Assembly: GCA_051251855.1 (NCBI GenBank)
Contig: JBPOGI010000001.1
Location: forward strand, 480,001 to 544,000
DNA from: Roseibacillus sp.
GTDB taxonomy: Bacteria; Verrucomicrobiota; Verrucomicrobiia; Verrucomicrobiales; Akkermansiaceae
Length of the DNA stretch: 64,000 nt
Reading direction: 5' to 3'
The notes below the pieces were generated by a model. That model was not told where the DNA came from. It saw only the letters and a program-made list of their open reading frames with translations, and ran no database searches. Position 1 is the stretch's first letter; every line of letters starts with the position of its first letter. This document shows positions 1 to 64,000 of this stretch, piece by piece. The position numbers and the translations under genes are program-made.

Positions 1-756
1 TGTGAGAATGGTGTCTTTCCATTGTTGGAGGGGTTGAGCGCGAATCGCGTGGTCGTCGGCAAGCTTAATGCTCCAGAAAAGGCTGACTAGGTCGTCGTCT
101 TGGCCGAGTTCGTGTCCGGTAGCGAGGAAGCCCGCGAGCTGGCGGGTGCCGTTGACGACTTGAAAGAGTTCGCTGGTGGGAAAGGTGTCGTTGTTTTTTC
201 CAATGAACCAGTGGGCACCCCAAGGGTAGCCGCGGTTGATGCCTTGGGGAAAAAGTTGTTGGCGGAGGGTTGAGCGGGCACCATCGGCGATGATGAGGAG
301 GTCGAAGGGGCCGCTTTTCCTTCCGGTTGTGGAATAGAGAATCCAACTCTCCTGATTACGGTGAGCGCTTTTGACCTCCCAATTCCAATGGATGGGAATA
401 TTCTCCTTCTCCATTGCGGAGAGGAGGTAGTGAAGAAGAACAGGTCGATGGAGGCCGAGGCCAAACTGTTCACCTTTGAGTTCTCGATACTTGAGGTTGA
501 GAAGGTCCTGCCCTTGCTGATTTAAAATATGCAGACTCTCGATACGAGCTCCATGATTGAGAATGGGGTCTAGAATTCCGAGCTCGGCAAGAACGGACAT
601 CCCTGAGGGTTGTAGCAAAAAACCTGCACCCACGGGTTGGCAAGATGGAGCGCGTTCAAAGAGTTCGACCCGGTGGCCTTGGCGAGCTAGGAGGGTGGCG
701 GCAGCGGGACCAGCGGAGCCGAGTCCGACGACGGCGATAGTGAGATTCTGGAGCAT
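1..756 (-). CDS. FAD-dependent monooxygenase/oxidoreductase (UbiH/FAD_binding_3-like), 3' end outside the window
   Basis: Not in the ORF track because it has no stop in the window. Manual translation from ATG 756 gives MLQNLTIAVVGLGSAGPAAATLLARQGHRVELFERAPSCQPVGAGFLLQPSG...DLLIIADGARS, with the Rossmann GxGxxG and DG motifs. The frame stays open to base 1. Confidence 0.85.
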   Translation of the reverse strand, partial: MLQNLTIAVVGLGSAGPAAATLLARQGHRVELFERAPSCQPVGAGFLLQPSGMSVLAELGILDPILNHGARIESLHILNQQGQDLLNLKYRELKGEQFGLGLHRPVLLHYLLSAMEKENIPIHWNWEVKSAHRNQESWILYSTTGRKSGPFDLLIIADGARSTLRQQLFPQGINRGYPWGAHWFIGKNNDTFPTSELFQVVNGTRQLAGFLATGHELGQDDDLVSLFWSIKLADDHAIRAQPLQQWKDTILT

Positions 757-768
757 CGGCAAGGAGAC

Positions 769-1623
769 CTAATGCTCGGACTCTGTGGTGATTTTTGCGA
801 TAAAGCGGAGAATGCTCTGGGCTCCAGGGTCATTGGGGCGGGCCATGTTGTGGGCGATGGAGGAGTGACCACAGTCGGGGACTTCGTCGGTGGTGACTTG
901 GGTGTTTTTAGCCCCTTTGAGAACGGCGGCGAGGTAGGCGTTCTCTTCGGCACGGGCGGGAGCGTCGTTGTCGGCCCATAGAATAAGGGTGGGAGGAATG
1001 CCCTCTTCGTTGGCATAGCGGACGGGGGCAGCGTCGTCGGCAGTGATGATAAAGGGGTTGTCGGAGCCGAAGCGTTCTTTGCGGACGGTGTAGTGAGTCA
1101 TGGTTTGGGCTGCGACAGGGATGAGGCCGGCGAGGCTGTTGCGTTCAAGATCGTGGGCTGCGAGCCAGCGCTGGTCCATGCCGATCATGAGAGTGAGATA
1201 ACCGCCGGCAGAGTGACCGCCGAGGAAGACTTTTTTTGGGTCGCCGCCCTGTTCCGAAATATTGGCGAGTGTCCAAGCGACCGCTGCGGCGGTGTCTTCG
1301 ACGTAGGCTGGGTATTCCGCTTTGGGGTGAAGGCGATAGTTGACCATCGCGATGGCGAGGCCTTGTTCGCAAAGATGTTGAGCGATGGCGATGTTCCTTG
1401 GGTCGTCTTTTTTTCCACTTTTGAGTCCGCCACCATGGAGCCAGATGAGAGTGGAGAAGCCTTTCTTTCTCTTGGGGAGGTAGAGGTCGAGCTTACAGCG
1501 TTCATTTTGATAGGTGTTGTCGGTCTTCTTCGAGTAGGGGATGTCCCTCTTGACCATGACTGCTTCGATTTCGGCAAAGAGAGGGAGGATGAAGAGCGAG
1601 AACAGAAGGAGAACGTTTTTCAT
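769..1623 (-). CDS. Secreted alpha/beta hydrolase (carboxylesterase/BD-FAE-like)
   Basis: HGGG oxyanion motif, GHSAG nucleophile elbow, and signal peptide MKNVLLLFSLFILPLFA. Start set at ATG 1623 rather than the track start 1659. Confidence 0.85.
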   Translation of the reverse strand: MKNVLLLFSLFILPLFAEIEAVMVKRDIPYSKKTDNTYQNERCKLDLYLPKRKKGFSTLIWLHGGGLKSGKKDDPRNIAIAQHLCEQGLAIAMVNYRLHPKAEYPAYVEDTAAAVAWTLANISEQGGDPKKVFLGGHSAGGYLTLMIGMDQRWLAAHDLERNSLAGLIPVAAQTMTHYTVRKERFGSDNPFIITADDAAPVRYANEEGIPPTLILWADNDAPARAEENAYLAAVLKGAKNTQVTTDEVPDCGHSSIAHNMARPNDPGAQSILRFIAKITTESEH

Positions 1624-1796
1624 TGTGAACTTGTGGACGGTGACGATAGCCATTTTCACAGTGGTCTTACCAGCGACTTATTTTCCTCGAATGAGAGTTC
1701 TTTTTGATATTTGAATAGGCTTTTCTTGCGAATTTTGGGGTGAGAAAATGTTGAGGGCTTGCAGCCGCTTCAAAGTTATGTCGGACTCTTCTAAGT

Positions 1797-4700
1797 ATGA
1801 AGGTATATCTGACATTTGTCCTATGGGTTCTTTCCCTTTCTGATATTTGGGCTGCTCGGGAAGGTTTGTCACGAGATGCGCCCGAGATTTACACAGAGCA
1901 ACTCGAGGCCCTTCTTACTCCGGTGGAAGAGGTGTTGGGCTGGGAGAACTCGTTTCTGGAGGGCGAAGATAGTGACGGCACGGTATTGCTTTCAGAGAGA
2001 GTGACCTGGGTCAATGATGATGGACGCTGTGTGGACGTGCTGCATGCCATCTATCAGGCGCATACGGATGCTGGAGGCTCGCAGCTCGAGTCAGATTCGA
2101 TTCGGTTTTCAGCTTTGTTGGAAAAGCCTACTCTGGTGCTTGCTCGTACTCTAAATAAGGATGGGAAATGGATCGAGGTCGGGGAGAAGGAGGCCTTTCT
2201 TCAACGTGGGCGAGGGGATTCTGAGAGTCAGATTTACGATGATAGTGAAGAAGTGGTTCTCATTTTTCCTGAGGTAGAAGCGGGAGCGATCACGCAGTCG
2301 ATTGTGGTTCTGGAAGACAAGTCTGCGCGAGTCGAAGGGGAATACTTTGCGATTGGTTCTTGGGAAGCGGGGTGGCCCTACCTCATGCGACGACGGGTGC
2401 TCGATCTTTCTGAGACGATGGCAGAGCGGCTTCAGGAGAAAGTGGTAGGGCGAGGGGTGCCTCGACGGGTCAGGCTGGATGCTCCCGAGGGTCGCTGGCG
2501 TGCGCAGTGGGAGAAGAAGAACCGAGAGCGTGCCTTCTGGGAACGGTCTCGTGCTCCTTCTACTCAGATAGGTCCGGCGTCCTTCTTGACGACTTGGGAG
2601 AGTTGGGATGATTTGTCCCGCTGGTATTCCAAGAAGTTGGAGAAGAATTCGGGCCTTGGTGCCGAGTTGTTGCAGGAGGTCGAAACGTGGGTAGGGGAAG
2701 AAACCGATAAGGAAAAAATCGCCAATATTCTCTTAGAGAGAGTTTCCTTAGAGATTCGCTACACGGGCTTGGAATTTGGCCACTCGGGCTGGGAGCCTTA
2801 CTCTTGCGATACTGTTTGGAAGCGTAAGTTTGGAGACTGTAAGGATAAGGCAAACCTCCTTGTTCAACTGCTCGGGAAGTATGATATCGAGGCACGATTA
2901 GTCTTGGTGAATACACGCCATGCGGGATTGGTGAATCGGAAGTCACCTAGCTGCTACGAATTCAACCATGCAATCTTGGCGATTAAGGATGGCGACGAAT
3001 GGCAGTTTTGTGACGCAACGATTCCCGGTGCTCGCGTGGGTGAGCTTTCTCCCTCTTCAAGTGATCGAGAAGTCTATTTGGTTGGAGAGTCCGGTGGCGA
3101 ATGGGCTAGGACCCCGAGGGGAGAAGTTCCGCAGTTAGATTATAAATTCGAGACTGAGTTTGATTCTGAAGGACGGCTTTCTGGCTGGTTGGAGCTCCGG
3201 GCAACAGGATTCTATGAGCTCAGCTATCGCGATGATTATCGTGAGCGAAGTCGAATTTCTTCCAAGAGAGCTCTCACAAGTAAGCTTCAGAACTTTTTTG
3301 AGGGGGTCGAGGTTGTTGATGTCGAGTTTCCTGAAGAAGAAGGTGCGTTCGTGATTAAGGCCTTTTTTACAGGACAGCCAGTGGAGCCGGATACACAAGG
3401 GAGAAGGTCACTGCCGTTTCCTACCTCAACCAGTCTCTTTGTTGATTTTGGCGAAGCTGATACACGCGAGACCGATTTCTTTTTGTGGCGTGATAATATC
3501 GATGTTGAGTGTCGAATCTCGCTAGCCGATGGTCTGGCGGTGGAAGGCCTGCCCCAGCCAATTTCACTTTTGAGTGAGGGCTATCGGGTCGAGGCTGGTT
3601 GGCGAATGACCGAATGTGGTTGCCAAGCGGAATTGACTGTTTCTTGCGGAAAGTCACTGCTGACTCCTGATGAATTGTTGGCGGCTGCTCAGGCGAATCG
3701 TGCCTTTTCCAATTGGTCAGAGAGCCCAGTCTTTGTAAAGGAGGGGAAAGCCGGAAAAGTCCAAGAGATGAAAGAGTCGGGACCTGGGATGCCGCTTCTT
3801 TCTTCTGGTGAAGCCCAATTAGAACTCGTTGAGCAATGGTTTCCTTTAGGAGCTGATGCAGCGAGAAGAAGGTCTGCTTTGAGGGACGTCTTGCGGTTCT
3901 TTCCTCAGGACAAAGAGGTCGCTTTTGATGTCAAGCTGCGGCTAGCGTATTTAGATTACTACGAGGATAAGTATCTTGAAGCGGCCCAACAATACGAGGC
4001 TCTCAGTGGGAGCTCGAATGCATCCAAAGAGAATATTGGATTTGCAAAATATATGTTAGCTACGACGCAGAAGGAACTGGCGCAGCATGAAGAGGCTCTG
4101 GGAACGATGAAGGTTCTGGCTGAGCAAAAGGACCTGTCTGAATATCGTCGTGGGTGGTCAGCGGCGTGGGCAGGAGAGTGGCTTCTCCCCGATGAACCAG
4201 GTGAAGCGGAGAGATATTTTCGGATGGCGCTGGCAATTGAAGGGGATTTTCGTGAGGTGGCTCTTCAAGGGATCGTCAGTGCCCTAGTTAAGCGAGAGGA
4301 GCGCTCTAAGTTGGCAAAGGTTCTCATCGAGGAACTGCCAGAACAGGATGAAATCTTGGAAGAGGAATTCGCCCTGGTTCTAGAGACTTCTCAAGGAGCG
4401 AAGGAGGCCAAGGTATTAGAAGAGGCCCTGGTGTTGGCTCTTGAGGAGCTTGAGGAAGATGATTCGCGCAGGACTTTGTTCGAGTCTCATAGAAAGGAAC
4501 TCGCGGATAGCCTAGGGAAGCGCGAGCTTGTCGAAGCTCTGCATAAGAGTCTGAAAACACTTTTGGAGACGGAGAAGCCGGAATATTTTCGGAGGGTCCA
4601 GATTGATGGGGACCTTAAGACTCAAGCTGACTTCGAGAAGGAGATGGGTGAACTCTACAATGTGAAGCACGACCAGTGGCTTGCGCACGCGGCAGAGTAT

Positions 4701-7700
4701 GTTCATCGTTTTGAAGCGAATGAGAGTTTCCCGGAATTTTTGTGGCGACTTCTAGGGTATATTAATTGGTTAGAGAATCCTGGTAATGAGAAGGAGGAGT
4801 TCTTTGAGAAAATGATGCTCATTACTGATCAGATTCCACATTCGGACGGAAACTACTGGGAGAGCCAATTTGTGAAGGCGACTTGGTTGGAGGAGAGAAC
4901 TCGCTATGAGGAGGCGAATGAGGTCTACAGTTTGATGCCTGGGGATCCTGATTTCGATCAGGACTTCAGTTCCAGTGCCGCCAATAGGCAGGGGCTCGTA
5001 TTGGAAAAAATGGGCCGTTGGAGTGAAGCGGTAGTCTGCTTCCGAAGGACAGAGGACGAACGGAGAACAGTGTTGGAGGTTGTGAACCATCTCGTCCGCG
5101 CGGGGGTGCTCTTGGTGCATCTTGATCGAGCAGATGAAGCGCTGGAAGTATTTGGGCTTCTTCGGGATGTTCCAGTTTCGCTCTACGAAGAGGAATATAT
5201 AGAGTCTCAGGTGAAGGAGGCGATCACTCTGAGTGAAAGCCCTGAGGAGAGTAAGAAGTTCTGGGAGCAAACTCGGGGCGCATGGGCCGAGGGCTTAGGG
5301 AAAGGATCTGAGCTCAATCTGCAGGAACCATTCGGGGCTATTATTCTAACTGGAGATGAATTGACGAATTTTGACGAGGAGTTCCCTAAAGCTTTGAAGG
5401 ATAAAGATAAGGAGAAACAAGACGGCATGACTGCGGGGCTCTATGCCGTTGCCAGTATTTTCCCATCGCAAGTGCAGACAATGACCACTCTGGTTTATAC
5501 ATACTTGAAGCCCAATGAACCCCAGGGAGAGATGGGTCCGGAAAAGGCGCTCAAGAAGTTCGCCGAGATTGTTTTGGAAGCGCCAACTGATCAGGCTGTT
5601 CGAGAATTCTGTTTGCGGCTCTGCGGGGGACTCAGTATTGACCTTGGAGAAAAAGAGGAAGCATTCAATTTGCTCGCAAGATGTGTTGATGAGATTAATG
5701 AATCTTCTAGCCGAGAACATCGAGAACGAGCGGTGTATCTTTACCTTCTTTCGGCGCTTAGAGCGGAAAAGAAATCAGAAGATGTCATTGCTCGAGTTAA
5801 TGAGATCACTTCCGAAGAAATGCTTCATATTGGACGTTTCACTTTGGTTCAGAATGCGGCCCAACTCATTAACCAGTCAGAGGGGACAGAAGAAGCCCTC
5901 GATTTCGTGATGAAACAAATGAAGGTCCGGGCGGGAGACGCGACTTCTGAAGTGTTGGAACAGTTGGAGGCATATGCTGCCGAGCTGAAGGAAGGTGAGC
6001 TCGCGAAGCGGGAGATAGAGGAAGCAATGAACGAATGGATTTCCGCGCTTGAGCTGTCCTGGTTTGAGTATGTTGAGCCACGAGAGGTTGGAGATGCGGA
6101 GCTGGATGAGGCTCGCAGTTTCTTTCGAACAGGCGAAACCGATCGACATGATCTAGAGCAATTCAAATTGATGGTGGGCGTCGTTTTGTCGCCAGATGTT
6201 GAGGAGGAGTTGGCGGGCAATGCTTTGGAGCATTGCTTCTTTGCGCAGAAGGTCTGGACCCTTTCCGATAAGTTCTATTTTGAGCGCCTCATCGATGCCG
6301 TCTACGATGAGCGGTTTCCTACCGCCGTTCGGTCGCAACTCTATTTTTCGGCCGTTGTGGGAACTTCGCTCATAGGAGAGGCTCAACTCTTTGAGGTCTT
6401 GAAGGAGAAGCCAGTCTGGGGGGGAGAGGCTACTGCTCAGGGGAAGGAGCTGCTTGAAAATTTCGCTTTGGTAGCCCAAGCGAAGGAAGAAGGAGGAATC
6501 GACCGTGTTTTGGAATGCTTGAGGAAAATTGGTAAGGAAGGGGACTTCTTGGCGATGGATATCACCTTCTTAAGCAATTTTGTGAAGTTTCTCTTTCGAG
6601 AAGGTGAGACCGAGGTGATCGCGAAGCTACTCAAGGAATCAAAGGAATGGAAAGTTGCTGGTGGTGCGAGTGCTGAGATGCAAAAGGAAAGGTTGGAGTG
6701 GAGTCGGTCCTTGAGAAGAGTGGCTCCTTACTTGGATTTGAATGAACAACTGAAAGAACAGTTGTCAGGTTTGTTGGAAGGGTATCAGAAGGATGCACCT
6801 GAGGATTGGTTCGAGCGCTTTGATCTTTATTTGAATGACGACTGGACACTTCAAGAAAAAAGAGGAATTCAAGCTGCTCGTGTTTCGGACGAAGGTTGGA
6901 CGAGGTCTCGACAGGATGGGCGACTTTGGTTTCTAGAGACCGACACATGGGTTGAAGACGAGGAAGGAGAAGTCAGGGAGGAGGAGTTGCTAGAGGCGAT
7001 CAAGACGGTTTTGGAATGGTCTCAGGATTTTGAAGGGGCTTTTCCTTTGTTATCGCTATTGGACCATGAGTTGTCAGAGCCAGCAGAAGCGAAGCTTGCC
7101 GAGATGCTCGAGCCTTTTGACGATCCACGAGAAACGCCAGAGATCTACGCTGTTAAAAGGCTATGGGAGGCTAAGAATCGTGACGAAATTGTGAAGCACA
7201 GGCTTTCAGGCCTTCAGTCTGCGGCAAACGAAACGGCGATTTTTCAGGGGTTTGTAGACTATGTCACTTTGCTTTTTACGATTGAAAACGCCAATGCGAG
7301 AGAGTCCGAGCGTGTCCTTGATGAGATGGATAGCGAACGTCTGCTATCTAGCGAATTGTTACCACTTAGTTTGCATTTATTTCAAAGTCTAGGAACTCGG
7401 GAAGTGGAACTGGAAATCGCAACTGAGCGCGCTGCCGCTGAGATTCATGCAAGTGTTTTGAATTCATGGCAGCATCTAGAGCTATATGAGCTTAAGCAAG
7501 CTTGTGAACTTGCGATTATGAGTGATGCTGGAAAGCAGCTTCCAGTTGAATGGGCTGAATCAAATCGAAAGAGGATCCCAGAGGATGAAGATAGGCTGAC
7601 GTTCGAGGTTTTGTATGCTCTTGCCAAAAAGAACTGGAGTGACTTAGAGCAGTTTTGTTCCGAGTTGGATAAACTGAACTCTGGTTTCTATTCAACCGCT

Positions 7701-7880
7701 CCTCTTGGGCTCGCTCTTTTTCATCAAGAAAAGTATCAGGAATCATTGGAGCCTTTGCAGGCCGCAATCGATATGAAGTTCTTGGACTGGGAGTTAGCTT
7801 TGGACTTGGAGCCTTTGTTGATTGAAGCAAAGAAGAAAAGTAAAGAGCAGCAGGAGATCTTGGAGTCTGTGACTCCCTAA
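1797..7880 (+). CDS. Large exported DUF3857/transglutaminase-like protein with a long TPR/helical C-terminal region (2027 aa)
   Basis: Signal peptide; IRYTGLEFG, GDCKDKA, FNHAI and FCDAT transglutaminase-like motifs; then about 1300 aa of helical TPR-like sequence. Confidence 0.8.
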   Translation: MKVYLTFVLWVLSLSDIWAAREGLSRDAPEIYTEQLEALLTPVEEVLGWENSFLEGEDSDGTVLLSERVTWVNDDGRCVDVLHAIYQAHTDAGGSQLESDSIRFSALLEKPTLVLARTLNKDGKWIEVGEKEAFLQRGRGDSESQIYDDSEEVVLIFPEVEAGAITQSIVVLEDKSARVEGEYFAIGSWEAGWPYLMRRRVLDLSETMAERLQEKVVGRGVPRRVRLDAPEGRWRAQWEKKNRERAFWERSRAPSTQIGPASFLTTWESWDDLSRWYSKKLEKNSGLGAELLQEVETWVGEETDKEKIANILLERVSLEIRYTGLEFGHSGWEPYSCDTVWKRKFGDCKDKANLLVQLLGKYDIEARLVLVNTRHAGLVNRKSPSCYEFNHAILAIKDGDEWQFCDATIPGARVGELSPSSSDREVYLVGESGGEWARTPRGEVPQLDYKFETEFDSEGRLSGWLELRATGFYELSYRDDYRERSRISSKRALTSKLQNFFEGVEVVDVEFPEEEGAFVIKAFFTGQPVEPDTQGRRSLPFPTSTSLFVDFGEADTRETDFFLWRDNIDVECRISLADGLAVEGLPQPISLLSEGYRVEAGWRMTECGCQAELTVSCGKSLLTPDELLAAAQANRAFSNWSESPVFVKEGKAGKVQEMKESGPGMPLLSSGEAQLELVEQWFPLGADAARRRSALRDVLRFFPQDKEVAFDVKLRLAYLDYYEDKYLEAAQQYEALSGSSNASKENIGFAKYMLATTQKELAQHEEALGTMKVLAEQKDLSEYRRGWSAAWAGEWLLPDEPGEAERYFRMALAIEGDFREVALQGIVSALVKREERSKLAKVLIEELPEQDEILEEEFALVLETSQGAKEAKVLEEALVLALEELEEDDSRRTLFESHRKELADSLGKRELVEALHKSLKTLLETEKPEYFRRVQIDGDLKTQADFEKEMGELYNVKHDQWLAHAAEYVHRFEANESFPEFLWRLLGYINWLENPGNEKEEFFEKMMLITDQIPHSDGNYWESQFVKATWLEERTRYEEANEVYSLMPGDPDFDQDFSSSAANRQGLVLEKMGRWSEAVVCFRRTEDERRTVLEVVNHLVRAGVLLVHLDRADEALEVFGLLRDVPVSLYEEEYIESQVKEAITLSESPEESKKFWEQTRGAWAEGLGKGSELNLQEPFGAIILTGDELTNFDEEFPKALKDKDKEKQDGMTAGLYAVASIFPSQVQTMTTLVYTYLKPNEPQGEMGPEKALKKFAEIVLEAPTDQAVREFCLRLCGGLSIDLGEKEEAFNLLARCVDEINESSSREHRERAVYLYLLSALRAEKKSEDVIARVNEITSEEMLHIGRFTLVQNAAQLINQSEGTEEALDFVMKQMKVRAGDATSEVLEQLEAYAAELKEGELAKREIEEAMNEWISALELSWFEYVEPREVGDAELDEARSFFRTGETDRHDLEQFKLMVGVVLSPDVEEELAGNALEHCFFAQKVWTLSDKFYFERLIDAVYDERFPTAVRSQLYFSAVVGTSLIGEAQLFEVLKEKPVWGGEATAQGKELLENFALVAQAKEEGGIDRVLECLRKIGKEGDFLAMDITFLSNFVKFLFREGETEVIAKLLKESKEWKVAGGASAEMQKERLEWSRSLRRVAPYLDLNEQLKEQLSGLLEGYQKDAPEDWFERFDLYLNDDWTLQEKRGIQAARVSDEGWTRSRQDGRLWFLETDTWVEDEEGEVREEELLEAIKTVLEWSQDFEGAFPLLSLLDHELSEPAEAKLAEMLEPFDDPRETPEIYAVKRLWEAKNRDEIVKHRLSGLQSAANETAIFQGFVDYVTLLFTIENANARESERVLDEMDSERLLSSELLPLSLHLFQSLGTREVELEIATERAAAEIHASVLNSWQHLELYELKQACELAIMSDAGKQLPVEWAESNRKRIPEDEDRLTFEVLYALAKKNWSDLEQFCSELDKLNSGFYSTAPLGLALFHQEKYQESLEPLQAAIDMKFLDWELALDLEPLLIEAKKKSKEQQEILESVTP

Positions 7881-8785
7881 GCGCTGGAACGTGTCCAAGG
7901 ATTGAATTCGTTGGGGAAGGGGGCGGTGAAGAGAACTTTTTCGTCTGTGGTGGGGTGGGTGAAGCCGAGTTGTCTTGCATGGAGCATGAGGCGGTCGGTG
8001 TCGGGAAGAGATTTACTAGATTTTCCGTAGATGGGGTCGCAGAGGATGGGGGCGCCGACGTGTTTGAGGTGGACGCGGATTTGGTGGGTGCGGCCGGTGT
8101 GAAGGGTGCATTTGACGAGGCAGGTGCCATCGCCTTGTTGGGAGAGGACTTCGTAGTCGGTGATGGCGGCTTTTCCGGAGCCGGGGGCGACGACGGCCAT
8201 TTGCTGGCGGTTGACGGGGTGGCGGCCGATGTTGGTGAAGATGGTGTCGGCGTCCTTGAGGGGAGGTCGGGCGGTGACGGCGTAGTAGATTTTGGTGGTG
8301 GTTTCGCGTTCAGCAAACTGGGTGAGGAGGGACTTCATGGCGCGATCGGTTTTGGCGACAACGATGCAGCCAGAGGTGTCTTTGTCGAGACGGTGAACGA
8401 TGCCAGGGCGCTCGACTCCATTGATGCCGGCGAGTTGGTCTCCGCAGTGATGGAGAAGGGCGTTGACGAGGGTGCCATCGGGATTGCCTGCGGCGGGGTG
8501 AACCACCATGCCGTGCGCTTTGTTGAGGATGATGAGGTCTTCGTCTTCGTGCAGGATGTCGAGAGGGATGTCCTGCGGAATGAGTTCGAGGGCGACGGGT
8601 TCGGGGATGGTGACGCTGATGAGGTCACCCGGGTTGAGGGCTTGTTTGGGTTTGGCGGGGCGCTCGTTGACGAGGATGTGGCCTTCTTTGACGAGGGCCT
8701 GCAGGCGCGAGCGCGAGTGTTCCTTGAGCTGGGAGGCAAGGTAGGCGTCGAGGCGGGGGTGCGGGCTGTCGATTTCGAGGGTCAT
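7877..8785 (-). CDS. rluD: RluA/RluD-family 23S rRNA pseudouridine synthase with S4 domain
   Basis: N-terminal S4 (RLDAYLA...SRSRLQALVKEG), catalytic HRLDKDTSG, GRTHQIRVH and LHA motifs. Confidence 0.9.
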   Translation of the reverse strand: MTLEIDSPHPRLDAYLASQLKEHSRSRLQALVKEGHILVNERPAKPKQALNPGDLISVTIPEPVALELIPQDIPLDILHEDEDLIILNKAHGMVVHPAAGNPDGTLVNALLHHCGDQLAGINGVERPGIVHRLDKDTSGCIVVAKTDRAMKSLLTQFAERETTTKIYYAVTARPPLKDADTIFTNIGRHPVNRQQMAVVAPGSGKAAITDYEVLSQQGDGTCLVKCTLHTGRTHQIRVHLKHVGAPILCDPIYGKSSKSLPDTDRLMLHARQLGFTHPTTDEKVLFTAPFPNEFNPWTRSSA

Positions 8786-8802
8786 TCGGTGACTGGATTT
8801 TG

Positions 8803-8830
8803 AACCACGAAGGGCACGAAGGACACGAAA
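8803..8830. repeat. 9-nt periodic triad repeat (CACGAA x3)
   Basis: aacCACGAAgggCACGAAggaCACGAAa, with units starting at 8806, 8815 and 8824. Confidence 0.75.
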
Positions 8831-8881
8831 TTTTCGTAATGGAAGAGAGGTGACTTATTATAAGTCTCCCCCTGCTCACGA

Positions 8882-9235
8882 TTATTCAGACCAGACTGCG
8901 AATTCGTTGCCGGATGGTTCGGTGAAGTGGAAGCGGCGGCCGCCGGGGAAGGAGAAGATCTCTTGGATGATGGTCCCGCCAGCAGTGATCACTTTTTGTT
9001 GCGTCTCTTCTAAGTTGGCGCTGTAGAAGACGAGCAGGGCGCTGCCGGTTTTGGTGAGAGCGATTTGTTCGGATTTGTAGAAGCCTCCGTCGAGGCCCTC
9101 GTTGCTGAAGGAGCTGTATTCGTCGCCGTAGTTTTTAAAACTCCAGCCAAAGACTTGGCTAAAGAATGCTTTGGTGGCGGGGAGGTCGGTCGAGGGGAAT
9201 TCGACGTAGTTGAGTTTCTCGTGTTGGTTGCTCAT
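8882..9235 (-). CDS. VOC/glyoxalase-family protein
   Basis: LNYVEFPSTDL...FFSQVFGW...GGRRFHFTEPSGNEFAVWS. Confidence 0.9.
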   Translation of the reverse strand: MSNQHEKLNYVEFPSTDLPATKAFFSQVFGWSFKNYGDEYSSFSNEGLDGGFYKSEQIALTKTGSALLVFYSANLEETQQKVITAGGTIIQEIFSFPGGRRFHFTEPSGNEFAVWSE

Positions 9236-9241
9236 GGGTGA

Positions 9242-9574
9242 CTAGCTGGCCTTGGTTTCTTCTTTGTCTCCGTCACGCATGTTCTTTGCTTTGGCAAGAC
9301 GCTCCGCGAAGGCTGGGTCTGTGGGCATGGATTCGGTGTTTTTGGGTGGGAAGAGGTCGCGTTCTAGATTACCGAAGAGGTAGTTGGTCAGGAGAAAACC
9401 GAGGCTACCGAAGGCGAGAATGGCGGTGCTGTAGAAGAGCTTGTTGGCGATAGCTTCGGCGATGGATCCCCAGGCGAGGAGGATGCCGGCTCCCGTGGAA
9501 AGGACGATGCAGGCGGTGATGAGGTAGAAGACGACGCCTTTGACGGTCTCGTGCGGGAGGTAGCCTGTTTTCAT
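9242..9574 (-). CDS. Small membrane protein with two predicted TM helices
   Basis: Two hydrophobic stretches. Probable start MKTGYL at 9574; the longer track ORF runs through repeat DNA. Confidence 0.65.
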   Translation of the reverse strand: MKTGYLPHETVKGVVFYLITACIVLSTGAGILLAWGSIAEAIANKLFYSTAILAFGSLGFLLTNYLFGNLERDLFPPKNTESMPTDPAFAERLAKAKNMRDGDKEETKAS

Positions 9575-9648
9575 AGCACCTAAAAGAATAGATGTTCGTT
9601 TAGAAGAGGTCGAGGTGAAAAGGTGGGATGACGATTCGGGTCTTTTGT

Positions 9649-9741
9649 CCACGAATCTCACAAACAGCACGAATGGCTTTGTGATTTTTAGGAGGTCAGT
9701 TCGGGAGAGTTTTGACCGCGAAATTTGCGAAAAGAGCGAAA
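9649..9741. repeat. Two degenerate 9-nt periodic triads
   Basis: cCACGAAtctCACAAAcagCACGAAt (units at 9650/9659/9668) and cCGCGAAattTGCGAAaagAGCGAAa (units at 9717/9726/9735). Confidence 0.6.
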
Positions 9742-9846
9742 CCTATCGCTGTGGTAGCTTTTCGCTGATTGAGGCGCAAATGTGACGGGCTCGTGATAGT
9801 GAGTCTGACTTAAGATACGGACTGGTGGGGCCCTGACTGTGTCGGG

Positions 9847-9874
9847 GGAACCGAGCTGAAGACTCTCGGTCCGC
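9847..9874. repeat. REP-like palindrome at the 3' end of the DEAD helicase gene
   Basis: ggaACCGAGctgaagactCTCGGTccgc hairpin. Confidence 0.5.
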
Positions 9875-9880
9875 AGTGCG

Positions 9881-11131
9881 CTAGCGGCGGCGGCGCTTGG
9901 GTGCGGGGGGGCGCTTTTTGCGGACGGGTCTGGAGGGAGAGTCGTCGAGGAGGGCGGTGTAGATGTAGTCGAAGTTTTCGAGTTTCTTGCGTTCGATTTT
10001 GCGACTGATGAAGTTCTCGATGGAGACGGCGTTCTCGAGTTCGTCGGCGGTGAGGATGGTGAAGGCGTCGCCTTCTTTTTCGGCGCGGCCAGTTCTTCCG
10101 ATACGGTGAACGTAGTCTTCGGCGTTTTCGGGGACGCGGTAGTTAATGACGTGGGTGACGCCAGAGACGTCAATACCGCGAGCGGCAACGTCGGTGGCGA
10201 CGAGAATGTTGTAGGTGCTGTCCTTGAAGCCTGCGAGGGCTTTCATGCGGTCCTTTTGGTTGATGTCGGAGTGCATGGCCACCGCTTTGGCGTGGTCGGC
10301 TCCCTTGAGCATGGCGGTGACGGAGTCGGCTTCTTTGCGCGTGCGGGTGAAAATCATCACGGACTCGAAGTCGGTCTGATTGAGGAGAGAGAGGAGAAGC
10401 TCGTCCCGCTGGTCCATGGACACAGGGTAGAAGGCGTGGGAGACGGTAGAGGCCACTTCGCGACGCGCGATTTGGACTTCGGCGGGGTCAGTGAGGCACC
10501 ATTTGGCAAATTGCTCGATGGTGGGTGGCATGGTGGCCGAGAAGAAGAGCGTCTGGCGGTCGGTGGCGGGGTTGGCGGGGCGCTTGCTGTCGGGGTCGGC
10601 TTCCTCGGCGGGGAGTTTCCATGGGCAGAGGTTGACGATCTTGCGGACGATAGGGAGGAAGCCCATATCGAGCATGCGGTCGACCTCGTCGAGGATGAGG
10701 ATTTTGAGTTCGCCGAAGCGCATGGTGCCGCGGAAGAAGTGATCGACGAGACGGCCAGGAGTGGCGACCACGATGTCGGCCTTGGCGATGTCTTCGTCTT
10801 GCTTGCCGTAGCCCACTCCACCGTAGAGGAGGCAAACGTGAAGACCGGTATGCTTGCCGTATTCTTCAAACTGTTCTGCGACTTGATGAGCGAGCTCGCG
10901 GGTGGGCTCGAGGACGAGGATCTGGGGCTTGCCTTTCTTTTCAATGCGGGAGAGGGAAGGCAGAGCGAAGGCGGCTGTCTTTCCGGTTCCGGTTTGGGAG
11001 GCGCCGGTGAGGTCTCCGCCCTTGAGAATGATAGGAATGGCCTGGGCCTGGATCGGAGTGGGATCGGTGTAACCTTTTTCGGTAACAGCGCGCAGGATAG
11101 GTTCGGACAGGCCGAGATCAGCAAAAGACAT
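9881..11131 (-). CDS. DEAD/DEAH-box RNA helicase (RhlE-like)
   Basis: Q motif (PTPIQ), TGTGKT, PTRELA, DEVD, SAT, ARGID, HRIGRTGR and a basic C-tail. Start MSFADLG at 11131. Confidence 0.92.
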   Translation of the reverse strand: MSFADLGLSEPILRAVTEKGYTDPTPIQAQAIPIILKGGDLTGASQTGTGKTAAFALPSLSRIEKKGKPQILVLEPTRELAHQVAEQFEEYGKHTGLHVCLLYGGVGYGKQDEDIAKADIVVATPGRLVDHFFRGTMRFGELKILILDEVDRMLDMGFLPIVRKIVNLCPWKLPAEEADPDSKRPANPATDRQTLFFSATMPPTIEQFAKWCLTDPAEVQIARREVASTVSHAFYPVSMDQRDELLLSLLNQTDFESVMIFTRTRKEADSVTAMLKGADHAKAVAMHSDINQKDRMKALAGFKDSTYNILVATDVAARGIDVSGVTHVINYRVPENAEDYVHRIGRTGRAEKEGDAFTILTADELENAVSIENFISRKIERKKLENFDYIYTALLDDSPSRPVRKKRPPAPKRRRR

Positions 11132-11261
11132 CGCGGATGGGTCTAGTGTGCCAGCGGACAAGAGGCAAGAACCGAAAAAAGGGCTACTTGGTGGGTAAAG
11201 AGACCTTTTCTAGCCGCTGAGGGTCTAAGAGGGCGCTAACAAATGCCCACCCCTCCCTCTT

Positions 11262-11981
11262 TTAGCGTTGGCGGCGGAAGAGTCCCACAAAACCGAAGGC
11301 GATGAGAAGGGCCGAGGAGGGCTCGGGGATGACGTCGATATCGATTTGGAAGTTGTCTGCTTGGATTGCAAACGCTTCTTGTCCAGTCGATACCTCGGCA
11401 AAAGAGGTGAAGCCAAATCCGAAGCTCAATGCGTCGCTCCCTGAAAAATCGCGTCCAGAGGCACCTGCTTCGGTGACCCCAGAAAGGGTGATTGTTTGCC
11501 ACTGGCCGTCGGGAATGAGAGAGATAAAGCCTGCTCCCGCATTGGCAACGGCTCCTCCATTGGAGTCATTAATTGTGAAAAAGAGGGTTTCAATCGGTTC
11601 TGAGGTCCTGATATCAAGGGAAAAGGTGACGCTTTGAATGAATCCTTGAGTCGCAGGATTGTGACTCAGGGAGCTATTTTCGAAGAAGGACTGAACATTG
11701 GTGAAGCCGTCACCGAAGGGATCTCCGAATTCGTCCCGCTGAATATCGTGCTCATGGGTAATGTTTAGGACGGAGTCTGGATTGCCACCACTAGTTGCAA
11801 TGTTTCCAAATGCAGTACTGATGTCATCGGGATTACTTCCCGAATCCGAGCTATTGAAGTTGGAAGCGGAATAGGCGGATCCGGTCATGTCATCGAAGAG
11901 GATGACGTTCTGAGCCGAGAGAGAGGGGATGGCTAAGAATAAGGTGAAGGGGAAGGCTTTTTTGAAATAAGAAGCTTTCAT
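11262..11981 (-). CDS. PEP-CTERM sorting-domain protein (paralog A)
   Basis: Signal peptide; C-terminal IPEPSSALLIAFGFVGLFRRQR. Confidence 0.9.
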   Translation of the reverse strand: MKASYFKKAFPFTLFLAIPSLSAQNVILFDDMTGSAYSASNFNSSDSGSNPDDISTAFGNIATSGGNPDSVLNITHEHDIQRDEFGDPFGDGFTNVQSFFENSSLSHNPATQGFIQSVTFSLDIRTSEPIETLFFTINDSNGGAVANAGAGFISLIPDGQWQTITLSGVTEAGASGRDFSGSDALSFGFGFTSFAEVSTGQEAFAIQADNFQIDIDVIPEPSSALLIAFGFVGLFRRQR

Positions 11982-12189
11982 GGTGAACTTCTCAGGTTAA
12001 ACCTAAAAAAATCTACTCATGCAAGTTTAGATAGATTGGGATGTTCGGATTAATAAGGAGAAGTGATAATTACTAAAAATTAAGAAACTTCGAGTCCTGG
12101 GAGGGAAGTTTGTGCTCGGGTAGACCTAAAGTTCGAGCTCACGAATTTGGAAAAGGCGGCAATGTATGGTCCTGATTCCCGGCTTCCAC

Positions 12190-12909
12190 TCAGCGACGAC
12201 GGCCGGTCAGCCCCAAGAGGCCGAGGGTGAGGAGGAGGAGCGAGGAAGGCTCGGGGACAGGGGTGATGTTGATTTGGAAGTTATCGGCGCTCATGAGAAA
12301 GTTCGCTGGGCCGTTCGTTACCTCGGCGAAAGAGGTGAAGCCAAAACCGAAAAACAAAGAGTCACTTCCTGCAAAATCACGATCGGTGGCCCCTGCCTGC
12401 GTCACCTCTGAGAGAGTGATACTGTGCCATTCGCCGTCCGAGACGACCGTAATCTCGCCGTTTTTTCCGTCGGCGACTGTGCTCCCACTCGAGTCATTGA
12501 TTGTGAAATAGACGAGATCAAAGGGCTGAGTGGTTTTGATATCGAGAGAAAACGTGATGCTTTGAATAGGTCCTTCCGCAGCAGGGTTGTAACTCAGAGA
12601 GCTGTTGGAGTAAAGGGACTCAAGGTTAGTGAAGCTTGGCCCAACTGGGAAACCAAACTCGTCACGCTGGACATCATGATAATGGTGGGCATTCATGACG
12701 GAATCTGGGTTTCCTCCGCTCGTTTCGACAAGATTGTAGGCGAAGCTGATATCGATGGGATTACTTCCAGTGCTTGATCCGTTTGTTGAAGAGGAGACGT
12801 AGGCGGAGGTGGTCATATCATCGAAGAGGATGACGTCCTGAGCCTGAAGAGAGGAAATCGCTATGAAGGAAACGATGGGGAGCACTCTTGTGAGAAGGGG
12901 GTGTTTCAT
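12190..12909 (-). CDS. PEP-CTERM sorting-domain protein (paralog B)
   Basis: Signal peptide; C-terminal VPEPSSLLLLTLGLLGLTGRRR; colinear with 11262..11981. Confidence 0.9.
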   Translation of the reverse strand: MKHPLLTRVLPIVSFIAISSLQAQDVILFDDMTTSAYVSSSTNGSSTGSNPIDISFAYNLVETSGGNPDSVMNAHHYHDVQRDEFGFPVGPSFTNLESLYSNSSLSYNPAAEGPIQSITFSLDIKTTQPFDLVYFTINDSSGSTVADGKNGEITVVSDGEWHSITLSEVTQAGATDRDFAGSDSLFFGFGFTSFAEVTNGPANFLMSADNFQINITPVPEPSSLLLLTLGLLGLTGRRR

Positions 12910-13005
12910 AGATAACTCCCTGTGTTTAAGCTAAAAAGCAATTTTTATTCAAGATAAGTTAAGTTTTAAGCGTGTCACCGGATTGTTCGTAGGTTTCTGA
13001 ATGAT

Positions 13006-15480
13006 TCATAGGGTCTCGTCTCCACAGAGACTCAATTGCTTGTCAACGAGTCTGAAAGAAAAAATGGCAACAGGCTGAGAGTCGTGGTCGAGGAGGGATT
13101 GGGAGAAGGTCTCTTCGCTGTTGTGGAGGTGCTTGCGATTGCGGGCTTCGGGGTCAAGGCGTAGGTAGCCGTGTGTTTCGAAAAATTCTTGGAAGAGGTC
13201 TTCGAGTTGGACGGAGTCCCATTTCTTTTCTTCGGTGTTGGCGAGTTGGTTAGCTGCATCTTGGTAACGATGTTCGGCGATGGCTTTGAGGAAGGTCCAG
13301 ATGAGTTGATGAGGATTCGGTGGGGGTGGTGTGGAAGCTTTTTCTGACGGACTGGATTCCGTCGGGTTTGGTGGGGCGGATTGCAAATCCGCGCTCCCGA
13401 GTTTTTCCCACTCGTCGAGGAGGGAGGAGTCGGTTTGGCGGACGAGGGTTTCGAGGTGTTCTTCGGCGGCTTCGAGTTCTTCGGTTTTGAGAGCAGGAGG
13501 AACGGTTTGGGAGAGAACTTTGTAGACTTCGGAGAGGTGGCGCAGGAGGATGGCTTCCGATTTTTCGAGTTGGTAGGTTTTGATGTAGTCTTCGAAGCTA
13601 CTATAGGTTTCGTAGATTTCGCGGGCGATGGATTTGGGTCGGATGTTCTCGGCTCCGAGGTAGGGGTGTTCGGCGGCGTAGTCGTTGAAGGTCTGGTAGA
13701 TGAAGTCGGCGCCGGGTTTAGGGTGCTCGATTTTTTCGAGTTCCTCCATGCGTTGGTCGTAGTTGAGGCCGTCCTCCTTCATTTCGGCGACGGCTTCGTT
13801 TTTGGCGCGGCGGATTTGAGCGCGGAGGATTTGGCTGGGGTCTTCGAGGATGGCTTCGATGAGGGAGAGGATGTTGAGGGCGTGCTTGGGGTCTTCGGGA
13901 TCGAGCTTGGGGATGGTGTCTAACAGGTAGAGGCCGAGGGCTTGGTTGAGGGAGAAGTCGTGTTGGAGGTCAATGTTGAGGCGGACTTTTTGCAGGCCTT
14001 CTCGTTCTGCGGGTGGGATGATTTCGAGGATGTTGCCGCGTACGAGGTTGAAGAAGAGTTTGCGCGCTTGTATGCGGTGGCGCTTTTTTTTGGCTTCGGT
14101 TTCGTGGCTGCGTTCGATGAGGTCGCGGAGGGCTTGGCAGCCGTCTTCGGTTTGGCGGGAGAGGACGTGCAGAATGAGAGAGAGGGTAACTTTGAAGGAG
14201 GAGGAGAGGGGTTCGGGCGCTGAGCTTTGCAGTTTATTGAAGGTGTTTTCGTCCCAGTGAACGTAGCCTTTTTCCGGTGGGGTCTTTTTGACGATCTTCT
14301 TCTTTTTGCCGGCGGCGGCTTTGGCTTCGAGTTTGAGGTTCTCAATGATGTGCTCGGGGGCTTGGGTGACCACGTAACCGATGTCGTCAAAGCCACGGCG
14401 GCCAGCGCGCCCGGCGATTTGTTTGAAGTCGCGCACGGGAAGGATGCCGGTGCCTTTGCCGTCGTACTTGCACATTTGGGTGAAGACGACTGTTCGGATG
14501 GGGACGTTGACTCCGACTCCGAGGGTGTCGGTTCCGCAGATAACTTTGAGGAGACCGCGTTGGGTCAGTTTTTCGACGAGGAGGCGGTATTTGGGAAGGA
14601 GGCCGGCGTGGTGAATGCCGACTCCGTGGCGAAGGAAGCGCGCCATTTCTTTGCCGTAGGGTGAGCGGAAGTCGGCGTCGATGAGGGCGGCGGCGATTTC
14701 TTTCTTTTCCTCTTTGGTGCAGAAGTTTTGGGAGAGGAGGTTCTGGGCGGTGTTGGCGGTAGAGAGTTGGGTGAAGTGGACGAGGTAGATAGGAGCGCGG
14801 TTGGCTTCGGCGAGTTCGCCGATTTTTTCCTCGAGGGTAGTGGTGGAGTATTCGAATTCTAACGGGACGGGACGTTGCTCAGATTGGATGAGGGTGGTTT
14901 CGCCGCCGGTGAGGTCGTTGAGTTCCTTGATGAAGAATTCGGGGTCGCCGATGGTAGCGGACATGAGGAGGAAGCGACACTGCGGCAAGGCGAGGAGTGG
15001 AATTTGCCAAGCCCAGCCGCGTGAGTGATCAGAGTAGTAGTGAAACTCGTCGATGATGACGTCGTCGACGGGAGCGAGTTTGCCGTCGCGCAGGGCCATG
15101 TTGGCGAGGATTTCGGCGGTGCAACAGATGATGGGGGCGTCGGGATTGACGGTGGCGTCGCCGGTGACGAGGCCGACGTTCTCGGGGCCAAAGGTTTGGC
15201 AGAGGGACAGGAACTTTTCGTTGGCGAGGGCCTTGATGGGAACGGTGTAGTAGCTGGTGCGTCCGAGGCAAAGCCCACGATAGTGTAGGGCAGCGGCGAC
15301 GAGGGATTTACCGGAGCCAGTGGGGGTGTTGAGGATGACGTTTTTGCCTTCGAAGAGTTCGAGGATGGCGTTCTCTTGGTGGTCGTAGGGTTCAATGCCG
15401 GACTCGATCAGGTAGTTGAGAAAATTTTCGAGAGCTTGCTCGGAAGTGAGAGGAGAGTCGGGTTTGGTAAGAGACGGCAC
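13006..15480 (-). CDS. Ski2/HelY-like DExH-box helicase (DUF3516-type)
   Basis: [39 protein letters not shown] and [10 protein letters not shown] motifs; GTG start. Confidence 0.88.
13346..13398. repeat. Two REP-like palindromes inside the helicase CDS
   Basis: GACGGActggatTCCGTC (13346-13363) and GCGGATtgcaaATCCGCgctccc (13376-13398). Confidence 0.6.
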
Positions 15481-15575
15481 GGCGGAAGAATGAACGTCCC
15501 GAGCGGAAGGTCCAACCTTGAACGTCGAATTTTCAAGGCTTTATCTCGCAAAGAAGTGAAGCTACCTAGGAGTGG

Positions 15576-16295
15576 ATGAAACAAGTTAGAACTACTTTTG
15601 CGCTGATAATCTTGTTAGCTACTTCCTGCTTTTGTCAGGAGATGCCAAGCTTTCCTTTTGTGGAGGTCGAGGGAGCGGCTGAGCGAGATGTGAAGCCCGA
15701 TGAAGTTCGGATTGATTTTCAGGTGGTTGCTTTCTCGGAAGACTCAGAGACTTCCCTTGAAATGTTAACGTCTTATTCGATGGCGGCGTTGGATGTTCTT
15801 AAAAAATTTGGAGTCAAGGAATCAGCTATCGAGGGCTCAGAGGTTCAAAAATCTGAGGTTCGTAAGACGGAAGACCGGAAAAAGATGGAAGTGCTGGGAT
15901 ACGATTTTTCGCGGAGCTATACCGTTGAGTTTACGGAATTGAAAAACTATCCGGGGATTATGAAAGAGTTGTTCGCGCTCGAAGGGGTCAACGGGTTGTA
16001 TTCGTCTTTCGATGTCAGTGACCGCGAAGCCCTCAAAGTTGAGCTCCTGAGAGAGGCTTGTCAGATAGCGAAAAAGAAGGCCGAAAATCTTGCTGCTGGA
16101 ATGGATGTCAAACTTGGACCGCTTTATGCAATCAATGGGACAGGCCGCGTTTTCGTCTTTAGCCGAGGTGGTCGATTCGAGGGGCTTCCTGCTTTGTATA
16201 GTGTCGGCGGAGAAGCTGATGCTAAGCTCTTTTTCGTCCCAAGCACAGTCGAGGTAAGTTCAACTGTTGGCGCTATCTTTCGACTGGAAGAATAG
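15576..16295 (+). CDS. SIMPL (DUF541) domain periplasmic protein
   Basis: Signal peptide; VEVEGAAERDVKPD and AKKKAENLAAGMDVKLG patterns; C-terminal V.STV.AIF.L. Confidence 0.85.
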   Translation: MKQVRTTFALIILLATSCFCQEMPSFPFVEVEGAAERDVKPDEVRIDFQVVAFSEDSETSLEMLTSYSMAALDVLKKFGVKESAIEGSEVQKSEVRKTEDRKKMEVLGYDFSRSYTVEFTELKNYPGIMKELFALEGVNGLYSSFDVSDREALKVELLREACQIAKKKAENLAAGMDVKLGPLYAINGTGRVFVFSRGGRFEGLPALYSVGGEADAKLFFVPSTVEVSSTVGAIFRLEE

Positions 16296-16299
16296 TCTT

Positions 16300-16833
16300 T
16301 TACAACTCTTCTTCTTCACCATCCCATTCGCCGTCTTCGTCGGGGGTGGGTGGGAGGAGGTCTTCGCGGAGGAGAAGCATCTCGATGGAGAGGTCTTCGA
16401 GAACGTCGGCCTTCGTTTTGAGGAGGACGTTGGCGAGGGGAACGAGGCGGTCGAGTTCGGCGATGATGGCGTGCACCATGGAGCTGATGATGTCGGCGTC
16501 GTACTTCTCTTTTTCGAAGAGGTTGGTGACACGGAAGACGAGGAGCTTGCGGTCGTAGTCGTATTCGAAGCCGCCGAGGGTGAGCATCTTGTTGGCGCGC
16601 ATCACCAATTCCAAAAAGGCGGAGAGGTGAGATTGAGGAGGCGCGAGGGGAGTCTCGCCGACGATGGCAAGGGCGTTGAGATTGGTGAAGGCCTGCGCGA
16701 GAACGTGAATGCGCGTGTGATGAGCTTCGAACTGGGTCTGAAGAACTTCGCGACCTTCGACGAGGTCGTGGTGCCAGCCGTTTTGGCCAAAGGCTTCGAT
16801 GACGGAGTTGAACTGGATAGAAGGTGCGACCAT
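16300..16833 (-). CDS. YbjN-like (chaperone-fold) protein
   Basis: ELVMRANKMLTLGGFEYD pattern typical of YbjN-like proteins; acidic tail. Confidence 0.6.
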   Translation of the reverse strand: MVAPSIQFNSVIEAFGQNGWHHDLVEGREVLQTQFEAHHTRIHVLAQAFTNLNALAIVGETPLAPPQSHLSAFLELVMRANKMLTLGGFEYDYDRKLLVFRVTNLFEKEKYDADIISSMVHAIIAELDRLVPLANVLLKTKADVLEDLSIEMLLLREDLLPPTPDEDGEWDGEEEEL

Positions 16834-16837
16834 GTGG

Positions 16838-17476
16838 TTAGTAGGAAACCGAAGCAGTATGGTCTATGCTAGTCTTTTCTGCGCTCTTGGGTGCAATGAT
16901 GCGACTGACGACAGGATTGGAGGCATCTTTGAGGAGTCTGGCACGGGAGCGGAGACCGACTTTGGCATGAAAGGGGGGTTCCCAAGAAGGAGTGATGTCG
17001 GCGAGTTCCTTTTCGGTCAGGAAGCGGCGGAAGTCGGTTTCGATTTCTTTGCGATGATGATCCATGTCCTCATCGAAACGGAGGTGAAAGACGGGTTCTG
17101 TGTAGCTGACAATCAGATTACGGCCTTCCACAGGGGTGCAGATAAAGCGGGCATCAGGAGTCGCCGTTTGTTTGAGGGTTTGGATGGCTTGGCTCTTGAT
17201 GGTTTCCGGATTACGCTCGTTCTCGACGACGACACAGGTGCCGTGGTGAAAGAGGACAAAGGCGCGGTTGCTTTTGACGTTTCGCGAGCAAAATTCGATA
17301 AGCCGATTGTCTGTGCCGTTGCCTGCAAGCACTTTGGGGGTGGTCTTCCTCGGAGTGGCGGCGAAGAAGTGTGTTAAAAAGATAGCTACAAGGGGAACGC
17401 AAGCGGTGAGAAGAATGCCGATGCGAGCGCTCGCACGGTCGAGGTTGAAGTCTAAAAGTTTAGGTTTCTTGGTCAT
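16838..17476 (-). CDS. Hypothetical membrane-anchored protein
   Basis: N-terminal TM segment, FVLFHHGTCV motif, and a 4-nt gap to the next gene. Confidence 0.7.
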   Translation of the reverse strand: MTKKPKLLDFNLDRASARIGILLTACVPLVAIFLTHFFAATPRKTTPKVLAGNGTDNRLIEFCSRNVKSNRAFVLFHHGTCVVVENERNPETIKSQAIQTLKQTATPDARFICTPVEGRNLIVSYTEPVFHLRFDEDMDHHRKEIETDFRRFLTEKELADITPSWEPPFHAKVGLRSRARLLKDASNPVVSRIIAPKSAEKTSIDHTASVSY

Positions 17477-17814
17477 ATTTTTAAAAAACAGGGTCCTTTT
17501 GAACGAATTCGACTGTTTTTAAGACACGATAGGACAAACTTCAATCCATTTCCTTAATATTGTTTACAATTAAACTAATCTTAAGTAAATTTCTGGAGTT
17601 CGCCCCGTTCTCATGAAAATTGCTACTTTTCCGAGACGAGATAGATATCTCGTACCTTCCTTATTTGTCGGAGGTCTTTCCCTTGGGGGAGAGTTGTCTT
17701 CCGTTCAGGTGGATTCGGAACTCGTCATCCGTGTGGATGTTTTGAGCAGCGTGAGCAACACAGAGCTCTCTGACTAGCCTTCGAAACTCTCTTAGAAGAA
17801 AACGATTCAACCCG

Positions 17815-18558
17815 ATGTCACGACGTAAAAAAGAAACTCAAGCTTCTCAGGTAAAAAATCCTGAAGGAGAGGAGTTGAGGTTATATGCTCTGGAGGTAGG
17901 GGACGGGAAGGTGATTAAAAGGCCGACCTCTTCAGATGCTTACCAAGTTGTCGGAGACGAGGTGTTGACTGAGAAGCTTGATCCTAGGTGCTGGGCTCAG
18001 GCTCTAGCAGAAGGGGCTAAGACGAAGGACGAGGCCTTGAGTATCTATGCCAAGATTCGAGCGGAAGAGTTGGCAGGAAAGGTCACCGTGGAGGAGACGA
18101 AGGCGAAGGCTCTTGAAGAGCGGAAGTTGGCAGCGGGGCTTCCCGAGTCGCATTACCAGACTCGAATTGTTTGGCGTAAGCGCTACTCATTGGTGTGGGA
18201 TTTTCTCTTTTGGCAGATTCTTTTGTCCGTTAGCGGGGTAGGTCTTTTTCTGGTGATTCTCGCGATGGGAACCGATTCTCGGTGGTGGCCAGGGTTGCTT
18301 CCTTTGGTAGTTGTTTCCGCATGCCTGCAATTGTCACCAATGGCTTTCTATGGGTTAGGTAAACTTTTGGTTGGAAAGGTGAGGTATACTCAAGCCTTGG
18401 CCGCAACAGCTGTGGCCTTGATTGCTCTGGGAGGAGTGATGGGGGTTCAGAACTTGATGGGTAAGAAGAGTCCTCGTTGGATACAGTTTGTTGTCGATAA
18501 GACCGTCGAGGAGCAGAGGGAACCGGAGTCGGTGGTTATGAGCGGGGAAGAATTCTAG
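17815..18558 (+). CDS. Hypothetical membrane protein (soluble N-terminus, three TM helices)
   Basis: 247-aa ORF with three hydrophobic segments in the C-terminal half. Confidence 0.7.
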   Translation: MSRRKKETQASQVKNPEGEELRLYALEVGDGKVIKRPTSSDAYQVVGDEVLTEKLDPRCWAQALAEGAKTKDEALSIYAKIRAEELAGKVTVEETKAKALEERKLAAGLPESHYQTRIVWRKRYSLVWDFLFWQILLSVSGVGLFLVILAMGTDSRWWPGLLPLVVVSACLQLSPMAFYGLGKLLVGKVRYTQALAATAVALIALGGVMGVQNLMGKKSPRWIQFVVDKTVEEQREPESVVMSGEEF

Positions 18559-18606
18559 GTGCGCTCTAGATTTGAGGAAGGGGCTCTCATGAAGAGGGAT
18601 CTTCTG

Positions 18607-19101
18607 CTATCTTTCGAGTTCGATTTCTTCCATCTCTTCCTCTTGATCTTTGAACCGCTCGTCCATGCGGCCTTCGATGGCAACATCGAGAAGTTGGCGG
18701 GCATTTTCTGCCATTGGGGAGAGGGAGATGACTGCGCCCCCTGTCTCCTCTTCGTTAAAGTGGAGGTAGAAATTTTTTCCAATGACTTCGGCATGATGGA
18801 ACTCTGACCAAGACCAAAGACGGAAGTTCTGGGAAGGTTTGAAAAAGGGGAAGAACTCGATGCCGACTGGGCTTAGGATGATAAACGCGTGCTTCGCGCA
18901 TCGGAAGGAAAGCCAGAAGGCCCCTGCGGCTGGAAGTAAAAAGGGAAGAGGGTAGAGCGGATGAATGGGAGATCCGGTTCCGATGACAGCTGTGAAAAAG
19001 AGGGTGGCAGCGATGGCTACGAAGATGGCTCCCACGATTGCGAAGGTGCGAGCTTGCCCCGATCGAGTGAAGCGAATTTCTTTCTCAGGATTTGATACCA
19101 T
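18607..19101 (-). CDS. Hypothetical membrane protein, translationally coupled to trpC
   Basis: Two TM helices; its ATG immediately follows the trpC TAA. Confidence 0.7.
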   Translation of the reverse strand: MVSNPEKEIRFTRSGQARTFAIVGAIFVAIAATLFFTAVIGTGSPIHPLYPLPFLLPAAGAFWLSFRCAKHAFIILSPVGIEFFPFFKPSQNFRLWSWSEFHHAEVIGKNFYLHFNEEETGGAVISLSPMAENARQLLDVAIEGRMDERFKDQEEEMEEIELER

Positions 19102-19914
19102 TTACGACTTTTCGATTTGTTCGGGTGTGGTCAGCTGCAGGGAGAGGAACTCTTGAATGGTCTCGGCGGGAATGTGCGAGCGCATCAAGCTCTCGCCAAC
19201 GAGGATGGCGTTGGCTCCGTATTCGAGAACTTCGTAGGCGTCCTTGGCATCGCGGATTCCGGACTCGGAGACGAGGATGATATTGTCGGGGGCTTCATCG
19301 GCCAGTTGCTCAGTAGTTTTGAGATCGGTTTTGAAGGTCTTGAGATTACGGTTATTGATTCCAAGGAGGTCAATGGAATCGAGGTCCAATGCGCGTTCCA
19401 TCTCGGGGAGATCATGGACTTCGACTAAAACGTCGAGCTGGAGAGCGCGGGCTGTTTCATAGAGTCGGGTAAGGGTGTCTTGGTCGAGAGCGGCTACGAT
19501 GAGGAGAATAGCATCGGCGCCGGCAATGATGGCTTCGTGGATCTGAAGCTCGTGAATGGTGAAGTCTTTTCTCAGGAGGGGACAGGAGGGTTTTTCTGAA
19601 ATTTGGCTCAAGTAGGCGAGGGAGCCCTTGAAGTATTTTTCGTCGGTGAGAATCGACATACAGGAGGCACCACCGTCGATATAGGCTTCGGCTTGCTTGA
19701 GAGGGTCGAAGTTGGGGTCGATGATCCCAGCTGAAGGGGAAGCTTTTTTGATTTCGGCAATGACGCCCAATTGGTCGGGACCGCGATCGAGGGCGGTGCG
19801 AAAGCCTCGGAAGTCGTTTCGTTGCAATGCAGCAGCTTTGAGGTTGGCGGCGCGGGGGAGGAGGAGGTCTACCTCGGTTTGTTTGTGGGCGATGATTTCA
19901 GCAAGTTTGTCCAT
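19102..19914 (-). CDS. trpC: Indole-3-glycerol phosphate synthase
   Basis: IAEIKKASPSAG, SILTDEKYFKGS, LRKDF, GINNRNL and VSESGI motifs. Start MDKLAEI at 19914. Confidence 0.95.
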   Translation of the reverse strand: MDKLAEIIAHKQTEVDLLLPRAANLKAAALQRNDFRGFRTALDRGPDQLGVIAEIKKASPSAGIIDPNFDPLKQAEAYIDGGASCMSILTDEKYFKGSLAYLSQISEKPSCPLLRKDFTIHELQIHEAIIAGADAILLIVAALDQDTLTRLYETARALQLDVLVEVHDLPEMERALDLDSIDLLGINNRNLKTFKTDLKTTEQLADEAPDNIILVSESGIRDAKDAYEVLEYGANAILVGESLMRSHIPAETIQEFLSLQLTTPEQIEKS

Positions 19915-19994
19915 GGCGAAGGTCGGGAAAAGGTTCTGTGGTAAAGAGAGCGTAAGGTCGAGTGAGATTTTGTCAGTTTGTGATGAGTTTTCTC

Positions 19995-20022
19995 TTGCGA
20001 GCCTCAGATGTTTTTGTATCTT
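19995..20022 (+). promoter_or_regulatory. Sigma70-like promoter for tRNA-Gly
   Basis: TTGCGA-N16-TATCTT, ending 19 nt upstream of the tRNA. Confidence 0.55.
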
Positions 20023-20041
20023 CCGCGTCCGCAAGGAAAAA

Positions 20042-20116
20042 GCGGGCGTAGCTCAGTGGTAGAGCGCGACCTTGCCAAGGTCGATGTCGAGAGTTCGAAT
20101 CTCTTCGCCCGCTCCA
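20042..20116 (+). tRNA. tRNA-Gly (anticodon GCC)
   Basis: GCGGGCG/CGCCCGC acceptor stem, anticodon arm CGACC-TTGCCAA-GGTCG, TTCGAAT T-loop and encoded CCA. Confidence 0.97.
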
Positions 20117-20120
20117 AATA

Positions 20121-20157
20121 AAGGCTCTCAGGAATCAACCTGAGGGCCTTTTCTTTT
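20121..20157 (+). terminator. Intrinsic terminator after the tRNA
   Basis: aaggctctcagg-aatcaa-cctgagggcctt followed by ttctttt. Confidence 0.8.
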
Positions 20158-20441
20158 CTCCTCTGGCCTTGTTGAAAAAGAGCCGGAAGTATAAGGGCTT
20201 TCGATTAGATGGAGGGGGAGGAGCGAGGCGCGGTCCTGACTTCGGAGTTTTCCTGGACGAGATGATGTCTCGGATTACGGGGTTTGGCGCGGAAATGTCT
20301 TGTCTATCTGGGTGTATCGTGCAATGCCCTCCCTTCCTTTCCTGTGAAAGGGATTAACTTTTTGATTACGTGACGATGGCGGAGGATAACATTATCCAAT
20401 TTAACCAAACAAAGCCTGAGTCACGGTTTTCTGGAACACCT

Positions 20442-20645
20442 ATGAAAAGCGAGCTTGTCGAGAAAGCGTCTGAGGTCATGCCTGACCCCCAAGTCCTGAT
20501 TAATATGGTGTCCCGCCGGGTCAAGCAGCTGAATGATGGGCGTGCCCCATTGATTGAGACTGTTCCCAGCATGGGCGCCGCTGATATTGCCCTGACCGAG
20601 ATTATAGAGGGTAAGATCAAGTTGGCGGAGACGCCTGCGGAGTAA
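20442..20645 (+). CDS. rpoZ: RNA polymerase omega subunit
   Basis: LINMVSRRVKQLNDG...IALTEIIEGKI. Start MKSEL at 20442. Confidence 0.88.
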   Translation: MKSELVEKASEVMPDPQVLINMVSRRVKQLNDGRAPLIETVPSMGAADIALTEIIEGKIKLAETPAE

Positions 20646-20810
20646 GCTCTTGAGCGGAATCCCCCTCAAGTTTGTGCTTAGTTGGATTCTGTGTTAATTT
20701 TTTTCCGTTGAGCCATAGGTTTGGCTCTCAGCCTGCGGGGTGACTTGCGGGCTTTCTGCTATCTGGTGACCTACGCTGAAGCTCTGTGATCCTTTCTCCT
20801 ATTTCTACCC

Positions 20811-21272
20811 ATGATTACCGACGTTGCCAAAAATAAGAAGGCGCTGCATGACTTCCACATTTTGGGGAAGATTGAATGTGGGATCGAGTTGCGGGGGACT
20901 GAGGTGAAGTCGATCCGAGACGGCAAGGTGAATATTCGTGATGCGTATGCGCGAGTGGAGCGAGGCCAGGTGTTTCTTTATGGCTGTGATATCCAGCCTT
21001 GGCAGACGGCGGGGACTTGGTTCCAGCATGAGACGAAGCGGCCTAGGAGGTTACTGCTTCATAAGAGTGAGATTCTGAAGTTACAGGAAGCAACTCATGT
21101 GAAGGGGGAGACTTTGGTGGCGTTGCGGCTCTATTTTAAGGGACGCCGAGTGAAAGTTGAGCTGGGACAGGCGAAAGGGAAGACTCATGGGGACCAGAGG
21201 CATGATTTGAAGAAGAAGGTGGAATTGCGTGAGGCTCAGAGGGAGATGTCGAAGTTCAATAAGGGGCGGTAG
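20811..21272 (+). CDS. smpB: SsrA-binding protein
   Basis: NKKALHDF, GIELRGTEVKSIR and RRLLLHKSEI motifs. Confidence 0.96.
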   Translation: MITDVAKNKKALHDFHILGKIECGIELRGTEVKSIRDGKVNIRDAYARVERGQVFLYGCDIQPWQTAGTWFQHETKRPRRLLLHKSEILKLQEATHVKGETLVALRLYFKGRRVKVELGQAKGKTHGDQRHDLKKKVELREAQREMSKFNKGR

Positions 21273-21346
21273 GGAGGAATTCCCAACGGGAGGCAGAGAT
21301 TGGGTTGGATAAATTGGGTTGGATTTTTGAAAGGTGGAGCTGCGGT

Positions 21347-21427
21347 GGAGCGCGGAGTTTTAGTTCTCTCTACGGGCAGGACGATTGCAGTGGGATCCCG
21401 AGGATCGTAACTGAAGATCCGAGCTCC
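21347..21427. repeat. Degenerate inverted REP-like pair
   Basis: GGAGCGCGGAGTTTTAGTT (21347-21365) matches the reverse complement of 21409-21427 (GGAGCTCGGATCTTCAGTT) at 15/19 positions. Confidence 0.6.
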
Positions 21428-21555
21428 GTTAGGAGATTAATCTGACCCCTTCAAAGAACGACAATGAACCTTAACACAGCGTAATTCGACTGAGGTCTAT
21501 GCTCCTTCCCTGATTTTAACAGTGAGGCCAGCTAGAATCGTCGGTCTGGGGAGCC

Positions 21556-22410
21556 CTAGAACACCAGCGGTTCTTCCGGAGAGAGAAAGTTGAGGTCGAC
21601 GAGGAAGCGGTCGAGGGCGTTGAGCGAGAGTTCGTAGAGCTGCTCGTTGGTGTTGTAGTTGAAGAAGGTGTGGCCGGCTCCTTCGAAGTCGATGAGCTCG
21701 CATTTGTTGCCTTTGCGACGGTAATTTTTGGCAAATTTAGTGACGTGATCGAAGGGGGCGACACGGTCGTTGCGGCCGTGGAGAAGGAGGCAAGGAGGCA
21801 GGTCTTTGGCCGGTAGCTGGGTGCTGGGACTGTGCTGTTTTGCCTCTTTAGGGGTGGGGAAACGCTCGTGTTCGATGCCTTTGGGCGTGGTATCGACAAT
21901 GGCCGAATAAGCGGCGACGGCGGCAGGTTTGAGGTCGAGTCCCTCGGCGTTTTGGGTATTACCCTGAAGGGCTGAGGTGAGGGCTAGGTGTCCGCCAGAG
22001 CCGGCTCCGACGACGATAATGCGCTCGGGGTCGATGCCGATGATGGAGGCGTTCTGTTTCAAGAAGCCGATGGCCATGCGGACGTCTTCCATCGCTTCCA
22101 TGGGGTTGGTGCGATGTTTGTTGAAGACGCGGTATTCAACGGTGACAGCAACGCAGCCTCGAGTGGAGAAGTGATGGCAATGGGGGACGAACTGGGTGGG
22201 CATGGAGGCGTCCCAGAGGCCGCCATGGAGGAAGAGGATGCAGTTGAGGTGGGCAGCTTCGGGATTGTGACCAGGAGGAAGGTAGAAGTGAGCTGAGAGT
22301 GGGCCTTGCGGCGATTCGTAGTAGACGTAGGAGTGCGCGTCTTTGAGAAGCTCGCGATCGCGAGCCTCGCCGAGGGCTGGGGCCTCCTTCAATTGTGACA
22401 AAGACGACAT
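21556..22410 (-). CDS. Alpha/beta hydrolase (esterase-like)
   Basis: HGGLW, GAGSGG elbow, HGRND and GAGH. Start MSSLSQ at 22410. Confidence 0.8.
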   Translation of the reverse strand: MSSLSQLKEAPALGEARDRELLKDAHSYVYYESPQGPLSAHFYLPPGHNPEAAHLNCILFLHGGLWDASMPTQFVPHCHHFSTRGCVAVTVEYRVFNKHRTNPMEAMEDVRMAIGFLKQNASIIGIDPERIIVVGAGSGGHLALTSALQGNTQNAEGLDLKPAAVAAYSAIVDTTPKGIEHERFPTPKEAKQHSPSTQLPAKDLPPCLLLHGRNDRVAPFDHVTKFAKNYRRKGNKCELIDFEGAGHTFFNYNTNEQLYELSLNALDRFLVDLNFLSPEEPLVF

Positions 22411-22464
22411 ATGAAGAAAAAAGGTGGTCGCGGAAGGGGGTGTTTGTCCATAGTTTCCCGCATC

Positions 22465-23355
22465 ATGAAGTCGCTTTTCCCAATCACCTTTACTTCGATG
22501 CTTATTTTCGGGCTTTTGGCTCCTCGTCTTTCGGCACAAAATCAGATGCAGCCGATTCTAGAGGGGGTCTACAATCAGTGGCGTCAGGCCTTGATAACGA
22601 AGAATCCGGGGCGCTGGAGCCAGACGACTTCGACTCGGCGTCAGGTGGAGATGCGGAATCGAATTTTTTCGGAGCGGCGGCCTTTTCCGGGGAGTTTGTT
22701 TGCCTTGCCGACCGCGCCACCTGATTTGAGAGGTCTCACGCCGGCGCGGATTAAGGTGAAGGGGCCGACGGCAAAGGCGATCTATTTTGGTAAGGTCGAT
22801 TTTGGAGTCGGCGGGCAACCGACTGATAATATTCTGGTGCTTTCTTTTGTGCAGGAGTCGGGGTGGAAGTATGATGGTGCGGACTTTATCAATCTAATGG
22901 CTTTGCCTGATGTTCGAGCTGCTTTGGCAAAGGGAGACTATTCGAGTTTGGACAAAGCTGAGTTTCAGCCCACGGGAGCTCCTCCGCGTTCTCCTGCGAT
23001 TCAGTTAAATGGCCCTGTTCCTTATATTGCCAAGGTTTACTGTTTCTGTCCGGGCCGCGAGGTGACGGTACAGGTCAATCGCCGGAGTCGGCATACGGTT
23101 GCGAATAACAAGGCTGCTGAGGTAGTGATTGGTGGAGCGAGCCCTGGTGTAAATCAGGTGGAATACTCGGTGAAAAACTTGCCGGGTTCGGCGGGTAACG
23201 AGCCGCTGGCGATTCGAGTCTACTTGATGTCTGAGAAGGCGGGGACGAAAATTCCTGCGGTATTCGAATACTTGGTGCCTGAGGGGGGGGGCGTGAAGAG
23301 TAGTGGGCAGGGAACCTTTAATTTGGATCAGGCCTTGGCGTCGAAGTTGCGCTAG
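22465..23355 (+). CDS. Hypothetical exported protein
   Basis: Signal peptide MKSLFPITFTSMLIFGLLAPRLSA; a -10-like TAGTTT lies 8 nt upstream of this ATG. Confidence 0.75.
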   Translation: MKSLFPITFTSMLIFGLLAPRLSAQNQMQPILEGVYNQWRQALITKNPGRWSQTTSTRRQVEMRNRIFSERRPFPGSLFALPTAPPDLRGLTPARIKVKGPTAKAIYFGKVDFGVGGQPTDNILVLSFVQESGWKYDGADFINLMALPDVRAALAKGDYSSLDKAEFQPTGAPPRSPAIQLNGPVPYIAKVYCFCPGREVTVQVNRRSRHTVANNKAAEVVIGGASPGVNQVEYSVKNLPGSAGNEPLAIRVYLMSEKAGTKIPAVFEYLVPEGGGVKSSGQGTFNLDQALASKLR

Positions 23356-23408
23356 GTCGGGACAGTTTGAGGTGTTGACGGACGATGTAGGCAGGTGGAG
23401 CTTTCGCT

Positions 23409-25298
23409 ATGAAAATATTTTCGATGCTGCTGGGTCTTGCTTTGGCAGTCGCTCACGCGGAGGTGGCTTTGCCTACTTTGCAGGGCCAGATTTGGCCGGT
23501 GGTGGAGCAGGCGCATAAGACGACCGTTGCGGTGGGTGCGATGGGAGCGACGGGTAGCGGAGTGGTTGTCACGGCCGATGGTATCGTGCTGACGGCGGGG
23601 CATGTGGTTACGAATATGGAGACGGGCGAAGTCGCGGAGACGGTTTCGATTCAGTTTGATGATGGTGAGGAGTTTCAAGCGGAGGTGCTGGGGATGAATC
23701 GCAGCCACGATGCGGCGATGTTGCAATTGATTGGAGAGGGGCCGTGGGCGTTTTCACCTTTGGGAAGTTCGGCTGCGATTCGGCCGGGGACGTGGGTGGT
23801 GGCGACGGGTCACCCCTCGGGCTACGATGCCTTGCGGGCAGCTCCAGTGCGATTTGGACGGGTGGTCTCGAAGAGCGCGGACCATTTCTTTGGGAGCGAT
23901 TGTGTTTTGTTTGGGGGAGATTCGGGAGGGCCGCTGTTTGATTTGGAGGGCAAGGTTGTGGGGATTCACTCGTGGATTGGGGAGGATGTGCAGACCAATA
24001 CCCACGCAGGAATCAGCGGTTTTGTAGGGGATTGGGAGAAGATGAAGGCGGGAGATCAATGGGGAAAGCTGGAGCCGCCGCCGAGTCTGAAAGAAGGAAC
24101 CCCTGTTCTAGGAGTAATGTTCAATGGCAATGCGAGAGGTCGAAGTGTGCGGCTGGATGCAGTGTTGGCGGAGTCCGCAGCGGAGGTTGCAGGTCTTCGG
24201 GAGGGTGATCTTATTTTGCGAGTAGATGGAGAGCCGGTGGACGGAGCTCGATTCAAGCGCTATTTGCAAAGGTTGCAGGCGGGTGACGAGGTGGTGCTGG
24301 ATGTGCAGCGTGGGCAGGAGGAGTTGATTACGCGGGTACAATTGGGGACGGTAACTGCTTTGCCTTTTGTCACACAAAGGGGGCAGGATTTGTTAGAGAC
24401 ACAGGCGCGGGAGTTTTTTGGGGCCTTTGAGGAGGTGACGGATGAGTTGGGGAATGGGGTAGTTCGAGTTTTTGCGAATGCGAAGCAGGTGGGATTTGGA
24501 ACGGTGTGGAATGGGACAAAGGTGCTGGCGAAGTGGAGCGAGATTAAGAAGGCGAAGGCGCTGACTGGAGTGGATTCGGATGGACGTGAGTTTGCGTTGC
24601 AGGTGCTGGAGATTTTTGCGGCACACGACTTGGTTTTGTTGAAAATGCCCGCAGGGGTCGAGCTTCGTTCGATTCCATTGCAGGGGATTCCGGCTAGGGC
24701 GGGAACGTTGGTGGCGGCGGTGAGGCCTGATGGTGTGGCGGAAGGAATTGGAGTGATTTCGGTGGCGGAGCGAAGTCTGCTCGTGAGTTCACGTGGCTTT
24801 CTGGGGGTCGAACTAGATATCGACTACGATGCGGGAGGGGTTTTGGTGAGAAGTGTGGAGAATAGCAGTGCGGCTGAGGAAGCGGGAGTCTTGGCAGAAG
24901 ATGTGATTTCGGCCGTGGATGGACGCAAAATTGATAGTTTTCAGGAGCTGAGGACGGTGTTGAGTCGGGCGGGAGCGAATCAAGAAGTGGTGTTGAGTGT
25001 GCGCCGTCGAACAGGACCATTGGAACTTACTGCGAAGTTGAAGCCAAAGCGTCCGGATGGGATCAGCTTAAGTCGACGGGAGCGGATGATGAACCGAATG
25101 GATGAGCGTGGCCTCAGTGACGTGCGGGATCGTTTTCCGAGTGTTTTGCAAACGGATATGACGATTTCTCCAGAGGAAACGGGTTTGCCGGTGGTTGATA
25201 GCGACGGGCGCTTGGTTGGGATCGTTCTCGCGCGAGCAGGTCGAGTGAAGACCTTTCTCTTGCCGGTGTCTGCGATTGCTGGGCTGGTGGAAAATTAG
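23409..25298 (+). CDS. Trypsin-like serine protease with two PDZ domains and a second, degenerate protease domain
   Basis: TAGHV, HDAA and GDSGGP triad; PDZ motifs VLGV and FLGV; the second domain has PEETGLP. Confidence 0.88.
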   Translation: MKIFSMLLGLALAVAHAEVALPTLQGQIWPVVEQAHKTTVAVGAMGATGSGVVVTADGIVLTAGHVVTNMETGEVAETVSIQFDDGEEFQAEVLGMNRSHDAAMLQLIGEGPWAFSPLGSSAAIRPGTWVVATGHPSGYDALRAAPVRFGRVVSKSADHFFGSDCVLFGGDSGGPLFDLEGKVVGIHSWIGEDVQTNTHAGISGFVGDWEKMKAGDQWGKLEPPPSLKEGTPVLGVMFNGNARGRSVRLDAVLAESAAEVAGLREGDLILRVDGEPVDGARFKRYLQRLQAGDEVVLDVQRGQEELITRVQLGTVTALPFVTQRGQDLLETQAREFFGAFEEVTDELGNGVVRVFANAKQVGFGTVWNGTKVLAKWSEIKKAKALTGVDSDGREFALQVLEIFAAHDLVLLKMPAGVELRSIPLQGIPARAGTLVAAVRPDGVAEGIGVISVAERSLLVSSRGFLGVELDIDYDAGGVLVRSVENSSAAEEAGVLAEDVISAVDGRKIDSFQELRTVLSRAGANQEVVLSVRRRTGPLELTAKLKPKRPDGISLSRRERMMNRMDERGLSDVRDRFPSVLQTDMTISPEETGLPVVDSDGRLVGIVLARAGRVKTFLLPVSAIAGLVEN

Positions 25299-25402
25299 CG
25301 CGGGGACGCTGATTTTTTTCCGGCTGATTTCCGGCTGATTTTCGCTGATGAGGGGCAGACTTGAGGGGTGGGGTTCCGTTCGAGGACGAACGGGTGGACG
25401 CT

Positions 25403-25425
25403 CGCGGGCCAGAGGCCCACGCCAC
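25403..25425. repeat. REP-like palindrome between convergent genes
   Basis: cgcGGGCCagaGGCCCacgccac. Confidence 0.55.
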
Positions 25426-25432
25426 GGGGGCG

Positions 25433-26548
25433 TTAGCGATAGTCGCTGAAGTGAATCTCTAGAGTGGATTCGAGTCGCTTGAGGCGGGGGCGTTGCTTGG
25501 GCTCTAACAGAACGAGGGAAAGTCCGGTCTTGCCGGCACGAGCGGTGCGTCCGCTGCGGTGGGTGTAGTATTCGATCTGGTCGGGAAGTTGGTGGTGAAG
25601 AACGAAGGAAAGGTCGGCGACATCGATTCCGCGGGCAGCGACGTCGGTGGCGATGAGGAACTGGACCCGCTCTTTCTTGAAGGCACGCATCACTTTGTCG
25701 CGTTCCTTTTGAGTGAGGTCGCCTTGGAGGACTTCAACTTGGAAGCCCTTTTTACGAAGTTGATTTCCAAGAGCGACGGAGCCGGCCTTGGTCCGGCAAA
25801 AGATGAGTCCTCGTTCTTTGCCTTGTTCTTCGAGGAAATCGATAATGAATTGGTCTTTCTCGGCGTGCTCGAGGACAATGTATTTGTGGTCAATGTTGCT
25901 GTTGACGACGTCCTTGTGCTCGACTTTGAGGAAAGGTGCTTTGGCGGACAGGTTGTTTTGGATGAGGTCTTCTACCTTCTCGGGGAAGGTGGCGGAGAAG
26001 AGCCAAGTGCCTTTGCGCTTGGGGGTGAGTTTGAAGATTTCGGAGAGTTGGGATTGGAAGCCCATGCTGAGCATTTCGTCGGCTTCGTCGAGAACGAGGA
26101 AACGGACCGTAGAGATGTCGATGGCCTTGCGTTCGAGAAGGTCGAGTAGACGTCCGGGGGTGGCGACCACGATTTGGGTGGGTCGCTGGAGGGCGGCAAT
26201 CTGACGGTCGATGGGGTCGCCTCCGCTGACCACTTCGGTGAAGACTTGGGTGGAGTATTTGGTAAAGCGAAAGAGCTGTTTGCCGATTTGTTTGGCGAGT
26301 TCACGGGTGGGAGCGAGGACGAGGCCTTGGATGCTCTTTTGGGTGGGGTCGACTTTGGCGAGGAGAGGGAGTCCGAAGGCTGCGGTCTTTCCTGTTCCAG
26401 TTTGAGCTTGGGCGATGAAGTCTCGGCCATCTTGCTGCAAGCGTGGGATGGCGTCGTACTGGATCTTGGTGGGCTTGCGGATGCCGAGTTCTTCGAGACC
26501 TTTGACAAGGTCTTCTGAGACGCCGAGAGCAAGAAAGGGATTGGCCAT
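25433..26548 (-). CDS. Minimal DEAD-box RNA helicase (core only, 371 aa)
   Basis: TGTGKT, PTRELA, DEAD, SAT, ARGID and HRSGRTAR motifs. Confidence 0.92.
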   Translation of the reverse strand: MANPFLALGVSEDLVKGLEELGIRKPTKIQYDAIPRLQQDGRDFIAQAQTGTGKTAAFGLPLLAKVDPTQKSIQGLVLAPTRELAKQIGKQLFRFTKYSTQVFTEVVSGGDPIDRQIAALQRPTQIVVATPGRLLDLLERKAIDISTVRFLVLDEADEMLSMGFQSQLSEIFKLTPKRKGTWLFSATFPEKVEDLIQNNLSAKAPFLKVEHKDVVNSNIDHKYIVLEHAEKDQFIIDFLEEQGKERGLIFCRTKAGSVALGNQLRKKGFQVEVLQGDLTQKERDKVMRAFKKERVQFLIATDVAARGIDVADLSFVLHHQLPDQIEYYTHRSGRTARAGKTGLSLVLLEPKQRPRLKRLESTLEIHFSDYR

Positions 26549-26857
26549 AACGAGGGAGAGGCTATCAGGAACTTTGGGGTGAAAAGCGAGGTTTTTCGGG
26601 AGGCGAGCGCTCCGTAACGCCGAAAATGAGTGATAGAATTCTCTATTGGGTCTTCAGTCAGCTTCCTTCGGTCGGAATGAACCGAGACTTGAGCCTTTCT
26701 GTTGATAGCGGCCTTACCCGTCGCTTATGAATTCCTGTTCTTTCTGTTCTCGTGTCTTGTTCTTGGTGAAAAATCTCGTCGCTATCAGTCATTTTCAGAA
26801 TTACGGAGCACTAGGCTTCTGTTTCGCCGGTGGATACGGTAATTGTCTGCGGAACGA

Positions 26858-27616
26858 ATGGCTGATAACGACAAAAACTTCAAACTCCCGCCTAAAAAGT
26901 ATCAACCGAAGGGGATTCATTTTCTCTATGAAGATCGGGATATCCTGGTGGTGGATAAGGCGAGTGGATTGTTGTCGGTGAGTAGTGAAAAGGTGAAGGA
27001 GAATACGGCCTTTTTCCTCCTGAACAATTATGTGCGAAAGGGGAACGTGAAGGCGCCGCACCGGGTCTTTATCGTGCACCGGTTGGATCGTGATACTTCA
27101 GGGGTTTTGGTTTTTGCAAAAAGTGAGAAGGCGAAGCACTTTTTACAGGACCAATGGCACGATTTTCGCAAAATCTATTATGCGGTGGTGGATGGGGAGC
27201 CGCCGGAGAGGGAGGGGTTGATCGAATCCTATTTGGCGGAGAACAGCATTCACAAAGTCTATTCGACGACGGACAAAAAGAAGGGGAAGTTGTCGAAGAC
27301 GGGATATCGGGTGCTCAAACAGGGTCAGGGAAATTCGCTTTTGGAAGTGGAGCTTTTGACGGGGCGGAAGAACCAGATTCGAGTGCACTTGGCCGATTTG
27401 GGATGTCCCGTGGTGGGGGATAAGAAGTATCGCGGGGAGAAGGATGAGAGTCAGAAGCCTAGGCCACCAGTGAAGGCTGGAGGCGCGGGCAGGAAGCGGC
27501 CACGGCTGGCGCTGCATTCGGCGTCGCTGACGATGGTGCATCCTTTTTCGAAAAAAGAGATGACCTTTGAGACGATGATTCCGCCTTACTTCGAGAGTCT
27601 CGTGCGGAAAGGCTAG
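26858..27616 (+). CDS. RluA-family pseudouridine synthase (no S4 domain)
   Basis: HRLDRDTSG, GRKNQIRVH and LALH. ATG start at 26858. Confidence 0.9.
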   Translation: MADNDKNFKLPPKKYQPKGIHFLYEDRDILVVDKASGLLSVSSEKVKENTAFFLLNNYVRKGNVKAPHRVFIVHRLDRDTSGVLVFAKSEKAKHFLQDQWHDFRKIYYAVVDGEPPEREGLIESYLAENSIHKVYSTTDKKKGKLSKTGYRVLKQGQGNSLLEVELLTGRKNQIRVHLADLGCPVVGDKKYRGEKDESQKPRPPVKAGGAGRKRPRLALHSASLTMVHPFSKKEMTFETMIPPYFESLVRKG

Positions 27617-27773
27617 TGCACCGTTTCAAAAATGACGCTGCATTTCAGCTGGTTCTTTTTCAGAATAACTGGGTTGCAAGCAGCTGTAGAATATTCATTC
27701 AACAAGCAATTTGCGCCTTGTTCTCCAGAAGAATTCCTGCGCCGAAACGCAACCTTATTTTCAAAACGATGCA

Positions 27774-28136
27774 CTAGTTCGCGACGCCGTTGGCGCGGAC
27801 GTAGAAATCAGGATTGAGGTCAGCGAGAGGACCGCGGAGTTTGTCGATTTCCTCGGCTGGGCCATGGAACTCGAGGCGATAAAGTTCGGAGATTTCTCCG
27901 CTGGCGGCAATGCAGCTCCCCACGTTTTCGAGGTGTCGCAGGACGGCTGCAGCATCGTGGTAGGCTTCGCGACAGAAGGCTTGGTCGCCGCAAATACTAA
28001 AGTCGTAGTAGTAGCAGGTTTCTTCGGTGGTGGTGCGTTCGACGAACTCGGCCATTAGGGCTTCGAAGGCATCTTCTTTGCCGGACTGAATTTTGAAGTA
28101 GGGATGGATGCTGACTGCTTGGGAAAGGTTACTCAT
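27774..28136 (-). CDS. ABM/putative quinol monooxygenase-like protein
   Basis: Dimeric alpha-beta barrel pattern (FCREAYHDAAAVLRHL). Confidence 0.75.
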   Translation of the reverse strand: MSNLSQAVSIHPYFKIQSGKEDAFEALMAEFVERTTTEETCYYYDFSICGDQAFCREAYHDAAAVLRHLENVGSCIAASGEISELYRLEFHGPAEEIDKLRGPLADLNPDFYVRANGVAN

Positions 28137-28182
28137 GGAAGGTGATTTTTAGGAAAGGAGTAGATTGTGCAAGGTTAGAAAA

Positions 28183-30267
28183 CTAATTCATGGATCGGAG
28201 AGCGTCGCTCCAGTCTGGGATCCCGATGACGGGAAGGTAGGGTGCGCAGGCGGCGTCTTCTTTAGAAGAGCCGAGAGCTTGATAGAGATGCCAGATGGGC
28301 TTTTTGCCCAGAGGGTCGGTAGCGTCGTCGGGAAACTTACGAAGGCCGATGCGAAGGTTGCCTTCGTGTCGATTGTCGATCCAGTTGTGATACTGCCACA
28401 TCTCAATGGTTTCCAATCCTTGGATTTTTTTCCAAGCGTAGGCCATTCCGGCCGCTTGGTCGCGGAGAGATTCCGGCGAGTAATCGGGGGAGTTGAAACC
28501 GTTCTCGGAGAGATGGACGGGGCGGGTATTGCCATAGCGGTCGCGCATGTCGGGACGCTTCATCCAGGCGTCGAGAACTTCGATGTTGTGAGGGGTGATT
28601 TTTTTGGAGTCAAAGCTCATCGTAGCCTGGTTGTCTTCCCAAGTTCGCGGATGGCGCAGAGACTGGGGGTAGGGATGGTGGGCGAGTGCCCAAGGAAAGT
28701 CTCCTTCAGCTTTCGTCCAGCGAACAAATTCCTCCATGATATCGCGGGAGGGATAGAAGCGCTTGTTGACGGTTTCGGCCCAGTGGTGGGTGAGGGAGAT
28801 GAAGGTGCGCGCATTGGGGTTTTGCTCGCGGGCGATGAGGTCGACGAGTCGGCAAGAGCGATGGTAGAAATCGAGGTAATAGGCGAGGGGCTTTTCGCCA
28901 CAGTTGGTCCAAGTCCAACCGGCATCGACCTCGTTGTGAACAATGTAGTGATGAATGCGGCCGTATTTGCCATCGGGGCGGGAGTATCGGCTGGCGAGCA
29001 GATGAAGAGCGGCACCATACATTTCGACCGCCTTCTGACTGTCCATATTGGGCATAGAAAAAATGCCTTCGGGGTGGGCATCAGGGTGACCCATGGTTTG
29101 GACGGCGGAGTCGCTGCTGCGAGCAGGGTTGCCAAGAAGGAGCACAGGGGAGACGAGGGCGTTGTTCTTGGCGGCGGCTAACATGGTGGCATCGTGGCCG
29201 GCCAGCGCGCGTTGGTTAGCGTAGAAGGTTCGGCCTTGCCACTGGAAGGGCTCGTGGTTTGGCTTGGGAGAATTGGAGAGAAGGGTTTGCAGCACGATGT
29301 TGACGGTGACGGCAGAGATGTCTAGGGCTTCCAGTTCGCCGTGAGGAACTCGTCTGGCGGACCAACCGCCGAGCCCCTTTTTATGGCGTGGATTGACCGC
29401 TGGGAGATGGGGATTGAGGGATTGAATATGGTCGGGGTAGCGGGCGTGGGAGAGGAGGGTGCGCTTGGTTCCGTGCACTTGCACGAGTTGCCAACGCGAG
29501 GTGAGTCGATCGTATTTTTGCCCGAGCCGGTCACGATGACGAGGGAAGGTGAGAGTGGTGGCTTGGCCTGATGAGGGAGAGACGGGAATGAGAAACTCGA
29601 AGCGCGTGGGGTCGTCCATGGCTCGAAAGATAGGCACCTCGGCAAGGTGGATTTGGTTGGTGGGTTTGTTTATGCGGAAGGTGACTTCGATTTCATTTGG
29701 GGTGACCGAGATGTTCTCAATGGTGTTCTCGAATTGAGCGGGAAGGTAAGTGGCGATAGCTTGTTGCCTTTTTTGGACCTTACCATCGAAGCGTTGATCG
29801 AATTCGTCGGGTTTGAGAGGGCGTAGTCGGAGATTGCGGAGTTGGAGAGAGGCTCCAGGTGGGAGGTGAAAGTCGAGGCGAAGTTGCTCAAGGGCTTCCA
29901 TGTCTCCTGGGAGTCCGGCGAGAGGGGTGGAGTAGGGGGTCCAAGCTTCGGCATGGAAGAGGGGTCGAAGGGAAAGCCCTTCGTCAGGTTCGGTAGTGGG
30001 GGATGAAAATGCGAGAATCTTGGGGCAGCCCCCTAGGGAAAAGACCTCAGCTTCGAGAACGGTTTCGTTAGCTGAAGGGGGACTGGAAGGGACAAGGGTG
30101 AGGCTAGCAAGCCCATCTGCGGTGAGGCCGATGACACCTTGGTCGCTGTGGGTGACTCGGTTCTTGTCGAGAGAAGTGGGGGTGAGCTTCAAGGGAGTGA
30201 CTGCGAAGAGTGCCGCTGTCATTGAAAACCAAGTGAAGGCTATGAAGTGAATTCGTAATTTCAACAC
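28183..30267 (-). CDS. DUF5722-type secreted putative glycoside hydrolase (TIM barrel)
   Basis: KKGL, IVHNEVD, AHHPYP and HLSENG motifs; signal peptide. Confidence 0.75.
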   Translation of the reverse strand: MLKLRIHFIAFTWFSMTAALFAVTPLKLTPTSLDKNRVTHSDQGVIGLTADGLASLTLVPSSPPSANETVLEAEVFSLGGCPKILAFSSPTTEPDEGLSLRPLFHAEAWTPYSTPLAGLPGDMEALEQLRLDFHLPPGASLQLRNLRLRPLKPDEFDQRFDGKVQKRQQAIATYLPAQFENTIENISVTPNEIEVTFRINKPTNQIHLAEVPIFRAMDDPTRFEFLIPVSPSSGQATTLTFPRHRDRLGQKYDRLTSRWQLVQVHGTKRTLLSHARYPDHIQSLNPHLPAVNPRHKKGLGGWSARRVPHGELEALDISAVTVNIVLQTLLSNSPKPNHEPFQWQGRTFYANQRALAGHDATMLAAAKNNALVSPVLLLGNPARSSDSAVQTMGHPDAHPEGIFSMPNMDSQKAVEMYGAALHLLASRYSRPDGKYGRIHHYIVHNEVDAGWTWTNCGEKPLAYYLDFYHRSCRLVDLIAREQNPNARTFISLTHHWAETVNKRFYPSRDIMEEFVRWTKAEGDFPWALAHHPYPQSLRHPRTWEDNQATMSFDSKKITPHNIEVLDAWMKRPDMRDRYGNTRPVHLSENGFNSPDYSPESLRDQAAGMAYAWKKIQGLETIEMWQYHNWIDNRHEGNLRIGLRKFPDDATDPLGKKPIWHLYQALGSSKEDAACAPYLPVIGIPDWSDALRSMN

Positions 30268-30439
30268 TCTCAGTTACGGTCTTAAGGCGGGGTTCTTCCT
30301 TAGTTTGAGCGATTTTTGTCTTTCGATAATGTCTGAGAAGAGGCATTTCTCGAAACGAAAGTGAGGGTGCGATTCGCTCACTTGTCTGAATACACAGTTG
30401 CTTTTGGGAGTCCCATGGGGGAACTGTTGAAAAATTAGC

Positions 30440-31153
30440 ATGAAAACACTTTTACTTACTTCTGTCCTCTTCCTGTCTGGAATGCTTGGAGCGCAGGCAC
30501 AATTGCCCGATGCGGATGATGTTTTGCGCACGGCTCGCTACGTGGCGACTCTGAATAGCACGAGCTTGAAGGGAAAGCTGCGCAAGGATAATAGAGAGGT
30601 GCCTATCGCGCTCTTTTTGATCGAAGGGCAGGGAATTGAGTTCCAATATTTGGTGGGGAAAACCTATCAGAAGTTTCAGCTGAAGCTGGCCGATGATGAG
30701 TATGATCTCTTCGAGGGGGTGGGTTCGAAAATCAAACGATTCGACAAAAATCGGGTGACTCAGCCGGTGATGGAAACGGACCTGACCTACGAAGATTTAG
30801 CGATGTCGTTTCTTTATTGGCCCAATGGCACCGTATTAGGTGAGGAGAATTTGGGAATCGGCCGTGATGCCTGGAAAGTCCGTCTCGTGAATCCGAGGGC
30901 AGTAGGTCGTTATAAGACGGTCGACGTTTGGGTGCATAAGAAGTCGGGAGCGTTGATGCAGATCAATGGTTACCGAGCGGATGGCAAGTGCGTCAAAGTC
31001 TTCAAAGTAACAGAAATCATGCGCGTGGGCGGTGGTGAGTATTCTCTCAAGACGATGAAGGTGCAGTCCTACGGTGAAGACGGCCGCACTACAGGGATTA
31101 CGAGCTTGGAGTTCGAGAAGCCCAAGGCGCTTGCTCCTCAGGGATTGAGGTAG
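30440..31153 (+). CDS. LolA-like outer-membrane lipoprotein-sorting family protein
   Basis: Signal peptide; TDLTYEDL motif; Y..VDVWV.K pattern. Confidence 0.75.
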   Translation: MKTLLLTSVLFLSGMLGAQAQLPDADDVLRTARYVATLNSTSLKGKLRKDNREVPIALFLIEGQGIEFQYLVGKTYQKFQLKLADDEYDLFEGVGSKIKRFDKNRVTQPVMETDLTYEDLAMSFLYWPNGTVLGEENLGIGRDAWKVRLVNPRAVGRYKTVDVWVHKKSGALMQINGYRADGKCVKVFKVTEIMRVGGGEYSLKTMKVQSYGEDGRTTGITSLEFEKPKALAPQGLR

Positions 31154-31207
31154 ATTTCCACAGCGCCAGCTCTTGTGGCGGGAGGGTTCCTTGGCTAGAA
31201 CGTTGGG

Positions 31208-34200
31208 ATGCAACAGTTTCCCTTTTCGTTTCTGGCGGTGACTCTCATGGCGCTTGGGAGTGCTCTTGGCAGTGACTCGGCGCAGACTTTGGAGGAGGCA
31301 ACTGGGATTGTGGAGGCTTGGCATCCCGAGCAGCACCTCTACGTGAAGGGGAAGGTTAACCTGAATGCCCGGCAGTTGGGAGAGCTTGAGAAGTGGCTCG
31401 ATGAAAAGGCGAAGAACTGGACGGTGGTCTTGGTGAGCTCGGCGCGAGGAGAAAGTTATCAGGGAAAGAGGGGGATTGATGCGGTGGAAGCAATCATGGA
31501 AACAGAGTTACTGGGAAGGACTTCGTTTGGGGAGCTCCGTTCATCGGTGACAGGAGATCGTTCGGGAGCGTTTTTTGTGATTTATCTTCAAGAGCGAAAG
31601 TTCTCCTACTTTGGGGGTGACCATTACGAAGACCGGGGGTTGGGTGGGAACCGGTTTGCGGGTTATTTGGATTCGGCGGCCATTCGGGCGATGCGCAATG
31701 GAGGTAGAGTGGCCGATGCAGTCCGTGGGACCATTGAACTGATTGATGGGAAGGTTGAACAGAAACTGCGGCAAAAGAAGCGTTCGCAGCAGGCTGCTCA
31801 AGCGGCGCAGGCCGCACGTCGCCGAGAAGCATTGAGTACCATCGAGGGAGGGGAGAAAATGGTGCAGGATTTTAAAAAGGAGCTCGTTGAGTTTCGAAAA
31901 GTAGAGGGCGTTTTGATGGGACCTCTCGCTCAGACGAACACGGTGACCTGGGAGGAGTCCTTTCAGCAAGCAAGGTTCTTTCAGACTAATGGTAAGGTAG
32001 AGGTGGCGGCTGGTATCGCGGATGCGACCCAAGCTGAGATTCAGGCGAGGAGTCGTCTCTTACGTGATTATGAGACCACAGGGAATATGTTGATAGATAT
32101 CGAGGAGAGGCTTTCAGAGCTTGAACTTCACCCTCATCATCGGGGGGGAGAAGAGCGGCGTTCCTTTCTGATGGAGCAACTGGAGTCAGCCAGGGAGGCG
32201 CATCAACAAGGGCAGACTTACTACTACTCAAGAGCTCAGAACTTGAGTCAAGCTTTCGAAAGACTCCTGCAGTCGGACGAATTTGCAGCCGAAGATTACC
32301 GGAGAAAAGTGGAACGAGCGGCCGTTAAGAAACGGCAGCGGGATGTCGCTTTGACTGCAGCGGGAGGCAGCACTGGGGGATTGCTTTTGCTTGGTGGCGT
32401 CTACGGAAATCGTCGGCGCCGCAGTGCCAAGGAGAAAGCGGAAGCTCTCTTGAAGCAGCGGCGGGAAGAGATGAAGGAGGTGTCCAATGACTTAATGGAC
32501 CTCATCGACTGGGCAGCGTTGGTGGTCGGACCCATGGACCAGTTGGAAGAGCGAGGCTATCAAGGAGAGACTTTGTTAGTCAGTCGGCGAGGACTGGCGG
32601 CGGTGGACAGAGCATTTGTGATTTCCTCCCATGTCCAAGATTTGATTGAAAAGGGAGCGCATCTCATTGAACCCAAAAATCCCTTGGGAGGGGCGCGCAA
32701 TTTGGTGAGTCAGGGGGCGTATCAGCAAGCGATTGAGTTATTAGATTCCGAAGTGCTTTGTCAGCCCGGCTCGCCTCCTCCGCTTCCGGATTCTGCCAGA
32801 GCCCGGAAGTTAGAGCGGTTGGGCTCGTTAGATGAGGAAGACTTTTTGTTGGAGCTTCCTCATTGGCAGGCGCGGTTACAAGCGGCGTTGGCAGAAGGGA
32901 AGGCAGCTTTGGGAGAGGTCGATCAAGCTTGGTCGACGATTGTTGAACGACGGGAGGGACTGCGGACTGCGATTGTTCAGCTCAAGCATTTGGAGGGGAA
33001 GATTGATGATTGGATGGCGGATGGGTGGCTGCAGTTGGATGCTCTCTTTACCCAATGGATTCCAAAGATGGAGCAGGAGCAGTTGGATGGGGCGGATTTA
33101 GCAAAGGGAGATCCGGTGGCGGCCTTGGACGGTCCAATCTTTGTCGGAGAACAGATGGCCGCTGAGGCGGGGGCATTAATTGCCGGGGTGGTGGGCTTTC
33201 GAGAGCAACGCTGGGAGCACGTTTTGGAACATGACCGGGGGCTTGAGAGGCTGGGGCGTCATACCGTCTGGTTGGAGCGAGAGATGGATCAGTTTACGCA
33301 AGAGGGTGAGGAGCTTTGTCTGGCAGGTTGCGAGAAGTCGGTGGCCAGTGGAGTGGAACTGCAGACGAGCGCGTTGATGGCATTTGCGGATCGAGTCGAG
33401 CAGTCCCTTTTGGAGGCGCGGCGTGCGGAAGAAGAGGTGAAGCCGGCTCTGGCGGCTGCAACGACCTTGGTTAGGCAAACTCGAGAATCCTTGGGGCGGC
33501 GACTGAAAGTCGAAAGTGATTTGGTATTGAAGGAGGACGAGGGGAGAAATCCTGATGAACATCTTGCGGAAGGCCGAGCACAGCGGGAGGCCGCCTTGGC
33601 AGCGATTGATAACGGAGAAGCCATTGCGGCGGAGGCTTTCTTGGATGAGTCCGAGCGATTGGTAGCGAGTGCGCGGGGCTTGGTTCAGGAGTCGGAGGAT
33701 GTTTTTGCAAAGTTCCCTCAGCGACATCGAGAACTTTCGACTTCTCATCAGCGAGCTGATGAGCATGGGACCACGGTTTCGGTCTTAGTGGATTCCTTAC
33801 GCAAGGATTACTCATCGAGTGCCTTGTTAGTCAATCTGGAAGAGGACACAGGAGCCAATTATGCCCATGCGCCTGTTCTCTTGAAAAAGGCTTCTGCAGA
33901 TGTGGTGGACTCTCTTGCGAAAGCTCAGAATGTTTTTGAAGAGGCTCAGCTTTTAGAGGCAAGAGCGCTCCTGAATAGGAGTGAGCAGGAAATTGTAAGC
34001 AGAGAAGAACTTTGTGTTGAGGTTGAGGCGAGAAAAGAGGAGCTCGTCCGCCTAGAGAAGGAGAGTTCTTTGCTGCTAGAGAAGCTGAAACGGGAGTGCG
34101 ACGATTTGGCAGAGCCCATTACTGACCGACGGGTGATGGCTGCCACGGTTGCGCTATTTGTGGAGGTCGAATCGCAAAGGGATGTTGCGATGGAAGCGAC

Positions 34201-34987
34201 GCTTGCCACGGGGACCGCTAATGACCCTTATCGAGCCGCAGCTTCACTTGCAGATTTGAGCGAGCGTTTGACAGTTGTGAGAGGGGAGGTTGCAAATGAC
34301 CTAGAGATTTACCAAAAGACAGTGCATTCCATGAAGCAAGCTCGGGCGGCTGAGGCGAAGGGGCTTGAATTGGTGAGGGCGGGCCAGAATGATGGGGTGA
34401 CGGATAGCAAGCGGCTGCAACGTGCGATGGGACATGTGGAAAAGGCCTCCCAGCAGCTGGCGGGGGTGAGTGTTACTTTGGAATCGAAACATGGCGACTG
34501 GCGGGAGGTTGGCAACGAGCTTGGGCTCATTCGCACCGAGTTGGGTGAGGCGAGTGTTGCCATTCGAGAGGAGTTAGAATTGGCTCGGGAAGCGATGACG
34601 CGTATTTCGCAAGCGGAGAGGCAATTGAGATCGGCTCAGAGTTGGCGGGGGCATTATGGGGTGCGTGTTGGTGGTTCGCCTGGACTGGATGCCATTGAGT
34701 CTGCAAGTGGAGCGATTCTTTCGGGAAACTATCACGATTGTATTCGCCATGCGGGTTTTGCAATTGCGGCTGCTCGGCGAGCAATTGCAGCAGCTGAAGC
34801 CGAGGAAGCAAGACGGAGACGCAATGCCGAGGCGGCTGAAAGGGCGCGGCGGGCAGCTGCTCGCCGGTCGCGCATGCGGTCGTCGACGAGGAGTTCATTT
34901 GGTTCGGGTTCGAGTTTTTCCTCGAGTTCTCGGGTGGGACGCAGCTCCTTTAGCTCCAGCTCTCGAGTGGGACGATCGGGATGGTGA
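31208..34987 (+). CDS. Large single-pass membrane protein: TPM-like N-terminal domain, long coiled coil, Ser/Arg tail (1259 aa)
   Basis: Signal peptide, one TM segment (ALTAAGGSTGGLLLLGGVYG then NRRRR), E/A/R-rich helical body and C-terminal ...GRSGW. Confidence 0.7.
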   Translation: MQQFPFSFLAVTLMALGSALGSDSAQTLEEATGIVEAWHPEQHLYVKGKVNLNARQLGELEKWLDEKAKNWTVVLVSSARGESYQGKRGIDAVEAIMETELLGRTSFGELRSSVTGDRSGAFFVIYLQERKFSYFGGDHYEDRGLGGNRFAGYLDSAAIRAMRNGGRVADAVRGTIELIDGKVEQKLRQKKRSQQAAQAAQAARRREALSTIEGGEKMVQDFKKELVEFRKVEGVLMGPLAQTNTVTWEESFQQARFFQTNGKVEVAAGIADATQAEIQARSRLLRDYETTGNMLIDIEERLSELELHPHHRGGEERRSFLMEQLESAREAHQQGQTYYYSRAQNLSQAFERLLQSDEFAAEDYRRKVERAAVKKRQRDVALTAAGGSTGGLLLLGGVYGNRRRRSAKEKAEALLKQRREEMKEVSNDLMDLIDWAALVVGPMDQLEERGYQGETLLVSRRGLAAVDRAFVISSHVQDLIEKGAHLIEPKNPLGGARNLVSQGAYQQAIELLDSEVLCQPGSPPPLPDSARARKLERLGSLDEEDFLLELPHWQARLQAALAEGKAALGEVDQAWSTIVERREGLRTAIVQLKHLEGKIDDWMADGWLQLDALFTQWIPKMEQEQLDGADLAKGDPVAALDGPIFVGEQMAAEAGALIAGVVGFREQRWEHVLEHDRGLERLGRHTVWLEREMDQFTQEGEELCLAGCEKSVASGVELQTSALMAFADRVEQSLLEARRAEEEVKPALAAATTLVRQTRESLGRRLKVESDLVLKEDEGRNPDEHLAEGRAQREAALAAIDNGEAIAAEAFLDESERLVASARGLVQESEDVFAKFPQRHRELSTSHQRADEHGTTVSVLVDSLRKDYSSSALLVNLEEDTGANYAHAPVLLKKASADVVDSLAKAQNVFEEAQLLEARALLNRSEQEIVSREELCVEVEARKEELVRLEKESSLLLEKLKRECDDLAEPITDRRVMAATVALFVEVESQRDVAMEATLATGTANDPYRAAASLADLSERLTVVRGEVANDLEIYQKTVHSMKQARAAEAKGLELVRAGQNDGVTDSKRLQRAMGHVEKASQQLAGVSVTLESKHGDWREVGNELGLIRTELGEASVAIREELELAREAMTRISQAERQLRSAQSWRGHYGVRVGGSPGLDAIESASGAILSGNYHDCIRHAGFAIAAARRAIAAAEAEEARRRRNAEAAERARRAAARRSRMRSSTRSSFGSGSSFSSSSRVGRSSFSSSSRVGRSGW

Positions 34988-35072
34988 GGACCTTTTTGCT
35001 GAAGTCGACTCTCCTATCCCAGAGGGAGCTTTCGAGCTTGCGAAGAGTTTGAAATAGGGGAGAATATCGAGT

Positions 35073-35399
35073 GTGAAGGAAATTTTTAGAAGTGGTCATC
35101 TGGGTAAAGTAGGGCTTCTGGCTGACCGCTTGAGGGCGGAAGGGGTGGAGGTCTTTGTGAGGAATGAGAATCTGTCTGTGACTGAAATGCAGATTCCTGA
35201 ATTTTTCCCGGCCATTTGTGTGATGAATCAGGAGGATGAGGAGACTGCGTTGAAGCTCCTGCGTGTATTTTTGGCGGAGGAAAAGCGTCCGCTGGGGCCA
35301 GAGTGGAAGTGTGATGAGTGTGGCGAGGGAGTGCCGGATTCGATGCAAGAGTGTTGGTCTTGTCAGGCTGCTCGACCCGCGGTGGCGGTGGGAGAGTGA
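35073..35399 (+). CDS. DUF2007-like protein with C-terminal zinc ribbon
   Basis: LRAEGVEVFVRNENL plus WKCDECGE...CWSC; GTG start. Confidence 0.8.
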   Translation: MKEIFRSGHLGKVGLLADRLRAEGVEVFVRNENLSVTEMQIPEFFPAICVMNQEDEETALKLLRVFLAEEKRPLGPEWKCDECGEGVPDSMQECWSCQAARPAVAVGE

Positions 35400-35448
35400 T
35401 TATGAGGCTGGGCCTTTCTTTTTGGGAAAGGAAACCTAGACTGTCGCT

Positions 35449-35700
35449 ATGGAGTTTGCGGAAATCGATCAGGAGCAGTGGCGGATGCTCTACGAGGATC
35501 TCTGCGTCTATCGAATGCCGTTCGGGAAATACAAGGGGCGCTTGTTGGTGGCGTTGCCGGATGAGTATTTGATGTGGTTTAAGGATAAGGGATTCCCGAC
35601 GGGGCGTCTCGGTGAGCTGATGGTTTTTGTTTACGAGGTGAAGATGGCGGGGGCTGAAGAGGTCTTTGATCCGATTCGGCGCGCCGAGCAAAGGAAGTAA
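35449..35700 (+). CDS. DUF3820-family protein
   Basis: MPFGKYKGRLLVALPDEYLMWF...GFP.G.LG. Confidence 0.85.
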   Translation: MEFAEIDQEQWRMLYEDLCVYRMPFGKYKGRLLVALPDEYLMWFKDKGFPTGRLGELMVFVYEVKMAGAEEVFDPIRRAEQRK

Positions 35701-35701
35701 G

Positions 35702-36337
35702 ATGATGGAGAGGGTTGTGGTGCCAGAGATTCTCGATGAGCTAGAGGGAAGGGACCCTCGGGCGGTGAGGAGTCGGCGAGATTTGAGGCTGATCAATGCC
35801 TTGATGGGGAACGAGCGCTGGATTGCAGGTGAGTTGGGGAAGCTGGAGGGGCTTCGGACTGTGACCGAAATGGGGGCGGGGCGCGGGGAGTTGGTGAATC
35901 GTTTGGCTGGGAAGGGGTGGACGGCAACAGGGTATGATTTGCAACCGAAGCCGGAGAGTCTGGTGAAGGGCGCGCAGTGGCGAGAGGGCGATTTTTTCCA
36001 GAGTCTTGGGGAAGACGGGGCGGATGCGGTGGTGGGGAGTTTGATTTTGCACCACTTTCAAGATTCTGAGCTTAAGGTTCTTGGAGAGTTGCTGAAGGCG
36101 AAGAAGGTTCTTCTTTTCGCGGAGCCTTTGCGGTGCCGCTTAGCGTTGTGGGAGGGATGGTCTCTCTTTCCTTTTGTGAATGGGGTGACTCGGCACGATA
36201 TGATGGTGAGTATTCGGGCGGGATTCGTGCCGGGAGAGCTTCCTCAGAAATTGGGCTTGGTCGAAGGTTGGCACTGGCGGGAGGAACGGACCTTACTGGG
36301 CGGGCTGCGCTCGGTTGCGATTCGCGAAACTCTTTGA
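35702..36337 (+). CDS. SAM-dependent methyltransferase (type III PKS-associated)
   Basis: EILD...RDLRLINALMG N-terminal motif, EMGAGRG, LILHHF and VTRHDMMVSIRAGF. Confidence 0.85.
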   Translation: MMERVVVPEILDELEGRDPRAVRSRRDLRLINALMGNERWIAGELGKLEGLRTVTEMGAGRGELVNRLAGKGWTATGYDLQPKPESLVKGAQWREGDFFQSLGEDGADAVVGSLILHHFQDSELKVLGELLKAKKVLLFAEPLRCRLALWEGWSLFPFVNGVTRHDMMVSIRAGFVPGELPQKLGLVEGWHWREERTLLGGLRSVAIRETL

Positions 36338-36365
36338 CGCAAAATTGTTAGGGTGCACCTTGAGG

Positions 36366-37394
36366 ATGAATTTGAAGTCGAAGTCCATCGAAATTGTGGG
36401 AGGGGGTATCGCAGGGTTGTCTCTTGCTGTGGGCCTTCAGAATAAAGGGGTGCCCGTGTTACTCCATGAGGCAGGGAGTTATCCTCGCCACCGTTTGTGC
36501 GGGGAGTTTGTGAATGGGGTGTCGGATGAGACTTTGGCTGCGCTCGGGTTGGGTTCGCTCATGGAGGGGGCGGAGGTGCATGAGGAGATGACGTGGTGGT
36601 TGAGGGAGGAGCAGATTGCGCGAGCGACTCTGGCGAAGCCGGTGCCTGCGCTTTCGCGGTGGGAGATGGATAGACGGATGAGCTCTCTTTTTCAGGAACT
36701 GGGCGGCGAGCTTCGCTGCCGGTCGCGGGAGGCTTGTCAACCTCGTGAGGGGCTTGTGTGGGCGGCAGGGAGGAAAATTCAGAAGAAGAGCGAGTGGCTG
36801 GGGTTGAAGGCGCATTTTATAGGTTTGAAGACTTGTTCGGGGCTTGAAATGCATTTGGGCGACGAGGGTTATGTGGGGCTGACTCCGGTGGAGGAGGGGC
36901 GGGTGAATGTTTGTGGGTTGTTTCGGCGGCGTGAGGGTTTGCAGGGGAGAGGGAGTGAACGCTTTTTGGCGCAGCTGAAGGCCTGTGGCTTGGGAGAGTT
37001 GGTCGCGCGATTGAGGGAGTCGAAGGCGGATGAGGCTTCGGTGACTGGGGTTTCGGGCATTGGTTTTGGGGCGCAGGGGCATCCGAGCGAGCTCTTGGCG
37101 GTGGGGGATGCGGAAAGAATGATTCCTCCCTTCACGGGAAACGGAATGTCGATGGCTTTTGAGGCGGCGGAAAGTGCTTTGGAGCCGCTCTGTCACTATG
37201 CGGGCGGTGATGCTGGTTGGGCTACGACGCGGGAACTGGTTCAGTCGCGCTTGGAATCCCGCTTTCGGCGTCGGATCGCTCTCGCCAAGGGGATGCATGG
37301 CTTCATACTCAAATCTCCCGCGCAAGAAGCTTTGGCGGCCATTGCCAAACCGGGCTTGCTGCCGTTCTCTTTTCTCACCCGACTCCTTACATGA
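36366..37394 (+). CDS. FAD-dependent oxidoreductase (geranylgeranyl-reductase-like)
   Basis: IVGGGIAG, PRHRLCGEF and VGDA..MIPPFTGNGM. Confidence 0.85.
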   Translation: MNLKSKSIEIVGGGIAGLSLAVGLQNKGVPVLLHEAGSYPRHRLCGEFVNGVSDETLAALGLGSLMEGAEVHEEMTWWLREEQIARATLAKPVPALSRWEMDRRMSSLFQELGGELRCRSREACQPREGLVWAAGRKIQKKSEWLGLKAHFIGLKTCSGLEMHLGDEGYVGLTPVEEGRVNVCGLFRRREGLQGRGSERFLAQLKACGLGELVARLRESKADEASVTGVSGIGFGAQGHPSELLAVGDAERMIPPFTGNGMSMAFEAAESALEPLCHYAGGDAGWATTRELVQSRLESRFRRRIALAKGMHGFILKSPAQEALAAIAKPGLLPFSFLTRLLT

Positions 37395-38428
37395 TGTTTT
37401 TACAATCGGTCGCTAAGGCCACCCCCGCCCATACCTACAAACAAGCTGATGTTTGGAACCGAATTCGACATGCTTCTCAGGTGGAAGAGTTGCAGCCGAG
37501 GTCACGGGCTTTGTTAGAGAAAGTGCTTTGTGGTGATTCGGGAATCGCACAGCGCTCGTTTGTGTTGCCTGACCCGCTGGCGCTTTTCGATATGGGGGCG
37601 GAGGAGTTGAACAATCATTATGAGAGAGAAGCTCCCAAATTAGGGGTGGCGAGTTTGAAGAAAGCTTTGGAGGATGCGGGAGTTTTGGCAGGTGAGTTAG
37701 ATGCTCTTTTTGTGTGCTCGTGCACGGGTTATCTTTGTCCGGGGTTGTCGAGCTATCTGGCGGAGCAGTCAGGAATGCGGAGTGATGCTTTTTTGCAGGA
37801 TGTGAATGGATTTGGTTGTGGGGCAGCGATTCCGATGTGGCGGGCGGCGCAGGGTTTTTTGGCCACGAATCCGAAAGCGGTGGTGGCGACCGTGGCAGTG
37901 GAGGCCTGCTCGCTCGCTTTTTTTATCAATAATGAGCCGGGAGTATTGATTAGTGCGGCCTTGTTCGGAGATGGTTCTGCCGCGGCGGTGTGGAATGGTC
38001 AGGAGAGGGCCAAGGAGGGGCAATGGCAGGCGAGCCACTTCGTGACGCATCATGTTCCGGCTGAACGGGAGAAGATTCGTTTTGTGAACAGTGGCGGATT
38101 TTTGAAGAATCAATTGCATCGCTCGGTTCCGGGGCTGGCAGGAGAGGCTGTTCAGCGTCTGTGGGAACAGAGAACGCAAGAGCCTGATGCGATTTTGTCG
38201 CACTCGGGGGGGCGCGAGGTGGTGGAAGTGGTGGAGAAGGTTGTGGGAAGAGCCTTACCTGAGACCCGGGCCGTGATGGAGCGTTTTGGCAATTGCAGTA
38301 GCCCGAGCGTGATGATGGCGCTAGATGATTGGAAGAAAAGAGAGACGGGAGAGGCTGAAAGGCTGTGGTTGACGGCGTTTGGCGCGGGTTTTTCGGCCCA
38401 TGCTTGTGAGTTGTCACGGACTGTTTGA
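37391..38428 (+). CDS. Type III polyketide synthase (chalcone/stilbene synthase family)
   Basis: SCTG, GFGC (Cys), HSGG (His), GNCSS (Asn), LFGDG and AFGAG; ATGA overlap with the upstream gene. Confidence 0.92.
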   Translation: MMFLQSVAKATPAHTYKQADVWNRIRHASQVEELQPRSRALLEKVLCGDSGIAQRSFVLPDPLALFDMGAEELNNHYEREAPKLGVASLKKALEDAGVLAGELDALFVCSCTGYLCPGLSSYLAEQSGMRSDAFLQDVNGFGCGAAIPMWRAAQGFLATNPKAVVATVAVEACSLAFFINNEPGVLISAALFGDGSAAAVWNGQERAKEGQWQASHFVTHHVPAEREKIRFVNSGGFLKNQLHRSVPGLAGEAVQRLWEQRTQEPDAILSHSGGREVVEVVEKVVGRALPETRAVMERFGNCSSPSVMMALDDWKKRETGEAERLWLTAFGAGFSAHACELSRTV

Positions 38429-38452
38429 AGGACGCCCTTAACTCTTTGCCCC

Positions 38453-40285
38453 ATGAGTGATTTAGGGCATCCTCTGCCGCGAAGAATGGCCGATATTGCA
38501 GTATGCTCTGAATGCGCAGGAGAAATGGACGTCACTGCGGCGTCTCCATTCAATCGGGTGGCGTGCCCCGGCTGTGGAGCCGAAGTGCGGGTAAAGGTGG
38601 ATTTCGGCAATTATCTTCTTCAAAAGCGCTTGGCCTTTGGGGGGATGAGCATTGTGTTTGTGGCTGTCGATCAGACGCTCGGTCGAGAGGTGGCTCTCAA
38701 GGTTCTCAATGAGGAGTATTCCAGTGATGAGTTCCGGACGGCTCAGTTCGAGAAGGAGGCTGAGCTGACGGCCTTGGTAAGTCATCCCAATGTGGTGCGT
38801 GTTTATTCGGTAGGCAGGGCTTTCGAGCGTTTCTATATCGCAATGGAGCTGATTTCTGGGGACAGCCTGGAGAAGCTTCTCGAAACGGGAAAGGGTCTGC
38901 CAGAGCGCGAAGTGCTTGAGATTGCGCTACAGGTGACGGCGGGGTTGAAGGAGGCGAAGGCTTCAGGGTTGATTCATCGTGATATCAAGCCTGGGAATAT
39001 TTTGGTGGATAGCGAGGGGGGCGCGAAGATTGTCGATTTCGGGCTTTCGCTCGTGACGCAGTCGGGATCGGCCCGTGCGGAAGAGATTTTTGCAACGCCT
39101 TACTATGCTCCTCCGGAAGCTTTGGAGGCGGGAGTAGAAGATTTCAGGAGTGATATCTATGCTTTGGGGGCTTCGCTCTACCATGCCTTGGCTGGTAAGC
39201 CACCGATTGAGACCAAGTCTACCAATACGAAGACTCTGCTAGAGGCAAAATTGAAGGCGCCGCCGTTGCACAAAGTGGCTCCTCAGGTGAGCCAATCGAC
39301 GGCTGATGCGGTGACTGCAATGATGGCCTTCCAAAAAGAGGCGCGGCCGTCGAGTTACGATGTGGTGAAGACTTCTTTGGAGAGGGCTCTCAATGGAGAA
39401 GATCAGCTCAGTCGAACTTCCAAAAGTAGTCGCACAGAGCGGAGTAAGTCTTCGGGGCTCACTTGGGTGGTGGTGCCTGTCCTTTTGGCGTTGGTCATCG
39501 TTGCTTTGTTTGCCCTTAAGAATCGAGGAGATGGCAAGGAGGAGGACGAATTGACTCCACCGAAGCCTCCGGTGGTGAAAAGAGGTGATGACGAGGGCTT
39601 GAAGATTTCGCGAATTTACCAAAGAGGCCGCGAAGCGCTCGCAGAAGGACGTTTTAACGAAGCAGAATTGAACTTTCTTAAGCTCTACCGGCAGCGAGAG
39701 GTTCCGGAGCCTACCGGGACTTGGTCGGGGTTTGAGGCGGGAATGAGTGCTTTGTTAGATGGTCGGGGAGGTGATACGCGCAGTAACTACGAGAAGCTTC
39801 ACGACCGAGTGGTGTCGGCGGGATTAGACCCAGAAACTCAAGTTGTATTTGAGGATGTGTTGAAAGCTTGGAACGATTTTGAGCCTTCTAAATTACCATC
39901 GGAGTGTTCCAGTGCTCCTGAGATTGCGATGCTCGAGTTTGCGCAAGCCCTCAAGAATTGGGAGCTGGGAGAGCGGGATGTGGTTCCGTTCTTGGACTCT
40001 TTTGTTGCGATGGAGTTTAAGGAACGAAAAGAATGGGTGGAAACTTATCAGGCGTGGGCCGCTAAGTTGGCGGCAGATGCTCAGCGATTGAGCGAAGCGG
40101 AACCGGATTGGGAGCGGGTGTGGTCGAGTAGCGAGATTGAGGCGGAGCTCAAGAAGCTGGAGTCCTTGTCAAAGTCATTAGAGACGACAGGGCGGGCGCA
40201 AATGATGGCTGCTAGTTGGAAGGATTGGTTCAAAGGCTTAGAAGCTCGGCGTGAAAAGCGGCCATGGGAAAGTAGAGAAGAGTAA
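38453..40285 (+). CDS. Hanks-type Ser/Thr protein kinase with N-terminal zinc ribbon, TM segment and C-terminal helical domain
   Basis: CSEC...[19 protein letters not shown] and PYYAPPE; TM segment [18 protein letters not shown]. Confidence 0.9.
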
Positions 40286-40749
40286 TGGCGGAAGTGAAAA
40301 TTTTTACTGATGGTGCCTGTCGGGGGAACCCTGGGCGAGGTGGTTATGGAACCATTTTGAAGAGCGGTAGCTTTGAGAAGGAACTGAGTCAGGGATATCG
40401 CCTGACGACGAACAATCGAATGGAGTTAAGAGCGGCGATGGCTGGCCTAGCTGCGTTGACCAAGCCCTGTCAGGTTGCGATTTATTCTGACTCTAAGTAT
40501 GTGGTAGATGCCAACAATCAGAAATGGATTGAGGGTTGGAAAAAAAAGGGGTGGAAGCGAGGGAAAGGGGAGAAACTCGCGAATGTGGATCTTTGGCAAG
40601 AGTTAGACCAATTGCGTTCCAAGCATCAGGTGACTTGGCACTGGGTAAAAGGTCACGCGGGTCATGCGGAGAATGAGCGCTGTGACGAATTGGCTACGGA
40701 GGCGGCGGACGGAGAGGGATTGATTGAGGACTTTGGATTTGACGGTTAG
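40285..40749 (+). CDS. rnhA: Ribonuclease HI
   Basis: [29 protein letters not shown] and [13 protein letters not shown] overlap with the kinase. Confidence 0.96.
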
Positions 40750-40849
40750 TGTTCGAAGTCAGTTACGGGGGCGCTGGTTTTCAATCGATCGTCAGAGCCA
40801 GCAAGATCAGGAGCGTAGAGTTGAGTCCGTCGGACCGACCGATGGTGGA

Positions 40850-41119
40850 CGACTGAAGTCGAATGGCGCTGGGATAGGCGAAAAATCGGGAGCTTACAAA
40901 AGCAGTGGCCGCAGGCCTGGGAGAGTGGTTTTCTAAGCCGCTGGGGTGCAGGAGGACGGACGAATCACCACAGAAACAGCGGATTCGGGAACGAACAGGC
41001 CTACCCTTAACATTCTCTGTTGTAGGGTGGCGGCTTGGAAAGACCACGCTCCCATTTCCTTGCCCCCGACACTACAAGGTGGCTTAACACAGTGCCATTC
41101 GACTGAAGTCGACCCTCCC
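40850..41119. repeat. Nested inverted REP-like cluster between convergent rnhA and oppC
   Basis: Outer pair 40850-40871 and 41090-41111 (19/22 identical as inverted repeats); inner pair 40919-40941 and 41030-41053. Confidence 0.7.
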
Positions 41120-41141
41120 GTTCGGCGAGTTAGTGGCAGCT

Positions 41142-42122
41142 TTAGTCCTTCGAAGACTTGGGGTCGAGGGCGTCGCGGAGTCCGTCACCGAGAAAGTTGA
41201 AGGCGAAGAGGGTGACTGAGAAGAGCAGGGCAGGAATGGCGAGAATGATGGGGTAGGTTTCGAGGAAATTAGCGCCTTCCTTGATGAGAATTCCCCAGGA
41301 GGAGTTGGGGGGCTCGATGCCGAGTCCGATGAAGGAGAGGGTGGCTTCATAGAGGATGAAGCTGGGGATGGTGAGGGTGGCGTAGATGATAACGGGTCCC
41401 AGCATGTTGGGGAGAATGTGGCGGAAGAGAATACGATGGTGGGGGAGGCCGAGAGAGCGGGCGGCTTCGACGAATTCCTGTCGGCGCAGTGAGGCGGCTG
41501 CGGTGCGAACGATACGTCCCATGGTGAGCCAACCGAAAGCGGCGATGGCAAGAACAAGGGGAGCAAGATTGGAGAAGCGGAGAACGAGGTCGGGGCTCAT
41601 GTTCCAATTCGCGACCAACCATTCGGCGACGAGGTCGGTGCGGGCAGCAATGAGTTCTCGGAAGAGAATAACGATGATGAGGAAAGGCATCGCGAGAAGG
41701 CCGTCCACGATACGCATCATGATGGCTTCTGTTTTGCCTCCCACGTAGCCTGCAATGCCGCCGTAGACGATGCCGAAGCTGACGGTTAGAAGAGTAGAGA
41801 GGATGGCGACGAGGAGAGAAATTTGACCGCCCTCAAGAACACGCATGAGGACATCGCGTCCGAGTTGGTCGGTGCCGAGGACACTGCCGTCGCCTGGTTT
41901 TGCAAATTGGTTAGAGAGGTCTTGCGCATTGGCATCCAATCCGGTGAAACCGAGGATGGGAGTGACGATGAAGCAGGCAAAGAGAATGAGAATGACCACA
42001 ATGCCTCCGAGCATCGCGAGTTTGTTCTTTTTGAGCCGAGTGAAGGCGTCGGACCAGAGGCTGCTGCCTTTTTCGGTCGCTGAGACGGAACTCGGAGTGT
42101 CGATGGAAGCGGTCGTGGACAT
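41142..42122 (-). CDS. oppC: Oligopeptide ABC transporter permease
   Basis: LGTDQLGRD, EFVEAARSLG and HILPN. Confidence 0.88.
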   Translation of the reverse strand: MSTTASIDTPSSVSATEKGSSLWSDAFTRLKKNKLAMLGGIVVILILFACFIVTPILGFTGLDANAQDLSNQFAKPGDGSVLGTDQLGRDVLMRVLEGGQISLLVAILSTLLTVSFGIVYGGIAGYVGGKTEAIMMRIVDGLLAMPFLIIVILFRELIAARTDLVAEWLVANWNMSPDLVLRFSNLAPLVLAIAAFGWLTMGRIVRTAAASLRRQEFVEAARSLGLPHHRILFRHILPNMLGPVIIYATLTIPSFILYEATLSFIGLGIEPPNSSWGILIKEGANFLETYPIILAIPALLFSVTLFAFNFLGDGLRDALDPKSSKD

Positions 42123-42128
42123 GGTCAA

Positions 42129-43049
42129 TTAGGCGTTGCGAAGCTTGGGGTCCATGAAGATGAGAGCGAGGTCTGAGAGGAGGTTGGCAATGCCCATCAG
42201 GATTCCGTAGAAGAGGACAAGGGCGAGAACGAGGTTGTAGTCTTTGGAGGTGATACCGGTGACGAAGTGTTGACCCATACCGGGAACGAGGAAGATGTTT
42301 TCGACTACGAAGGAGCCGGTGATGATGGCGGCGAAGGCAGGTCCCAAATAGGTCACTGCGGGCATGAGAGCGGGTCGCAGGGCGTGCTTGGTGATGATTT
42401 GGAGGGAGGGAACTCCTTTGGCGCGGGCGGTGCGGATGTAGTCCTGCGAGAGGACGTCAAGCATGCCACCACGAGTGAGTCGCGCGAGGTAGGCGGCAAC
42501 GCCGAATGAAAGGGTGATGGCAGGGAGGATAATATCAGAGGGGCGGGACCAACCGGCAACGTTGAGCCAACCGAGGGGTTTGGCGATGTTGATTTGGAAT
42601 ATGGGGCCGAGGACAAAGGCGACGACACAAATTCCGGCCATGGCAACAATCATGGCGATGTAGTCGAGGGACTTGTTGTGATTGAGAGCGGCAATGATAC
42701 CCAAGGGAATACCAATCAAGATTCCGAGGGTTAGAGAGACGAGGCCAAGGGTGACGGATACGGGGAACGACTGTGCGATAAGGTCAGAGACTTTTCGCCC
42801 TTTCATGGAGAGCGAGTCGCCGAAGTCGCCCCGTGACAGAATGTTGCCCCAGTATTTGAGGTATTGCACGGGCAGCGGTTTATCGAGTCCGTAGTAGGCT
42901 TCTAGGGCGGCTTGCTCTTCGGGCGAAGTCGCTTTGTCACTCGCGAAGGGATTGCCGGGAATGGCCCTGACCGAGAAAAAGGTGAAGGTGACCAGCAGAA
43001 AGACGACCACCACGGTCTGGAACAGGCGGGATAGAATGGTTTTGAGCAT
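42129..43049 (-). CDS. oppB: Oligopeptide ABC transporter permease
   Basis: YGLDKPLPVQY, GDFGDS, DYIRTARAKG and VENIFLVPGMG. Start MLKTIL at 43049. Confidence 0.9.
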   Translation of the reverse strand: MLKTILSRLFQTVVVVFLLVTFTFFSVRAIPGNPFASDKATSPEEQAALEAYYGLDKPLPVQYLKYWGNILSRGDFGDSLSMKGRKVSDLIAQSFPVSVTLGLVSLTLGILIGIPLGIIAALNHNKSLDYIAMIVAMAGICVVAFVLGPIFQINIAKPLGWLNVAGWSRPSDIILPAITLSFGVAAYLARLTRGGMLDVLSQDYIRTARAKGVPSLQIITKHALRPALMPAVTYLGPAFAAIITGSFVVENIFLVPGMGQHFVTGITSKDYNLVLALVLFYGILMGIANLLSDLALIFMDPKLRNA

Positions 43050-43160
43050 GGTGGAGAACGAAGGGTGGGGGTCAGAAACAAAGAATCCTTTATGCCTTAA
43101 CCCGACGCCAGTTTTCGATCGTGCCGTTGGGAAAGTCAAGGAACGGCGTAGCCATCACCA

Positions 43161-44408
43161 CTATCGATTAAGAGCTTCTAATCTCTGCAGCACCGGCGGG
43201 TGAGAGTGGTGCAGAAAGACTTCCAGAGGATGAGGGGTGAGATTAGAGAGGTTGTTGCGAGAAAGCTTTTTAAGAGCCATAGAGAGGTGTTCAGGGGTTC
43301 CTTGAACCGTTTTTGCGTAATGGTCGGCCTCGAACTCGTGTTTGCGCGAGAGCATGCTGAGTCCGATAGAGATGAGGCGGGAAACGGGTTTGAAAAGGAT
43401 GAAGAAAATGACAAGGCCGACATAGAGGGAGATTTGGTCGACTTGGAAGGCAGTAAAGAGAGTGCGCGCGAAGGCGGAGTCGGGTGAGGTGACCAAGCCT
43501 AAGAGGAAGAAAATGAGTGCGGTTTGGACGATCGAGAGGACGATTCGTTGGATGATGTGCTTCTTTTTGAAGTGACCAATTTCGTGAGCGAGGACGCCGA
43601 CGAGTTCCTCGGTGCTCTGGCTTTCGATGAGAGTGTCGTAGAGGGCAATTTTCTTGAACTTGCCGAAGCCAGTGAAGTAGGCGTTAGATTTGGTGGAGCG
43701 CTTTGAGCCGTCGATGACAAAGAGGCCTACGAGGGGGAAGTCGCATTGTTTGGCCATGGCTTCGATAGCGGACTTGAGTTCTCCGTCTTCCATGGGGGTG
43801 AATTTGTTGAAGAGGGGAAGGATAATGCTGGGGGCAAGGAAAGTGAGGAGGAGGGAAAGTGCGGTCACTGCGAGCCAAGCGTAGACCCAAGCATTGGGCA
43901 AGGTGCCGAAGAGCCAGAGGATGAGGGCGACGAGGGGAATGCCCAGCACGGCAGCCAAAATGAGACCTTTGATTTGGTCTCCGATGAAGGTGCTAGGGGT
44001 GGTCTTGTTGAAGCCAAACTTTTCTTCGTGGACGAAGGTGTGATGGATGTCGAAGGGGAGCGAGATGAGGGTGGAGGCGAGGAAGAGGAAGCCGATGTAG
44101 AAAATACCGGTGACGATTTCGCCAAATCCAAAAGAACGGACCCATTCGTCCAGCCAACCGAAGCCGCCTCCGAACCAGAAGGCGAGGAGGATAGCCAAGG
44201 AGACGATAGATGAAATGATACCAAACTTTGCACCCTCTCGCTCGTAGGCTTGGGATTTGGCGTACTTTTCCTGATCCCAGACGTCAGCGAACTCGCGAGG
44301 GAGTTCAGGCTTGAGATTCTTAAGAGTGAGGAGAGTTGCCACGAAATCGAGTTTCCACAAAAGGAAGAGAGCGATGACGATGAGAAGGGCGAGAGTTGTT
44401 GGGGTCAT
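43161..44408 (-). CDS. M48 (Ste24/CAAX-protease-like) membrane metallopeptidase
   Basis: DGSKRS, NAYFTG, HEIGH, EFEAD and SHP motifs; multiple TM segments. Confidence 0.92.
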   Translation of the reverse strand: MTPTTLALLIVIALFLLWKLDFVATLLTLKNLKPELPREFADVWDQEKYAKSQAYEREGAKFGIISSIVSLAILLAFWFGGGFGWLDEWVRSFGFGEIVTGIFYIGFLFLASTLISLPFDIHHTFVHEEKFGFNKTTPSTFIGDQIKGLILAAVLGIPLVALILWLFGTLPNAWVYAWLAVTALSLLLTFLAPSIILPLFNKFTPMEDGELKSAIEAMAKQCDFPLVGLFVIDGSKRSTKSNAYFTGFGKFKKIALYDTLIESQSTEELVGVLAHEIGHFKKKHIIQRIVLSIVQTALIFFLLGLVTSPDSAFARTLFTAFQVDQISLYVGLVIFFILFKPVSRLISIGLSMLSRKHEFEADHYAKTVQGTPEHLSMALKKLSRNNLSNLTPHPLEVFLHHSHPPVLQRLEALNR

Positions 44409-44491
44409 TGAGAGAGTTGGAATTGACCATAGTTTGCACGATGGTGCAACGATTTGGGCAGTCGACTAATGGAAGACTTCCTTGGGAGAAT

Positions 44492-44521
44492 AAAAAAATC
44501 GATCCCTTGTGAGGACCGATT
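44492..44521 (-). terminator. Intrinsic terminator after rpsP
   Basis: Minus strand: atcggtcct-caca-agggatcgat-tttttt. Confidence 0.65.
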
Positions 44522-44565
44522 GAGAGGGCTTCTTTGAGTAGAAGCACGGGGAAAGGGTTTGCCGA

Positions 44566-44820
44566 CTATGCGTTCGCTTTTTCAGCCTTACGGGCCTTGC
44601 GAATGATGCTGTTGACGGTTTCGGAGGGCTGAGCGCCATTTCCGAGCCATTTGTCCACCTTTTCTAGGTCGACGGTGTAGTTGACACCTTCTTCCATGGG
44701 GTTGTATGTGCCAACCTGTTCGATAGGGCGTCCGTCACGGCGGTCACGGCTGTCGATGGCTACGATTTTGTAATAAGGACGGTCTTTCGTGCCTTTGCGA
44801 GTCAGTCTGAGTGCTACCAT
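44566..44820 (-). CDS. rpsP: 30S ribosomal protein S16
   Basis: [37 protein letters not shown]. Confidence 0.96.
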
Positions 44821-44935
44821 ATCAATTCTTAATTGGGCGGCGGAACGTGGCGGAAGGGCTTACGTTTGCCAAGATAAATATTTGGCAATTTATCGATTTT
44901 TAGTTTCCGTGAGAAGGAGGGAGATTGACCTCCAT

Positions 44936-44967
44936 AAAAAAGAGCCACCCTTAGGTGGCTCTCTTTT
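44936..44967 (-). terminator. Intrinsic (bidirectional-type) terminator after rplT
   Basis: aaaaa-agagccacc-ctta-ggtggctct-ctttt. Confidence 0.85.
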
Positions 44968-45031
44968 GATTAAAATCGTTACGGCTCTTGGTGTGTGCTA
45001 CCAGCCGGTCGACCTATTAGATAAACGTTCG

Positions 45032-45409
45032 TTAGGCTGCTTTCTTAGCCTTTTCTTCGAGTGCCTGCTTGGCAGCGTCACAGAAGGTGTTGAAAGCACC
45101 GATGTCATTCACGGCCAAATCAGCGAGAACCTTGCGGTCAACGGAGATATTGGCGGCGTTCAATCCTTCGATAAAACGAGAGTAGGTGAGTCCCTGTGCT
45201 CTTGTTCCAGCGTTGATACGCTGAATCCAGAGGCGTCGGAATTGACCTTTGCGTTTCTTGCGGTCGCGATACTCGTATTGACGTGCCTTGTAGACAGCGT
45301 CTTTAGCATAGCGAAACAGTTTGGAGCGGAAGCCGCGGAATCCTTTCGCGCGCAGTAATACGCGTTTCCGGCGTTTCCGGGAAGCTGGTCCATTTGTAGC
45401 TCTTGGCAT
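45032..45409 (-). CDS. rplT: 50S ribosomal protein L20
   Basis: MPRA...AKGFRG...YRDRKKRKGQFRRLWIQRINA...DRKVLADLA. Confidence 0.97.
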   Translation of the reverse strand: MPRATNGPASRKRRKRVLLRAKGFRGFRSKLFRYAKDAVYKARQYEYRDRKKRKGQFRRLWIQRINAGTRAQGLTYSRFIEGLNAANISVDRKVLADLAVNDIGAFNTFCDAAKQALEEKAKKAA

Positions 45410-45424
45410 TAATTATGTTCTACT

Positions 45425-45504
45425 TGAATAAACGGTTTTTTGTTTTGTTCGTCCCCGGCCGTCTCGTTTATTCAGTTTCCATTGGAAACAGGCGGCGCGG
45501 GGGA
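45425..45504 (-). ncRNA. Candidate structured cis-regulatory RNA (pseudoknot) in the rpmI-rplT spacer
   Basis: Outer stem, inner hairpin and a perfect 10-bp loop-to-downstream pairing (see findings). Confidence 0.55.
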
Positions 45505-45516
45505 TTCTGTCTATGG

Positions 45517-45726
45517 TTACCCGAAGGGCAGGTTCTCGCGGATCGATTTGACACAAGTCTCGTCGACCAAGACCGATTTGCCGAGTGAACGCTTACGCTT
45601 ACGAGATTTCTTCGTAAGAATGTGTCGTTTACCCTGCTTGCGGCGCAAGATCTTGCCCGTGCCAGTCACTTTGAATCTCTTAGCGACTGATTTGCGGGTT
45701 TTGGCTTTGCCAGCTGTTCTTGCCAT
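45517..45726 (-). CDS. rpmI: 50S ribosomal protein L35
   Basis: KAKTRKSVAKRFKVTGTGKI...KRHILTKKSRKRKR. Start MARTAG at 45726. Confidence 0.95.
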   Translation of the reverse strand: MARTAGKAKTRKSVAKRFKVTGTGKILRRKQGKRHILTKKSRKRKRSLGKSVLVDETCVKSIRENLPFG

Positions 45727-46243
45727 GGGAGGGCGGAAACTAGGTAGTCGCGGCCAAATATCAAGGCGATTCTCAAGATATGAGACGTTTTTTTCGAATC
45801 TGGTAGAAAGTGGTGTTTGTTGGGGCTTCGTGGCTTTGAAGGGGATGGGTTTAGTGCACGACTGATTCGATGCCTGAGAAAAGAGAAAAAAATGAGAATC
45901 TGGCCGATACACTGCGGTCGTAGCGTCTACTGAGGGAGATTTGTTTCTTCTCGATGAAGAGTCATGACTCGGCTCGGAATGTATTTTAATGTAACATAAG
46001 TATTTTGTTTAAATGATTGATGTAAATTTGTTATCTCATCGTTCTCGGGTTCGCCAAAGGTGGGCGAGCCAAAAGTTCGAGAATTATGTCCTGAATGATG
46101 GTTATAAGTTGTGACTGAATGGCTTTTGTTCAGGTCTAGAGTTGTGAGAAGAAGATGAAAAATAATTCCTACAACTGTCGGTTGTAGACACGGAAACTCC
46201 TTTGCCAAAGTCCGCTAGCCCCTTTACTTTCAACCAAAATTCA

Positions 46244-46717
46244 ATGTCATTCAAAACCCCAATTGTTCCTGTGGGAACTTGTAGAAGAATCCCCACAGCG
46301 AGTCATGATCACACCCAACCGTCAAAAATGAGAAAAAACGTGGTGTCCCGAGGACGCTTCTTCCTTGCTGCAGTCAGTTTCCTAATTTTGCGTCTATCCC
46401 TTACTACAACGATCGCTCTCATTGGATGGGTATTGGTTCAGAACGGTGAGATTCAGAGAGAAATTCTGATAGCCTTCGGAATTTCTGCAGCCCTTCTCGT
46501 TTTGTCGAGTATTCACGTAATTTCTAATGGGCGAAAGGTTACTTGCCCTCTTTGTCGAGCTTCTCTCTTTATGTCCTCTCGCAATTTAGTGAAGCCGGGA
46601 GTCCGCAAAATATTGGGTTGCTCAAAAACTCCTCTGGCTTTCTCGCTTTTGACGATGCCTGAGGTGCTCTCTTGTCCGTGTTGTGCGGAGAAAGTTCGTC
46701 TCACTCGAAGTTCATAG
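46244..46717 (+). CDS. Hypothetical membrane protein with C-terminal double CxxC zinc ribbon
   Basis: Two TM segments, then CPLC...CPCC. Start uncertain (46244 or 46328). Confidence 0.65.
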   Translation: MSFKTPIVPVGTCRRIPTASHDHTQPSKMRKNVVSRGRFFLAAVSFLILRLSLTTTIALIGWVLVQNGEIQREILIAFGISAALLVLSSIHVISNGRKVTCPLCRASLFMSSRNLVKPGVRKILGCSKTPLAFSLLTMPEVLSCPCCAEKVRLTRSS

Positions 46718-47226
46718 GGAGCAGGGCCCCTCTTCAACAAGTGATTTTGTGAAGCAGCGGAAGCGTAAGCAACTAGCTGTAGAGATGTAGGTGGTGGGAT
46801 TTGCCATGCGAATGTGGGTATTGGGTATGCCGAATGGCTTGATGTCCTTGAGAGATGTCGTCCCAATAGGCTCATAAAAATGAGTAGGTTGAAAAAAGGC
46901 ACATTCCCACGTCACGATGGAGTTGAGGTGAGCCTGTTGAAGGAGGAGAGAGTAGAGACTGAAGGAGTGCTTGAGGCAGTGCGGGTGGACATCTTCAAAA
47001 GTAAGGGCGAAAATTTGAAGGAATTGCTTACTCTCGAGGTATTGAAGCAACGATGTTCACTAACTTGCAAGTTGCTGAGAGTGGGAAGCTCCTTGAAAGA
47101 AAGGGCTAGAATTACTGAAATCTCTCCAAGTCGTGATTCGGGATATGTGGAATTCAGTTTCCAATTCGGAAAAAATTCTTATCCACGCGCCTTTATGGGA
47201 GCCCAGAAAATCTAAAAGTTAAAACA

Positions 47227-48801
47227 ATGAAATACAGTTCTTTATTAATCGGGGTCCTGATGTCGTCTTTCGTCGCTCTCCATGGGGAGGAAGCTCCTCC
47301 AAATGTGGTTCTCATCTTTGCCGATGACTTGGGTTATGGAGATTTGGGCTGCTATGGCGCAACGAAGCTCAAAACACCGAATATTGATAAGTTGGCGGCT
47401 GAGGGGCGGAAGTTCACCGATGCGCATTCGTCCTCGGCGGTTTGCACGCCTTCTCGATTTGGCCTTTTGACGGGAGAGTATCCTTTTCGCGGAAATGGAG
47501 GGAAGGGCATTTGGGGGCCCGCTCCGATTACCTCTCCGCTGCTGATTGATACCGATACCGTCACGGTTGCGGATCTGTTTAAGAATAAGGGATACGATAC
47601 TGCGGTGATTGGGAAATGGCATTTGGGTTTTGGAACCGGCACGAACAAGTGGCAGGAGCCACTGCGACCTGGACCGCAGGACCTTGGTTTTGATTATTAC
47701 TTTGGGATGCCGGTGGTGAATAGTGCGCCGCCTTACTTGTATGTGGAGAATGATGGTATCGTTGGTGGCGACCCTGCGGATCCATTGGTGCATCTCGGTA
47801 GAGGCGCTGGTAAGGAGGCGACGCCCATCACGCCTATTGCCCCGAAAGAAGCGCAACGCAGCGGCAATCAGTTTGGAGGAGCGGTTGAGGCTCATAAGTT
47901 GTTCAACGATTACGAGGTGGGAACGAAGTTGACTGAGAAGGCGACGGACTGGATTAAGTCTCGTGAAAAGAAGCCTTTCTTTCTCTATTTTTCGACCACC
48001 AACGTTCATCACCCCTTCACGCCGGCGAAGCGTTTTCAAGGAACCAGCGAGAGCGGGGTCTACGGGGACTTTGTTCATGAGCTGGACTGGATTGTTGGCG
48101 AGGTCATGAAGAGTCTCGAGGAGAGTGGGGTTGCGGATAACACCCTCGTCATTTTCACCAGTGATAATGGAGGAATGTTCAATCTGGGAGGCCGAGCGGC
48201 TGCTGAGCTAGGTCATCAAATCAATGGCGATCTTCTTGGTTCCAAGTTTGGGATTTGGGAAGGTGGCCACAGGGTGCCCTTCATCGCTTGGTGGCCTAGA
48301 ACAATCAAAGCTGGGAGCGTGTCGAATCAGTTGCTGAGCGGCATCGATTTGTTAGCGACGGTTGCGGAGCTTACCAGTCAGGACCTCGCGGATTCGAAAG
48401 ATAGTATTAGTATGCTGTCCGCTTTGGTCACTGACTCAACAGAGCCACTGCGCGAGGAATTGGTTCTGCAAGCGTCCAAGCAATCGCATGTCTCTCTGAG
48501 GAAGGGAAAGTGGATGTATATCCCCGCGCGCAATGACGGTGGATTTACGGGGTCGAAGCCTGGTCAGCATGCCTGGGGAGGGCCTGCGGTGACCACCCTT
48601 GTGGATACTCCTAACAGTGACATTGAGAACGGAAAGCTCAAGAAGGGTGCTCCTCCGGCGCAGCTCTATGATCTGGAGGCTGATGTGAACCAAACGAAGA
48701 ACCTCTACAACGAGCATCCTGAATTGGTCAAAAAGATGGCGGCTAGCCTCGATGAGGTGAGGCCGAAGTCTGCACCAAGGAAAGGGAAGAAGGGAAAGTA
48801 G
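47227..48801 (+). CDS. Formylglycine-dependent (S1) arylsulfatase, Cys-type
   Basis: ADDLGYGD, CTPSR, GKWHLG, SDNG and EGGHRVP; signal peptide. Confidence 0.95.
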   Translation: MKYSSLLIGVLMSSFVALHGEEAPPNVVLIFADDLGYGDLGCYGATKLKTPNIDKLAAEGRKFTDAHSSSAVCTPSRFGLLTGEYPFRGNGGKGIWGPAPITSPLLIDTDTVTVADLFKNKGYDTAVIGKWHLGFGTGTNKWQEPLRPGPQDLGFDYYFGMPVVNSAPPYLYVENDGIVGGDPADPLVHLGRGAGKEATPITPIAPKEAQRSGNQFGGAVEAHKLFNDYEVGTKLTEKATDWIKSREKKPFFLYFSTTNVHHPFTPAKRFQGTSESGVYGDFVHELDWIVGEVMKSLEESGVADNTLVIFTSDNGGMFNLGGRAAAELGHQINGDLLGSKFGIWEGGHRVPFIAWWPRTIKAGSVSNQLLSGIDLLATVAELTSQDLADSKDSISMLSALVTDSTEPLREELVLQASKQSHVSLRKGKWMYIPARNDGGFTGSKPGQHAWGGPAVTTLVDTPNSDIENGKLKKGAPPAQLYDLEADVNQTKNLYNEHPELVKKMAASLDEVRPKSAPRKGKKGK

Positions 48802-48837
48802 ACTTCGACGAAGGTTGATTCCGCAAACCAAGAGAAA

Positions 48838-50298
48838 ATGGTAAATCGATTTCATGGCGCCCTTTTGACCTCCTTCTGTCTGGTCGCTTTGTGCGGTCAG
48901 ATGAATTGCTTCAGCGCATCCCAGTCGCCCAACGTCATTTTCATTCTCATGGACGACATGGGTTACAGTGATGTCAGTTGCTATGGGGCAACCAAGGTCA
49001 AAACTCCGAATATTGACCGCATGGCGGAGGATGGATTGCAGTTTACGCACTTTCATGCGGCCGCTTCGATTTGCTCGCCTTCGCGGGCGGCGTTTCTCAC
49101 CGGAGCCTATCCTCAAAGGGCGGGGCTCTACATGGGTATTAATCAAAAGCGGGAAGCGCACTGGTTTCTAGGGCTCAATCCCGATGAGGTTACCATTGCG
49201 GAGCAGTTCAAAAAGAAAGGCTACGTGACGGCGATGGTGGGGAAGTGGCACTTGGGTAAGGAAGAGGAATTCTCTTACTATCACCAAGGCTTCGATCACT
49301 ACTATGGAGCTCCGGACAACATGGGGCATAATTCGGCTTTTTATGATGAGCGGAAAATCATCTACAAAAACACGCCCCTAGCAAAGCTTACTACCCTCTA
49401 CACTCAGAGGATGGTGAAGCACGTTGAGGACTTCAAGGATCAGCCTTTTTTTATCTACTTCGCTCACAATTATCCGCACACCCCTTACAAAGCGGGACCT
49501 AAGTTCAAAGGTTCTTCGAAAGATGGGGTGAGAGGGGACATCATTCAGGAAGCAGATTGGGGGGTTGGCGAAATCCTCAAGGCGCTGGAGAAGAACGGGA
49601 TATTGGACAATACCCTCGTGGTCTTCAGCTCAGATAACGGCGCGGTTTCTGCGAAGTATTCTAAGCCCTATAGCGGGACGAAGTATCTTTCACTGGAGGG
49701 TGGCCATCGGGTGCCGTTTATCATGTATTGGAAGGGCGGTATTCAAAAGCCAGCAGTGTTAGATGTTCCGGTGAATGCGATGGATCTCTTTCCGACCTTG
49801 TCTGAGTTGGCGGAGGCACCAATACCTGAGGGCCGGATTTACGATGGGGTGAGATTGACTCCTTTGTTCTCGGGAGGAGAGATTGCTCGCTCGAAGGATG
49901 AGCCTTTCTACTACTACAATTGCGAGAACTTGCAGGCGGTTCGGGTGGGCGACTGGAAGCTGCATTTGCCTCGAACTCAGGAGCAAATTCCTTTTTGGGC
50001 AGTGAAAAAGCAGAAGCCAATTGCGGAGCCGAAGCTCTATAATCTTGCGCAAGAAGTGGGAGAGAAGACCGACTTGGCGTCAGAGCATCCGGAGCGGGTT
50101 TCTGAACTGGTAGCGCTTGCCGAAGAGACTCGTCTGAAGCTGGGAGAATTTGGCAAGCGAGGTTCGGAGCAACGACCTACTGGAACGCTTTTTCCAGAGG
50201 TTCCTATTTTAAGCAATCAGAAGCAGGACTGGGATCCGCTATCGGACGAAGAAAAAGGGCGAGGAAAGAGCGAATTTAAGAAGGTTCGTTCGCGCTAA
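48838..50298 (+). CDS. Formylglycine-dependent (S1) sulfatase, Cys-type
   Basis: MDDMGYSD, CSPSR, GKWHLG, PHTP and SDNG; signal peptide. Confidence 0.95.
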   Translation: MVNRFHGALLTSFCLVALCGQMNCFSASQSPNVIFILMDDMGYSDVSCYGATKVKTPNIDRMAEDGLQFTHFHAAASICSPSRAAFLTGAYPQRAGLYMGINQKREAHWFLGLNPDEVTIAEQFKKKGYVTAMVGKWHLGKEEEFSYYHQGFDHYYGAPDNMGHNSAFYDERKIIYKNTPLAKLTTLYTQRMVKHVEDFKDQPFFIYFAHNYPHTPYKAGPKFKGSSKDGVRGDIIQEADWGVGEILKALEKNGILDNTLVVFSSDNGAVSAKYSKPYSGTKYLSLEGGHRVPFIMYWKGGIQKPAVLDVPVNAMDLFPTLSELAEAPIPEGRIYDGVRLTPLFSGGEIARSKDEPFYYYNCENLQAVRVGDWKLHLPRTQEQIPFWAVKKQKPIAEPKLYNLAQEVGEKTDLASEHPERVSELVALAEETRLKLGEFGKRGSEQRPTGTLFPEVPILSNQKQDWDPLSDEEKGRGKSEFKKVRSR

Positions 50299-50365
50299 GA
50301 GAGCTCCTCCTCACTGGCTCACTGAGTCTTCTAGTAACCTAAAAAAAAGCCGACAGAGTTCCGAT

Positions 50366-52987
50366 ATGAAGACATTCGAAAAGCTTTTGCCACTTAAGCC
50401 CGCAGCGGGATACGTTCTCTCTTGTCTAGGCACCTCATTCAGTTTTGGAGAGGTAGCCAACCCGCAGGCTCATCCATATGCAGAGGCAGGAGGGCATCGT
50501 GAGAGCTACGAGCACGCCGATGCCAAGGTGAACGAAGCGCGAGTCTACGGCTTCTATCAACGGCAGGCAGACTACTATTTGGCGATGCCGCCCGAGGAAC
50601 GTCCGACTCTTCTTCCTGCATTTCCGGGGTTAGATGGAGGGCTGCATGGTCATTGGGGGAAATACAATCAAAACCAACATCGCGATGGTCGCTGGAATCA
50701 GGCGGAGATGGGGTCCATGCATTCTCATGTCACGCGGGGGAATCCCAAGGAGTTGGAAGTGGTGCTGAAGGGGGTGAATGTGAAGCTCGGCGATGGGGTG
50801 GCGGCTTGTTTCGATCCGGACTCGCTCAATTATCGGGCCATTTGGGATGGGTGGATCAAGTTCGATTCTTTCCGCTGGGGTACGTCACGAAATGCGAAGG
50901 TCTCTGGGAAGATGCGGTTCTTCCAAACGAAGCCCATTGAGATTCCCGAGAGTCGCTATCTGGGGCTCTACCGCCATGGCGAGCGGGTGGTTTTTCACTA
51001 TCGTATTGGGGATGTTGAGATTCTCGATAGCCCGAGTCTGCGTGATGGCGAGTTTGTTCGGACGGTGGAGGTCGTGAGTAAAGGCGGAAGAGAGTCGCTC
51101 CCAGAGCTTCCTGGGCCAGCGGTTGAGTATGGAACGCTCAGTCAGTTTACAAAAGGAGGTCAGTCTGCTTGGCCTGAGACGGTGACGACACAGACTCTCA
51201 TGGGAAAGGCAAAGGAGGGGGCCTCCTATGTGGTCGATACCTTGGAGGTTCCTTATGAGAATCCCTACCGGTCGGTGATGCAGCTCTCGGGGATTGCCTT
51301 CGGTCCGGATGAGACCATTTATGTGTCTACGGTAATTGGGGAGATTTGGTCGGTAAAGGAGTCACCCAAACAATCCGGTGAACTTACTTGGAAGCGGTTT
51401 GCCTCGGGGCTCAATTCTCCGATGGGATTGCACGCTGACGAGGATGGACTCTTCGCTCTCGACCGAGGACAGATTTACCGTTTTCACGATTTGAATGACA
51501 ATGGCGAGGCCGATTACTATGAGAGTTATGCTAACGATTTTGGGGGATTCGATAAGAGCCATACTCACACCTTCGGTTTGCATCGCACGGCGGACGGCTC
51601 GTTTCACTTTACGCAAAAGGAGTTGATCATGCGGACCTCGCCCGAGGGCGTGACGAGTGAGGTGGGCTACGGGATGCGCAATGCAATGGGGATTGGGGGC
51701 TCGGCTGACTTTTTCTGGATTGGTCCGCAGGAGGGGACTTGGACTCCTGCCTCTACCATTGTTGAGGTGGAGGAAGGACGTCATTATGGCGTGCCTCATG
51801 GCAGTGACCCTCAGCCGATTTCTGCACCGCTCTGTTTTATCCCGCGTGGCATTGATAATTCGGTGGGTGGGTTTGTTGAAATTACTTCTGATCGCTGGGG
51901 GCCGTTTGAGGGCTCTCATGTCGGGCTGAGCTTTGGGGCTTGCTCGCACTACTTGGTCTTGCGCGATGCTCAGGGTCCTAAGCCTCAGGCTGCGACGGTT
52001 CCGTTGGAAGGGGAGTTTTTGGCAGGGGTCATTCGAGGAGCGTTCCGCGAGAGTGACGGCCAACTTTATGTGGTAGGTCTTGATGGCTGGGGGGACTATT
52101 CTCAGCAGGATGGTTGTTTGCAGCGTGTTCGTTACTTGGATGCAGTGGTTCGCAAGCCTTCTAGTTTTCAGGTTTTTGAGAATGGACTCCAAGTGGATTT
52201 CCCGATGGCCTTGGATCGAGAGGCAGTGGCGGAGGTCTCGAACTATCTGGCGCAGACTTGGGAGTATGTTTATTCCAAGGGGTATGGCTCGCCTGAGTTT
52301 TCAGCGAAATCTGACGAAGTGGGTCACGACCTGCTCTCGATTACTTCGGTTCATGCTTTGGAAGATGGGCGTTCGATTTTTGTGGAGATTCCGGAATTGA
52401 ATCCAACCATGGTGCTCTATCTTCGGATGCATTTGAAGGATGCTCAAGGAGTGTCCTTTGCGACTGATCTCTTTGCATCGCCGATGTATCCTCAGCCCTA
52501 TTTCGCTTTCGAGGGTGCTCAGCCACGGGTGGAAGGAAAGCCCCGTGAGGTCGCTCTACGGGTGAAGAATTCCCCAGCGAATGCGCCCAAGAGTGGAGGA
52601 AAGAAGCTCAAGGGAGCCAAGGAACTGGTGGTGAATGCGGTGAGCGGTCTCAAGTATGAGCAGACCTTGTTAGAGGTGAAGCCGAGGCAACCGCTCTCGC
52701 TCACGTTCTTGAATCAAGATGTGATGCCTCACAACTTGGTGATTTTGGCTCCGGGTGCGACGGAGAAGGTGGGCATGGCCTCTTTCAAAATGCTCAACGA
52801 TCCCAAGGCTGCGGACAAGAACTACGCTCCGGATCTGCCGGAGGTGCTACACGTGATTCCCGTTATCAATCCTGAAGAAGATTACGTTTTAAATTTCCGA
52901 GCTCCTCGCAAGAAGGGCGACTACCCCTATATCTGCACCTTTCCGGGGCACTGGCAGGCGATGCAGGGAATCCTGCGGGTGCGGTAG
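50366..52987 (+). CDS. DUF6797-like beta-propeller protein with C-terminal azurin/plastocyanin blue-copper domain
   Basis: Propeller-like segments (FASGLNSPMGL, DLNDNGEAD); copper ligands in MPHN and YICTFPGHWQAM. Confidence 0.8.
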   Translation: MKTFEKLLPLKPAAGYVLSCLGTSFSFGEVANPQAHPYAEAGGHRESYEHADAKVNEARVYGFYQRQADYYLAMPPEERPTLLPAFPGLDGGLHGHWGKYNQNQHRDGRWNQAEMGSMHSHVTRGNPKELEVVLKGVNVKLGDGVAACFDPDSLNYRAIWDGWIKFDSFRWGTSRNAKVSGKMRFFQTKPIEIPESRYLGLYRHGERVVFHYRIGDVEILDSPSLRDGEFVRTVEVVSKGGRESLPELPGPAVEYGTLSQFTKGGQSAWPETVTTQTLMGKAKEGASYVVDTLEVPYENPYRSVMQLSGIAFGPDETIYVSTVIGEIWSVKESPKQSGELTWKRFASGLNSPMGLHADEDGLFALDRGQIYRFHDLNDNGEADYYESYANDFGGFDKSHTHTFGLHRTADGSFHFTQKELIMRTSPEGVTSEVGYGMRNAMGIGGSADFFWIGPQEGTWTPASTIVEVEEGRHYGVPHGSDPQPISAPLCFIPRGIDNSVGGFVEITSDRWGPFEGSHVGLSFGACSHYLVLRDAQGPKPQAATVPLEGEFLAGVIRGAFRESDGQLYVVGLDGWGDYSQQDGCLQRVRYLDAVVRKPSSFQVFENGLQVDFPMALDREAVAEVSNYLAQTWEYVYSKGYGSPEFSAKSDEVGHDLLSITSVHALEDGRSIFVEIPELNPTMVLYLRMHLKDAQGVSFATDLFASPMYPQPYFAFEGAQPRVEGKPREVALRVKNSPANAPKSGGKKLKGAKELVVNAVSGLKYEQTLLEVKPRQPLSLTFLNQDVMPHNLVILAPGATEKVGMASFKMLNDPKAADKNYAPDLPEVLHVIPVINPEEDYVLNFRAPRKKGDYPYICTFPGHWQAMQGILRVR

Positions 52988-53054
52988 CAGGATTAAGAAC
53001 GTGACCAACCCTTGCTCGAACTCTTAGATGAATTTAGAAATTAGAAACCCCAAG

Positions 53055-54911
53055 ATGAAAAACTATTCCTGTATTGTATTTGGAACGGCTTTGCTGGCCG
53101 CCAACCTATTCGCGGCCCCTGTGGTCGTTGAGTCTCCGGATGGAAAGATTTCGGCTTCGTTCGAGGTGGATGAAGGCACGCTTTTCTATTCGATTTCGAA
53201 GGGGAAGACTCCGATTGTGGGTTCTTCGAAAGTGGAACTCTTTGCAGGCAAGAAGATGACCCTCGGTGAGGAATCGAGGAGTGAAAATGATTCCACTTGG
53301 AAGCCAGTCTGGGGGCAGTTTAGCGAGATTCGTGATCATCATCGTGAGCTGACTCTTTCGATGAAAGCTGGCGAGATACCTGTGAAGTTGGTTTGCCGTG
53401 CCTTTGATGAGGGCGTGGGGTTCCGGTTTGTGTTGTCGGACGAGTCGAAGGGCCAGAAGATGACTTTTTCCAGCGAATACAAGGTGCTCGATGGTGAGGC
53501 TCATTACGCGGGACAGCGCGGTGGAAAAGCTTCTCCGAAAGGCAAGGGGGGAGTTCCCTTGGTGACTGAGCGCAAAGAGGGGCTCCATGTGGCCCTGATT
53601 GAGTCCGACTTATACTCTGCGGCAGGGTTTGAGTCGATGAGTGTTCAAGGTGTGAAGGGTGGGGGGACGTTTCGGGCAACTACGCCGAAGCCAGCGGCCT
53701 CTATCGGGGAAGGGCAGGTGACGCCTTGGCGGACGATCTTGATTGGTGATAATGCGGGGGACCTGGTCGTGAATACGGTTTCGTTGAACCTAGCCGCGCC
53801 CTGTCAATTGGAAGACACGAGTTGGATTAAGCCTGGTAAGGGGCTGTGGGACTGGCGTGTTCATGGTTACGACAACGGTGATTTTGTCTATGGTATCGAT
53901 ACTCGCAGTTACCTCCGCTATATTGATTTTTGCGCGGAGCAGGGATTGGAATATTTCACGGTGGATGACCATTGGTTCCTATCTGCTGGGGAGGGAAAGA
54001 TGGAGGTTTCCCCCAAGGTTGATATTGAGAAGGTGATGAGCTACGCCAAAGAAAAGGGTGTGATGATTATGCTCTACTACGATCGCAAGAAGGGGAATTT
54101 TGGAGATGAGACCCTCTTTAGCAACTACGCGGGACGGGGCGCGACAGGGATGAAGTATGGCTTCATGGGCAATAAGGGCGGCTTCACGAGAGATGCCATG
54201 AATGCTGCCGCTGAAAACAAAATTCTGATCAACTTCCACGATGGCCCCGTGCCGATGTCAGGAGTAGAGCGAACTTTGCCTCACCTCATTACCCGGGAGT
54301 ATTGCCATGGTCAGCAAGACAGTCGCAGTGCCTTCACGCCGGAGACATTCCTCAAGATGGCTATGGTGAGCTCTTTGTCGGGTCCGTTAGATATGTCGAA
54401 TGGCAATTTTGGAATCAAGAGTATCAATGCGGGCGAGCGTGAGAAGGGTCCGAGAAAGAAGAATAGCTATATCTCCACGGTGGTCAGTGAGGTGGCGCGT
54501 AATCTGGTGATTTACACAGGGCTCGTGACTTTGCCGGATGCACCAGAAGAGTATCGTAAGAAGCTCGACTTGTTCGAATTTCTAAAAGTGATGCCTTCGA
54601 CTTGGGATGACTCTCAAGTTCTCAATTCCAAGATTGGGGAGTATATCACCACTGCTCGCCGTAGCGGCGATGACTGGTTCGTGGCTTCGGTCAATGATCA
54701 GACAGAGCGGGCGCTAGATGTTTCTCTCGATTTTATCGAGAGGGGCAAGAGCTACCAAGCTACCCTCTTTCAAGATGCTCCTAATTCCCATGGGGTGAAG
54801 AATCCCGAGGTCTACGAGATTGAAACGAAAACCGTGAAGTATGGCGATGTGATCTCTGCGAAAATGGCAGTGGGCGGCGGACATGCCATGATTTTGCGTC
54901 CGGTAAAATAA
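53055..54911 (+). CDS. Glycoside hydrolase family 97-like protein (atypical catalytic motifs)
   Basis: SPDGK N-terminus, WKPVWG, TPWR, SWIKPGK, YIDF, GPLD, PSTWDD, IGEY...ARRSG and GGG C-terminus. Confidence 0.88.
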   Translation: MKNYSCIVFGTALLAANLFAAPVVVESPDGKISASFEVDEGTLFYSISKGKTPIVGSSKVELFAGKKMTLGEESRSENDSTWKPVWGQFSEIRDHHRELTLSMKAGEIPVKLVCRAFDEGVGFRFVLSDESKGQKMTFSSEYKVLDGEAHYAGQRGGKASPKGKGGVPLVTERKEGLHVALIESDLYSAAGFESMSVQGVKGGGTFRATTPKPAASIGEGQVTPWRTILIGDNAGDLVVNTVSLNLAAPCQLEDTSWIKPGKGLWDWRVHGYDNGDFVYGIDTRSYLRYIDFCAEQGLEYFTVDDHWFLSAGEGKMEVSPKVDIEKVMSYAKEKGVMIMLYYDRKKGNFGDETLFSNYAGRGATGMKYGFMGNKGGFTRDAMNAAAENKILINFHDGPVPMSGVERTLPHLITREYCHGQQDSRSAFTPETFLKMAMVSSLSGPLDMSNGNFGIKSINAGEREKGPRKKNSYISTVVSEVARNLVIYTGLVTLPDAPEEYRKKLDLFEFLKVMPSTWDDSQVLNSKIGEYITTARRSGDDWFVASVNDQTERALDVSLDFIERGKSYQATLFQDAPNSHGVKNPEVYEIETKTVKYGDVISAKMAVGGGHAMILRPVK

Positions 54912-54927
54912 TCTAATAGAAGGTCTT

Positions 54928-55581
54928 TTAAAGAAGGCCCTTCCGGTAGCCTTTGGCTACGGCTGCAGGTGCGTTTTGGACCTGAAGCTTTTGATAGATG
55001 TGCTTAATGTGATAGGCGACCGTGGTAACTCCGATGTTGAGGTGGTTGGCTATTTCTTTTTTGACCATTCCTTCTCCTAGGAGAGAGAGAATTTCGAGTT
55101 CACGACCGGAGAGGGCCTTCTCGAGTTGGTTCTCGGTGGGACGTGTTCTCAGTTTGTTAAGAATGAATTGGGCGACACTGGGGTCGAGGGAGGCGCCGCC
55201 CTTAAACACAATCTTGATGGCGTCTTTGATTTGTTGGGCAGTGGCTGACTTGAGGAGGTAGCCCGAAGCGCCTAGGGATATGGCGGTGAGGACATCGCTT
55301 TCCTTGTCTGACTGGGTGAGGACAATGATCTTGGACTTGGCTGAATATTGTTTGAACCAGGGAATGGCTTCGAGACCAGACACTCCGGGAAGATTGAGGT
55401 CGAGGAGAAGGACGTCAGGGGCCTCGTTCTCAGTAAGCTTCTCAATCTCTCGGAGTGCGATTTCTGCTGTGCCGAATTGGTCGATTAGCTTGAGTTCAGA
55501 AGTGCTTCCGAGGGTACGGGTGATGACCTCCCGGTATCCGGCGTGATCTTCGATAAGCATGACTTTAATGGTTGCGGGCAT
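54928..55581 (-). CDS. NarL/LuxR-family response regulator
   Basis: LIED, LLDLNLP (phospho-Asp), GYLLK and HTH LSGRELEIL...TTVAYHIKHIYQKL. Probable ATG start at 55581. Confidence 0.93.
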   Translation of the reverse strand: MPATIKVMLIEDHAGYREVITRTLGSTSELKLIDQFGTAEIALREIEKLTENEAPDVLLLDLNLPGVSGLEAIPWFKQYSAKSKIIVLTQSDKESDVLTAISLGASGYLLKSATAQQIKDAIKIVFKGGASLDPSVAQFILNKLRTRPTENQLEKALSGRELEILSLLGEGMVKKEIANHLNIGVTTVAYHIKHIYQKLQVQNAPAAVAKGYRKGLL

Positions 55582-55613
55582 GGTTTTGCTGGGTTGTTCG
55601 AAGCTCACTGGGT

Positions 55614-57575
55614 TTATCCAAATAGAGGACGTTTCGATCTCTTGAGATGGAGCTTAATGCAGGTTCCGCCTTCCGTCGAGTTTTCGGCAGTGACTTGACC
55701 TCGAATGAGGCGAGCACGGCGCTTAAGGGATGGAGGGACTTCACCAGCGATTCCGTGTCCGTTGTCGCTAATGATTAAGGAGAGTTCTTCCAGATTGGCT
55801 TGGAGATGAGTGGTGACGTGGGTGGCTTGAGAGTGGCGAAGAATGTTTACGAGGCATTCCTTGTAGAATAGGAAAATGTCGATGCGCCTCCTTGGTTTGA
55901 GGTTCGCGAGGTGTTCGCTGCCGTCGAAAGTGAGTTTGTGATCAATATCGGCAAGAAGGCTTTCGTTCGCTCGCTTCATTTCATCGACTAAGTCCTCGCA
56001 GAGGCCACGAGATTCGAGCACGTTAGCCCAGTTCCGAATCGCACGTCCACTGCGTTCGGTGAAGACGCGAGACCGTTCGAGTAGTTCCTGGAGCTCATCG
56101 GGTGACTGGGTATCCCTCGCTAGGTCCCCAAGGAGTCCGATAGTGTGAATGTTGGCTCCGAGTTCATCGTGAAGGTCGGCGGCGAAGCGTTCGCGCATTC
56201 GGGTGGCTTGTCGCAAGCGAAGGAACCGAGTGACGAGGATAGTGAACCCAATGGCGGCAGCCAGTATGGCCGCGACCCATGTCATGATGAAGAGGTTTCT
56301 TTTTTGGGCCTCATAGCGTCGCGCAAGTTCTGCCGCGACGACAGGGCGCTCCGACTCCAAGAGGTGGCGTTGGGAGAGTTGCTCAACCCAGGTACGAACC
56401 GGCAAAATTTTTCCGTAGAGGTTGCGGCCGTCGGTCAAGGCTTCGAGCGAGCGCAAACTGGAGGTGTCAGCGGGAGGCGCCTTCCACTCGGGGTGAACAG
56501 GCTTTCGGAAGGCGACGTTTTTGCCTTGAGAGAAGAGTTCGATTTCGGCAAAGCCAAAACGTGACTGCTCGTCTCGGTTGGGGCTTCGAATGCGGATATA
56601 CCGGCAGTTTGGTTGCTTCAGGGGCCACATCATCACGGGGCCTACGTCCGTGACTCGATCGAGGCGAGCCTCCACCATCAAAACCACATCAGAAAAGTCA
56701 GGAGCGAGGGCCCCTTCTATGATGAGACTTGGAGGGAGGCCTAAGCTGCCTGGGTAAGCTTGGGGAACGGTGTCGCTTTGGTCGACGGCATGGAGATGGA
56801 TAGCGGAGAGGGGGAATGGTTCGCCCAAGTCAAGGGTGAGGGCAGGATGTCTACTGACAGAGCTGATGTAGGCCACACTCGGATCTCCTTGAGCTGCGTC
56901 CATGAGATAGGGCAGGTGGCCATCGACAAGAAATCGTTTGTTCCAAGCTCGGCTCAGGTCCGGAGGATGGACCGAGGAGACTGTCACGGGGCGTCGAAGA
57001 GCAATGTTTCGCTTCCCGCTAAAGACCATCAGTTCCGAGAGCTGAAAGATAAATTTCTGGTCAAAAGCTCGGCGGGACAAGTGGGTGGCTTCGATCCGAA
57101 TCCAGGAGGCGGCCTGCTGGTTGGCGATGATGGTGAGAGGGGCAATGCGAGGGAGGAGTCGGTCGCTATCCTGATACTCCGTGATGACGGAGCCATCACG
57201 ATCCTCATCGGTGCCGGCAAGAACGCGAAACCCGAGTGGAAAGCCGTCGGAGAGGAAGCCTGCGTTCGAGTCCCGCCAGAGAGTGGGCACGAGAACGATT
57301 TCGTCGATGGGGTAGGCTTGGTCGAAAGTGACCTGCACCCACTCGTGAGAGCCGGGTTCACGATGTGAGATGGAGCGATACCCGATGGAACCGACTCCGC
57401 TTCGGAGGCTATAGCGTGCCAGTTTGGTCAGCTCGGCATCGATTTCGTCCAACCGCTTTTCGAGTGATTTCGAAGACCGTTTTTCTGAATCAGCCTCCAG
57501 CTCCACCCCTACGAGGGAGGCAGGGAAAAAGGCTAACAGCAAAAGAGCATGCCATCCATTCAGCACTCGAAGCAT
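55614..57575 (-). CDS. HisKA_3-type sensor histidine kinase with extracytoplasmic discoidin/galactose-binding-like domains
   Basis: Signal/TM segment; NIALRRPV and NVAFRKPV...LTDG discoidin-like motifs; TM segment; RERFAADLHDELG, ECLVNILRHS and DNGHG. Confidence 0.88.
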   Translation of the reverse strand: MLRVLNGWHALLLLAFFPASLVGVELEADSEKRSSKSLEKRLDEIDAELTKLARYSLRSGVGSIGYRSISHREPGSHEWVQVTFDQAYPIDEIVLVPTLWRDSNAGFLSDGFPLGFRVLAGTDEDRDGSVITEYQDSDRLLPRIAPLTIIANQQAASWIRIEATHLSRRAFDQKFIFQLSELMVFSGKRNIALRRPVTVSSVHPPDLSRAWNKRFLVDGHLPYLMDAAQGDPSVAYISSVSRHPALTLDLGEPFPLSAIHLHAVDQSDTVPQAYPGSLGLPPSLIIEGALAPDFSDVVLMVEARLDRVTDVGPVMMWPLKQPNCRYIRIRSPNRDEQSRFGFAEIELFSQGKNVAFRKPVHPEWKAPPADTSSLRSLEALTDGRNLYGKILPVRTWVEQLSQRHLLESERPVVAAELARRYEAQKRNLFIMTWVAAILAAAIGFTILVTRFLRLRQATRMRERFAADLHDELGANIHTIGLLGDLARDTQSPDELQELLERSRVFTERSGRAIRNWANVLESRGLCEDLVDEMKRANESLLADIDHKLTFDGSEHLANLKPRRRIDIFLFYKECLVNILRHSQATHVTTHLQANLEELSLIISDNGHGIAGEVPPSLKRRARLIRGQVTAENSTEGGTCIKLHLKRSKRPLFG

Positions 57576-57970
57576 GCCTTGGTGTCTAACATAGACGAGC
57601 TAGCCTGTAGCTTACAAAATCACAGGTTCGCTGAATCCGTTTGCCGTCCCATTCAGTGGCGGGGAAAGTTGGAGGCAGGCCCTTCTTTTTTCTGACCTTT
57701 GCGTGAAGAAGAAAGGCGACCAGCTTTTTATAGTCTCCGGCGACGGAAGACCAAAAGTCTGCGCTGCCAAGGCCACAACTCACGGACTATGATACCAAGA
57801 CCTATAAGCTTCTAGGCATAGATGTCCGTGTCGGCCGCTTCAAACGTCGTGGTTTTCGTAAGCATTAATAGCTTGAGGGTGCGGCAGGCTCTTTCTTCAA
57901 AATTTTCAGGAAACCTCTAACGCTTGTGAATATACGACAAATCCAGAAAGTCTGGCCCGGCCCGCTCTTG

Positions 57971-58015
57971 CCCCCTAAACAGGGGGTTGTTAAGAATAAT
58001 TTGAGCAGCTAATTT
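57971..58015 (+). promoter_or_regulatory. Palindromic operator box plus sigma70 promoter for the PEP-CTERM gene
   Basis: CCCCCT-AAAC-AGGGGG (57971-57986) abutting TTGTTA-N17-TAATTT. Confidence 0.65.
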
Positions 58016-58077
58016 TGTCAAAGTTCAGTGGATTCTAAAGATTTCACCACTCAATAAATCCAAATACGAAAAATTAA

Positions 58078-58812
58078 ATGACCAAAGTTTTCACAACGTT
58101 AAGCGCAGGTGTACTGCTGGTAGGAACGTCCCATGCTGCCACGGTAAATCTTGATTTGCCTGCCGCTGGTAACTATTCCGCTACCGGAACCACCTCTACA
58201 ACCGAAACCATCAGTACTGCTGTCACAGCTTCGACAACAGTGACTATTGGCACCACCGGTTCTTTCGATATCCTTTACACCCTCGGTTCTATCGGTGGCG
58301 CAAATTCATTTGTTAATTCAACTGGAACTCAACTGGGAGTTGGATCTGACACGGATATTTCAAATCATTACAGTACTCTTGAGGCTAACGATAACGAGGG
58401 CATTTCGTTAGTGGGTCTCTCGGTTAACAATTTTGTCGCGGGCGACAGTGGATTTGTTGCCAGCGACATCACTGATCTGAGATTTACAGGTGCGTCATTT
58501 GGTAATGCTGGCAATGCTAGCGATGCCGTCCTTATTTCTTTCACAGACTTTGGAACTGCTACTGCCGCGCCCGTCCCCAATATCAACGATGGAGCTGCTG
58601 GAACTAAAGTTGTAGATTTAGCTGCATTGACTAATTACCCCGTTTCGCCAGCCCTCGCCACAGATCTGTATTTAGAGACCAGTGGCGCCAACTTCAGAAA
58701 TCGGTGGGACGTAAGGCAAATTCAAGTCGCCTATACTATTCCTGAGCCGAGCTCTTTCGCTCTACTTCTTGGTGGTCTTGGCACACTGGTGTTGCGCCGC
58801 CGCCGCGCCTAA
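58078..58812 (+). CDS. PEP-CTERM sorting-domain protein (Thr/Ser-rich)
   Basis: Signal peptide ending SHA; C-terminal IPEPSSFALLLGGLGTLVLRRRRA. Confidence 0.92.
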   Translation: MTKVFTTLSAGVLLVGTSHAATVNLDLPAAGNYSATGTTSTTETISTAVTASTTVTIGTTGSFDILYTLGSIGGANSFVNSTGTQLGVGSDTDISNHYSTLEANDNEGISLVGLSVNNFVAGDSGFVASDITDLRFTGASFGNAGNASDAVLISFTDFGTATAAPVPNINDGAAGTKVVDLAALTNYPVSPALATDLYLETSGANFRNRWDVRQIQVAYTIPEPSSFALLLGGLGTLVLRRRRA

Positions 58813-58839
58813 GCAGAATTCTGTTTTCGAAATTTAATG

Positions 58840-58880
58840 CGTGGGACGCGGTCGGAGAGGCCGTTGTCCCACGTTTTTTT
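58840..58880 (+). terminator. Intrinsic terminator
   Basis: cgtgggac...gtcccacg followed by ttttttt. Confidence 0.85.
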
Positions 58881-59502
58881 CTGCCTGCCTAGATCATGCT
58901 TCAATATAGCTGAAATCTCCTTCCCTACTCGTGCGCGCGATCTTGAATTGCCTTTGTGTCACCACCCTCATCTCCGAGGAGGGGCGGAACCGATGAACGT
59001 AGATCGTGACAAGCACCTAGTGCCCGTTGGAGACGGGAAGGTTGGGCAAGATAAGCCAGGGAGTGCAACTCGATGCTCTCGCTGAACCGTGGCAGGTAGC
59101 TGCGTTTGGGGCGTAGTGGCTCACCCCCGACAAGTTTGGAGGAATCTGTGAAAGCTTTTTCAGAGCATGAGGCGTCGGTAAAGGAGAGTTGGGATGTACG
59201 GGAGGCTTCCGTTGCCATGGTGTTTTCCCATAGTCCTGCCATTTTCACCGAGAGCTTTTCTGAAGGCTCGATTCACGGAGATTTTCCAACGCTAATCGGT
59301 TCGCCGATTCTCTCCGTGTTGATTCACACGGACGAAGTCGAAACTGCAGCGGTGATCGTCGTGGGGACAAGTGTTCCTTGGGAAATGTTGGCGGTGGGGG
59401 ATTAGGAGTCATCTTCTTGGTTCGAGGCCTTCGAGGTCAATTTGTAGTTTTTAAGAAGGAGAACGACAGAGATTTGGGGGGATTGCCCTAATTTAGCCCC
59501 TA

Positions 59503-59547
59503 CCGTCTAAACGGGGGGTGGACAGACTTTGAGAAACGGCTGAGACT
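59503..59547 (+). promoter_or_regulatory. Second copy of the operator box plus promoter
   Basis: CCGTCT-AAAC-GGGGGG (59503-59518) abutting TGGACA-N17-GAGACT. Confidence 0.55.
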
Positions 59548-59628
59548 GGTCTTTGGTCTCGATAGATTTGTAATTTTCTACTCTCTCAAAAGCACAGCAC
59601 CGCACGAGGCCACAATCCCCAAAAACCA

Positions 59629-62295
59629 ATGAACAAAAAAAACTTAGTATGTAAGGCAGCCTGCCTCCTTTTCATGGCCAATGCCCAAGCGGAGACTTTC
59701 ACTTGGGTCGGCTTAGGGGGAACCCGTTGGACATTTGCCGACAACTGGACCAATGAAATGGGAGTAGCCATGGCTCCGACGTTGTCCAATGAAACTGATT
59801 TAGTGTTTACGGACGGTCCTCGTGATACGGGGCTGACCCGAAATGATTATACGCTTCGCAGCATGACCTTTGACGGCACGATTGGGGTGGACGGCCATAC
59901 CATCAATATTTTTAGGTCTTCGACTTTTCTTCGCAGTTTGACCATGGAGTCGAGTACGGGAACGTCGACAATTACGGTCGATGCTGCTTCCTCTGGTGAC
60001 ATCAACATTACTAGCGGAAACACTGGGGCGAATGCGGGTCTCATTCGGCTGAACAATCCCTTGGATGTTGTCCACAATGGAACAGGAACTTTAGCTTTGA
60101 ATGCTATCATCACTCAGCAAACAGGCGAGGAAAACGGAATCACGTTTTCTGGAACTGGCTCCGTGACGATGAGTCAAGCCAATCTCTATACCGGAAATAC
60201 CGTCGTGGATGTAGCAGAGCTCACTGTCGCCGATGGTGGGGAATTTAAAATTGTTCCAGGAGCGAACGGCGTGACCAATTCGATCAGCGGATCGAGCGGT
60301 GCTTCTCTCCTTATGGATGGAGTGCTCAACTTTGATCTCAGCGGAGCTGATGCCACTATAGGCAACAGCTGGTTGGTGGTGGATGGGAGTAATCTCATGG
60401 TTGACTATGGGAATACCCTTCCTGTGAAGACTTTTAGTGTGACGAGTTCTCTTGGTGACTTTAGTGATGATGATCTGAATGGAATCTGGGAGTTGGGATT
60501 TGGAACGATTTCTTTCCAATTTAATGAGGCGACCGGAATGCTTACAGTCGAAGATGGGGGAATCCTTGGTTTTTGGACAGGGAGTATCAACAATGTCTGG
60601 GATGCTGCGACGACTGCCAACTGGTCCAATAACGCTCCAAGTGCTCCGTTAACGAGTGTGACCTTCGATGTCTCTACCGCGACGACTCAACTCGGGACCT
60701 TTGCCGACACCTACCCGAATAGTGGTCAAACACCAGTCACGCAGTCCATGATCGATATCGGGCTTGGTGGCGTGGGAACCAATCAACTCAATTTTGAGAA
60801 TGATACCGTTGATTATATTTTCACAAGTCCCGATGCGGAAGGGATTAATGGAACAACCTCAATTGCCCTTGAGGGAATGGGAGAGGTAACACTGCTGGGC
60901 ACTCATGCAACGACCGGGTCGGTCTCGGTTTCGACGGATAGCACTTTGAATTTGGGAGATGCGACCGCAGACGGTTCGGTGAGTGCGGCTCCGATTGTGA
61001 ATGATGGTGTCCTCAATTTTACCACGGCGGATTTGGTCTTTCAGGATGGAGCAGTCTCTGGCGCGGGCTCTCTAAGTCATCAAGGTTTGGGAGTAACGGT
61101 ATTGACTGAGGATTCTTCTTATTCTGGCGTGACCATCGTTGATGAAGGAACTTTGGCTCTAGAGGGTAATAGCTCTTCCCCTTCTTTCACGATTGCTGCT
61201 GATGCAGTTTTGGAATTGGCGTCTAATGTCACTCGCTTCTATCCTGTCGATATGACTTTTGCTGGCGAAGGAACAATCCTGAAGACGGGCACGGGTCAGG
61301 TTGGGTGGAATGCGACCGTGGGTACCTTTGCACTCGCTTCCGGTTCCTTGATCGATATTCAGGCAGGTCAGTTTCGAGGAGGAATCACTGGCGGAGCCGA
61401 TCCAGTTCCTCAGAATGAGGATTGGACCAATAATTTTTCTGATCTTAACGTAGCAGCTGGAGCTCTCTTCCGTGCGCGGGAAGGCAATGTGCGCATTGAC
61501 GAATTGCGAGGTGATGGATTGGTCACTACTGGGTTTGGTTCTGGTGGCTACATGCAGTTCACCATTGGGGTTGATAATGGATCGGCAGATTTTGCAGGTG
61601 AGATTGGTGATACCACGGCTAATCTGAGAGGCAATCTCACCAAGGTTGGAACAGGAACACAGACTCTTTCTGGCCTGAATACCTACTCCGGTGCGACCGT
61701 GATTGAAGAAGGAGTCATTACCGTTGCTGATGGTGGCCAGTTGACGATGAGGCCTTTGGCCGATGGCGTGAACAACGTCATTTCCGGAGGTGGTGCTGGC
61801 ACAGGCGTGCTGAACTTCGATGGCACACTCAACATCAGCTTGGCCGGCGTCGTTCCTGGTGGAACTTGGGTTCTCATCGATGATACTGCTCTCTCTCTGA
61901 ACTACGGAAGCACCTTCACCGTTTCGAGTGGAGGAGTTGCTTACACTTCTGATGGCGCTGCGCCAGGTTCGAGAGTTTGGACTCTTGAAGAGTTCGGAGA
62001 CACTTTCATCTACACCGAGGCGACTCGAACTCTGACCTCGATTGATGGTCCGGATCCTGTTGATTTCGTTGTTTGCGTTGAAAGTGATCCGAATGTTCCA
62101 GGAAACCTTCTCTTCACTTGGGAGGGTCAAGCTGGGACCACTTACAATATCCTCAGCGAGACCGATCTCAGTGTGTCTCCAGTCACTTCTTGGTCGATCT
62201 TCCAGAGTGATATTGTGGGAGTTGATGGCACAAATTCCCTGAGCGTCGCTCGTCCTGCTGATGCGGTGACATTTTTTGTTCTTACCGAGCAGTAG
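59629..62295 (+). CDS. Secreted protein with autotransporter-associated beta-strand (PATR) repeats, no beta-barrel
   Basis: Signal peptide; repeats ANLYTGNTVV, SSYSGVTIVDEGTL and LTKVGTGTQTLSGLNTYSGATVIEEG; ends ...TFFVLTEQ. Confidence 0.85.
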   Translation: MNKKNLVCKAACLLFMANAQAETFTWVGLGGTRWTFADNWTNEMGVAMAPTLSNETDLVFTDGPRDTGLTRNDYTLRSMTFDGTIGVDGHTINIFRSSTFLRSLTMESSTGTSTITVDAASSGDINITSGNTGANAGLIRLNNPLDVVHNGTGTLALNAIITQQTGEENGITFSGTGSVTMSQANLYTGNTVVDVAELTVADGGEFKIVPGANGVTNSISGSSGASLLMDGVLNFDLSGADATIGNSWLVVDGSNLMVDYGNTLPVKTFSVTSSLGDFSDDDLNGIWELGFGTISFQFNEATGMLTVEDGGILGFWTGSINNVWDAATTANWSNNAPSAPLTSVTFDVSTATTQLGTFADTYPNSGQTPVTQSMIDIGLGGVGTNQLNFENDTVDYIFTSPDAEGINGTTSIALEGMGEVTLLGTHATTGSVSVSTDSTLNLGDATADGSVSAAPIVNDGVLNFTTADLVFQDGAVSGAGSLSHQGLGVTVLTEDSSYSGVTIVDEGTLALEGNSSSPSFTIAADAVLELASNVTRFYPVDMTFAGEGTILKTGTGQVGWNATVGTFALASGSLIDIQAGQFRGGITGGADPVPQNEDWTNNFSDLNVAAGALFRAREGNVRIDELRGDGLVTTGFGSGGYMQFTIGVDNGSADFAGEIGDTTANLRGNLTKVGTGTQTLSGLNTYSGATVIEEGVITVADGGQLTMRPLADGVNNVISGGGAGTGVLNFDGTLNISLAGVVPGGTWVLIDDTALSLNYGSTFTVSSGGVAYTSDGAAPGSRVWTLEEFGDTFIYTEATRTLTSIDGPDPVDFVVCVESDPNVPGNLLFTWEGQAGTTYNILSETDLSVSPVTSWSIFQSDIVGVDGTNSLSVARPADAVTFFVLTEQ

Positions 62296-62475
62296 GAATA
62301 AGAAGCGCTTCTACGAAAGAGCAACTCGTGGAGAAATCGAAATCTGTCTCGTCAGAGTGCTGCGGCCCTGCGGGACAGATAATTTGAGAAATATGAAGGC
62401 TTAGAAGCCAGGCTAGGCAGAAGGGCTAGCTTTGCAGTGTTCAGAGTGCGCTTTCATCCAGACGAGAATAAAACC

Positions 62476-64000
62476 ATGAGTTGGATGTTTAAACCACTGA
62501 GCGCAGCCTTACTGATCTGCGGCAGCTCTTTGCCCCTCTTTGCAGATTACGAAAGCGATCGTGCTGAGGTTGCCGCTCTTGGGAATCTGACTTCGGCGCC
62601 AGCGATGTATGAAGTCGATACTAGTTCGACGATTTATCAATCCTCAGAGACCCTCGCGACTCTAACTCCTTCAAGCACGGAGCAGACTTTGGAGGGGTTC
62701 TTCTTTGATTCGGTGGATTATCGAGGAGACGCAACCCGAGTGTATGCTCTGGTGGGGATGCCTCAATGGGACCCGGCAACGGATGCTCCTTTGCCTGCAA
62801 TCGTTCTAGTCCATGGGGGCTCTGGCCAAGCCTATGAAACTTGGGCGAATTTGTGGGCTGAGAGAGGGTATGTGGCCATCGCTATCGATACCGAAGGGGC
62901 GTCCAATACGACCTCTCGTCATTCGAAAGGAGGGCCGAGACGAACGGGTGTTTTTCATGAATCGGAAGTCGTCATCGGAGACCAGTTTATGTTTCACGCG
63001 ACGGCGGCCTCGGTGGGAGCGAACTCTCTTTTGCGGAGTCTCCCTTTTGTCGACGAAACCAAAGTGGGAATCCATGGAGTTTCTTGGGGAGGGCTGATCA
63101 CTTCGACTGTGATGGGAGTCGATACCCGTTTTGCCTTTGCCATTCCCTCCTATGGGTGCGGTCACATGTGGGACGGAATCGGGAAGTGGCAAGAGGCCAT
63201 CTCTGACGCAGGGGGGACTGACTACTACAAGAACGTTTGGGATGCGATGCTTTGGCTGGAGGATGCGACTATGCCCATTATGTGGTTGTCGTGGCCGAAA
63301 GAGAACAACTTCAACATCGATTGCCAGGCGAATAGTTACAATCAAGCGCCCGGGACCCAAATGGTCTGCCTCATTCCCGGGATGCGGCATTCGCACGCAT
63401 TCACGTGGAGGAGGGCGGACTCTTATGACTTCGCTGATAGTATTGTCGGGAATAGCAGCGGTTCTACAGGGCTTGGTGCCAATCAACCTTGGTGTGTGGA
63501 GAAGAGTCAGAGTCTGGTCGGCGATCAAATCGTTGTGAAGTTTGAATCAACGAGGCCCTTGACGGGGGCAAACCTCATTTACACCAATGAGATGGGCTCG
63601 ACGACGTTCATGGCTTGGCCGGAAGTGAGCGTCGATGGCTTTGGTGAGACTTTTTCGGGTTCTGGTATTTGGGAAGTCAATGCGACGCTTCCGGCTGATG
63701 CCAACGGGTGGTTCGTGAACGTAACCGCCGATAGCTCTCTTCTTGAGACTGCCTATTTACCGGGCGAGACCGAATACTTCTCAGAGACCATCTATGTCAG
63801 TTCTCGTTTACAGGAAAGGGTTGAGGTTGTGCCGCCGAGTTCCCTTGATTTGGTTTTCTCAACGAATGATCCAAGCGTGCGTGGTGAGGTGAGCGTCGAC
63901 TTCACGGCAATTCACAACCTGGAGGTGACTGCTGTTGAGTTTGTGAACGAAAGCCATCCAGGGGCGTTCTCTACCGAAGAGTTGTTTGTCTTTGGACTGA
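62476..64000 (+). CDS. Secreted alpha/beta hydrolase (acetylxylan-esterase-like) with further C-terminal domains, cut by the window end
   Basis: Not in the track because it has no stop. Manual translation gives MSWMFKPLSAALLICGSSLPLFA...PAIVLVHGGSG...GIHGVSWGG...GMRHSH, and the frame stays open to 64000. Confidence 0.85.
   Translation, partial: MSWMFKPLSAALLICGSSLPLFADYESDRAEVAALGNLTSAPAMYEVDTSSTIYQSSETLATLTPSSTEQTLEGFFFDSVDYRGDATRVYALVGMPQWDPATDAPLPAIVLVHGGSGQAYETWANLWAERGYVAIAIDTEGASNTTSRHSKGGPRRTGVFHESEVVIGDQFMFHATAASVGANSLLRSLPFVDETKVGIHGVSWGGLITSTVMGVDTRFAFAIPSYGCGHMWDGIGKWQEAISDAGGTDYYKNVWDAMLWLEDATMPIMWLSWPKENNFNIDCQANSYNQAPGTQMVCLIPGMRHSHAFTWRRADSYDFADSIVGNSSGSTGLGANQPWCVEKSQSLVGDQIVVKFESTRPLTGANLIYTNEMGSTTFMAWPEVSVDGFGETFSGSGIWEVNATLPADANGWFVNVTADSSLLETAYLPGETEYFSETIYVSSRLQERVEVVPPSSLDLVFSTNDPSVRGEVSVDFTAIHNLEVTAVEFVNESHPGAFSTEELFVFGL

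What the first reader, a model, noticed from the sequence alone, without database searches (positions are those of the whole stretch)
45410..45516. Candidate undescribed L20 autoregulatory pseudoknot RNA between rpmI and rplT
Seen on the mRNA (minus) strand, with no spare nucleotides between elements: outer-stem 5' arm UCCCCCGCGCCGCCU (45504-45490), hairpin GUUUCC-AAU-GGAAAC (45489-45475), loop UGAAUAAACG (45474-45465), outer-stem 3' arm AGACGGCCGGGGA (45464-45452), a 17-nt A-rich linker, then CGUUUAUUCA (45434-45425). The last element is the perfect 10-nt complement of the loop and ends 15 nt before the rplT AUG. This is a pseudoknot topology next to the translation-initiation region. Established: L20 represses its own operon through rRNA-mimicking mRNA structures, a pseudoknot in E. 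coli and a leader in Firmicutes. Inference: a lineage-specific r-leader relocated to control rplT only. I know of no described family for it but could not search.
Basis: partly seen in the sequence, partly recalled or inferred. Interest (0 to 1): 0.78.

Follow-up and report, generated by a model that had tools for sequence, protein, structure and literature searches.

The report
Verrucomicrobial L20 leader RNA pseudoknot
A small knotted RNA structure, conserved across a large group of Verrucomicrobia that includes Akkermansia, sits just before the gene for ribosomal protein L20 and probably lets that protein switch off its own synthesis, a known kind of control in an RNA fold we found no description of.

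Summary
The pseudoknot precedes rplT in 96 of 98 same-order genomes, against 1 of 70 control loci. Its helix covaries: in a tree-aware test the ten top-ranked column pairs of 325 are all predicted base pairs. The conserved helix is 8 bp, not 10. No Rfam family matches. Where rpmI lies elsewhere in the genome, the RNA stays with rplT. rpmI looks leaderless, which may explain the position. The invariant bases resemble the 23S H40/H41 junction and published L20 operators. However, the second of the two G-C pairs described for L20 sites is C-G in only 25 of 108 rows, and C·A in the window. The location has a precedent, the L20-Deltaproteobacteria candidate (PMC7247131), which is a plain hairpin. 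Verdict: most likely an L20 autoregulatory leader with a new scaffold. Binding and repression are untested. One relevant supplement (PMC11109978) could not be read.

The parts
45737..45764 (-). Promoter-like -35 (TTGATA, 45764-45759) and -10 (TAGTTT, 45742-45737) boxes, 10 nt before the rpmI AUG: rpmI is leaderless or nearly so
   Evidence: Sequence. A TAnnnT box ends 9-11 nt before the rpmI ATG in 104 of 120 motif loci. The strict promoter scan did not list it.
45517..45726 (-). rpmI, ribosomal protein L35
   Evidence: TIGR00001, E 3e-23
45490..45504 (-). P1 5' arm; its last bases G-C-C-U (45493-45490) form the conserved top of P1
45475..45489 (-). P2 hairpin inside the P1 loop; seen in relatives but variable in length and sequence
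   Evidence: not counted in the covariation tests
45466..45473 (-). Pseudoknot helix, 5' strand (8 nt)
   Evidence: Pairs 1-8 canonical in 90-101 of 108 distinct rows; compensatory changes on the tree
45463..45465 (-). Near-invariant G-A-G at the junction of the pseudoknot helix and P1
   Evidence: G40 and A41 invariant, G42 at least 90% in the structure-blind alignment A1
45452..45464 (-). P1 3' arm
   Evidence: P1 84.9% paired; 5 of 7 pairs with changes on both sides
45435..45451 (-). A-rich linker ending in the invariant A-A-C (45437-45435), the candidate AA dimer
   Evidence: A68 A69 C70 invariant in 36 of 36 rows of A1
45426..45433 (-). Pseudoknot helix, 3' strand (8 nt), ending 16 nt before the rplT AUG
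   Evidence: median distance 16 nt in relatives
45410..45425 (-). A-rich translation-initiation region with no Shine-Dalgarno match
   Evidence: SD-like words before rplT in 28 of 141 motif loci against 38 of 40 loci of other classes
45032..45409 (-). rplT, ribosomal protein L20 (proposed ligand and regulated gene)
   Evidence: TIGR01032, E 2.4e-44
44935..44962 (-). Terminator-like hairpin after rplT, followed by a U run on the minus strand
   Evidence: Sequence; the scan listed the hairpin 44941-44962 on the + strand only

Best explanation
An autoregulatory ribosomal leader for L20. SHOWN (comparative): the spacer folds into a compact pseudoknot (P1, a variable P2 in its loop, an 8-bp loop helix, invariant GAG and AAC) directly 5' of rplT, and it follows rplT rather than rpmI. 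INFERRED: the top of P1 (R-Y-C-U paired with Y-G-A-G-R-Y) copies the base of 23S helix 41 (A1151-C1153 with U999-U1004). The pseudoknot helix stacks where helix 40 lies, and the linker's AA docks on those pairs as the rRNA AA dimer does. INFERRED: free L20 binds the folded knot, whose 3' strand lies at -24 to -17 from the AUG, at the 5' edge of a Shine-Dalgarno-less, A-rich initiation region. L20 then competes with 30S loading, so only rplT translation is repressed. INFERRED: the operator sits here because rpmI has almost no 5' leader and infC has left the operon.
For: Prevalence 96 of 98 same-order loci against 1 of 70 controls. Compensatory double changes on the tree total 64 over the 8 predicted pairs, against a mean of 0.38 and a maximum of 3 for the 56 non-partner combinations. 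A structure-blind MAFFT alignment gives 93% paired cells in the pseudoknot helix, all 8 pairs with changes on both sides; slid controls give 28-44%. One strong model hit in the window's genome. 26 of 29 class-wide hits at E <= 1e-3 lie at rplT. In 5 of 5 genomes tested rpmI lies elsewhere; the model hits all 5 rplT loci given and none of the 5 rpmI loci. Invariant bases resemble 23S 999-1004/1151-1155, E. coli site 1 (GCCUG; AAC before the pseudoknot strand), E. coli site 2 and the UGAGG/CCUU core of L20-Deltaproteobacteria. L20 autoregulates through rRNA mimicry in E. coli and B. subtilis (PMC1888825, PMC1865079). No terminator was found between the RNA and rplT.
Against: No binding or reporter data. 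The literature determinant is two consecutive G-C pairs (PMC7247131). Here the first is C-G in 105 of 108 rows (the anchor rule favours this), but the second is C-G in only 25 of 108 (C·A 42, U-G 16, A-U 15, U-A 8). It is C·A in the window and in 23 of 28 own-family rows, whereas all 6 verrucomicrobial 23S copies keep G1003-C1152. A second register, with P1 as helix 40, fits the letters almost as well, so the mapping is not unique. I could not see the papers' figures, so the rRNA numbering of the determinants is my inference. One same-order genome (L030) has no such RNA and one (L241) has a weak helix. Three model hits at E <= 1e-3 are not at rplT. PK pair 5 shows no excess of double changes and pair 1 only a weak one.
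Confidence: 0.72

Rival explanations
1. A constitutive translation-initiation element: the knot and A-rich linker recruit 30S/bS1 to a gene with no Shine-Dalgarno sequence, with no feedback by L20.
For: Motif-bearing loci mostly lack an SD (28 of 141), while motif-less classes have one (38 of 40). In E. coli the ribosome is reported to bind the operator pseudoknot preferentially (PMC10931766).
Against: A general enhancer should occur at other highly expressed genes, yet the model finds one strong copy per genome, at rplT. Chthoniobacterales-type loci keep the knot although they carry GAGGAG downstream. The invariant bases resemble L20 sites.
Confidence: 0.12
2. An mRNA-stability or processing element that shields the rplT part of the transcript, or sets the L35:L20 ratio.
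For: Stable 5' structures protect bacterial mRNAs (general knowledge). Many relatives carry extra hairpins 5' of P1.
Against: Protection needs no invariant GAG/AAC and no fixed distance of about 16 nt to the AUG (91 of 108 within 25 nt). RNA contigs of three studies run unbroken through the spacer, though contigs cannot show ends inside.
Confidence: 0.07
3. A regulatory leader whose ligand is not L20 alone (L35, another ribosomal protein or a small molecule).
For: The mimicry is imperfect at the second G-C pair. Pseudoknots with A-rich linkers and invariant junction bases are also typical of small riboswitches (general knowledge).
Against: The RNA is absent at displaced rpmI genes and kept at rplT. 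It was found with no other gene class. It has no Rfam riboswitch match.
Confidence: 0.07
4. Chance complementarity or a repeat element.
For: The nested fold has z = -1.41 only. Earlier scan notes report repeats in this operon in other lineages (unchecked).
Against: Covariation, prevalence and single copy per genome.
Confidence: 0.01

Closest known systems
L20-Deltaproteobacteria r-leader candidate (Eckert and Weinberg 2020, PMC7247131)
   Same: Same position, downstream of the L35 gene and upstream of the L20 gene (supplement 1). Many of its rows have a GAAC...UGAGG strand paired to CCUU...GAUC, much like the GAAC...YGAGR strand here. It is also unvalidated.
   Different: Its SS_cons is a single hairpin plus an optional second hairpin, with no pseudoknot, and it is followed by AGGAG. 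Here the partner of that strand is split in two, one piece upstream (P1) and one downstream (pseudoknot), and the invariant AA lies in the linker.
E. coli rpmI-rplT operator, site 1 (pseudoknot) and site 2 (PMC1888825, PMC3616713)
   Same: Pseudoknot beside an initiation region. GCCUG paired with an AGG-containing strand. AAC just 5' of the downstream pseudoknot strand. Translational control.
   Different: The E. coli knot is long-range, formed with infC coding sequence. It controls rpmI first and needs two sites. The GG/CC pairs face the pseudoknot helix in the opposite orientation. Here everything lies within 80 nt and infC is absent from 99 of 99 large motif loci.
Firmicutes L20_leader, Rfam RF00558 (PMC1865079, PMC3849166)
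   Same: Proposed H40/H41 mimic with a conserved pair of adenosines.
   Different: It lies upstream of infC and works by transcription attenuation with a terminator. No match above cut-off in this genome, and no terminator follows this RNA.

Membership tests
Ribosomal leaders (r-leaders), general | Conserved, covarying structure directly 5' of a ribosomal protein gene | tested here: met
Ribosomal leaders (r-leaders), general | Found only with that gene | tested here: met
   26 of 29 hits at E <= 1e-3 at rplT, the other 3 weak and not at rplT; stays with rplT when rpmI moves
Ribosomal leaders (r-leaders), general | Binds the ribosomal protein and represses expression | not testable with these tools
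   Needs binding and reporter assays
L20-site mimics (23S H40/H41) | Two consecutive G-C pairs | tested here: inconclusive
   First pair C-G in 105 of 108 rows (anchor-favoured), second only 25 of 108 and C·A in the window; 23S keeps both
L20-site mimics (23S H40/H41) | Conserved AA dimer placed to dock on those pairs | tested here: inconclusive
   AA invariant in 36 of 36 rows of A1; docking is inferred from pseudoknot geometry, not modelled
L20-Deltaproteobacteria | Lies between rpmI and rplT | tested here: met
L20-Deltaproteobacteria | Single-hairpin scaffold holding both AA and GG/CC, followed by AGGAG | tested here: not met
   SS_cons and rows against the pseudoknot here
L20-Deltaproteobacteria | Match to the family's covariance model | tested here: inconclusive
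   No Rfam hit on the spacer at E <= 10 or on relatives. I did not confirm that this family is among the 4227 models; one guessed accession was another family.
L20_leader RF00558 | Model match; upstream of infC; terminator | tested here: not met
E. coli rpmI operator | Long-range pseudoknot with infC coding sequence upstream of rpmI, plus a second site | tested here: not met
   infC is on another contig; the RNA lies downstream of rpmI

The most novel reading that the evidence does not exclude
This is an undescribed, roughly 80-nt pseudoknot that rebuilds the L20 site by splitting one strand of the Deltaproteobacteria-type hairpin into an upstream and a downstream piece. It represses a gene with no Shine-Dalgarno sequence behind a leaderless rpmI. 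With the separate hairpins seen at the same spot in Opitutales-type and Bacteroidia-type genomes, it would show that lineages with little SD use repeatedly invented different L20 operators in the rpmI-rplT spacer.
Probability: 0.35. Interest if true: 0.7.

Novelty: new variant of a known kind. Interest (0 to 1): 0.55.

Why it matters
No ribosomal leader for Verrucomicrobiota turned up in Rfam 15 or in the ten literature searches run. This RNA would be a fourth L20 scaffold, far more compact than the E. coli operator (about 630 nt as studied in PMC1888825), so it suits structural work on rRNA mimicry. Its tolerance of C·A, U-A and A-U at one 'essential' G-C pair would test what L20 really reads. 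It occurs in Akkermansia-labelled genomes. It offers a direct test of how a repressor blocks initiation where there is no Shine-Dalgarno sequence to hide. It remains a member of a well-known regulatory class, and the genomic position has a published precedent.

Tried and rejected
Rfam at gathering and E-value thresholds gave nothing on the spacer or on the spacers of 27 related loci. No 23S rRNA is assembled in the window's genome, so relatives' copies were used. A purely PWM-based register slipped in AAC runs in about 20 of 141 loci. It was replaced post hoc by a 'last AAC' rule, which still leaves 8 low rows, kept in the counts. The idea that the family's C·A pair mirrors a change in its own 23S was rejected. 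The strict sigma-70 scan found no promoter in the window. Model R1 did not hit 60 of 61 outgroup, Opitutales-type, rRNA and E. coli loci, nor two Bacteroidota genomes. Model R2 (Opitutales-type hairpin) did not hit the window. Only assembled contigs were available as RNA data, so strand, level and true ends are not shown. Earlier scan notes held nothing for this sequence. L35 as ligand and transcription attenuation were considered and rejected.

Full report
OBSERVATION. The nested fold alone is unremarkable (z = -1.41). A perfect stem of 10 bp or more appeared in 5 of 1000 shuffles of the spacer. Rfam 15 gave no match on the spacer at gathering level or at E <= 10, nor on the spacers of 12 and 15 related loci.

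LINEAGE. Named loci with the same RNA are labelled Luteolibacter marinus, Akkermansia, Roseibacillus, Verrucomicrobium, Chthoniobacter, Spartobacteria and Terrimicrobiaceae. The window's family includes genomes with the same spacer as an Akkermansia-labelled record (L031 and L130), so I infer order Verrucomicrobiales.

CONSERVATION. rplT loci came. Of the genomes listed, I fetched only part (the automatic loci plus 60 and 40 chosen to spread over families). With one relaxed rule, which picks the best register and was applied equally to controls, 96 of 98 same-order loci have at least 6 of 8 helix pairs. The same holds for 1 of 70 loci from other classes and phyla, and 2 of 25 Opitutales-type loci. 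The exceptions are L030 (50-nt spacer, no motif) and L241 (5 of 8). The 55 loci fetched after the first pattern was written behaved like the first set: 49 matched the pattern, and six have variant GAG positions but keep the complement. Kin are not independent, and several Akkermansia-type rows are near-duplicates. Loci of other classes in the phylum mostly have short spacers with a Shine-Dalgarno match. Several same-class loci also lack the RNA (L052, L058, L065, L069, L076, L159, L160, L162, L164, L165, L169, L173). Two 0.9-Mb genomes (L047, L050) show a degenerate form by eye that the model does not hit.

COVARIATION. The 141 motif loci (chosen by eye as motif-bearing) reduce to 108 distinct cores, anchored on sequence only for the pseudoknot. 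The register rule was adjusted once, and 8 mis-registered or weak rows were kept. Pairs 1-8 are canonical in 90-101 of 108 rows; pairs 9 and 10 in 43 and 29. Native rows average 6.28 Watson-Crick pairs of 8, against 4.15 with swapped partners; slid registers give 2.2-3.8 canonical pairs against 7.15. On an rplT tree, branches with a pair-preserving change on both sides total 64 for the eight predicted pairs. The mean for non-partner combinations is 0.38 and the maximum 3. The ten highest corrected mutual-information scores of 325 column pairs are all predicted pairs (seven pseudoknot, three P1). Pair 5 shows no excess of double changes and pair 1 only a weak one. The P1 anchor in that test was chosen by pairing, so P1 is favoured there. 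A structure-blind MAFFT alignment of 36 diverse rows, selected for at least 6 pairs and a short P2, aligned the same anchors. It gave 93.1% paired cells in the pseudoknot, all 8 pairs with changes on both sides, and 84.9% in P1; slid controls gave 28-44%. The conserved helix is therefore 8 bp.

GENE ASSOCIATION. A covariance model of P1 and P2 finds one strong hit in the window's genome. In 121 class-wide genomes, 26 of 29 hits at E <= 1e-3 lie just before rplT, including genomes outside the training set; three do not. Twenty motif loci have no rpmI within 1.5 kb. In five such genomes rpmI lies on another contig or about 2 Mb away. The model hit all five rplT loci given and none of the five rpmI loci. 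infC is on another contig in this genome and absent from 99 of 99 large motif loci. A -10-like box ends 9-11 nt before the rpmI ATG in 104 of 120 motif loci, against 3 such boxes among 108 other loci. RNA-library contigs from three studies begin 5-6 nt inside rpmI of an Akkermansia-type locus and run through the spacer to the end of rplT; a fourth extends upstream. This is a weak hint only. Leaderless transcripts are about 10% of starts in A. muciniphila (PMC4782308, passages). So rpmI probably has no room for a 5' operator.

LIKENESS TO THE L20 SITE. L20 binds the 23S H40-H41 junction (PMC1888825). The determinants are described as two consecutive G-C pairs and an AA dimer (PMC7247131). I could not see figures. 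From the fetched E. coli sequences and the paper's mutation numbering, I infer these to be G1002-C1153, G1003-C1152 and A1009-A1010. The motif's Y-G-A-G-R-Y strand and R-Y-C-U-G partner match U999-U1004 and A1151-A1155 at most positions. GCCUG, the commonest 5' arm (25 of 108), is also the E. coli site 1 strand (infC 338-342), and AAC precedes the downstream pseudoknot strand in both. Many L20-Deltaproteobacteria rows have UGAGG paired with CCUU. Against this, the second pair is C-G in only 25 of 108 rows and C·A in the window, while six verrucomicrobial 23S copies from five genomes keep G1003-C1152. A register with P1 as helix 40 also fits. Mimicry is plausible, not shown.

MECHANISM. The pseudoknot's 3' strand ends a median 16 nt before the AUG. 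That is at the 5' edge of the ribosome footprint (general knowledge), in an A-rich region usually without an SD (28 of 141). No terminator follows. The best reading is translational feedback: free L20 binds the knot and competes with 30S, as reported for E. coli (PMC10931766). Entrapment is an open alternative within this reading. Confidence 0.72; rivals are listed separately.

WHAT IS KNOWN. The position is not new. The supplement of PMC7247131 places the Deltaproteobacteria candidate between the L35 and L20 genes, but its structure is a hairpin without a pseudoknot. Ten literature searches listed no paper describing a verrucomicrobial L20 leader. Seen: PMC7247131 (passages; supplement 1 passages; supplement 4 parts 52-54); PMC1888825 (abstract, sections 3, 18 and the first part of 19); passages of PMC1865079, PMC3616713, PMC3849166, PMC10931766, PMC6097659, PMC4782308, PMC7779021, PMC10085705 and bioRxiv 10.64898/2026.09.15.751765 (supplements closed). 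PMC8632094 had no hits in its main text or its one readable supplement, and PMC5737381 none in its main text (supplements not searched). For PMC11109978 I saw passages and section 10; its supplement, with 30 ribosomal leader candidates from 16 phyla, could not be read and could hold this motif. Subscription papers are largely outside the library.

VERDICT. A real, well-conserved pseudoknot RNA; most likely an L20 autoregulatory leader with a scaffold not found in Rfam or in the papers searched. New variant of a known kind; interest 0.55.

Noticed in passing
L046, L048, L049, L051, L053-L057, L059-L064, L066-L068, L070, L072, L074, L077, L078, L087, L190 (80 nt before rplT): A different conserved hairpin in the same spacer (AAC, then a bulged stem topped by GGU/ACC) in Opitutales-type genomes (only L190 is named, Puniceicoccaceae). 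7 of 10 pairs show changes on both sides. Its model hits 15 of 121 class genomes, mostly training genomes, and not the families with the pseudoknot. A second L20-leader candidate.
   Followed up: partly
L194, L198, L322-L327, L330 (spacer before rplT): Some Bacteroidota loci (L194 Parapedobacter, L198 Sphingobacterium) show UAAC(C) followed by an imperfect hairpin in the rpmI-rplT spacer. Seen by eye in about 7 of 30 sampled loci; no Rfam hit on the spacers of those scanned. A possible third candidate.
   Followed up: partly
L044, L131, L136, L141, L144, L148, L155, L157, L158, L168, L279, L283-L288: In Chthoniobacterales-type loci a G/A-rich SD-like word and then a stable hairpin lie between the pseudoknot and the AUG, with only 7-9 nt left before the start: possibly a hairpin-bridged ribosome-binding site.
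   Followed up: no
G077, G328, G359, G360, G361: rpmI and rplT are uncoupled in these genomes, unusual for this gene pair; the stand-alone rplT has promoter-like boxes just upstream of the RNA.
   Followed up: partly
window:45727-45764 and relatives: rpmI is preceded by a promoter-like pair of boxes and a C-rich 9-11 nt stretch ending at the ATG across the order, suggesting a conserved leaderless message.
   Followed up: partly
L294 (G162:C1:208268-208324): A weak model hit away from rplT that keeps 7 of 8 pseudoknot-like pairs but lacks GAG; probably chance.
   Followed up: no
L141:1156-1330, L143, L147: Hexamer-like tandem repeats (GATCGT-type and GAGCAC-type) upstream of the stand-alone rplT promoter.
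   Followed up: no
L131 and L134: One MAG carries two rplT copies on different contigs, each with the RNA; paralogues or mixed binning.
   Followed up: no
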